Origin: Hydrogenothermaceae bacterium
GTDB taxonomy: Bacteria; Aquificota; Aquificia; Aquificales; Hydrogenothermaceae
Assembly: GCA_026985705.1 (NCBI GenBank)
Contig: JALSPY010000115.1
Span: 1 to 41,206 of the forward strand
Direction of reading: 5' to 3'
DNA length: 41,206 nt
Each line of letters starts with the position of its first letter. Position 1 is the first letter of the stretch. The notes beneath the pieces were generated by a model that saw only the letters and a list, made by a program, of their open reading frames with translations, did no database searches and was not told the origin of the DNA. Positions 1 to 41,206 of this stretch are shown here, piece by piece. The position numbers and the translations under genes are program-made.

Positions 1-716
1 CATCCTGGTCTTAAACCATCTCCAAGTGAGAATGTAACATCATACTTTTTGAAAATATCACATATCTTATCAAAGTTTGTGTATAATGGGTTTTGTTTCC
101 CGTGAACTGTCATCCATTCAGCAATAATTGAGCCACCTCTAGAAACTATACCCATTAATCTATGATTAACAAGTGGTAGATGCTCCTTTAATAATCCTGC
201 GTGGATTGTCATATAATCAACACCTTGTTGAGCTTGTAGCTCTATAATATCTAAAATATCATCCTCCGTTAACTCTTCTATACTTCTAACTTCCTTTAAA
301 GCCTGATATATTGGAACTGTCCCTATAGGAACTGGAGAGTTAGCTATGATAGCTTCTCTTATCTCGTTAAGATTTCCACCTGTTGATAAATCCATTACAG
401 TATCAGCTCCATACTTTAAAGCAACTCTTAATTTTTCTAGCTCACTCTCTATATTTGAAACAACAGCCGAATTTCCAATATTAGCATTAACTTTACACTT
501 GACAGCTATACCTATACCCATAGGTTCTAATTCATAATGATGTATATTAGCTGGAATTACTAATCTTCCTTCTGCAACCTCTTTTCTTATTAACTCAGCT
601 GGTAAATCTTCCCTTTTTGCTACATATTCCATCTCTGGAGTTATTATTCCCTCTCTGGCATAATCCATCTGAGTTTTTCCATATGTTGTGCTTCTAGGAA
701 CTCTATATTTACCCAT
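1..716 (-). CDS. thiC: phosphomethylpyrimidine synthase ThiC, N-terminal ~238 aa (C-terminus lies beyond the left edge)
   Basis: Own translation of the minus strand from ATG at 716 (GGAGG about 8 nt upstream): [33 protein letters not shown]...[11 protein letters not shown]...DLSTGG...VPIYQA...MTIHAG...IVSRGGS...SLGDGLRPG. These are hallmark ThiC motifs. Absent from the ORF track because there is no in-window stop. Confidence 0.9.
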
Positions 717-847
717 TTTTTTAACCTCCTTGTTAAATAAAGCTGAAATTAGATATAACCTCATTATAAATTAAATAACTGGTTAATTAAGTGATTGAAT
801 ATCATAATCTTATATGAAGGAAGTATAATAGCAATGGTTATATTTCT

Positions 848-2299
848 CTATCTAGAGATTTTGGCTTTGTATCCATACTCTAAAATATATTCATCATTTG
901 CTGGAATAGAAAACTCCCATTCTATCTTACCCTTAACTTTATCATACTTTTTAGGTTTAAACTTTTCAATTCCTAAAAGCTCTACTTCTATATTATCAGA
1001 TGTAACCGGTGGAACAGAATCAATAAAAGAAACTTTTATACTACTGTTATGTTTGTTTTTTATAGTATACCTAACTATATATGTATGAATTTCTTTACCG
1101 AAGAAAGTCTTTTCCCTATAATCTTTTAATACTTCTTTTTTTACAACTATCTTATTATCCTTGCCAAATGAAATTTTTGATTTTTCCCCCTTTTTAGCTC
1201 CATAAAATCTATCACTTCCTACATACATATCATCAATAAAGAATATTGCTTCATCAGATTGAGCATAGTCTTTTAAAGGCACAAATTTGGCTATAAGATG
1301 AGGTGTTAAAGTATCGTAAGCATCTATAACCACTTTGAATTCTACATTTTTTATTACATCAGTGGATAAATGTATACTCTGAAATACATCCTTTTTTAAG
1401 GATACAGGAGTTTTTAACACATAATAATAGTGTGCATATCCATATTTATACTCAGCGGCTTTATTATCTTTGGTGTATTCAAATATTTTTTTTCTAGCTT
1501 TCTCTATTCTCATAGCTTGTAAACCTAAACCCCAACTTCTACTACTACTAACATTTTCTCTTTTCTTATTTATAAAGGTTGGTACTTTTAATTTAAAAGG
1601 AATAAAAAATGGATAGTAGGTAATATAAACTTTTTCTAAATCTCTATCGGGAAACACTACTAGGTAGTTCCTTAAAATTATACTTTTATTCTCAATGTCT
1701 GCTATGATGTCATATCTATTAAAACCTCCTATATTTAAAAATGATATAACTTTTAATTTTGCATCTGATGGAACCTTACAATTTATAAAAATTTCAGCAG
1801 GATGAAATGTCGCTAAAAATTTATCAAACTCTTTCTTTTCCTTTCTATACCTTTCATTTAAATTATATAGTTTTTCCTCTAGATTTAATTTCTGCTTTTC
1901 CAGATTTTCTATATTTTCAACGGCATCTTTAAATCTTTCAGAAGAAACTTTTTCCAAAGATTTTAAGGAAAATTCCACCGCTAAAATTTGATTTTCTAAG
2001 CTACTTATCTTATTTTTTCTTTCTATATATCTAGTATCTTCTTCTATAGGAATATCTCTTACAAGAGTTATATCGCACTCTTTAGGAGAAATAAAAAATA
2101 CACTATCGGAGGCTTTTGTAGGTAAAATTACATTTATTCTTTTATTACCATCTACTCTTTCACTTAATGTAGAAACCAGAAAACTTTTATTTACATAAAT
2201 ATTTAACTCTTCAATTTTTAGCTCTGAAGAGAAAATACTTTGTGAACTTAAAAAACTATATAAGAAAAAAGCTATAAAAAATTTTCTTTTTAACTTCAT
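848..2299 (-). CDS. secreted coiled-coil protein of unknown function, possibly DUF4139/MuiA-like
   Basis: 483-aa ORF with a signal-like N-terminus (MKLKRKFFIAFFLYSFLSSQSIFS), a central heptad-rich segment (LENQILAVEFSLKSLEKV...LEKQKLNLEEKLYNLNERYRKEKKEF) and a beta-rich C-terminal half. The family guess is from remembered architecture only. Confidence 0.6.
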   Translation of the reverse strand: MKLKRKFFIAFFLYSFLSSQSIFSSELKIEELNIYVNKSFLVSTLSERVDGNKRINVILPTKASDSVFFISPKECDITLVRDIPIEEDTRYIERKNKISSLENQILAVEFSLKSLEKVSSERFKDAVENIENLEKQKLNLEEKLYNLNERYRKEKKEFDKFLATFHPAEIFINCKVPSDAKLKVISFLNIGGFNRYDIIADIENKSIILRNYLVVFPDRDLEKVYITYYPFFIPFKLKVPTFINKKRENVSSSRSWGLGLQAMRIEKARKKIFEYTKDNKAAEYKYGYAHYYYVLKTPVSLKKDVFQSIHLSTDVIKNVEFKVVIDAYDTLTPHLIAKFVPLKDYAQSDEAIFFIDDMYVGSDRFYGAKKGEKSKISFGKDNKIVVKKEVLKDYREKTFFGKEIHTYIVRYTIKNKHNSSIKVSFIDSVPPVTSDNIEVELLGIEKFKPKKYDKVKGKIEWEFSIPANDEYILEYGYKAKISR

Positions 2300-2374
2300 T
2301 TAAATCTTTATTTAAATTTTTTTTTACATAAATAAATATCTTTCTCACCATTTAAACTTTCAATAATAACATTA

Positions 2375-3577
2375 TCAATTATAGAACAGTTTTTCTATCT
2401 CTTTTAAATAACAATCTAAGATTTTTTTCCCAGCCTCTTCTAGAGAAAAGTTTATTTTCAAATCAGTTTTTAAAAGATTGTCTAATATCTTTTCTAATTG
2501 CTCTTCTGAACTTGCTCTTTTAACTAAACCAATCTTTTCAAACTCATTTACATTTTCCTCTATCTTATGTATATACTTACCGACCACAACAGGTTTTTTA
2601 TAGTAGATAGCCTCTAAAATGTTATGACCTCCTATATCTGTAAAAGTCCCCCCCATCACTACAATATCAGCATACTTATAAATTCCTGATAGCTCTCCCA
2701 ATGTGTTAAGTATATAGACATCTTTATCTATTTTTTCTGTATCTGTTCTTAAAGAGTAATTTAACATATACTCCTTTAATAATTCTTCTATCTCTTTAAC
2801 TCTCTCTAAATGTCTAGGTGCAATTATTAGAGATAAATCCTTGTATTTTTTCCTTAAAGATAGATACACCTTTATCAGTATTTCTTCTTCTCCTTTATGT
2901 GAGCTAGCTAAAATTATTAATCTTCTGTTATTTTTATCTAAATGAAGACTTTTTTTAGGAATAGATGATATATACTTTAAATCACCACAGAGTTTTAGTT
3001 TTCCACTATCTTTAACAAAATTAGATAAATAATTAAAATCGTTATTTGAGCGGACTAAAAACTTATAAAATGAATTAAAAATATACTTATAGAAAAAATA
3101 GAATTTTTTATACTTTTTATATGAGTTTTTAGAAACCCTACTGTTAACAGATAATAAAGGAAATTTTTTTGATGAGTATGTTATTAAGTTAAACCAAAAT
3201 TCCTCCTCAATAATAATTCCTAATTTTATATTGTAAGAGTTAAGAAATCTTTTTATTGATATGCTTAAGTCGTATGGCAATGGTATAACCTTAGCATAAG
3301 AAAACTCTTTTTTTCCGTAATCTAAACCTCTAGGAGAAAAAATTGTAATAAGAATATTATTATTTTCTTTTAATCTTTCTATTAAAGGTCTTGCTAAATT
3401 TAATTCTCCCACACTTGCACAGTGAAACCAGATATATTCCTTATTGTCTGAAGGTCTAGGATAAAGTCTTTCAAAAAAATTTAGAGCATACCCTCTCTTT
3501 TTAACAATAAGAGAAAAGACAGGGATGAAAAGAAAAGAATAAAAGATTTGATAAATTAATCTTATAAGATTTTCCAT
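2375..3577 (-). CDS. waaA: 3-deoxy-D-manno-octulosonic acid (Kdo) transferase
   Basis: 400 aa with an N-terminal TM helix. Motifs WFHCASVGELNLARPLIERL and C-terminal GGTFTDIGGHNILEA are typical of WaaA/KdtA. The start overlaps the aspS stop (TAATG). Confidence 0.85.
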   Translation of the reverse strand: MENLIRLIYQIFYSFLFIPVFSLIVKKRGYALNFFERLYPRPSDNKEYIWFHCASVGELNLARPLIERLKENNNILITIFSPRGLDYGKKEFSYAKVIPLPYDLSISIKRFLNSYNIKLGIIIEEEFWFNLITYSSKKFPLLSVNSRVSKNSYKKYKKFYFFYKYIFNSFYKFLVRSNNDFNYLSNFVKDSGKLKLCGDLKYISSIPKKSLHLDKNNRRLIILASSHKGEEEILIKVYLSLRKKYKDLSLIIAPRHLERVKEIEELLKEYMLNYSLRTDTEKIDKDVYILNTLGELSGIYKYADIVVMGGTFTDIGGHNILEAIYYKKPVVVGKYIHKIEENVNEFEKIGLVKRASSEEQLEKILDNLLKTDLKINFSLEEAGKKILDCYLKEIEKLFYN

Positions 3578-5391
3578 TATTTATTTTCTATTTCTATCTC
3601 TATTCCTAGCTCTTCCAGTTGTTCCTCTTTAACATAATCAGGTGCCTCTGTTAGAGGACATATTCCCTTTTGAGTTTTTGGAAACGCTATTACCTCTCTT
3701 ATACTTTCAGAGTTTGTCATAAGTGCTAAAATTCTATCTAATCCGAATGCTAATCCACCATGTGGAGGAGCTCCATACTTTAGAGCTTTAATAAGAAAAC
3801 CAAACTTTTCTTCTGCCTCTTCATCTGATATTCCTAGCAGTTCAAACATCTTTTTCTGTATATCTGGTCTGTGTATACGGATAGAACCTCCTCCTATCTC
3901 CTCTCCATTTAACACCAAATCGTAAGCTTTAGATTTAAAAGTTAAAGCTATATCTTTGTTGTTTATTGCTTCATCTATTCTATCTATATCTTCATCCTTA
4001 GGGCTTGTGAATGGGTGATGTAATGCCACAAGTCTTTTTTCTTCCTCGTCCCACTCTACTAATGGGAAATCAACAACCCATGTAAACTTCCACTCTCCCT
4101 CTGGGATAATATCCAATTTTTCAGCAACCAATTTTCTTAAAAGACCTAAGACCTTATGTGTTGTTTCATAATCATCAGCTATAAATATAAGTAAATCTCC
4201 ATCTTCAGCTTCCATTCTTTCAAAAAGTTTATTTTTTTGTTCCTCTGTGAAAAATTTAAGAATTGGAGAACTTACCTTTCCATTTTCCAGTTTAATCCAT
4301 GCCATACCTTTAGCACCAAAATTTATAGCCTCTTTTGTTAACTCATCTATCTCTTTCCTTGAAAATTTAGCACCACCTTTTATATTTATTCCTTTTACTA
4401 AGCCTCCATTTTCAACTGCAGACCTGAAAACTTTAAATTCGCATTCCTTAGCTATATCAGAAACATCTACAAGCTCTAAACCGTATCTTAAGTCTGGTTT
4501 ATCTGTTCCATATCTCTCTATAGCTTCTTTATAGCTCATTCTAGGAAATGGTAATTTTAGCTCTATTCCTAATACCTTTTTCCATAGATAATGAATTAAA
4601 CCTTCAGATATTGCGATAACATCTTCTTCATCAACAAAAGACATCTCAAAGTCTATCTGTGTAAATTCCGGCTGTCTATCCTTTCTTAAATCTTCATCTC
4701 TAAAACATTTAACTATTTGAAAATATCTTTCTATTCCACCAACCATTAGTATCTGTTTAAATAACTGTGGAGACTGTGGAAGTGCATAAAATTTCCCTTT
4801 TTCAAGTCTAGAAGGAACTAAAAAATCTCTAGCTCCTTCTGGTGTTGATTTAGTTAACATAGGAGTTTCTATCTCTAAAAATCCATTTCCTGCTAGATAT
4901 TCTCTTGTAGCCTGATAAACTTCGTGTCTTAATATAAGTTTTTTTAACATTGAAGGTCTTCGTATATCTAAGTATCTGTATCTTAGTCTAACTTCCTCTT
5001 TAACATCAATCTCATCTTCTATAGGAAATGGAAGAATATCACAGCTATTAAGTATTCTTAACTCATCTACAATAACTTCTATATTTCCTGTAGGAATTTT
5101 AGGGTTTTCCGTTCCTTCAGGTCTTCTCTGAACTCTTCCTCTAACTGCTAAAACATACTCTGTTCTTACCTTTTTAGCCTTTTTGTAGGCTTCCTCTGGA
5201 GATAATGAAGGGTCTATAACAATTTGAACAATTCCCTCTTTATCTCTTAAATTTATAAATATTACTCCTCCATGGTCCCTTACACTTTCAGCCCAACCTA
5301 AAAGCTTAACCTCATCTCCTATATTAGCCTCAGTTAACTCACCACAAAAATAATCCCTTTTAAAATCTCCTAAATGGTCTAATTGTGTCAT
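3577..5391 (-). CDS. aspS: aspartate--tRNA ligase (bacterial type)
   Basis: 604 aa with class II motifs (FQIVKCFRDEDLRKDRQPEFTQID, GLAFGLDRILALM) and an N-terminal OB anticodon-binding domain. AGAGGT lies upstream of the ATG. Confidence 0.97.
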   Translation of the reverse strand: MTQLDHLGDFKRDYFCGELTEANIGDEVKLLGWAESVRDHGGVIFINLRDKEGIVQIVIDPSLSPEEAYKKAKKVRTEYVLAVRGRVQRRPEGTENPKIPTGNIEVIVDELRILNSCDILPFPIEDEIDVKEEVRLRYRYLDIRRPSMLKKLILRHEVYQATREYLAGNGFLEIETPMLTKSTPEGARDFLVPSRLEKGKFYALPQSPQLFKQILMVGGIERYFQIVKCFRDEDLRKDRQPEFTQIDFEMSFVDEEDVIAISEGLIHYLWKKVLGIELKLPFPRMSYKEAIERYGTDKPDLRYGLELVDVSDIAKECEFKVFRSAVENGGLVKGINIKGGAKFSRKEIDELTKEAINFGAKGMAWIKLENGKVSSPILKFFTEEQKNKLFERMEAEDGDLLIFIADDYETTHKVLGLLRKLVAEKLDIIPEGEWKFTWVVDFPLVEWDEEEKRLVALHHPFTSPKDEDIDRIDEAINNKDIALTFKSKAYDLVLNGEEIGGGSIRIHRPDIQKKMFELLGISDEEAEEKFGFLIKALKYGAPPHGGLAFGLDRILALMTNSESIREVIAFPKTQKGICPLTEAPDYVKEEQLEELGIEIEIENK

Positions 5392-5673
5392 TTCTTACCT
5401 CTTTTAGTTTTTAAAGTTATTAATATTATAACTGTTAGCCTGTTAATTTTGCCTTTTTGGTTAAGGTTATGACAGTACTAACATTAACAAAAGCAAAATT
5501 TTTAGCTTTTTAAACTTTAAGGCAATAACAGTTTAATCAGAACTTGGAGATTAACACTACACAATAAAATTTGAGAATTTAGATATTTCCCTTTATGAAA
5601 AAAAACTTGACTATTAATATTAAAAATATAACTTTATCCTATCGCCAAAACAAAGTTAGAGGGAGGGTAGGAA

Positions 5674-6804
5674 ATGAATTATAATGGAGTAGTTAATGAA
5701 TACCTACCTTATCTGATAACTTTATTAAAGGCTATTGGAATATTCTTAGTAGGATTAGGATTATCCACAGTAGGTAAAACTTTAGTTAGTAAAGGATTAT
5801 CAAAAATCCATATCTTAGAAAGAGAGACAGAATTTATTCAGAGCTTTAGTAAACTTGTGTATTACTTTATACTTCTTATAACTATAGTAGCTGTTTTAGA
5901 AATATTAGGTTTAAAGTATATAACTCAACCATTTATTGATTTGTTAAACGAAGTACTAGTTTATATACCTAATATTATAGGAGCAGGTTTAATACTGTTT
6001 TTAGGTATACTGTTAGCTAAAATATCAAAAGAGTTTATAAAATCACTTCTTATAACATTTAAAGTTGAGGAGTTTGCTAAACAGTATAAGATTGAAAACT
6101 TAAGCGGTGCAGTTGCAAACTTTGTTTATCTAATAATCATCTTATTTGTCATAATGGCATCTTTAAATGCTTTAGGTATCACTGTTATATCTGAGCCTGC
6201 AACTCAGATGATAGCTTCCATACTTTTAACAATTCCTAAAGTAATAGCAGGACTAATAATATTTGGTGTTATATTTTTCTTAGGAAAATTAGTAGCTGAA
6301 ATTATTTCTAAGATTGTTGATGATATCAACATAGATGAAGTAGCCAACTATTTAGGAATATCTTCAGAAAAACTCAAATTTGATAAGTTAGTTAAATATC
6401 TTATACTTACATTTGCAACTTTAATAGGTTTATCACAAGCATTCTCTTATGTAGAGGCAACCGCTTTAAGTCTTTTAACACAACAATTATTGGAGATAAT
6501 ATTTAAAGTTTTAGTCGCATCTGCTATAGTTTTTGTTGCAATGTTTATAGGAAAACAGATAGAAGACAAACTAGAAAACAAAAACTTTGGTAAAGGTATT
6601 AAATATCTCTTAATTCTTATGTCCGTATTTTTAGCCTTACCATTTATTGGAATATCTCCAGAGATAATAGAAATATTTGTATTCACTATAACCTTAGGTT
6701 TAGGAATTGCATTTGCTTTAGCATTTGGATTAGGTGGTAAGGATATAGCTAGAGAAATTTTAAAAGATATCTTTCTAAAGAATAAAAATAGTTCTAAAGA
6801 ATAA
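5674..6804 (+). CDS. polytopic membrane protein with repeated conserved TM-helix modules (MscS-N-terminal-like TM_helix repeats)
   Basis: 376 aa. There are four to five repeats of a hydrophobic helix followed by a basic amphipathic segment (e.g. IPNIIGAGLILFLGILLAKISKEFIKSLL; IPKVIAGLIIFGVIFFLGKLVAEIISKIV; LGLGIAFALAFGLGGKDIAREIL). GGAGGG RBS. Confidence 0.65.
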   Translation: MNYNGVVNEYLPYLITLLKAIGIFLVGLGLSTVGKTLVSKGLSKIHILERETEFIQSFSKLVYYFILLITIVAVLEILGLKYITQPFIDLLNEVLVYIPNIIGAGLILFLGILLAKISKEFIKSLLITFKVEEFAKQYKIENLSGAVANFVYLIIILFVIMASLNALGITVISEPATQMIASILLTIPKVIAGLIIFGVIFFLGKLVAEIISKIVDDINIDEVANYLGISSEKLKFDKLVKYLILTFATLIGLSQAFSYVEATALSLLTQQLLEIIFKVLVASAIVFVAMFIGKQIEDKLENKNFGKGIKYLLILMSVFLALPFIGISPEIIEIFVFTITLGLGIAFALAFGLGGKDIAREILKDIFLKNKNSSKE

Positions 6805-6929
6805 AGATAGTAAAGGAAACTAAATATATCTTTTTTACTTCTACATTTTCTTTTTTTATCTTATTTTTTTATCCTTTTCATAAAATTCTGTTAAACTTTT
6901 ATAAAAATTCCCTTTAATGTGGTGAAATA

Positions 6930-7454
6930 TTGATAAAAGGCAAAAATATCTATCTAATAGGTTTTATGGGTAGTGGAAAAAGCACAGTAGGAAAAGTTTT
7001 AGCCGAAGAGTTAGGCTATAGATTTGTTGATACAGATGAGGAAATAGAGAAAGAAACTGGGAAGAAAATTAAAGATATTTTTAAAGAGTATGGAGAGGAG
7101 TATTTTAGAAATTTAGAGAGAAAAAAAATTTTGGAGCTATCAAAGAAAAAAAATTTAGTAATTTCAACAGGTGGCGGTTTACCTGCAAATAAGGAAAATC
7201 TGAGTATTATGAAAAATTCTGGAGTTGTTATATGGTTGAAAATAGATTTTGATACATTTTTAAATAGGGTTGGCAATGATGAAAACAGACCTCTACTAAA
7301 GGAAGATATAAATAAATTGAAGGAAAGATTTAACAAAAGGAAGAAATATTACTCTCAAGCAGATATAGTTGTAATTAATGATAACACTAAAACAGTAGAT
7401 GAAACTGTAAAAGATATTTTAGAAAATATAAAAGAAAAATTAATTTTGTTTTAA
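6930..7454 (+). CDS. aroK: shikimate kinase
   Basis: 174 aa with Walker A GFMGSGKSTVGK, followed by FVDTDEEIE and STGGG. TTG start with GGTGA upstream. Confidence 0.9.
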   Translation: MIKGKNIYLIGFMGSGKSTVGKVLAEELGYRFVDTDEEIEKETGKKIKDIFKEYGEEYFRNLERKKILELSKKKNLVISTGGGLPANKENLSIMKNSGVVIWLKIDFDTFLNRVGNDENRPLLKEDINKLKERFNKRKKYYSQADIVVINDNTKTVDETVKDILENIKEKLILF

Positions 7455-8378
7455 TCTTTTTTCTATTATCCAAATAATATCCTCAAATTTTTCTCTTCTT
7501 TCAAAAAGGTTGTTGGCTAATTTTAAAAGTATTAAAAATATTGAAATAGGTATTACTATAGTTTGAATGACTATTAAAGATATTTCTAAAACTATTAGAT
7601 TTACTACTGCATCTATAAACCTATCTTTATTCTTCCACACATATATACTAACTTCTTTAGCAAGTTGAGATTTTTCTTTAAGTATATTCCAACCAAATTC
7701 AAAACTTTTAAGTTTTGCGAAAAAACCTTCATCTTTTTGATTTGTATTGATAATTAAGGTATCTTCTTTAGAAAACTTATTTTCTAATTTAGATAAATCT
7801 TTAAAAACTACCAAATTTTGCTCTATTCTAGGTTTAAAAAAGTCTTCATATAGAAGATTATTAACTATTCCACATACAGGAAGGGCTAATCTTAATGCAA
7901 GAATTAGAATTACTATTCCTGTTATAACCATGACAAGGCTTCTTAATCTATCTATCCAAATTGAAGGTAGCAAAATTATTAAAATATATGAGATTATATT
8001 AAATGAATAGACAGTTAAAATCTCTTTAGAAATTTTCATTAAACCTATTAAACCTAAAGATATAGTTAAAACTGTTGAAAGTCTCTCTGTTGCATCATCT
8101 AAAGGGTCTAAAATCTGTCCTATATGTAGTGTTAAACCAACACCTGCAGGGGAAATGTCTATCTCTGTTTCCTTTGCAACGGAAACTATAGCATTAGTTA
8201 TTCTGGCAATACCGTAAACAACAATAGTTTCTTTTATAGCAGTTTTAAAATATTCATCTCCCTTTTCGTCTAAGTATGGTAATTTTTCTGGAAAAATTCT
8301 AAAAGTTAAAATAAAAAAAATAATAAAAAATGAAATAATTAATTTTTTCCATACAGGTGAAGGTAGATTAATATTCAT
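7440..8378 (-). CDS. hypothetical integral membrane protein
   Basis: 312 aa with several predicted TM helices separated by a charged ~80-aa loop. AAAGGA RBS. Only 18 nt downstream of the radical SAM gene; its 3' end overlaps convergent aroK by 15 nt. Confidence 0.6.
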   Translation of the reverse strand: MNINLPSPVWKKLIISFFIIFFILTFRIFPEKLPYLDEKGDEYFKTAIKETIVVYGIARITNAIVSVAKETEIDISPAGVGLTLHIGQILDPLDDATERLSTVLTISLGLIGLMKISKEILTVYSFNIISYILIILLPSIWIDRLRSLVMVITGIVILILALRLALPVCGIVNNLLYEDFFKPRIEQNLVVFKDLSKLENKFSKEDTLIINTNQKDEGFFAKLKSFEFGWNILKEKSQLAKEVSIYVWKNKDRFIDAVVNLIVLEISLIVIQTIVIPISIFLILLKLANNLFERREKFEDIIWIIEKRLKQN

Positions 8379-8396
8379 TTCCTTTGATTTCTTACT

Positions 8397-9512
8397 TTAA
8401 TAATATCTAACTATATTGTAATATGTATCTCTCTGTGCTGGAATAAAACCAGCCTCTTTTATTATTTCTGCCATCTTTTCAGGCTTAGGAGCAGAAACTT
8501 TCCATCCTGTAGAAGCTACAACATTTTCCTCAATCATAGTGCTTCCTAAATCATTAGCACCAAAGTGTAAACCAATCTGTCCTATCTTCATAGTTTGTGT
8601 AATGTGTGAAGACTGTATATTTTCAAAGTTGTCTAAAAATATTCTTGATAGTGATAAAACCTTTAGATAATAAACAGATGTAGCTGTTTCTAGATGGTCC
8701 AATTTAGTTCCACCTTTTTGAAAGGTCCAAGGAATAAAGGCTGTAAAATATCCTCTTCCTTCCTTTAAAGAGTTATCCTGTAAATCTCTTACATTAGATA
8801 GATGTTCTATTATATGTTTAGGTTCTTCTATATGTCCAAACATCATTGTGGCTGTTGTTTTCATTCCCAACCTATGGGCTGTTTTATGAACTTCCAACCA
8901 CTCATCAGTGCTAACTTTAGCCTTTGTTGAAAGCTGGTTTCTAACTTCATCTGAAAGTATCTCTGCTCCACCACCGGGAACACTGTCTAGCCCTGCATCT
9001 TTTAATGTCTTTAAAACTTCTTCCACAGTCATTTTTTCCAGTTTAGCTAAAAAGACAATTTCTGTAGCTGATAGTGAGTGTAGCTGAATATTTGGGAATC
9101 TTTTTTTTATTTCAGAGAATAAATTTATATAAAAATCCAGTCTTAAATCTGGGTTTAATCCACCTTGCATTAGGACGGTAGTTCCACCCCATTCTATTAA
9201 CTCCTCAATCTTTTTAAAAATCTCTTCGTAATCTAATATATAAGCGTTTGGAGATTTCTTAGTTGTTTGAAAAGCACAAAATTTACAACCGGCAACACAT
9301 ACATTTGTATAGTTTATATTTCTATCTACAACAAATGTTGCTACATTGTCAGGATGCTTTTCTCTTCTAACGAAATCTGCCAATCTTCCTACTGTCAATA
9401 AATCTCCATTCTCAAGTAAAAATAGAGCTTCCTCTTCATTAATTCTTTTCCCAGATAAAACTTTATCAAAGATATATTTAATATCAAAAGAGCTTTTTGA
9501 GTTTGTTATCAT
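8397..9512 (-). CDS. radical SAM menaquinone (futalosine pathway) enzyme, MqnC/MqnE (CofH-like) family
   Basis: 371 aa with NINYTNVCVAGCKFCAF (CxxxCxxC radical SAM cluster site in the MqnC/MqnE/CofH context) and a TIM-barrel-length body. I cannot separate MqnE from MqnC by eye. Confidence 0.85.
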   Translation of the reverse strand: MITNSKSSFDIKYIFDKVLSGKRINEEEALFLLENGDLLTVGRLADFVRREKHPDNVATFVVDRNINYTNVCVAGCKFCAFQTTKKSPNAYILDYEEIFKKIEELIEWGGTTVLMQGGLNPDLRLDFYINLFSEIKKRFPNIQLHSLSATEIVFLAKLEKMTVEEVLKTLKDAGLDSVPGGGAEILSDEVRNQLSTKAKVSTDEWLEVHKTAHRLGMKTTATMMFGHIEEPKHIIEHLSNVRDLQDNSLKEGRGYFTAFIPWTFQKGGTKLDHLETATSVYYLKVLSLSRIFLDNFENIQSSHITQTMKIGQIGLHFGANDLGSTMIEENVVASTGWKVSAPKPEKMAEIIKEAGFIPAQRDTYYNIVRYY

Positions 9513-9670
9513 CTTTTTACCTCTTTAATTGCTAGATTAAAAATTAAAAACATAAAACAAAAAAAAGAAAAATGATTTAGTTATAAGTTTAAATGTTCAA
9601 ATAAGATTTTATAATTTCAACAATTAATGTTTAATTTTTCTAATAGAATTATTTAATTTGGAGTGGAAAA

Positions 9671-11170
9671 ATGGCTTATAGGGATTTAAGAGAGTTTATA
9701 GCTCTTTTGGAAAAAGAAGGGGAGTTATACAGAATTAAAGATAAGGTAAGCCCTATACTTGAGATAACTGAGATAGCTGATAGAGTTATGAAAATGCCAA
9801 GTGGTGGGAAGGCTCTTCTTTTTGAGAATGTGGAAGGATACGAAGGAATACCGGTTTTAATTAATGCTTTTGGAAGTGAGAAAAGGATGAAGTTAGCTTT
9901 AAATGTGAAAAATTTTGAGGATATAGGGTGGAAACTTTACAGGATATTAAAACCAGAAGTCCCAAACACATTTTTAGATAAACTAAAAAGAATTCCAGAG
10001 TTAAAAAAACTTAATGATGCATTACCTAAAGTTGTTAGAAATGCTCCAGTTCAAGAGATTGTAAAAACAGGGGAAGATATAAATATTTACGATTTCCCAG
10101 TTTTAAAATGTTGGCCTAAAGATGGAGGAAGATTTATAACCCTTCCTCAAGTTGTGTCAAAGGACCCTGAGACAGGTTTAAGAAATGTTGGAATGTATAG
10201 AATTCAGCTTTTAGATAAGGATAAAGTTGCTGTTCATTGGCAGATACATAAGGGAGGAGCTAAACATTACTGGAAGTATAAAAAAAGGGGAGAAAAAATC
10301 CCTGTTGCTATAGTTATCGGTGGAGACCCAGTTCTTACTTATGTTGCATCAGCTCCTTTACCTGAAGATGTAGATGAGTATTTATTTGCAGGAATAATAA
10401 GAGAAAAAGGAGTTGAGTTAGTTAAATGTCAAACTGTAGACTTAGAGGTTCCCGCTAACGCCGAAATAGTGATAGAGGGATACATAGACCCTAATGAACC
10501 ATTAGTTGATGAGGGACCATTCGGAGACCATACAGGATTTTATACACCTGTAGATAAATATCCATTAATGCATATTACAGCGATAACACACAGAAGAAAT
10601 CCTATCTATATAACAACTATTGTTGGTAAACCACCTATGGAAGATGGGTATATGGGAAAAGCTACAGAAAGAATATTTTTACCATTAGTTAAGTTTAACC
10701 TACCTGAAGTAGTTGATTACAACCTTCCAGTATCAGGATGTTTTCATAATTTCTGTTTTGTTTCAATAAAAAAACGATATCCGGGACATGCCTATAAAGT
10801 TATGGATGCATTATGGGGAATGGGACAGCTTATGTTTTCTAAACATATAGTTGTATTTGATGATTGGGTAAATGTTCAAGATATAAATGAGGTTTTATGG
10901 ATTTGGGGAAATAATGTTGACCCAATTAGAGATGTTGTTATAAAGAAGGGAGTTGTTGATGTTTTAGACCACTCTACAGACCTTATAGGTTTTGGTGGTA
11001 AGATGGGAATAGATGCAACAACAAAATGGAAAGAGGAGGGATATAAAAGAGATTGGCCTGAGGTTATACAGATGGATGAAAAAGTAAAAGAAAAAGTTAG
11101 ACCTATTGTAAATAAAGTGATAAAGGATATTCTAAAAAAAGAAATTGAAGATTTAAAAAAGAAATTATAG
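9671..11170 (+). CDS. UbiD-family (prenyl-FMN dependent) decarboxylase, probably the menaquinone-pathway paralog
   Basis: 499 aa with the typical UbiD N-terminus MAYRDLREFIALLEKEGEL, plus RNVGMYRIQ and GGDP. Divergent from the mqn radical SAM gene. Confidence 0.9.
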   Translation: MAYRDLREFIALLEKEGELYRIKDKVSPILEITEIADRVMKMPSGGKALLFENVEGYEGIPVLINAFGSEKRMKLALNVKNFEDIGWKLYRILKPEVPNTFLDKLKRIPELKKLNDALPKVVRNAPVQEIVKTGEDINIYDFPVLKCWPKDGGRFITLPQVVSKDPETGLRNVGMYRIQLLDKDKVAVHWQIHKGGAKHYWKYKKRGEKIPVAIVIGGDPVLTYVASAPLPEDVDEYLFAGIIREKGVELVKCQTVDLEVPANAEIVIEGYIDPNEPLVDEGPFGDHTGFYTPVDKYPLMHITAITHRRNPIYITTIVGKPPMEDGYMGKATERIFLPLVKFNLPEVVDYNLPVSGCFHNFCFVSIKKRYPGHAYKVMDALWGMGQLMFSKHIVVFDDWVNVQDINEVLWIWGNNVDPIRDVVIKKGVVDVLDHSTDLIGFGGKMGIDATTKWKEEGYKRDWPEVIQMDEKVKEKVRPIVNKVIKDILKKEIEDLKKKL

Positions 11171-11989
11171 TTCTTCTTTTTTACTTTCTTCACTTTTATC
11201 TTTTTTTGTTTTTCCTAACAACTCCCTCAGTTTAGCTCCTATATCGGTTGCCCTCATTAAAGTCTCACCAATTAAGAATGCATCAACACTATAGTTATCT
11301 TTTAAATCTTTTAACTGTTCATATGTTTCTAGACCACTTTCAGAAACTATAATCTCTGCTCCCTCTTCTCTCAATTTTGGAGCTAACTCTCTCGTTATGT
11401 TTATATCAACCTCAAAAGTTTCTAAATTTCTGTTGTTTATACCTATAATTTTTGCTCCACTTTCTAAAGCCTTTAGACCTTCTTCTAATGTGTGAACTTC
11501 AACTAAAGGTTCTAATTCAAATTCTTTCCCATACTTTATTAAATTTCTTAGTTCAGACCTTGATAAAACTTTAGCTATAAGTAGATAGCTATCAGCTCCG
11601 TAAGCTACTGCCTCTAGTATCTGTCTTTCATCAATAATAAAATCTTTTCTAAGCAATGGAACAGTGGTAAAAGGTCTTATCTGTAGTAGATAATCTATAT
11701 CTCCTTTAAAATACTCTTTATCTGTTAAAACAGATATAACAGAAGCTCCATTCTGATTGTAAATCTGAGCTATCTTTATTGGATTAAAGTCCTCTCTGAT
11801 TACTCCCTTTGACGGTGAAGCTTTTTTTATCTCAGCTATTATGTTTATACCTTTTTTCTTTAGAGCATATTTAAATGGTCTAACTTTATCTCTCAACTTT
11901 ACCCTTTTTGCCAAATAATTTATGTATCTTGGAGAGTAATACTCTAGCTCTTCCCTTTTAGTTTGAATAATCTTTTCTAAAATATTCAT
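11165..11989 (-). CDS. trpC: indole-3-glycerol phosphate synthase
   Basis: 274 aa with IIAEIKKASPSKGVIREDF, LRKDFI and GINNRNL motifs, plus a Lys/Glu-rich C-terminal tail. Overlaps the convergent ubiD-like stop by 6 nt. Confidence 0.92.
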   Translation of the reverse strand: MNILEKIIQTKREELEYYSPRYINYLAKRVKLRDKVRPFKYALKKKGINIIAEIKKASPSKGVIREDFNPIKIAQIYNQNGASVISVLTDKEYFKGDIDYLLQIRPFTTVPLLRKDFIIDERQILEAVAYGADSYLLIAKVLSRSELRNLIKYGKEFELEPLVEVHTLEEGLKALESGAKIIGINNRNLETFEVDINITRELAPKLREEGAEIIVSESGLETYEQLKDLKDNYSVDAFLIGETLMRATDIGAKLRELLGKTKKDKSEESKKEEL

Positions 11990-12078
11990 TTTATTACCTC
12001 AAAATCAATTTAATTTATTACATAATCTTAAATATTGAAAAAATTATCCAATTTAACAACAACTTTTTTATAGAATTT

Positions 12079-13458
12079 TCACAGCACTGGATAATTTCCG
12101 GTAAAGCAGGCTACACAAAAGCCTTTATTCTTTTTGTTTAATGCAGATTTAACCATACCATCAAGTGATAAATAGTAAAGCGTATCAACACCTATATAGT
12201 TTCTTATTTCTTCTACAGACTTAGTGGAAGCTATAAGCTCCTCCTTTGTTGGAGTATCTATACCATAAACACAGGGACTTATTACAGGGGGAGATGAAAT
12301 GAGAAAATGTATTTCTTTAGCTCCAGCTTTCTTTAACATTCCTACAATTTTTTTTGCTGTAGTTCCTCTTACAAGTGAGTCATCTATAAGAATAACCCTC
12401 TTTCCCTCAATAACCTGTCTTACAGGATTTAGTTTTAACTTTACACTTAAATCTCTAATTTCCTGCAAAGGCTGTATAAAACTTCTTCCTATATAATGAT
12501 TTCTTATTAATCCAAATTCTAAAGGAATACCACTCTCTTCAGAATATCCTTTAGCTGCCAGAAAACCACTATCTAAAACAGGGACAACAACATCAGCATC
12601 TATAGGTTTCTCTTTAGCTAACTGTCTTCCCATTTCCTTTCTAATTTCATAAACATAATCTTTAAAAATTATGCTATCTGGACGGGCGAAATATACATAT
12701 TCAAAAATACATTTATGAGCTTTATCTACAAAACCTAACGGAAAGTATGACCTTAAACCTTCTCCATCAATAACTAAAACCTCTCCCGGTTTTATATCTC
12801 TTAAATATTCAGCTTCTACCATATCCAAAGCACAGCTTTCAGATGCTAAAAATATAGAGCCTTGTTTATTTTTCCCTAAAACTAACGGTCTGAAACCATA
12901 AGGGTCTCTAACAGCTATTAACTGATTTTCTCTAAGTATAAGTAAAGAGTATGCACCTTTTACATTCTTCATTGCCGAAAATAATAGAGGTAAAAATTCT
13001 CTATCATTTTGATGAAGGTTTATATCAAACTCTTCAGTATTCCTTGCTTTAGCTATTAGATGAACAAAAACCTCTGTATCAGATGTTGTATGGAATATAG
13101 CTCCTTCCTTTTCAAGTTTTTCTCTAATTTCATTTGCATTGACTATATTTCCATTGTGGGATATTGCAAAACTTCCTTTGTAAAAATGAGTTATAAATGG
13201 TTGTATATTCTGGGGATTAGCTTTACCTGAAGTTGAATATCTAACATGTCCAATAGCTATATCTCCCTTCAGATTGTTTAAATCCTGTTCTTTTAAAGCT
13301 TGCATTACTAAACCTTCAGCCTTCTTTACATTTATCTCATACCTATTTGAAACAGCTATTCCTACCGCTTCCTGCCCTCTGTGTTGTAATGCGTGTAGTC
13401 CAAGATAAGTTAATTTAGAGGCATTATTATTATTGAAAACTCCAAAAATTCCACACAT
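12079..13458 (-). CDS. purF: amidophosphoribosyltransferase
   Basis: MCGIFGV N-terminal nucleophile and PRPP loop VILIDDSLVRGTT. I place the start at ATG 13458 (AAGGAG 11 nt upstream), which gives Met-Cys. The track start at 13494 is a TTG with no RBS. Confidence 0.93.
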   Translation of the reverse strand: MCGIFGVFNNNNASKLTYLGLHALQHRGQEAVGIAVSNRYEINVKKAEGLVMQALKEQDLNNLKGDIAIGHVRYSTSGKANPQNIQPFITHFYKGSFAISHNGNIVNANEIREKLEKEGAIFHTTSDTEVFVHLIAKARNTEEFDINLHQNDREFLPLLFSAMKNVKGAYSLLILRENQLIAVRDPYGFRPLVLGKNKQGSIFLASESCALDMVEAEYLRDIKPGEVLVIDGEGLRSYFPLGFVDKAHKCIFEYVYFARPDSIIFKDYVYEIRKEMGRQLAKEKPIDADVVVPVLDSGFLAAKGYSEESGIPLEFGLIRNHYIGRSFIQPLQEIRDLSVKLKLNPVRQVIEGKRVILIDDSLVRGTTAKKIVGMLKKAGAKEIHFLISSPPVISPCVYGIDTPTKEELIASTKSVEEIRNYIGVDTLYYLSLDGMVKSALNKKNKGFCVACFTGNYPVL

Positions 13459-13573
13459 TGTCTCTTTATCTCCTTTAAAATCTTCAATTACCAAAATTTT
13501 ACTATTTTATTTTTTGTCAGTTAAATAAAAGTTAAAAGATTGTTAAATAGAATTGAATAAAAGTTGATAGGTT

Positions 13574-14065
13574 TTACTTCAGTTCTCTTTTCTTTTCTTT
13601 TATGCTCCAATAAATTCCATCAAATATATCAGATAATTCATTAGAAAAACTTTCAGCTTTCTCATCTATATAGTTGTTTGGATAGATAATATCCCATAAA
13701 TAAGGATTTGTCGCTACTAGCCCAGTTCCATCTCCTAAATCGTATATAACCATATTAACTATAGCTAAAGGTGTTGCTTGGGGACTTACAAATGCTACTT
13801 CTTCAATATACTTTTCATTTACTAATTGAATAAGAAAAAAATTACCTTCTTTTTTTATTTCTATAATTTTTAAATTATTTTTGGAAGCACTAAGCTTTAA
13901 CTCATTTAAATACTCTGCTGGAGTTATGTTTGGATATGCTTTTTCTATTAATACAGAGCTCTTAACAGTCCTTACAGCTAAACCATACACAAAAATATAC
14001 AGGAAAAGCAGTGTTGAGAATATACCTATACCTGTTATTATCCAGAGTGGTTTATTCTTTATCAT
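13574..14065 (-). CDS. membrane-anchored hypothetical protein, weakly DUF302-like
   Basis: 163 aa with one N-terminal TM helix (PLWIITGIGIFSTLLFLYIFVYGL). The segment PLAIVNMVIYDLGDGTGLVATNP resembles the DUF302 core pattern; this is a low-confidence family guess. Confidence 0.55.
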   Translation of the reverse strand: MIKNKPLWIITGIGIFSTLLFLYIFVYGLAVRTVKSSVLIEKAYPNITPAEYLNELKLSASKNNLKIIEIKKEGNFFLIQLVNEKYIEEVAFVSPQATPLAIVNMVIYDLGDGTGLVATNPYLWDIIYPNNYIDEKAESFSNELSDIFDGIYWSIKEKKRELK

Positions 14066-14189
14066 TCTTTAACTTTTCCTTTTCTTCGTTATAGCTTGCT
14101 TTTACAGCTAGAGCCCATATGAGAGCAACTGTTAAGACCATAAATGTGAAGAACACTATTCCTATTAATTCCCACCAGTTATTTTCCAT
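14052..14189 (-). CDS. candidate 45-aa single-pass membrane peptide
   Basis: Own translation: MENNWWELIGIVFFTFMVLTVALIWALAVKASYNEEKEKLKNDKE. AAGG/AGGA lies upstream. The 3' end overlaps the next gene's ATG by 14 nt in another frame. Too short for the supplied track. Confidence 0.35.
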   Translation of the reverse strand: MENNWWELIGIVFFTFMVLTVALIWALAVKASYNEEKEKLKNDKE

Positions 14190-14449
14190 TCCTATTAACC
14201 TTATACGAAAGATAATACTAACTATTATTATAAGATTATCTTTTTATATTATAAAGAATAACAGTTATTAATCTAATTTTTTCTCCAATTCATTTCACCT
14301 AACTTATCTTGATATAAATTGATTAATTCTATACTAATAAAAACCCATTATTATGCTCCTTTGAACTTTTATATCTCATATTAGATTTTATAGATTTATA
14401 ATAATTTATTCTAATAATAACTAATGACCTTCAACAGAGGAGTTTAGAT

Positions 14450-14935
14450 ATGTTTGAAAAAAGGATAAAATTCATAAAGTTTTTTATACTGCTCCTTATA
14501 ACATCAACATTAGTCTTTGCAGAAGAAAAACTACCTTACTTTAAGTTTGAAACAGATACTGGCAGAATCATAAAAAAGAAAGATTTAAAAGATAAACCTA
14601 CAGTTATGATTTTTTGGGGAATTTACTGTCATACATGTAGAGATGAGCTTCCAAAACTAGAAAAGGTATATCAAAAGTATAGAGACAAAGTTAACTTTTT
14701 AGCTGTTGTAGTTGATACACAAGACATAGATGAAGTTAAAGAGTTTAAAGAAAAGATAGGTTTTAGTTATACGGTAGCATTCATAAACTCACAGTCAGAT
14801 TTAGTAAAGTTTAAAGTTTTTGGAACTCCAACAACACTTGTTATATCTCCGGATTTGATAGTTATTCGTAGATTTGTTGGAGATATTAACATAACAGCTC
14901 TAGAAAATCTACTTGATGAATTAATAATAAAATGA
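14450..14935 (+). CDS. periplasmic thioredoxin-fold thiol:disulfide oxidoreductase (TlpA/ResA-like)
   Basis: 161 aa with a signal-like N-terminus and a WGIYCHTCRDELP CxxC motif in a redoxin fold context. GAGGAG RBS. Confidence 0.8.
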   Translation: MFEKRIKFIKFFILLLITSTLVFAEEKLPYFKFETDTGRIIKKKDLKDKPTVMIFWGIYCHTCRDELPKLEKVYQKYRDKVNFLAVVVDTQDIDEVKEFKEKIGFSYTVAFINSQSDLVKFKVFGTPTTLVISPDLIVIRRFVGDINITALENLLDELIIK

Positions 14936-14943
14936 GGTGAAAA

Positions 14944-16530
14944 ATGGATAAAAAAGTATACATATACGATACAACTTTAAGAGATGGAACTCAGGCAGAA
15001 GGTGTAAATGTTTCCGTTGAGGATAAACTTAGAATAACAGAAAAATTAGATGACTTTGGGGTGCATTATATAGAAGGTGGATGGCCCGGTTCAAATCCAA
15101 AAGATGATGAGTATTTTAAACAGGTAAAAAATCTAAAGCTTAAGAATGCTAAAATATCAGCTTTCGGCTCAACTAGGAGACACTATCTTAAAGTGGAAAA
15201 CGACCCATTGGTTATAAATCTCATAAAAGCTGAAACTCCCACTATCACCATTTTTGGAAAAGCTTGGGATTTACATGTTATACAGGCTCTAAAGACCACA
15301 CTTGAAAAAAATCTAGAGATGGTTTACGACACAGTTAAGTTTTTAAAAAGGTATACAGATGAAGTAATCTTTATCGGAGAGCATTTTTTTGATGGATATA
15401 AGGAAAATCCTAGTTATGCATACAAAGTTTTAAAAACAGCTGAAGAAGCAGGAGCAGATTTTGTAGTTTTAGCAGATACAAATGGAGGAACACTGCCTAA
15501 TGAATTAGAAAGAATAATTAAAGAAATAAGAGAAAAAGGTTTAAGTGCAAAACTTGGAATACACGCCCATAACGATAGTGATACTGCAGTGTGGAACTCT
15601 ATAGTTGCAGTTTTAAATGGAGCAGTTCAGGTTCATGGAACTATAAATGGTTTCGGAGAAAGATGTGGAAATGCTAACCTCTGCTCTATTATACCAAACT
15701 TAACTTTAAAGTTAGGTTATGAAACTGTCCCTAAGGAAAACCTGAGAAAACTAAAAGAAGTTTCTAATTTTGTTGCTGATTTAGTAAATTTACCTGTCCC
15801 TAAGAATATGCCATATGTTGGAGACAGTGCATTTGCCCATAAAGGTGGTGTTCATGCATCAGCGGTAATTAAAAACTCTAGACTTTATGAGCATATACAA
15901 CCTGAGCTTGTAGGAAATAGAAGAAAAGTTTTAGTTTCAGACTTAGCAGGTAAAAGTAATATTATCTATAAAGCTAAAGAGTTTGGATTGGAGCTTAACG
16001 AAAAAGACCCTAAAGTTATTGAGCTTGTTAAAAAGATAAAAGAGTTGGAAAATGAAGGTTATCATTTTGAAGCAGCAGAGGCATCCCTTGAGATATTGAT
16101 AAGAAAACATCTAGGATTGTTTAAAGATTACTTTGATTTAGACAGTTATAGAGTTTTAATAATGAAGAGATTAGGAGATAAACTTCCTGTTTCGGAGGCT
16201 ACAGTTAGAATAAAAGTAGATGATAAGTATGAGCATACTGTATCGTTAGGTAATGGTCCTGTTAATGCTTTAGATAGGGCATTAAGAAAAGCATTAATAA
16301 ATATCTATCCTTCATTAAAGGAGATAGAGTTAATAGATTATAAAGTTAGAATTGTAAATGAGTTAGAGGGAACTGGAGCAAAGATAAGAGTTTTAGTTGA
16401 AAGTAGAGATAAGAAAAGAAAGTGGGGAACAATCGGAGTTTCAGACAATATCATAGAGGCATCTTGGAATGCTGTAGTTGATAGTTTTATATATAAACTT
16501 ATGAAAGATGAAGAAGATATGGAAACTTAA
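14944..16530 (+). CDS. cimA: (R)-citramalate synthase (LeuA-related family)
   Basis: 528 aa with [33 protein letters not shown] and a C-terminal LeuA-dimer-like domain. Length and N-terminus fit the CimA subgroup rather than long LeuA. Confidence 0.8.
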
Positions 16531-16620
16531 AGTAAAGTAAAAAATGATTTAAATTATAGATATTGAATTTTGAATATATTAATAATCTTATAATTAAAAT
16601 TTAAAAAGGAGGCTGTATTA

Positions 16621-16971
16621 GTGTTTTTAGACAGAGACACTTACAAGAAAATTCATATTTCAGTTCAAGAGTTAAAAGAAAAAATTGATAAAGGAGAAGA
16701 TTTTATTCTTTTAGATGTTAGAGAGCCACAGGAGTATGAGTATTCTAGAATAAAAGAAAAAGAAGCTATGTTAGTTCCGCTTATGAGATTACCTGCAGTG
16801 GCTGATAAACTTCCAAAGGATAAACCTATATATGTCCTATGTAGAAGTGGAAACAGAAGTTTACAGGCTACACTCTGGTTAATGGAAAAAGGATTTAAAA
16901 ATGTAAAGAATATTGAAGGTGGGATTTTAGCTTGGTCTGATTATATAGACCCAACAGTTAGAAAGTATTAA
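16621..16971 (+). CDS. single-domain rhodanese (sulfurtransferase)
   Basis: 116 aa with active-site loop CRSGNRS. GTG start with AGGAGG 8 nt upstream. Confidence 0.85.
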   Translation: MFLDRDTYKKIHISVQELKEKIDKGEDFILLDVREPQEYEYSRIKEKEAMLVPLMRLPAVADKLPKDKPIYVLCRSGNRSLQATLWLMEKGFKNVKNIEGGILAWSDYIDPTVRKY

Positions 16972-16974
16972 AAC

Positions 16975-16992
16975 AAAGCCCATTGGGGCTTT
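16975..16992. terminator. bidirectional intrinsic terminator between the rhodanese gene and nadA
   Basis: AAAGCCC-ATTG-GGGCTTT forms a 7-bp stem. T-runs follow it on the + strand and GTTTT on the - strand. It sits exactly between two convergent stops. Confidence 0.6.
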
Positions 16993-17937
16993 TTACACTA
17001 TACTTACCATTCTTTCTAAAGGTAATCTTGCCTTCTCCATTACATCTTCAGGTAAAATCACTTCATTTGTTTCATTTTCTAAAACTTCAGCTATTTTATC
17101 TAACGTATTCTTTTTCATATCGCAACAGTGAACAACTCCACAGTAGTCAGCTGTTTCAGGAAAAACATAGTTTTTGTTAGGATTTATCTTTTCTAACTGG
17201 TGTTTTAAACCAACTTCTGTTCCAATTATCACCGTATCAGCATCAGTTGTTGTTGCAAACTCTATTATCTGTGATGTGCTACCTACAAAATCAGCTATCT
17301 CTACAGCAGAAGTATTACACTCTGGATGAACTGCTATTTTAGCATTTGGGTACTTTTCTTTTAACTCTAATAACTGCTCAGCAGTTAGATTAAAGTGTGG
17401 TGGACAAAAACCTTCCCATAAAATAAATTCCTTTTCAGGAACTTGCTTAGCTATAAAACTACCTAAAAATTTATCAGGGACAAAAATAATTTTTTTCGCA
17501 TCTAGAGATTTAACAACTTTAACTGCATTTCTGGAAGTTACTATTATATCTGCTAAAGTTTTAACATCCGCATTTGTGTTTATATAAGCTACAACTACAG
17601 CATCAGGATGCTCCTCTTTCATCTTTTTTAAAGCCTGATAAGTTGCCATATCAGCCATGGGACATCCACTTTCAGGATTTGGATGTAAAACTTTTTTATC
17701 CGGATTTAAAATTTTGGCAGTTTCAGCCATAAATCTAACTCCTGCAAAAACGATTATGTTTGCATCTGTCTTTTGAGCTTTTCTAGCTAACTCTAAACTA
17801 TCTCCAACAACATCTGCTATATCCTGTATCTCTCCCCTTTGGTAATAATGAGCTAAAATTATTGCATTTTTTTCCTTTCTCAATTTATTTATTTTTTCAA
17901 TTAATTGTTCTTCTTTTTCGGTTAATGTGTAAGCCAA
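16993..17937 (-). CDS. nadA: quinolinate synthase
   Basis: 314 aa with ILAHYYQ, FMAETAKIL and VHPEC motifs. TTG start with GGGGGT 8 nt upstream. Confidence 0.95.
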   Translation of the reverse strand: MAYTLTEKEEQLIEKINKLRKEKNAIILAHYYQRGEIQDIADVVGDSLELARKAQKTDANIIVFAGVRFMAETAKILNPDKKVLHPNPESGCPMADMATYQALKKMKEEHPDAVVVAYINTNADVKTLADIIVTSRNAVKVVKSLDAKKIIFVPDKFLGSFIAKQVPEKEFILWEGFCPPHFNLTAEQLLELKEKYPNAKIAVHPECNTSAVEIADFVGSTSQIIEFATTTDADTVIIGTEVGLKHQLEKINPNKNYVFPETADYCGVVHCCDMKKNTLDKIAEVLENETNEVILPEDVMEKARLPLERMVSIV

Positions 17938-18097
17938 GATGGTATACCCCCTTTTAAAACACTGTTTTATTTTGAGATTATATTATAAAAACTTTAAAAA
18001 ACAATTCAAAAACTTTAATCATAATCTAATTGTTGTCATAACTAATTTATCTTTTTAAGAGTAAACTAAAAAATGAAAAATAAAAAAGGAGGTAAAG

Positions 18098-19171
18098 ATG
18101 GCTCTTACAGGAGTAATAGACAAACTGAAAAATACAACTTTAAGTGAGATAGGTGTTAGCTTTTCCCTTGCAGATATAATGAGGGATTTAAAGATAGATG
18201 GTAATAATGTTTATATAAAGCTGTTTTCTCCATCTGAAAAATATTATGATTATTTAAAAGAAAAAGCTGAGAAGGTTTTAAAGGAAATAGGAGCTGAAAA
18301 GGTTGAAGTTGAGTTTACAAATGAGCCACCTAAAACTACACAACAGCAACAACCACCACAACCACCACCACAAGCAAATCCATTTGAGAGTAGAAGGAGA
18401 ATTCCTAATGTTAAAAAAGTTATAGCAGTAGCATCCGGTAAAGGTGGAGTTGGTAAATCTACAGTTGCAGTTAATCTTTCAGCAGCATTAAAAAAGATGG
18501 GATATGATGTTGGATATTTAGATGCTGATATGTATGGACCTTCTGGTCCTACAATGTTGGGAGCTAAAGATAAACAGGTAATGGCAAGACCAGATAATAA
18601 ACTAATTCCACCGGTTGCCCATGGAATAAAGATAATGTCCATCGGATTACTACTACCTTCAGAGGATACTCCAGTAATATGGAGGGGACCAGTACTATTT
18701 AAAGCTCTAAACCAATTTCTATTTGATATAGACTGGGGAGAAGAAGGATTAGACTTTCTTATTATAGATTTACCACCGGGCACAGGAGATGTTCAGATAA
18801 CATTAGGTCAAACTGCCGAAATAGATGGAGCTGTTATAGTAACTACGCCTCAAGATGTGGCATTAGTTGATGTTAAAAAGGGAATACAGATGTTTAATGA
18901 GGTTCAAATACCAGTTTTAGGTATAGTGGAGAATATGAGTTATTTTGTATGCCCTGAAAGTAATAAAAAGTATGAGATATTTGGAAAAAGTAAAACTGAA
19001 GAAATAGCTAAAACTTACAATACTGAACTGTTAGGTAAAATTCCTATAGAGCCAAAAGTTGCAGAGTTTTCAGATTTAGGAATACCTATAGTTTTGGCTA
19101 AAGAAGATAGCAACTCAGCTAAAGCATTTATGGAAATAGCTCAAAATTTAATAAAAAAATTAAGTATGTAA
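18098..19171 (+). CDS. Mrp/ApbC/NBP35-family P-loop ATPase with N-terminal DUF59-like domain; CxxC motif degenerate (CPES)
   Basis: 357 aa with deviant Walker A VASGKGGVGKSTVAVNL, plus DLPPGTGD and VENMSYFVCPES. A Gln/Pro linker joins the N-domain and the ATPase. GGAGG RBS. Confidence 0.9.
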   Translation: MALTGVIDKLKNTTLSEIGVSFSLADIMRDLKIDGNNVYIKLFSPSEKYYDYLKEKAEKVLKEIGAEKVEVEFTNEPPKTTQQQQPPQPPPQANPFESRRRIPNVKKVIAVASGKGGVGKSTVAVNLSAALKKMGYDVGYLDADMYGPSGPTMLGAKDKQVMARPDNKLIPPVAHGIKIMSIGLLLPSEDTPVIWRGPVLFKALNQFLFDIDWGEEGLDFLIIDLPPGTGDVQITLGQTAEIDGAVIVTTPQDVALVDVKKGIQMFNEVQIPVLGIVENMSYFVCPESNKKYEIFGKSKTEEIAKTYNTELLGKIPIEPKVAEFSDLGIPIVLAKEDSNSAKAFMEIAQNLIKKLSM

Positions 19172-19188
19172 TAGGAGGTAATATAGAT

Positions 19189-20424
19189 ATGTTAAAAGAA
19201 AGAGGATATGTATACGTAGACCATTTAGCTACAACACCTGTAGCAGAAGAAGTTTTAGAAGCGATGATGCCTTATTATAGAGACCAATTTGGTAATCCCA
19301 CTTCACTACACCAGTTCGGAGTTAATGCTAAAAAGGCTATAAATAAGGCTAGAGAGCAGATAGCACAGCTTTTAAATATAAAGAAACCTGAAGAGATAGT
19401 TTACACATCAGGAGCTATAGAAGCTAATAACTTAGCTATAAAAGGTTATGCTAAAGCTCCGGGTATAACAAGAAGGGGAAAACATATAGTCGTTTCTGCT
19501 ATAGAGCATCATTCAGTTTTACACTCTGCTAAAACTTTAGAGAAGGAAGGTTTTGAGATTACATATCTAAAACCTGATAAATATGGTTTATTCACACCTG
19601 AACAGGTAAAGGAAGCAGTAAGAGAAGATACTATACTTGTTTCAATAGGATTAGCTAATAGGGAGATTGGGACAGTTCAAGATTTAAAGGAGCTTGTTAA
19701 AGCAGCTAAAGAGAAAAATCCACGAGTTGTGTTCCACTCTGATATAGCTCCAGCTGTTGGACATATGCCAGTAGATATAGAAGATTTAGGTTTAGATATG
19801 GCATCTTTCACAGGTCATTACTTCTATGCTCCTAAAGGAATTGGTGGTCTTTATGTAAAAAAAGGAGTTAGATTAAAACCATTGATAGAAGGTGGTATTC
19901 AAGAAGGTGGGAGAAGAGCTGGAACAGAGCCTGTTCCTGAAATTGTTGGAATGGGGGTTGCTGCTGAGTTAGCAATAAAAGAAATGGATGATAGAGTAAA
20001 CAGATTGAAAGCTCTAAGGGATAAATTATATAAAGGATTAGAAGAAAAGATAGATTATAAATTCTTTACAGGTCATCCTGAAAAGAGACTTCCTAACCAT
20101 CTATCGTTAATTGTGATGTATATTGAAGGGGAAGCTATGTTATTAATGCTAAACTATAAGAAGATTTATGCTGCATCTGGCTCAGCATGTGTTTCATACG
20201 CATTAAAACAGTCTCATGTCCTAGAAGCTATAGGAGTTGAGAAGGAGACTTCAAACGGCTCAATAGTTTTCTCACTTGGAAGGGAAAACACAGAAGAGGA
20301 TATAGACTATATCTTAGAAGAGTATCCTAAAGTAATACAGAGATTAAGAGAAATATCTCCTTTTGGACCTGAAAACTGGGACCAATTTACTAAAAAAGCC
20401 TCTAAATATAAAAATGTAGGTTAA
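19189..20424 (+). CDS. NifS/IscS-like class V aminotransferase-fold protein lacking the PLP-binding lysine
   Basis: 411 aa and colinear with cysteine desulfurases (AIEHHSVLH, FHSD, SGSACVS active-site Cys loop). The SxHK motif reads SFTGHYFYAPKGIGGLYV, with Tyr211 (TAC 19819-19821) in place of Lys. Confidence 0.9.
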   Translation: MLKERGYVYVDHLATTPVAEEVLEAMMPYYRDQFGNPTSLHQFGVNAKKAINKAREQIAQLLNIKKPEEIVYTSGAIEANNLAIKGYAKAPGITRRGKHIVVSAIEHHSVLHSAKTLEKEGFEITYLKPDKYGLFTPEQVKEAVREDTILVSIGLANREIGTVQDLKELVKAAKEKNPRVVFHSDIAPAVGHMPVDIEDLGLDMASFTGHYFYAPKGIGGLYVKKGVRLKPLIEGGIQEGGRRAGTEPVPEIVGMGVAAELAIKEMDDRVNRLKALRDKLYKGLEEKIDYKFFTGHPEKRLPNHLSLIVMYIEGEAMLLMLNYKKIYAASGSACVSYALKQSHVLEAIGVEKETSNGSIVFSLGRENTEEDIDYILEEYPKVIQRLREISPFGPENWDQFTKKASKYKNVG

Positions 20425-20447
20425 TTCTTTCCCTTTCTTCTTTTTTT

Positions 20448-21041
20448 ATGAAGGAAAATAAATTTGTTGTTTGTATAACTGGAGCAAGTGGTGTTATATA
20501 CGGTATAAGATTAATGGAAGAGCTAAGTAAAGTAGGAAAGGTCTATGTTGTCGTTTCAAAAAATGGATATATAGTAATGGAAAAGGAGCATAAAATAAAA
20601 AAAACAGATTTTTTAAAAAAATATTTTAATAATCCTAATATTGAGATTGTATCGGATAGAAATATAGCTTCAAAGTTAGCAAGTGGTTCCTTTCTAACTA
20701 ACTTTAAAGGTGTAATTATAGCTCCATGTTCTATGTCAACTTTAGGGGCTATAGCAAATGGAGTTAATTATAATCTTATTCACAGAATATCAGAGGTTGC
20801 TTTGAAAGAAAGAGTTAAACTTATTCTTCTAGTTAGAGAAATGCCATACTCTCTAATTCATATAGAAAATATGAGAAAAATTACATTATCAGGAGGAATT
20901 ATAGCTCCCGCTTCGCCATCATTTTATCACTATCCAACTACAGTTGAGGATATGGTTAATTTTGTTGTAGGGAAAATATTAGATTTAATTGGTATTGAAA
21001 ATAATCTATATAGAAGATGGAATAACAGAGATGAAAATTAA
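20448..21041 (+). CDS. ubiX: flavin prenyltransferase UbiX
   Basis: 197 aa with VCITGASG and IAPCSMSTLGAIANG motifs. Confidence 0.92.
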   Translation: MKENKFVVCITGASGVIYGIRLMEELSKVGKVYVVVSKNGYIVMEKEHKIKKTDFLKKYFNNPNIEIVSDRNIASKLASGSFLTNFKGVIIAPCSMSTLGAIANGVNYNLIHRISEVALKERVKLILLVREMPYSLIHIENMRKITLSGGIIAPASPSFYHYPTTVEDMVNFVVGKILDLIGIENNLYRRWNNRDEN

Positions 21042-21083
21042 CAAATAGCTTTATTAAATAAATCCAATAATATCTTAAAAAGG

Positions 21084-21112
21084 TTAAAAAAAGTATAAAA
21101 TCATATTATAAT
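21084..21112 (+). promoter_or_regulatory. putative sigma70-type promoter of the infA-rplQ block
   Basis: TTAAAA (21084-21089), a 17-nt spacer, then a perfect TATAAT (21107-21112), about 45 nt upstream of infA. Confidence 0.4.
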
Positions 21113-21156
21113 ATTGTTTTGCTTAAGAAGTTTTCTAAACATATTAAGGAGGTATA

Positions 21157-21393
21157 ATGGCAAAAAAGAAAAAGGAGAACAAAAAAGAAGATGCTATTGT
21201 TGTGGAGGGAACAGTTGAAGAGGCACTACCAAATGCTATGTTTAGAGTAAAGTTAGATACTGGACATACAATTTTAGCACATGTATCAGGTAAAATGAGA
21301 ATGCATTTTATTAAGATTTTACCGGGAGATAAAGTAAGAGTAGAACTATCTCCATATGATTTAACTAGAGGAAGAATAATTTTTAGACTATAA
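21157..21393 (+). CDS. infA: translation initiation factor IF-1
   Basis: 78 aa with the S1-like core [45 protein letters not shown]. Lys-rich N-terminal extension. Confidence 0.97.
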
Positions 21394-21410
21394 AAATGGA
21401 GGTTATATAA

Positions 21411-21524
21411 ATGAAAGTTAGGTCTTCAGTAAAAAAGAGATGTGAAAAATGTAGAATTATAAAGAGAAAAGGCAAAGTAATGGTTATATGTGAAAATCCT
21501 AAACATAAACAAAGACAAGGTTAA
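21411..21524 (+). CDS. rpmJ: 50S ribosomal protein L36
   Basis: Own translation: [37 protein letters not shown] (37 aa). Below the ORF track cutoff. GGAGG upstream. Confidence 0.95.
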
Positions 21525-21536
21525 GGAGGTTTATAG

Positions 21537-21899
21537 ATGGCTCGTATAGCAGGAGTAGATTTACCAGACAGAAAAAGATTAGAAATAGCTCTAACCTACA
21601 TCTATGGTATAGGTAAAACCAGAGCTAAGGAGATTTTAGAAAAAACTGGAATAGATGGAATGAAAAGGGTTGGGGAGTTAACTCCTGATGAATTAAATGC
21701 AATAAGAAAATTTATAGAGCAAAATTACAAAGTTGAAGGGGATTTAAGAAGAGAAGTTGCAGTTAATATAAAGAAATTGATGGATATGGGATGTTATAGG
21801 GGTATAAGACATAGATTAGGTTTACCAGTTAGGGGGCAGAGAACAAAAACTAATGCTAAAACTAGAAGAAAGTTTACAGGAAGAATTAAGAAAAAATAG
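21537..21899 (+). CDS. rpsM: 30S ribosomal protein S13
   Basis: 120 aa, [10 protein letters not shown]...IYGIG. GGAGG RBS. Confidence 0.98.
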
Positions 21900-21915
21900 G
21901 AGGGATTAGCGAAGA

Positions 21916-22308
21916 ATGGCTAGAAGAAAAAAAGGTGGAAAGAAAAAAGTTAAAAGAACTGTTCCGTATGGAATAGCTCATATACAGGCTACATTTAACA
22001 ACACAATAGTAACAATTACAGACAAAGAAGGTAATGTATTAACTTGGGCTTCTGGTGGAACTGAAGGTTTTAAAGGAACTAGAAAATCAACACCTTATGC
22101 AGCTCAAAAGGCAGCAGAAAAGGCAGCAAAAAGAGCTATTGAAGAGTTTGGTATGAAAGACGTTGAAATATGGGTTAAAGGTCCGGGAGCAGGAAGGGAA
22201 ACTGCTATAAAAACAATTCAAGCAGCAGGTTTAAATGTCAAAGTTATAAAAGATGTTACTCCTATACCACATAACGGTTGTAGACCACCAGCTAAAAGGA
22301 GGGTTTAA
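21916..22308 (+). CDS. rpsK: 30S ribosomal protein S11
   Basis: 130 aa, [18 protein letters not shown]...[12 protein letters not shown]-like C-terminus. Confidence 0.98.
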
Positions 22309-22311
22309 TCA

Positions 22312-22941
22312 ATGGGAAGATATTTAGGACCATTAACTAGAGTAAGTAGAAGATTAGGTGTTTTTGTAGGAGGAAGTTTAAAAGCTTTCAATAAAAGAAA
22401 TTTTCCACCGGGACAACACGGTAGAGTTCAAGGCAGAAAGAGAAAATTATCTGACTATGCTATCCGTTTACAAGAAAAACAAAAATTAAGATATCTATAC
22501 GGTGGATTAAGAGAAGGGCAGTTTAAAAGATATTTTGATGAAGCAGCAAGAATTGCTGGTAATAAAGGTGGAAACACAGGGGAAATCTTACTACAACTAT
22601 TAGAGAGAAGATTAGATAATGTTGTTTACAGACTTGGTTTTGCCAAAACGAGAAGACAAGCTAGACAGATGGTAGTTCATGGACACTTCTTAGTTAATGG
22701 AAAAAAGGTAAATAAACCTGCTTATCAAGTTGATGTTGGAGACGTAATAGAGTTAAGAGAAAAAAGTAAAAAATCTCCTTTATTCAAAGAAAATTTAGAA
22801 AACAAAGACCCAAGAACTATTCCAGAGTGGTTAGAGCTTGATAAAGAAAACTTCAGAGGTAAAGTTGTATCATTACCTGAGAAAGTAGAGTTAGAGATAC
22901 CTGTAGATGTTCAGCTCATCATTGAGTACTACTCTGGATAA
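22312..22941 (+). CDS. rpsD: 30S ribosomal protein S4
   Basis: 209 aa, MGRYLGP...LQEKQKLRYLYG...LERRLDNVVYRLGFA. Confidence 0.98.
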   Translation: MGRYLGPLTRVSRRLGVFVGGSLKAFNKRNFPPGQHGRVQGRKRKLSDYAIRLQEKQKLRYLYGGLREGQFKRYFDEAARIAGNKGGNTGEILLQLLERRLDNVVYRLGFAKTRRQARQMVVHGHFLVNGKKVNKPAYQVDVGDVIELREKSKKSPLFKENLENKDPRTIPEWLELDKENFRGKVVSLPEKVELEIPVDVQLIIEYYSG

Positions 22942-22970
22942 ATTAAATCTTAAAGGAGGGAAAAAAGCCT

Positions 22971-23942
22971 ATGCCCTTTTTAGAATTTAAATTCCCAGAG
23001 AAGATATACTGGGATGAAACTTCAAAAACAGAAACATTCGGAAGACTGTATGTAGAACCGTTAGAGAGAGGATATGGAATAACTTTAGGAAATGCTTTAA
23101 GAAGAGTTTTACTTTCTTCTTTAGAAAGTGGAGCTATTACATATGTTAGAATTCAGAATGTTCCCCATGAATTTACAACTATAGATGGTGTAATAGAGGA
23201 TGTTTCAGAGATTGTTTTAAATTTAAAACAGATAAAATTTAAGATGGATGAAAATATAGAAAGTGATTATGCAATTCTTGAGTTTAAGGGACCCGGTGAA
23301 ATAAAGGCTAAAGATATTAAATTACCTGCAGGAATAAAGGCGGTAAATCCTGATACACACATTGCAACAGTTGATGGTGATGTTGAAGTTAAGATGGAGT
23401 TTAAGATAGAGAAGGGAAGAGGATATATAACTGTAGAGGAAATGGAAAAGCCAACAACTATAGGATGGATACCTATAGATACTGCATTTTCTCCTATAAA
23501 AAGATGCACTTATAAAGTTGAACCTAAGAGAATTGAAGGAAAGGCTTATGAAAAGTTGATGTTAGAGTTTGAAACAGATGGTACAATCACTCCGGATGAA
23601 GCTCTAAAGGAAGCTGTAAAGCTTTTAATAAAACATTTTGAATTATTGTTAAATCCTTCTACTAGAAAAGTTGATGTTATTAGAAAAACTGAACCAGAAA
23701 GTATAGCTGCTAGATTAGAGGCTGACAAACTATCTTTAGCAATAGAAGAGTTAGAAATATCATCTAGAGCTACAAATACACTTAAGAAGTTAGGAATAGA
23801 AACTATAGGAGATTTAGTGAAAAAGACAGAGGAAGATTTAAAGGAAGCTAAAAGTATAGGTAGAAAGGCTTTAAAGGAGATAAAAGAGGCACTTGCAGAG
23901 CTTGGATTATCTTTAGCACCATCTCCAAACAAAAAAGAGTAA
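22971..23942 (+). CDS. rpoA: DNA-directed RNA polymerase subunit alpha
   Basis: 323 aa, LERGYGITLGNALRRVLLSS, with a C-terminal domain containing ELEISSRATNTLKKLGIETIGDL. Confidence 0.98.
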   Translation: MPFLEFKFPEKIYWDETSKTETFGRLYVEPLERGYGITLGNALRRVLLSSLESGAITYVRIQNVPHEFTTIDGVIEDVSEIVLNLKQIKFKMDENIESDYAILEFKGPGEIKAKDIKLPAGIKAVNPDTHIATVDGDVEVKMEFKIEKGRGYITVEEMEKPTTIGWIPIDTAFSPIKRCTYKVEPKRIEGKAYEKLMLEFETDGTITPDEALKEAVKLLIKHFELLLNPSTRKVDVIRKTEPESIAARLEADKLSLAIEELEISSRATNTLKKLGIETIGDLVKKTEEDLKEAKSIGRKALKEIKEALAELGLSLAPSPNKKE

Positions 23943-23963
23943 TTAGGAGGTAAGAGAGAAAAA

Positions 23964-24341
23964 ATGAGACATAGAGTTAAAACTAAAAGTTTTAGCAGAC
24001 CAAAGGAGCAGAGAGAAGCTTTATTTATAAATTTAGCATGTGAGTTAATAGAACATGGCAGAATTGAAACAACTTTAGCTAAAGCTAAATATTTAAGACC
24101 TATTGTTGAGAAATTAATAACTTTAGCTAAAAAACAAACAATCCATTCTAGAAGATTATTAAACTCCAGATTGAGAGGAAATACAAAAATAGCTACAAAA
24201 TTATTTAAAGAGATAGCTCCTCTTTATAAGGATAGAAACGGTGGGTACACAAGAATTTATAAGTTAGATAAGAGAAGAAGAGGAGATGATGCTGAGCTTG
24301 CTATAATAGAATTAGTAGATTACCCATTTGAAGAAAAATAA
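23964..24341 (+). CDS. rplQ: 50S ribosomal protein L17
   Basis: 125 aa, MRHRVKTKSFSRP...GGYTRIYKL. Confidence 0.97.
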   Translation: MRHRVKTKSFSRPKEQREALFINLACELIEHGRIETTLAKAKYLRPIVEKLITLAKKQTIHSRRLLNSRLRGNTKIATKLFKEIAPLYKDRNGGYTRIYKLDKRRRGDDAELAIIELVDYPFEEK

Positions 24342-24344
24342 AAG

Positions 24345-24647
24345 ATGTATATACTAGGAAATTTTTTTGAAGCTCTGTCCACTGTTGTGGACCTCATTCT
24401 CACCCTTTATATGTGGATTGTTATAGTATCTACGGTCTTATCGTGGGTTAGTCCTGATCCTTACAATCCTATAGTAAGAACAATAAGAAATTTAACAGAA
24501 CCTGTTTACTCTAAGATAAGAAGAGTTATTCCTACAGTTTATGGAAATATAGATTTTGCACCATTTATAGTAATATTAATAATAATATTTTTAAGGATTT
24601 TCCTTGTAAAAACACTTCATCAAATTGGTTATAATCTAAATCATTAG
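24345..24647 (+). CDS. yggT: YggT-family membrane protein
   Basis: 100 aa with two TM helices and the YGGT pattern VLSWVSPDPYNPIVRTIRNLTEPVYSKIRRVIP..IDFAP. Starts 3 nt after the rplQ stop. Confidence 0.8.
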   Translation: MYILGNFFEALSTVVDLILTLYMWIVIVSTVLSWVSPDPYNPIVRTIRNLTEPVYSKIRRVIPTVYGNIDFAPFIVILIIIFLRIFLVKTLHQIGYNLNH

Positions 24648-24662
24648 TAAAAAGAGGTTTGT

Positions 24663-25790
24663 ATGAATTTAGATGCTATACTTATAGAGGCATTAAAGAA
24701 AAAAGCTTCTGACATTCATTTAAAAGTAAACTCTCCTCCTATAATAAGAGTTAGTAGACATATAGAGAAATTACCTACAAAGCCTTTAACTGTAGATAAT
24801 ATTTTATCTTTTGTGAAACAGGTAGTTAAAAGTCAGAAGAAATTACAGGAGCTTGTTGAAAAAGGAGAGTTAGACATATCTTACTCTATTCCTAAAGTAA
24901 GCAGATTCAGAGTAAATATATACAGACAGAGAGGAACGTATGCTTTTGCCTTCAGGGCTTTAAAAAATAAAATCCCTAAGATTGAGGAGCTTAACCTTCC
25001 TATAAAGTTAAAAGAAATAGCTCTAGAGCCTAGAGGTTTAGTATTAGTTACCGGTCCTACAGGTTCAGGAAAATCTACAACATTAGCTTCAATGATTGAT
25101 TATAGAAATGAAAACTCCCAAGATGTTATTATTACAATTGAGGACCCTATAGAGTATATATACCAAGACAAAAAATGTTATATAGTTCAGAGGGAAATAG
25201 GATTAGATACAAGCAGTTTTTCTAGTGCATTAAGAGCTGCCTTGAGAGAAGACCCAGATGTAATACTTGTTGGAGAGATGAGAGATTTAGAAACGATAGA
25301 AATAGCACTAAGGGCTGCTGAAACAGGACACCTAGTTTTTTCAACATTACACACCCAAGATGCTAAAGATACTTTAAATAGAATTATAGATATGTTCCCT
25401 GCTGAAGAACAGAATCATATAAGAATAATGTTAGCTTCAACACTTAGGGCTATAATATCTCAAAGATTAATACCTAGAAAAGATGGTCAAGGAGTTATTC
25501 CTGCAATTGAGATATTAATAAATGTTGGTGCTATATACGACGCACTTATGGACTCAGATAAACTGGATGAAGTTCCAGAACTTATGGAAAAGGGGAGAAA
25601 ACAGTATGGAACACAGACTTTTGACCAGGCAATATACGATTTATACACTCAAGGTTTAATTGATTATGAAAATGCGTTAAAGTATGCAACAAATCCTACT
25701 GACCTAGACCTAAAGATAAAAGGTATTTCCACAGACGATGATGAAAAGTTTAATTTTGGTTTTGGAGGTGACGATAAGAAAAAGTTCTAA
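24663..25790 (+). CDS. pilT: type IV pilus retraction ATPase PilT
   Basis: 375 aa with Walker A GPTGSGKSTTLA, the Asp/His boxes ILVGEMRDLETI and GHLVFSTLHT, and the PilT-type N-terminus ASDIHL. Confidence 0.9.
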   Translation: MNLDAILIEALKKKASDIHLKVNSPPIIRVSRHIEKLPTKPLTVDNILSFVKQVVKSQKKLQELVEKGELDISYSIPKVSRFRVNIYRQRGTYAFAFRALKNKIPKIEELNLPIKLKEIALEPRGLVLVTGPTGSGKSTTLASMIDYRNENSQDVIITIEDPIEYIYQDKKCYIVQREIGLDTSSFSSALRAALREDPDVILVGEMRDLETIEIALRAAETGHLVFSTLHTQDAKDTLNRIIDMFPAEEQNHIRIMLASTLRAIISQRLIPRKDGQGVIPAIEILINVGAIYDALMDSDKLDEVPELMEKGRKQYGTQTFDQAIYDLYTQGLIDYENALKYATNPTDLDLKIKGISTDDDEKFNFGFGGDDKKKF

Positions 25791-26040
25791 ATTTTAATAT
25801 TTCTCAACTATTATCTTTATATAAGATAAAAAGTATCAATCTTTGAACTACTAAGTTAATTCCTTTTAGTTATTTTTATCTTCCCTTTTGATAAAAAAGA
25901 CATTAAATTAATAATTTTTACAATTTAATTTATACAATTTGAAAAATACCATATTAAAAATTGAAATACATTTCACTTCTTTTTCACAATCAACCTTCAT
26001 AATAATTAGAAAATTAAGGTAAAAAGTTGGAGGAGTTGTT

Positions 26041-26883
26041 ATGATGGCTAAGCAGGAACAAAATACATTAAATCTTTATATACAACACATGGCAGAACAT
26101 TCTTTGTTAACTCCTGAGGAGGAAAAAGAGTTAGCTATAAGGGCTAAAAATGGAGATAAAGAAGCGTTAAAAAAACTTGTTGAAGGAAATTTGAGATTTG
26201 TTATAAATGTTGCTAAAAATTTTACAGGTTGGGGAGTTCCCTTAACTGATTTAATTGCCGCTGGTAATTTGGGACTGATAGAAGCAGCTAAGAGATTTGA
26301 CCCAGACAAAGATGTAAAGTTTATATCTTATGCTGTTTGGTGGATAAGACAGGCTATAATGCAAACAATATTTCAACAAACAGGAGCAGTTAGAATTCCT
26401 GTAAAAGAGTCATTATTTATAAGTAAGGTAAAAGATGCCTATGAGAAGTTAAAAGAAAAATTAAAAAGAGAACCAACTATAGAAGAAATAGCAGAAGAAG
26501 TTGATGCAAGTCCTAGAAAGGTAAAAACTGCATTACAGATAGTTAGGGTTCCACTATCCTTTGACCAACCTATAAATGATGAAGAGGAGGACTTAACTCT
26601 GTTAGATTTAATTTCAAAAAGTGGCACTGAAGATGTAGAAAAGGAAGTTATTGAGGAAGCATTACATAAGGAAATTGATAAATTATTAAATGTTTTAGAT
26701 AAAAGAGAAAGAACAATTATAGAAGAGAGATTTGGTTTAAATGGAAAGGAGCCAAAAACTTTAAACGAGGTTGGAGAAAAGTTAGGTATATCTAGGGAAA
26801 GAGTTAGACAATTAGAGCAGAGGGCTTTAAAAAAACTTAGAACTTTAGCTATGAAAAGACATTTAAAGGATTTTCTCACTTAA
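26041..26883 (+). CDS. sigma-70 family sigma factor, compact RpoD/RpoS-like (group 2-like)
   Basis: 280 aa with region 2 (NLRFVINVAKNF...DLIAAGNLGLIEAAKRFDPDKDVKFISYAVWWIRQAI), region 3, and region 4.2 HTH (LNEVGEKLGISRERVRQLEQRAL). GGAGGAG RBS. Confidence 0.9.
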   Translation: MMAKQEQNTLNLYIQHMAEHSLLTPEEEKELAIRAKNGDKEALKKLVEGNLRFVINVAKNFTGWGVPLTDLIAAGNLGLIEAAKRFDPDKDVKFISYAVWWIRQAIMQTIFQQTGAVRIPVKESLFISKVKDAYEKLKEKLKREPTIEEIAEEVDASPRKVKTALQIVRVPLSFDQPINDEEEDLTLLDLISKSGTEDVEKEVIEEALHKEIDKLLNVLDKRERTIIEERFGLNGKEPKTLNEVGEKLGISRERVRQLEQRALKKLRTLAMKRHLKDFLT

Positions 26884-26931
26884 TCCTTTTTTCTTTATTT
26901 TTATGAAAAAATATTTCTAAAAATCTGATTT

Positions 26932-28278
26932 TCAAGGAAAAAGTATATTTATAGCCTCTTTAATATTACTTACTTTAATAACTTCTTTATCATTATTATC
27001 AGTAAATCTAGGAGCAATTATTTTATTTATATTGAATTTTTTACATTCTTTAATTCTTAAATCAGTATAATAAACAGACCTTGTTTCACCAGCCAGTCCC
27101 AACTCCCCAAATACTGCAATATCTGAAGGTATAGGTTTATTGAAATAGGAAGATGCTATAGCCAAAGCTAAAGGCAAATCTACAGCAGGCTCCTTTATAT
27201 AAATTCCACCAACAATATTTATAAAAATATCTTTATCTCCAAGCTTTAATCCTGCCTCTTTTTCAAGTATTGCTGTAATTATAGAAAGTTTATTAATATC
27301 TACTCCTTGTGTTTTTCTCTGAGGTATGCTGTAAAAACTTTTTGAAACTAAAGCTTGTATTTCCACTAGAATAGGTTTGGAGCCTTCTGTATAAGGGAAA
27401 ATTATACTTCCCGCTTTGTTTTGAGGTTTTTCTGATAGGAATAATGATGATGGCTCTTCAACTTCCTTTAATCCATAAGAAGTCATATTAAAGACTGCGA
27501 TTTCCCCAGTAGCACCAAACCTATTTTTTATAATTTTTAAAACTCTGTAAGCTTGCCCTCTCTCTCCTTCAAAGTATACCACTGTATCTACCAAATGTTC
27601 CAAAATTTTAGGTCCCGCTATACTACCTTCCTTTGTAATTTGACCAACTATAACAGTTGGTAAACTTTTCTGTTTAGCTATCTCTGTTAACTTTCCACTC
27701 GTTTCTCTAACTTGAGATACAGAGCCAGCTATACTTTCTAATCTTGGTGAGTATATAGTTTGAATTGAATCAACAATTAAAAATTCCGGTGTTAATTTAT
27801 CTATTGCATTTAAGATTACTTCTAAATTAGTTTCTGATAGTATGTAGAGATTTCCTGAAAGAGCATTTAATCTTTTACCTCTTAAATAAATCTGATTTGT
27901 TGCTTCTTCACCAGATATGTAAATAACTTTTTTTCCTGTCTTAGCTATATTAGAGGCAACTTGAAGAAGTAATGTAGATTTTCCTATTCCCGGCTCACCT
28001 GATAATAGCGTTACTTGACCAGTAATAAATCCCCCTGAAAGTGCCTCATCTAGATTTCTAAAACCTGTGGATAGTCTTTTTAAATTAATATTTTCTTCTA
28101 TTTCTGTGATAGGCTTCGGAATAGCTTCAGTTTCTATATTAAAATTTCCCTTTTTTGAATTTGTTATCTTTTCTTCAACTAATGTATTCCAACTTAAACA
28201 GTTAGGACATTTTCCATACCATCTTGGAAAGGTAGCTCCACAGTTAGAGCATATATATTTAGATTTGCCTTTAGCCAT
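26932..28278 (-). CDS. radA: DNA repair protein RadA/Sms
   Basis: 448 aa with zinc finger YICSNCG...CPNC, Walker A GEPGIGKST, the KNRFG motif and a Lon-protease-like C-terminal domain. Confidence 0.96.
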   Translation of the reverse strand: MAKGKSKYICSNCGATFPRWYGKCPNCLSWNTLVEEKITNSKKGNFNIETEAIPKPITEIEENINLKRLSTGFRNLDEALSGGFITGQVTLLSGEPGIGKSTLLLQVASNIAKTGKKVIYISGEEATNQIYLRGKRLNALSGNLYILSETNLEVILNAIDKLTPEFLIVDSIQTIYSPRLESIAGSVSQVRETSGKLTEIAKQKSLPTVIVGQITKEGSIAGPKILEHLVDTVVYFEGERGQAYRVLKIIKNRFGATGEIAVFNMTSYGLKEVEEPSSLFLSEKPQNKAGSIIFPYTEGSKPILVEIQALVSKSFYSIPQRKTQGVDINKLSIITAILEKEAGLKLGDKDIFINIVGGIYIKEPAVDLPLALAIASSYFNKPIPSDIAVFGELGLAGETRSVYYTDLRIKECKKFNINKIIAPRFTDNNDKEVIKVSNIKEAINILFP

Positions 28279-28930
28279 TAAATCCTAAAGATTTAGATAT
28301 TTTCTTGGCAGTGTTTAAAAGCTCAGTTTCAAATTTATAAACATTATTTGGATTAAGTCTGCTTATCGGAGCAACTATTGATAAAGCCGCCGCAGTATTA
28401 CCATCTTTATTTTTTATAACTGTTGCAATTTCTGAAACTTCAGGCTCTGTTTCTTCAAAGTCATACTCTAGTTTGAAACCCTTAGTTTGAGGAGACCTTA
28501 ATACTTTTCCTGAAGCGGTGGTTTCTGCAGAGTATCTTTTTGCAATTCTAGAGCTTACTAAAACAGCCTTTTTACTTTCCTCCATCTGTAAATAAATCAC
28601 TTCATCTCTATGTAATATAGACAGATAAACAGTTTCGCCTGTTTTATTCCTTAACTCTTTCAAAAAAGGTTTTGCTACAAAGAAGAAATCTAGATTGTGA
28701 ATATACGCTTTTTCTAAATACAAAAATTTCATTCCTAGCCGATAATTCTTTTTTTCATCCTGTTCAACCAAACCTTTTAAAGATAGAGTTGTTAATAATC
28801 TAAAAACATTATTTTTATTCAATCCTAAAAGCTGACTTAACTCTGTAACACCAACAGATTTTTTGTCCTTTAATACTTCTATTAAATCTAAAGCTTTCTC
28901 CACAGATTTTTTTGTTCTTTTCTTTTTCAT
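28271..28930 (-). CDS. IclR-family transcriptional regulator (short form)
   Basis: 219 aa with an N-terminal winged HTH (ALDLIEVLKD...VTELSQLLGLNKNNVFRLLTTLSLKGLVEQ) and a compact effector domain. Its stop overlaps the radA start by 8 nt. Confidence 0.8.
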   Translation of the reverse strand: MKKKRTKKSVEKALDLIEVLKDKKSVGVTELSQLLGLNKNNVFRLLTTLSLKGLVEQDEKKNYRLGMKFLYLEKAYIHNLDFFFVAKPFLKELRNKTGETVYLSILHRDEVIYLQMEESKKAVLVSSRIAKRYSAETTASGKVLRSPQTKGFKLEYDFEETEPEVSEIATVIKNKDGNTAAALSIVAPISRLNPNNVYKFETELLNTAKKISKSLGFNG

Positions 28931-28969
28931 AATTGATTAAGCTAAAAAATAAGATCCTATTTTATAATT

Positions 28970-30217
28970 TTAACATATTACCTTTCCTTTACCAGACCTT
29001 TTAGCTTCATACAACTTTCTATCCGCATTTTCTATCATCTCAAATGTGTTGTCATTACTATCAATATCTTCAACACCACCACTAAACGATACTCTTACAA
29101 TATTATTTAAGCAAGTAATAGATTTTGATCTTACCTTTTTAAGGATTTGATTCAAGAGTTTACAAGCTCTATCCTTTTTTATAAAAGGAAACAGAATCAA
29201 AAACTCTTCACCACCATATCTAAATATAAAATCACTTTCCCTTAAAGATTTTTTTAATTCTTCGCTTAATCTTTTTAAAACACAATCCCCAACTATATGA
29301 CCATATGTATCGTTTATTTTTTTGAAATCATCAATATCAATAATCCCTATTGAAAGAGGTTTATTTGAGATTTTAGCTATCTGAAACTGGGATGGAAGTA
29401 TAATATCTAAAGCTCTCCTATTAAAAACACCAGTTAAAGGGTCAATTTTTGTTTCTTCGGAGTATTTTACAGCTATATTTACTGAAGCTAAAGATATAAA
29501 CTTACTAATCAACTTTATATACTCCATATAGGCTAATGTTAAAATTATAAACTTCCTATGTGATATTGCTGTGTAAATAATAAAAGCTGTATTGACAAGT
29601 CTATTATGAACATCTTTTAATGCTGATAAGTCTTCATTTTTAAAAAACTTTGAAAATTTTTTATTGTTCATATTAAGTAAAGGAACGAAATCTTTGTAAA
29701 ATGTTTGAGAAACCCTTAACTTCTTTATATCTTCACTTACCTTGTTTGCCCAAATTAAATACTCTCTCAATAAATCCTTTAGCTCTATGCTTTTGCCTTT
29801 GACGGTTTTTAGCTCTTTACGGATTAAAACTTTATCAGAATTTACCATAGATATTAAATAACCGTATGCAATCTGGTTTTTTACAAACTCAAAGTAATTC
29901 CAAATAAAATCAAGTAGTTCTATAGAACAAAAATTTAAAGCTGATAAGACTCTCTCTTCTATAGAATCTATAGCATCTATTAATGTATAAAAATGAACAT
30001 AATTGTTGTAACATTCCCTACCTAATTTATAAAAAGTTCTTTTTTTAGATTGATTATCCATTAAAATTCCATTTTTAATAACATCAGAAAATTTATCTAT
30101 ATCAAAATCTTCAGGTAAAAATCCATTTCTTTTTATGTCTAAAAGTGTTTCCTCAGTAGATACTTTTATTATACTCTTGAAGTTTACATTATCCATTTCT
30201 TTTATTATGTTCTCCAT
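28970..30217 (-). CDS. diguanylate cyclase (GGDEF) with ~250-aa uncharacterised helical N-terminal domain
   Basis: 415 aa. The C-terminal domain carries DIDDFKKINDTYGH, the I-site RESD, and the active site RYGGEEF. Confidence 0.88.
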   Translation of the reverse strand: MENIIKEMDNVNFKSIIKVSTEETLLDIKRNGFLPEDFDIDKFSDVIKNGILMDNQSKKRTFYKLGRECYNNYVHFYTLIDAIDSIEERVLSALNFCSIELLDFIWNYFEFVKNQIAYGYLISMVNSDKVLIRKELKTVKGKSIELKDLLREYLIWANKVSEDIKKLRVSQTFYKDFVPLLNMNNKKFSKFFKNEDLSALKDVHNRLVNTAFIIYTAISHRKFIILTLAYMEYIKLISKFISLASVNIAVKYSEETKIDPLTGVFNRRALDIILPSQFQIAKISNKPLSIGIIDIDDFKKINDTYGHIVGDCVLKRLSEELKKSLRESDFIFRYGGEEFLILFPFIKKDRACKLLNQILKKVRSKSITCLNNIVRVSFSGGVEDIDSNDNTFEMIENADRKLYEAKRSGKGKVIC

Positions 30218-30503
30218 TTTATAATCATTTAGTATAAAATCTTAATAATAGTAGAAATTATGTTATTAAGACTTTATAGCAAGTTTAATTTAAAATGAAT
30301 TAAAGATAAAGTGTTAATATTTTTATTTATAAATCTCTGATATAGACATTAAATAGATATAGGTAAATTTAATACTTTATGCAGAATTTTTTATACTCCA
30401 GATGCAATTTTATCTTTTCATACGATAGTTTAATAATAAATAATTTTTGATGATAATTAGTATTATAATCTATAGTTGAAAATAATAAAAATGTTAGGAA
30501 GTT

Positions 30504-31295
30504 ATGAAAAAAATTTTTTTATTTACTATATTTCCACAGTTCTTTGATTGTTTTAAAAACACAGGTATAGTCTCTAGAGCTATAAAAAGAGGAATTGTTA
30601 GCATAGAAACCATAAATATAAGGGATTTTGCTACAGATAAACATAAAACTGTAGATGATGTAGTGTATGGTGGTGGTCCCGGAATGCTTTTAAAACCAGA
30701 ACCTATATTCAGAGCTTACGATTACTTAGTTAGTAAGGGACATAAACCTTATATCTTGATTACAGAGCCTTGGGGAAGGAAGTTTGACCAAGATTTTGCA
30801 AGAGAGCTATCTGAAAAAGATGAAATACTTATTATATGCGGTAGATATGAAGGTATTGATGAGAGAGTTAAGAAAATTGTAAATGAAGAAGTTTCAATTG
30901 GAGATTTTATATTATCCGGTGGAGAACCTGCCGCTTTGGTTATACTTGATGCAGTAATAAGATTAATACCGGGGGTAGTTGGAGATAGAGAAAGTTTAAA
31001 GGTTGATAGTTTTTCGGATGGGCTTTTAGGTTATCCAAATTACACTAGACCAGCTAATTTTAGAGGTTTAGAAGTCCCTTCTATTTTAACCTCAGGAAAT
31101 CATAAACTTATAGAAAGTTGGAGAAGATGGGAAAGTCTAAAAAGGACTTATTACAAAAGAAAAGATTTATTAGAAAAAGTAAATCTATCTGAGGATGATT
31201 TAATGATGTTAAAGGCTATAAAAAAAAATATTAGTTTTGAGGAATTTTTAGAGTTAAAAAAGAAGTGGAAAAAAAATAAAAAGGAAAAAAAATAA
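30504..31295 (+). CDS. trmD: tRNA (guanine37-N1)-methyltransferase
   Basis: 263 aa with YGGGPGM, CGRYEGIDERV and SIGDFILSGGE motifs. Lys-rich C-terminal tail. Confidence 0.95.
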   Translation: MKKIFLFTIFPQFFDCFKNTGIVSRAIKRGIVSIETINIRDFATDKHKTVDDVVYGGGPGMLLKPEPIFRAYDYLVSKGHKPYILITEPWGRKFDQDFARELSEKDEILIICGRYEGIDERVKKIVNEEVSIGDFILSGGEPAALVILDAVIRLIPGVVGDRESLKVDSFSDGLLGYPNYTRPANFRGLEVPSILTSGNHKLIESWRRWESLKRTYYKRKDLLEKVNLSEDDLMMLKAIKKNISFEEFLELKKKWKKNKKEKK

Positions 31296-31302
31296 TTTTT
31301 TA

Positions 31303-31629
31303 TTAGAACATTCCCGGTGGTTTTCCTTTTGAAGTGATTAATCTTTCTACAGGTTCGCCACCTAAAATATGTTTTTCTATTATTTCTGGAACATCTTCAG
31401 GTTTTACATTTCCGTACCAAACTGCATCAGGATAAACAACTACAGTTGGTCCAAACATACATGGTCCCATACATCCTGTTGGTGTTAAAGCCATCTTATC
31501 AAATAAGTTTTTCATCATTAATTCTTCTTGAAACTTTTGAAATACCTGCTCTGAGCCGTTAGCTCCACATGAAGGCATTCCCGGTGGTTTTCTCTGTAAG
31601 CATACAAATACATGTTTAAAATCAGCCAT
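31303..31629 (-). CDS. thioredoxin-like [2Fe-2S] ferredoxin
   Basis: 108 aa from ATG 31629 (GGAGG 6 nt upstream; the track's earlier start is a TTG inside the RBS). The four-Cys pattern VFVC...PSCG...TGCMGPC is typical of this family. Confidence 0.85.
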   Translation of the reverse strand: MADFKHVFVCLQRKPPGMPSCGANGSEQVFQKFQEELMMKNLFDKMALTPTGCMGPCMFGPTVVVYPDAVWYGNVKPEDVPEIIEKHILGGEPVERLITSKGKPPGMF

Positions 31630-31842
31630 TCTTACCTCCAAAAACTGTTTTAAATTTTAAATAGTTAAATCTAATCTTTCTAAATAAAAAATGATTTAAG
31701 TTATAAAGAATTTTGTTATACACAAGTATTAAAAAAGGAGTTAACTTTATAATTAGGAAGGGTTGAAAAATATTAAAAATTTAATATCATTCTTAATATA
31801 AAATATATATATATGATTATCAAATTTGAGAGGTGATAAGCT

Positions 31843-32496
31843 ATGATAAAAGTAAGAGTTAGAAATATAGGAGCTGACAGCTTTACAGGTTCTCCAATAC
31901 TTTTATTGGAAAATATAGAAAACAAAAATCAAATTTTCCCAATATGGATAGGTATACCTGAAGCTGAAGGTATAATTATGCATCAAGCTGGTATAAAAAC
32001 TCCCAGACCTATGACTTATGATTTAATTAAATCAATAATTCAGTCTTTAGGAGCAAGTGTTAAGTATGTAGCTGTAATTGATAAGCAAAATAACATATAT
32101 ATAGCTGAAATAGTTTTAGAGGATAAAGATGGAAATGAAATAAAAGTTGATGCAAGACCAAGTGATGCTATTAATATAGCTTTAAGATTTAATGTTCCAA
32201 TATATCTAGATGAAAATGTTGTCCAAAGTATAAATATCAAGGACATTCAAAAAATAGAAGATGTTAAAAATAATGAAGTTAAAGATACTCAGAAAGTATT
32301 AGATATAGAAGATGAGGAAATAAAGGACGTAAAGGATTTAGAAGAAACTGTTAATAAATTAGAAGCTCAGGTTAAAAGTGTAAATACTAAAAATGATGAT
32401 ATTGATGAAGAGTTGAAAGCATTTAGAGAGTTTCTAGAGAGTGTGAAACCTGAAGACTTTGATATAACTAAAAAAAAGAATAAAAATAATAAATAA
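31843..32496 (+). CDS. bifunctional nuclease (BFN/DUF151) family protein with acidic coiled C-terminal extension
   Basis: 217 aa with PIWIGIPEAEGI...PRPMTYDL...VDARPSDAINIALRFNVPIY. Confidence 0.8.
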   Translation: MIKVRVRNIGADSFTGSPILLLENIENKNQIFPIWIGIPEAEGIIMHQAGIKTPRPMTYDLIKSIIQSLGASVKYVAVIDKQNNIYIAEIVLEDKDGNEIKVDARPSDAINIALRFNVPIYLDENVVQSINIKDIQKIEDVKNNEVKDTQKVLDIEDEEIKDVKDLEETVNKLEAQVKSVNTKNDDIDEELKAFREFLESVKPEDFDITKKKNKNNK

Positions 32497-32510
32497 AATT
32501 TCCTACTTTT

Positions 32511-32945
32511 TTACTTGCAACCTTTTTTATACCCTAACTTACAAGCTTTTTGATATAACTTTTTAGCTTTATTTGGGTCTTTAGAAATACCATATCCATG
32601 CTCATACATATAACCTAACTCATAACAAGCTTGTCCATCACCACTACCACAGAGTTTCTCTTCTCCTGAAGCAGCCTTTTTGTAATAGCTTAGTGCCTTA
32701 TTCATATCTTTTGGAGCTCCGTCTCCATGCTCATAAAGGTATCCTAATCCAAAACAACCTTTACCGTAATTAAACTTTTCACATGATTTTACACCATACT
32801 GATAAGCCTCTTTTTTCTTTCCAGCATTGTATAACTCAAATCCTTTCTTAAAGCATTCCTCCCCTGAATTACAAGCTAAAGTTAAATTGAATAAAGCTCC
32901 AGAAATTACAACAGATGTTATTATCTTTCCTATTTTCTGTTTCAT
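32511..32945 (-). CDS. Sel1-repeat, cysteine-rich lipoprotein (Hcp-like)
   Basis: 144 aa with lipobox LTLAC, then Sel1-like repeats bracketed by Cys pairs (CFGLGYLYEHGDGAPKDMNKALSYYKKA; CYELGYMYEHGYGISKDPNKAKKLYQKAC). Confidence 0.8.
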   Translation of the reverse strand: MKQKIGKIITSVVISGALFNLTLACNSGEECFKKGFELYNAGKKKEAYQYGVKSCEKFNYGKGCFGLGYLYEHGDGAPKDMNKALSYYKKAASGEEKLCGSGDGQACYELGYMYEHGYGISKDPNKAKKLYQKACKLGYKKGCK

Positions 32946-33062
32946 TTTCTCTTTCCTCTAGCTTCTAACCGTAATTAATGCCAATAATTATAAGAAATAT
33001 TTTTCAAAAAGAAAATTTATATTAAATTTTGTTATTGTGTATTCACTATGATAATTTCCTAT

Positions 33063-33491
33063 TTAATCTTCGTCATCATCATCTATATTTTCTTCATCTA
33101 ATTCCTCTAGATAGGTTTTATAGTCTTCTGCAGTTAACAAATCTTCTATTTCAGATGGGTCCTTTAATTCTAATTCATAAAGCCAACCTGAAGTATATGG
33201 TTCAGAATTTATTAAATCTGGTTCATCATTGAGTTCTTCATTTATATCAGTTATCTTCCCTGTTAGTGGAGAAAATATTTCAACTGTAGCTTTTAAACTT
33301 TCTACAGATATAACTTTATCTCCTGCATCTACAAAATCTCCTTTCTGTGGTAATTCTACATAAACTATTGTTCCTAGTTGGTCTTGTCCATAGTCTGTTA
33401 TGCCTACTACTGCCAAATTTTCTTCAACTTTAACCCATGTATGCTCTTTTGTATAGTATAAATCTTCAGGAATTAAATAATCTTTTTTCAT
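33063..33491 (-). CDS. gcvH: glycine cleavage system H-type lipoyl carrier protein
   Basis: 142 aa with YTKEHTWVK and lipoyl-Lys context VESLKATVEIFSP. Poly-acidic C-terminal tail (EELDEENIDDDDED). GGAGG RBS. Confidence 0.9.
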   Translation of the reverse strand: MKKDYLIPEDLYYTKEHTWVKVEENLAVVGITDYGQDQLGTIVYVELPQKGDFVDAGDKVISVESLKATVEIFSPLTGKITDINEELNDEPDLINSEPYTSGWLYELELKDPSEIEDLLTAEDYKTYLEELDEENIDDDDED

Positions 33492-33527
33492 TCTTATCCT
33501 CCGGATAAAAATAAAATTTTAATAATT

Positions 33528-36500
33528 TTATACTTTTATTTCTGATGTATCACCTAAAAGTTCACTGACCTCTAAAGTGTAGATTTGGGATATACCTTCC
33601 CTTGAAGAAACACCGATTAATCTGTCCGAAAAATGTGCTAAAGTATCCCTCAACGTTACAACTATAAACTGTGCCTCTTTTGAAAACTTTTTCATAAGTT
33701 GTCCTATTTTCCTAGCATTTGCATCGTCTAGATGGGCATCTACTTCATCAAAATAATAGAAAGGTGCAGGTTTATACTGCTGAACTGCAAATAAAAAGGC
33801 TAAAGCCGTTAGTGTTTTCTCTCCTCCAGACATTATCTCTAATCTTTTAACATCCTTTCCTCTAGGTCTTGCTTTCAAGAATACTCCTCCATCTAAAGGA
33901 GTTTTTTCATTTTCTAGCTCTAAATAAGCTTTCCCTGAAGGTGATAACTCCTTAAAAATAGCTTTTAAATTTTTATTTACTTTGTTAAAAACCTCTAAAA
34001 ATGCCTTTTCTTTTTTATCTTCAAGCTCATTAATTAGCTCTTCTATTCTATTCTTTTCTTCTTCTAATTTTTGAACTTTACTCTTTAACTCCTCATACCT
34101 ATTTTTTATTACCTTATAGTCTTCTAAGGCTCTCTCATTTATTGCCCCTAACTTTTCCCTTTCAGAAATATATCTATTTAACTCGTTCTGTATTAATTTT
34201 ATATCCTCATCTATTGGTTCTATGTTTTGCTCCCTTTGTAGTATGTAAATTTCATTTTCTATATCCTCTACCTTTTGCTCAAGTTTTCCTTTATCTTCCA
34301 GAAGGAATGTTATCTGTTTATTTATTTCATCTTCCCTTTTTCTTAAATCGGATAGATGTTTTCTCAACTTACTTATGTTTATATGAGTATTTTTACTTTC
34401 CACTTCTTTTTCCTTAAATTTTTCTCCTAACTTTAAAAGCTCCTCCTGTAAAGTGTGAATATTTTTTTCAATTTCTTCAATCTGATTTTCTATATTTTTA
34501 ATATTGGAAACTAATTCTTCCAGTTTTAGATTTATCTTCTTTATGTTTTCATCTAAATTTACCTTTAAAATTTCTTCATATTTCTCTATCTGAGAAATTA
34601 AACTGTTCTTTTGTTCTCTTATTCTGTAAACCTTATTTAATATATCTTCCCATTCTTTTTTTATCTTTTTTAAACCTTTTTTTTCTAAACTTTCCAATAA
34701 CTCTCTCTTATCTTTTTCAATTTTAGATAAACCTTCTTTTATATCTTTTAGCTCTCTATTTAAGCTTTCTAATCTTTCCTCTTCAGTTAATCTTTTTTGT
34801 AATATATTACCTAACTCTCTATCTAAAAACTCAATTCTATTTTCTATAAAATTTATTTCTTCCTTAAGCTCATTGTATCTTTCTAACGAACTTTTTATTT
34901 CCGTTTCAAGTTTTAACAGTTCTATTTCCCTTTGCTTTACCCTTTCATCTATCTGTTTTAGCTCTTCCTCTATTGTTTCTTCCTCTAATTTTAATTTTTC
35001 TTCTTCTTTTTCTATATCTGATTTCTCTTTTTCTAAAATATTTTTGTTAAGTAAAGCCCCTTCTTTATTCTTTTCAGAACCACCTGTTATAACTCCACTT
35101 TTTTCGAATAAATCTCCATCAACAGTTGTCATTCTAAATATTCCTATACCTACATTTCTAGCAGTTTCAAAGTCTTCAACAATTAAAGTATCTCCAAAGA
35201 CATAAAAAATAGCTTTCTCTATTTCCCTGGGATAATCTATAAAATCAATAGCTAGACCTAAAACTCCACTTTTCAAAGGTGGTTTTATTGGTTGGGATAC
35301 TCTTACTCTATTTAAAGGGATAAAACTTGCTTTACCTAATTTTTTTTCTTTTAAAAACCTTATACATCTTTCTGCAACTCTATCATCCTTAACAACTATA
35401 TTCTTTAATCTTCCTCCACCAGCAACTTCTATAGCTTTAATCAGCTCATTGTCCTTAACTGTAATTAATTCAGCTACAGAACCGTATACTCCTTCAATAT
35501 CCTTTAAAAAGGAAGATATTTTGTCTTCTTTTAAGCTGGAAAGTTTAGCTAAAACTTCAGCTAACTTATGGAATAATTTTTCTTTCTTTTCTCTTAAAGA
35601 GATTAATCTTTTATCTAAAATTTCTTTTCTTACCTTTAATCTCTTTAATTCATTGTTTAAACTTTTTATTCTTTTTTCTTGAATTTCGGCAAAATTTTCA
35701 ATATTCAGTGAAGACTGTTTTAATTTTTTCAATTTCTCTTTAAGAGAGACTAATTCCTTTTTATAACTTTTCTCTTTTTCATCAAGTTTAGATAATTCAA
35801 GCTCTATATGAATTTTTTCTCTTTCTTTTAAACTTTCTTTTTCTTTAAGAGATTTTTCTTTTTTCTCTAATTCAATAAGTTTCTGTTGTAAATCTTCTCC
35901 ATCTTCTTCATAACTTTTTATTTCCTCTGATTTCTCGTTTAATAGTTTTTCATTTTCTTTCAATAACTCATCAATTCTTTTAAGTTCTTCATTTAAATTT
36001 TTTAATTTTTCCTTTAATTCCTGTTTTTCCTTTTCTATACTATCCTTTTCTTTTATATACCTTTCCATTTCAGAAATTAATTTTTCCTTTTGCTTTAATA
36101 AATCTTCTTTCTTTATTTTTAAATTATTTATATCTGCGTTTATATAACCTTCCTTCTCTTTAAAAGGTAAAAGCTCCTTTTGAATTTCCTCCAATAAACT
36201 TTCCAACTGTTTAATTTTTTCTATAGTTTCTCTTTGTGAAATCCTTAGATGTTCCCTTTCTTTAAAGTAGGCACTAAGTTTATTTTCAATGTTTTTTAGC
36301 TCCTTTATATATTCCTCTTTATCTCTTATTAGATTAAACAGTTTTACACCCTTTAGCTTTGTCTGTAGAAATTTTATTTTTTCTTCTAAATATTTTGCTT
36401 TTTCTGCACTTTCTTTTTCTTCCTCAATTCTCTTTAACTGAGCTTTTATCTCTTTTAAAACCAACTTTGAAGAATTTAATTTTTCTTCTATCTCTTTAAG

Positions 36501-37043
36501 GTCATTTATAGCACTCTCTTTCTTTTCTTCATACTCATTTATACCAGCAAGCTCACTTAAAAGCTCCCTTCTTTCATAAGGTGTCATTTTAATAAATCTA
36601 AATATATCCCCCTGAGTTATTATGTTATAAGCTTGTCTAGGTATCCCTGCTTCAGATAGTAATTCCTCCACTTCATAATACTTGGCTGTTCGTCCATTTA
36701 TTTTATAAGTAGATTTACCATTTAAATCTACCCTTCTGTAAATTGATACCTCCTCTGTATTTAAAGGAAATGCTCCATTATTTTTAAACACAATTTCAAC
36801 TTCTGCATATGGAGCAGTTTTTCCTTTTGAAGAAAAAATCAGGTCAGTTAATTTCAAAGCTCTCATAGATTTTGCAGTGGCTAAACCTAATGCAAAAACT
36901 ATTGCATCTCCTATATTACTTTTTCCAGAGCCATTAGGTCCTACTATTCCTATAAAACCTTCACCTAAAGGAATTGTTAGTTTTCTAGAACCGTAAGATT
37001 TAAAACCAAAAACATTAATTCTGTCTATATATGCCTTTGACAT
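33528..37043 (-). CDS. smc: chromosome segregation protein SMC
   Basis: About 1171 aa with Walker A GPNGSGKSN, long coiled coils, a hinge (GVYGSVAELI...GGGRLKNIVV), signature SGGEKTLTALAF and Walker B FYYFDEVDAHLD. Start taken at ATG 37043; the track start at 37052 is a TTG. No clear RBS for either. Confidence 0.95.
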   Translation of the reverse strand: MSKAYIDRINVFGFKSYGSRKLTIPLGEGFIGIVGPNGSGKSNIGDAIVFALGLATAKSMRALKLTDLIFSSKGKTAPYAEVEIVFKNNGAFPLNTEEVSIYRRVDLNGKSTYKINGRTAKYYEVEELLSEAGIPRQAYNIITQGDIFRFIKMTPYERRELLSELAGINEYEEKKESAINDLKEIEEKLNSSKLVLKEIKAQLKRIEEEKESAEKAKYLEEKIKFLQTKLKGVKLFNLIRDKEEYIKELKNIENKLSAYFKEREHLRISQRETIEKIKQLESLLEEIQKELLPFKEKEGYINADINNLKIKKEDLLKQKEKLISEMERYIKEKDSIEKEKQELKEKLKNLNEELKRIDELLKENEKLLNEKSEEIKSYEEDGEDLQQKLIELEKKEKSLKEKESLKEREKIHIELELSKLDEKEKSYKKELVSLKEKLKKLKQSSLNIENFAEIQEKRIKSLNNELKRLKVRKEILDKRLISLREKKEKLFHKLAEVLAKLSSLKEDKISSFLKDIEGVYGSVAELITVKDNELIKAIEVAGGGRLKNIVVKDDRVAERCIRFLKEKKLGKASFIPLNRVRVSQPIKPPLKSGVLGLAIDFIDYPREIEKAIFYVFGDTLIVEDFETARNVGIGIFRMTTVDGDLFEKSGVITGGSEKNKEGALLNKNILEKEKSDIEKEEEKLKLEEETIEEELKQIDERVKQREIELLKLETEIKSSLERYNELKEEINFIENRIEFLDRELGNILQKRLTEEERLESLNRELKDIKEGLSKIEKDKRELLESLEKKGLKKIKKEWEDILNKVYRIREQKNSLISQIEKYEEILKVNLDENIKKINLKLEELVSNIKNIENQIEEIEKNIHTLQEELLKLGEKFKEKEVESKNTHINISKLRKHLSDLRKREDEINKQITFLLEDKGKLEQKVEDIENEIYILQREQNIEPIDEDIKLIQNELNRYISEREKLGAINERALEDYKVIKNRYEELKSKVQKLEEEKNRIEELINELEDKKEKAFLEVFNKVNKNLKAIFKELSPSGKAYLELENEKTPLDGGVFLKARPRGKDVKRLEIMSGGEKTLTALAFLFAVQQYKPAPFYYFDEVDAHLDDANARKIGQLMKKFSKEAQFIVVTLRDTLAHFSDRLIGVSSREGISQIYTLEVSELLGDTSEIKV

Positions 37044-37080
37044 TTTTTTCAATAAAAATTTTGGAGATTGTGATGGTTAA

Positions 37081-37100
37081 GGGGGAGAAAATAATCCCCC
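37081..37100 (-). terminator. hairpin downstream of the lpp-like gene
   Basis: GGGGGA-N8-TCCCCC forms a 6-bp G/C stem, the only GC-rich element between the lpp-like stop and the smc start. Only UU follows it on the minus strand. Confidence 0.4.
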
Positions 37101-37120
37101 TCTCAAAACTAGATGAACAA

Positions 37121-37474
37121 TTATTTTCTATATTTTTTCTCTAAGAGCTCGTTAACATTGTTAGAGAGAGTATCTATCTTTTGGCTTAACTCATCAACTT
37201 TAGCGTTAACTGTATCAATTTTTTGAGAGTTTTCATCTACTTTTCCTTTTAAAGTAGATAATTCTGATTTAACCTCCTGAATTTGATTTCTAGCTTCTTG
37301 GTCCGCAGCTGATTTGTTAGCCATGTTAGATAATTTTTCTATTTTCCCATCAATTGCGTTTATTTTTTGCTCCATTTCAGCTTTTAAGTTTTCTAAATCA
37401 CCTTTCGTTGCACAAGAGGCAAACAGAACTGCAGATAAACCTAAAACAGACCCTACTTTTAGTACTTTTTTCAT
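37121..37474 (-). CDS. small coiled-coil lipoprotein (Lpp-like)
   Basis: 117 aa with lipobox LFASC, then heptad repeats (QKIDTVNAKVDELSQKIDTLSNNVNELL). GGAGG RBS. Confidence 0.8.
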   Translation of the reverse strand: MKKVLKVGSVLGLSAVLFASCATKGDLENLKAEMEQKINAIDGKIEKLSNMANKSAADQEARNQIQEVKSELSTLKGKVDENSQKIDTVNAKVDELSQKIDTLSNNVNELLEKKYRK

Positions 37475-37517
37475 GATTTAAAACCTCCAAAAATTTAAAT
37501 TTTAATTACTAAATTTT

Positions 37518-37546
37518 ATCATATGTTTTTTTTTATTTTTTATCAA
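37518..37546 (-). promoter_or_regulatory. putative promoter of the lpp-like gene
   Basis: On the minus strand: TTGATA (37546-37541), a 17-nt spacer, then TATGAT (37523-37518), about 45 nt upstream of the ATG. Confidence 0.45.
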
Positions 37547-37947
37547 GTGTATCAGTTGGTATTTAGTAAATAAGTAAATAACAAATTCCATCTAGCATAG
37601 ACTATAGCTAGTATAGATTTATATCAATACCAAAATGGAAAATTATTTAAAGACCTCCTTTATTTAATGATAAAAACATAGACCTTTAATACAAAGATAA
37701 AAATTAATTGATATTCTAAAAAGTTAATAACAATACTGAAATAAAATAATCCTTATACTAAATATTTTTCTTATAAAGAATTCTAAAAACTGTAGATATA
37801 AGCTCATCCTTAAACTTGCTAATTTATCTCTTAATAATGAATGTAATCTATCTTTTCCGTTTCTCTTTCAAAATTCCTTTACATTTTGATTTATTGAAAT
37901 AATTTCCTTCTTTTCTTCCTTTGTTAACCAAATTTTATAGATAAATA

Positions 37948-37989
37948 AGCAGCTAAAACCCTGTTTTTTAAAACTGGGATACAGCCGCT
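37948..37989 (-). terminator. compound hairpin, possible minus-strand terminator
   Basis: Minus strand: AGCGGCU-GUAU-CCCAGUUUU..AAAACAGGG-UUUU-AGCUGCU, followed by UAUUUAU. The outer 7-bp stem is fully paired only on the minus strand (G.U there, A.C on plus). Confidence 0.3.
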
Positions 37990-38016
37990 TGACATTTTTA
38001 AAATTCTTTTTAAAAT
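37989..38016 (+). promoter_or_regulatory. near-consensus sigma70-type promoter facing the GC-rich element
   Basis: TTGACA (37989-37994), a 16-nt spacer, then TAAAAT (38011-38016). Predicted start is near 38023. Confidence 0.45.
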
Positions 38017-38022
38017 AATTTT

Positions 38023-38240
38023 CAACATATCCCGTTGCCCTAAAAGGGTTGCAACGAAAACTAAACGGGATATGAAAAGAAGAAAAACGAAACAATAAAA
38101 AGAGAAAGTAGCCGTGAGTCTGGCAGGTAAATTTTCTGTCAGATAGCGGTAGCAAGGTGTGGTGACCACCTGTGTAGGGTAAGGTCGCATTAAGCGACAA
38201 ACCCCTACAGAAGCTGCCGATTTTAATCGGTAGTAGTTCA
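38023..38240 (+). ncRNA. candidate structured non-coding RNA of unknown family (strand call tentative)
   Basis: A GC-rich island in an AT-rich, gene-free gap. It contains five hairpins: 38026-38074, 38108-38153, 38156-38170, 38174-38208 and 38213-38234. At least six G.U pairs would be A.C mismatches on the other strand. A promoter lies immediately upstream. The two overlapping track ORFs have no RBS. Confidence 0.45.
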
Positions 38241-38282
38241 CATTTCCCTAATATTTGTAAAAAGAAAAGAGAAATAAAACTT

Positions 38283-40223
38283 TTAAAGCTCTGTGGATTT
38301 TTCTTCTATAAGTTTTCTGGTTTTATTTATAAACTCATCTATAGTATAAACTCCAATATTACCTTTTTTCTTAGTTCTAACAGAAACTGTTCCAGTTTGC
38401 CATTCTTTATCACCAACTACTAACATATAAGGAATTTTTTGGAGCTCAGCATCTCTAATTTTTTTGTTCATTCTCTCATTTCTTTCATCCACATCAACCC
38501 TTAAACCTGCTTCGCTTAACTTTTTCTTAACTTCTCTAGCATACGGTAAATGAGCATCTGATATAGGAATAACTCGTGCTTGAATAGGTGCTAACCATAA
38601 AGGAAGTAATCCTGCATAATGTTCTAGTAAAACGCCTATAAATCTTTCTATAGAGCCAAATATAGCTCTGTGTATCATATAAGGTCTGTGTTTTTTGTTA
38701 TCTTCACCTATGTAATACATGTCAAATCTTTCTGGTAGATTAAAATCAAACTGAATTGTTGAGCATTGCCACATTCTACCTATAGCATCTTTAATCTTGA
38801 CATCTATTTTAGGACCGTAAAATGCTCCACCACCTTCATCTATATCGTAGTCTAAACCTACATCTTCTATCGCTTTCTTTAATGAGTTCGTTGCAACCTC
38901 CCACATTCTATCATCACCTACAGACTTTTCAGGTCTTGTTGACAGGAATATTTGAAACTCATTGAAACCGTAAGATTTTAAAGTGTCTAAAACTAGATTT
39001 AAAACTCCTTTTATTTCATTTTCAACTTGCTCCTCTGTACATATAATATGGGCATCATCTTGAGTAAATCCTCTAACTCTCATTAAACCGTGTAAAACTC
39101 CACTTCTTTCATATCTGTAAACTGTTCCCAACTCTGCAAGTCTTATAGGCAACTCTTTATAACTTCTCTGTTTAGATTTGTATATCTGAACATGGAAAGG
39201 ACAGTTCATAGGTTTTACAAAGTATCCATCTTCCTCTATCTGCATTTCAGGAAACATATTTTCCCTGTAAAAATCTAAATGTCCACTCGTTTTCCATAAA
39301 TTTTCCCTTCCAACATGTGGAGTATAAACAAGCTGATAACCTCTCTTTATATGCTCCTTTTTCCATTCATTTTCTATCTCATTTCTTATGATAGCTCCCT
39401 TAGGCAACCATAGAACCAATCCTGCTCCTACATCTTCATCTATTATGAATAACTCTAACTCTTTACCTATCTTTCTGTGGTCTCTCTTTTTAGCTTCTTC
39501 TAACATATGAAGATATTTCTTTAATTCCTTTTCTGTCCAGAAAGCCACTCCATATATTCTTTGCAGCATCGGATTTCCCTCTTTACCTCTCCAGTAAGCT
39601 CCTGCAAGTGATACTAGTTTAAAAGCTCCAGCTTCACCTGTAGAAGGTATATGTGGACCTCTACATAAATCTACAAAATCACACTGTTTATAAATAGATA
39701 TAGGTTCACCTTCAGGAATTTGATGTTTGATTATATCTACCTTATAAATCTCTTTTTTATCCTCAAAAAACTTAATAGCCTCTTCTCTTGGTAATTCTTC
39801 TCTAACAATTTCACAGTTCCTATTAATAATTTCTTTCATCTTTTCTTCTATTACTGGTAAATCTTCTTCGCTAATTCTTTTTCCCTCTACTTCTACATCG
39901 TAGTAAAAACCGTTTTCTGTTGTTGGACCTATACCTAAATGGACATTTTTATCTCCATATAACTCTTTTAAAGCCTGTGCCATTATATGTGCAAGTGAGT
40001 GTCTAAGTAATTCTAAACTTTCTTTATCTTTCTTTGTTATTAGCTTAAGCTCTCCATTTTCTTTAATAGGAGTGTGTATATCTATTACCTTTCCATTTAA
40101 AACACCACCTATTATATTTTTAACTTTTTTTCCATCTTCTTTTAATCTATTCAGTATATCTTTTATAGTAATTCCATCATTAAATTCATACTCTCCAAAC
40201 TTTTGTATATATAGTTTTATCAT
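38283..40223 (-). CDS. thrS: threonine--tRNA ligase
   Basis: 646 aa with a TGS domain, the editing-domain motif HSLAHIMAQA, class II motifs (FRxE-like YRYERSGVLHGLMRVRGFTQDDAH; HRAIFGSIERF) and an anticodon-binding C-terminus. GGAGG RBS. Confidence 0.97.
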   Translation of the reverse strand: MIKLYIQKFGEYEFNDGITIKDILNRLKEDGKKVKNIIGGVLNGKVIDIHTPIKENGELKLITKKDKESLELLRHSLAHIMAQALKELYGDKNVHLGIGPTTENGFYYDVEVEGKRISEEDLPVIEEKMKEIINRNCEIVREELPREEAIKFFEDKKEIYKVDIIKHQIPEGEPISIYKQCDFVDLCRGPHIPSTGEAGAFKLVSLAGAYWRGKEGNPMLQRIYGVAFWTEKELKKYLHMLEEAKKRDHRKIGKELELFIIDEDVGAGLVLWLPKGAIIRNEIENEWKKEHIKRGYQLVYTPHVGRENLWKTSGHLDFYRENMFPEMQIEEDGYFVKPMNCPFHVQIYKSKQRSYKELPIRLAELGTVYRYERSGVLHGLMRVRGFTQDDAHIICTEEQVENEIKGVLNLVLDTLKSYGFNEFQIFLSTRPEKSVGDDRMWEVATNSLKKAIEDVGLDYDIDEGGGAFYGPKIDVKIKDAIGRMWQCSTIQFDFNLPERFDMYYIGEDNKKHRPYMIHRAIFGSIERFIGVLLEHYAGLLPLWLAPIQARVIPISDAHLPYAREVKKKLSEAGLRVDVDERNERMNKKIRDAELQKIPYMLVVGDKEWQTGTVSVRTKKKGNIGVYTIDEFINKTRKLIEEKSTEL

Positions 40224-40375
40224 CTTATTTCAAACCTCCATAGACAAATATTCAACTAACCTTTTTTATTTATTTTAACAATATATTAAACAAGTTTGAT
40301 AACATAGATTACAAACTTTCAAAGTTTAGATACTAAAAAGATAATTAACAAATGTTTCATAGTTTCTTTTAATTA

Positions 40376-40430
40376 TTTCATAATTTTATAAATTGTTTCA
40401 CAATTTTATAAATTGATTTCACAATTTTTT
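40376..40430. repeat. 2.6 tandem copies of a 20-21-bp direct repeat (TTTCA[T/C]AATTTTATAAATTG[A])
   Basis: Unit 1 is 40376-40395. Unit 2 is 40396-40416 (19/20 identical plus one extra A). Unit 3 is 40417-40428 (first 12 nt identical, then diverges). The array is 60-110 bp upstream of the globin ORF in the thrS/globin divergent region. Confidence 0.85.
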
Positions 40431-40488
40431 TATTAAATCTTTAAGTTTTATTGATAAAATTGAAAAAATCTTTCTATAGGAGGAAAAA

Positions 40489-41058
40489 ATGATAAACTCT
40501 ATTAAATTAGTTCTTGAAAGTTCTGCTAATTTAAATAATCTTTCAAAGTCAGATTTTGAACTACTAAATAAGTATAGAGATATTTTTTCCCAATGGACAG
40601 ATGAGTTAGTAAAAATTTTTTATGATAGCATATTCAAATTTGATAAGACTGCTTCTATTCCATATAAAGGGGAAAGGGAAAAATTAGAAAAAACATTAAC
40701 AGATTGGTATTTGGATATAATAAGTGGAAAACTAAACGAAAAGTTTTGGACGAAACAATGGTATGTTGGATTAGCACATATTCATAGAAAAGTTGATAAT
40801 AAATATATGGTTGCTATGATGGGAAAATTTCAAGAAGAATTTATGAAAAAAACATTTGAAAATTTTGATAAAGATTTAGCTTTAAAAATATCTTTAGCTT
40901 TTAACAGGATAACAAATGCTATTCTAGCAGTAATTGTAGAAGGATATATAAATATGTATATAAAAGCATTGGAAGGTATGACAGGAATTAATAAAGAAGT
41001 TTTAGATAGAATAGTTGCTATAGAGAGCAAAAAATTATTTATAGAATATAAGTCGTAA
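40489..41058 (+). CDS. stand-alone sensor-globin (protoglobin-like) domain protein
   Basis: 189 aa with the pattern FYDSIFKFD...WYVGLAHIHRKVDNKYMVAMM, like the globin-coupled-sensor heme domain including a candidate proximal His. No transmitter domain. GGAGG RBS. Confidence 0.7.
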   Translation: MINSIKLVLESSANLNNLSKSDFELLNKYRDIFSQWTDELVKIFYDSIFKFDKTASIPYKGEREKLEKTLTDWYLDIISGKLNEKFWTKQWYVGLAHIHRKVDNKYMVAMMGKFQEEFMKKTFENFDKDLALKISLAFNRITNAILAVIVEGYINMYIKALEGMTGINKEVLDRIVAIESKKLFIEYKS

Positions 41059-41149
41059 TTTAGGAAGACTTTTTTCTTTTAGTATAATAAAAATATTTAT
41101 GCCTATAGTGTAAAAATAATTTTTATATGAATAAAATAAAAAAACAGTT

Positions 41150-41206
41150 TTAAACAGAGCCAGAAGGAAAACCACCTCTTAATGCACCTGTAATAGCTCC
41201 AAGAGT
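41150..41206 (-). CDS. C-terminal 18 codons of an unidentified gene entering from the right edge
   Basis: Open minus-strand frame from the window edge, ...TLGAITGALRGGFPSGSV, with stop TAA at 41152-41150. Too short to identify. Confidence 0.3.
   Translation of the reverse strand, partial: TLGAITGALRGGFPSGSV

Follow-up and report, generated by a model that had tools for sequence, protein, structure and literature searches.

A 303-bp mobile repeat downstream of thrS in a Persephonella-like bacterium: a probable protein-less IS200/IS605 transposon with a candidate omega RNA

The gap between thrS and an lpp-like gene in a Persephonella-like genome (Hydrogenothermaceae, Aquificota) holds a sharply bounded repeat of 303 bp, at positions 37939-38241 of the window, by which is meant the whole stretch of 41,206 nucleotides analysed here (contig JALSPY010000115.1, assembly GCA_026985705.1). 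Judged by its anatomy, this repeat is probably a non-autonomous, protein-less transposon of the IS200/IS605 type, that is, a PATE (palindrome-associated transposable element). The full explanation goes further in proposing that its cargo is a stand-alone TnpB-type omega RNA and that the unit is mobilised by TnpA; it is held with moderate confidence, the function of an omega RNA being argued from analogy and from the conservation of structure. A sequence-only reading of the same DNA had placed an unclassified structured RNA at 38023-38240, as a resident of the thrS/lpp gap. That reading stands where it described an unclassified, structured plus-strand RNA with its own promoter, and falls where it implied a gene specific to this locus. 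The interval was also drawn too small, as the mobile repeat takes in the promoter and a hairpin at the left end.

Results

Setting of the element

ThrS of the window is 98% identical to that of one Persephonella MAG. Within the thrS/lpp gap, G+C content lies at 48-49% at 38100-38249 as against 15-25% in the remainder, which bears out the localised G+C richness noticed earlier. Two minus-strand ORFs (105 and 110 aa) overlap the element; neither has a Pfam match and their frame is broken by indels in other copies, so that the gap is, as had been claimed, without a credible ORF. The stretch of ~460 bp between the element and the lpp-like gene (37475-37933; 15-25% G+C) is free of ORFs, is identical in other assemblies of the window locus, and found no match elsewhere. 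With Rfam 15, the whole window gave no match at gathering score, and a search of 37450-38350 at E <= 10 returned noise only on both strands, with no HEARO among it; ARAGORN likewise found no match in the window. The description as an unclassified RNA therefore survives comparison with Rfam. The element further differs from RNase P RNA, tmRNA, SRP RNA, 6S RNA and T-box leaders, to which neither Rfam nor ARAGORN yields a match, in being multi-copy and not syntenic.

A Pfam scan of 30 larger ORFs of the window (848-31295) and of the four ORFs at 37121-41058 detected no transposase, tnpB, tnpA or cas gene. Y1 TnpA was found neither among the scanned window ORFs nor in the fetched loci, and a crude zinc-finger filter applied to the latter produced no TnpB candidate. 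The window includes an rpsM-rpsK-rpsD-rpoA-rplQ cluster (21537-24341), and its other scanned ORFs are likewise housekeeping. Upstream of thrS, in the divergent intergenic region shared with a protoglobin-domain gene (40489-41058), a 20-bp unit, TTTCATAATTTTATAAATTA, recurs in ~3.6 tandem repeats (40355-40428), which may constitute an operator array or iterons. The coordinates of the element and its neighbours are collected in Table 1.

Table 1. Features of the element and of the adjoining DNA (window coordinates)
Feature	Position	Strand	Remarks
lpp-like gene	37121-37474	-	coiled-coil lipoprotein-like
TAM TTTAT	37934-37938	+	target DNA outside the element; precedes 10/11 copies
Left end (LE)	37939-37988	+	long imperfect subterminal hairpin; homology among copies starts here
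LE hairpin arms	37947-37954 and 37983-37990	+	AAGCAGCT and AGCCGCTT
Internal promoter	37989-38016	+	TTGACA-16-TAAAAT; sigma-70-type, 11/12 match; predicted start ~38024
H1	38026-38074	+	5' hairpin; 11-bp stem, 27-nt loop; MFE and RNAalifold
Linker	38075-38107	+	A-rich, predicted unstructured; fastest-evolving part
Core H2-H5	38108-38236	+	conserved; RNAalifold consensus
H2	38108-38153	+	
H3	38156-38170	+	GUGA (GNRA) tetraloop
H4	38174-38208	+	
H5	38213-38234	+	doubles as right-end subterminal hairpin
TEM TTCAC	38237-38241	+	closes both the element and the RNA scaffold (final five bases)
Would-be guide segment	38242-38261	+	flank ATTTCCCTAATATTTGTAAA; proposed from omega-RNA layout; antisense to sequence immediately beyond the thrS stop
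thrS	38283-40223	-	stop codon at 38283-38285

A dispersed repeat with abrupt boundaries

At least 16 further loci carry the element, at 84-99% identity, in five or more hydrothermal-vent metagenomes and each time between unrelated flanks. Blastn homology spans exactly 37933/4-38241, with nothing in common beyond, and the flanking genes differ from copy to copy. These copies were reached by two routes: a metagenome scan with a 19-base pattern kept between the window and the copy L011 gave 11 contigs, every one of them from sample Ga0256833 and the majority matching at a contig end, and the spurious 105-aa minus-strand ORF, used as a protein bait, gave four clusters and the contigs L077-L082 from four more samples. 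In other assemblies, contigs that cover the window locus are interrupted within the element, as would be expected of a repeat; L083-L086, which had been considered as empty alleles, were rejected, as they represent the window's own locus. Phage and plasmid collections showed no sequence similarity to the element, and scans of viral contigs returned nothing, a single 17-mer match in a GC-rich phage contig being attributable to chance.

Among thrS loci collected from 65 genomes, ~34 of them Hydrogenothermaceae, blastn found the element only in L011, a Persephonella MAG whose ThrS is 84% identical, and there in a decayed state. The closest relative (L001, ThrS 98% identical) has a different gene downstream of thrS and no element there, and the thrS-downstream copy is missing from ~30 other family members as well. 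With a single, decayed copy at the thrS loci of ~34 Hydrogenothermaceae, synteny fails, and the notion of a resident or housekeeping RNA of the thrS/lpp gap is to be abandoned. Since L011 alone has the element among these loci, orthologous loci could not supply covariation. Conservation in relatives, whose absence the sequence-only reading had named among its refutations, is thus lacking at the thrS locus and present elsewhere, in dispersed copies that are conserved with covariation. As a separate matter, rearrangements downstream of thrS are seen in nearly all members of the Hydrogenothermaceae, and in another Aquificota MAG (L006) a CRISPR array with a GTTTTATCTGAACTAAGTGGGATAGAAAG-like repeat lies directly downstream of the gene (5950-6283).

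The L011 copy (5455-5700), located just past the thrS terminator, has a fold z of ~0 on both strands, and its 27-nt H1 loop has undergone a hairpin-loop inversion, lying in the opposite orientation to the element around it. A covariance model built on the core (R1) recovered, at 27.9 bits, an internally deleted and decayed derivative in L088. This derivative (352-510, minus strand) is ~160 bp long, retains of the element only the left-end and right-end portions, has a degraded H5, and shares its metagenome of origin with the full copy L077. R1 also found a distant AT-rich relative (L033 5928-6102 / L090 560-800, 24.5 bits) that ends with a different hairpin followed by GATAGTTCAC; its fold is not significant and its only ORF, of 56 aa, is spurious. 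It may represent another subfamily with the same TEM. This relative gave a hint of a TnpB C-terminus, but a peptide bait taken from L033 yielded an ORF of just 56 aa.

Element ends and element-free loci at hslU

TTTAT stands before 10 of the 11 copies whose left flank is known, the exception being L078 with TTTGT. On the right, homology stops exactly at 38241 in every copy, and TTCAC is present in most copies that reach this end, including the decayed L011 (L071 has TCCAC and L072 TTCTC). TEM and TAM differ from one another at positions 3 and 5. No terminal inverted repeats were detected among the copies, the ends of which read TTTAT/AGATAAAT... and ...GTAGTTCAC/ (the slash marks the boundary), and no flanking sequence is repeated at the two ends, indicating that the target is not duplicated.

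The left boundary can be fixed at hslU, where an occupied site can be compared with element-free ones. The occupied locus (L077) reads ...TATATTTTAT(AGGGAAATAAGC...GTAGTTCAC)AGATTTTTCCC, with the element in parentheses, and the element-free loci read ...TATATCTTATAGTTTCCCC (L089) and ...TATATCCTTTAATCTTTTCCC (L088). Removal of the element rebuilds the joint TTTAT/AGATTTTTCCC, and thereby the native YIL-TAG end of hslU together with the downstream sequence seen in L089 and L088. In L077, the T of the hslU TAG stop is the last base of TTTAT; the motif is native there, as YIL is followed by the stop in both L077 and the element-free L089. The restoration of this joint establishes TTTAT as target DNA and 37939-38241 as the element. 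An alternative left boundary before TTTATAG, with GTTCAC as target DNA, was ruled out by the hslU comparison and by the published TAM/TEM. A similar comparison at ksgA (L078 vs L005) was rejected, as the loci are not syntenic.

Each end bears a subterminal hairpin: the LE hairpin at 37947-37990 and, at the right end (RE), H5, which ends 7 nt from the boundary. Variants within the LE hairpin favour neither strand (alignment A2). The two hairpins are dissimilar, the best local alignment between them scoring 18 vs 16.9 +/- 3.3 for shuffles, which is not significant; in IS608, by contrast, the LE and RE hairpins are near-identical and one TnpA binds both. This mismatch lowers confidence in an IS200/IS605 PATE, although such kinship of the two hairpins is not documented for every subgroup. 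Judged by eye, AAATA 5' of the LE stem could pair position by position with TTTAT, and AGAAG 5' of H5 would pair only partly with TTCAC. A pseudoknot between the GUGA loop of H3 and the UCAC of the TEM was rejected, as neither L071 nor L072 shows covariation.

Neighboring stop codons

The reverse complements of the TAM and the TEM, ATAAA and GTGAA, each contain a stop codon at positions 2-4. An opposite-strand gene that ends in ...NNA TAA A thus offers a TAM at its own stop and, once the element has inserted, reads ...NNG TGA A, so that the stop is exchanged from TAA to TGA with the length of the ORF kept. The neighbor's stop is indeed a TGA inside the reverse-complemented TEM in L074 (a histidine kinase gene), L077 and L081, and in L070 it is a TAG formed across the element boundary (TA/G). 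For L077 this fit concerns the position of the stop only, as the neighboring ORF is nine codons longer than that of L088, where a 293-nt spacer is found. On the left side, at hslU, the first bases of the element, AG, rebuild the TAG stop. The clustering of copies at the 3' ends of genes is thereby accounted for by the stops within the TAM and TEM reverse complements, and targeting of terminators need not be invoked. This property of the TAM/TEM pair means that insertion at an A-TAA-A stop leaves the neighboring ORF intact, and copies gather at gene ends.

Promoter, fold and conservation of the RNA

The promoter that had been read from the letters alone is the best match in the region. Promoter-like sites as a class are no commoner there than in shuffles (6 found vs 6.3 expected). 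The -35 hexamer, just upstream of H1, shows no change in any of the 9 aligned copies; L067, L077 and L081 depart from the window in their -10 hexamer or in the spacing. Folding of 38015-38250 as the plus strand gives -85.2 kcal/mol (z = -7.74; 0/200 shuffles as good) and as the minus strand -66.7 kcal/mol (z = -4.06), in agreement with the strand originally preferred. All five hairpins proposed earlier are reproduced, at the positions given for them, by the MFE fold and by RNAalifold; the first, H1, has the anticipated 11-bp stem (CATATCCCGTT/AACGGGATATG), which is perfect, and the purine-rich linker lies between H1 and H2 where it had been reported. The linker is 64-67% identical in L077, L078 and L081 vs 90-94% for the core H2-H5, and both the core and the element ends change more slowly than the linker. 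A plus-frame peptide from H1 and the linker had no Pfam or plasmid match. The H1 loop, GTTGCCCTAAAAGGGTTGCAACGAAAAC, was considered as a CRISPR repeat or tracrRNA and rejected: no array occurs in the window, and neither the other loci nor viral contigs contain the motif.

Pairing was counted on alignment A3 (13 copies, 675 cells). On the plus strand 99.3% of the cells are paired, vs 31-50% when partners are slid, and on the minus strand 86.4%. At least six G.U pairs had been claimed for H2 and H5 together; seven are invariant across copies (six in H2, one in H5), and an eighth is found in H5 of the window. In ten variable pairs, pairing is preserved through G.U, and the three variable pairs of the H1 stem change only to G.U. 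Pair 38123-38139 of H2 occurs as G.U, A-U or U-A, pair 38186-38196 of H4 as C-G, U.G or U-A, and the apical H2 pair 38125-38137 is mostly A-U and C-G in L077 and L081, an exchange masked by the aligner's gap. The helices are hence kept by compensatory and wobble changes, which lie among dispersed copies and not among orthologous loci. The five mismatched cells fall mainly in three copies that appear to be decaying, L071, L072 and L066. Changes on both sides are confined to 2-3 pairs, and 42/500 shuffles reach the observed number; the covariation is real but thin, a modest signal from few events among closely related copies.

No two copies share a right flank, and terminator prediction found nothing inside the element or at the end of the scaffold. 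Scaffold and element end on the same base, so that a transcript would run into the flank.

Discussion

The preceding observations permit a model of how the element might move and persist. A Y1 (HUH) TnpA encoded elsewhere in the genome would move the element as single-stranded DNA, inserting it 3' of TTTAT without duplication of the target and leaving TTCAC as its last bases. The internal promoter would start an RNA of ~218 nt at ~38024, which may fold as H1, the A-rich linker and the H2-H5 core, and which would run off the right end to acquire a different 3' guide in each copy. By analogy with TnpB omega/reRNA systems, a TnpB from elsewhere could bind the core and employ the flank-derived guide together with TTTAT, possibly cutting the empty site left after excision so that recombination from the sister chromosome restores the element. 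The use of the top strand, a scaffold at the right end and a 3' guide derived from the flank together correspond to the arrangement of a TnpB-type omega RNA.

Published systems lend this model several precedents. ISGst2 of Geobacillus stearothermophilus, an IS605-family element with TnpB2, uses the TAM TTTAT together with a TEM, TTCAC, that departs from it at positions 3 and 5 (Meers et al., bioRxiv 10.1101/2023.03.14.532601). The element described here has the identical pair and shares with ISGst2 the lack of a target duplication, the subterminal hairpins and an RE RNA on the top strand. However, ISGst2 has a tnpB that overlaps its omega RNA, whereas the present element has no ORF. Protein-less PATEs often encode omega RNAs, with TnpB acting in trans (Meers et al., bioRxiv 10.1101/2023.03.14.532601), and the passage of PMC10691335 that summarises Altae-Tran 2021 describes stand-alone, mobilised omega RNAs that work in trans. 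TnpB is, in addition, reported to be particularly common in Aquificae (PMC10691335). Like such stand-alone omega RNAs and PATEs, the element is a protein-less unit with LE and RE and many copies per genome, with a scaffold ending at the RE boundary, a putative guide from the flank and a presumed TnpB in trans. In contrast to the known PATEs, it contains a near-consensus promoter of its own, a 5' hairpin and an A-rich linker within its 303 bp, and its host is a thermophilic Aquificota (Persephonella) in which candidate partner proteins are only presumed. The TnpB reRNAs of ISDra2 and IS608 follow the same order (target motif, LE ... omega RNA, RE, guide) and the same homing logic, with TTGAT (ISDra2) or TTAC (IS608) in the place of TTTAT. 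Neither by sequence nor by fold does the element match a curated omega-RNA model in Rfam; omega RNAs are highly diverse, so that the missing match need not take it out of the class.

It is conceivable, though in our judgment unlikely, that the element is an IS200/IS605 miniature element in which the hairpins serve as single-stranded DNA signals or are simply selfish sequence, with an incidental promoter and no functional RNA. TnpA recognises top-strand DNA hairpins, as in IS608, so that strand asymmetry by itself proves no RNA; promoter-like hexamers are common in so AT-rich a region; and the copies are young, their conservation being partly inherited. However, TnpA requires no more than a single subterminal hairpin at each end, yet a 134-nt core of four helices has been kept. 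Nor would such signals call for a GNRA loop, for compensation within the internal hairpins H2 and H4, for seven G.U pairs that never vary, or for an invariant -35 hexamer immediately 5' of H1, and the known relatives have an omega RNA in the same position. A functional RNA might also be put to a use other than that of a TnpB guide. We consider it quite improbable, if coherent, that it is a "guide-only" parasite driven by its own promoter, which has become more numerous than its nuclease or has survived the loss of it, and that acts either through an unrecognised effector or through its own outward antisense transcription into the 3' ends of neighbors.

Guides of other mobile elements are very unlikely candidates, whether an IscB/IsrB omega RNA on the minus strand, transcribed from the upstream gene, or the bridge/seek RNA of an IS110/IS1111 element. 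The neighbor at the right end is usually a gene that reads towards it and so turns its 3' end to the element (thrS, histidine kinase, mtnC, HAD hydrolase, ksgA), an orientation that recalls the bias reported for IscB elements, and the internal loops of a multi-hairpin RNA would be in keeping with such a guide; the orientation bias is, however, accounted for by the stops in the TAM and TEM reverse complements. HEARO, the omega RNA of IscB/IsrB, is likewise IS200/IS605-borne and takes its guide from the RE flank, but there the guide stands 5' and transcription of the RNA enters from beyond the element, whereas here the promoter is internal, points outward and lies on the opposite strand; the minus strand folds worse and loses 13% of its pairs as G.U becomes C.A, and neither HEARO nor any other Rfam family matches on either strand. 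An IS110-type bridge RNA, for its part, goes with a DEDD recombinase and requires a target of at least ~10 nt, and the element has no ORF and its flanks have only TTTAT in common. A resident small RNA or cis-regulatory RNA of thrS/lpp, which might for example regulate the 3' end of thrS in antisense or serve as a new housekeeping RNA, is extremely improbable. The strong fold, own promoter and absence from Rfam would suit it, as would a transcript running antisense into the 3' end of thrS and the position of the decayed L011 copy, also just past thrS. Against it, the same 303 bp occur beside differing neighbors at no fewer than 16 unrelated loci, end abruptly at TTTAT and TTCAC, and are absent after thrS in L001 and the ~30 other family members. 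Scarcely credible at all is a small minus-strand protein gene, the 105-aa ORF (37924-38241) that spans the element end to end. Its GTG start falls on the very first base of the element as read in reverse complement, from where it runs through, and gene callers have called it in several metagenomes; the called products nonetheless vary from 96 to 154 aa, 1-nt indels shift the frame in L066 and L070, L011 has a stop codon, no Pfam family matches, and substitutions track base-pairing and not codons.

Protein-less elements with omega RNAs are already known, and the present case, on the preferred reading of a PATE with a TnpB-type omega RNA, places one in a lineage of thermophilic Aquificota. What looked like an orphan structured RNA is thereby re-filed as transposon cargo, and sharp homology ends together with a TAM/TEM pair can classify such RNAs without recourse to any protein. 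Should the alternative of a guide-only parasite be true, the transposon-borne RNAs of thermophiles would gain a new functional class. If instead the omega-RNA reading is true, the element provides an uncatalogued guide-RNA scaffold, with the TAM TTTAT, from a vent bacterium living at ~70 C; R1 could then help to find the matching thermostable TnpB, which may be of interest for compact genome editors.
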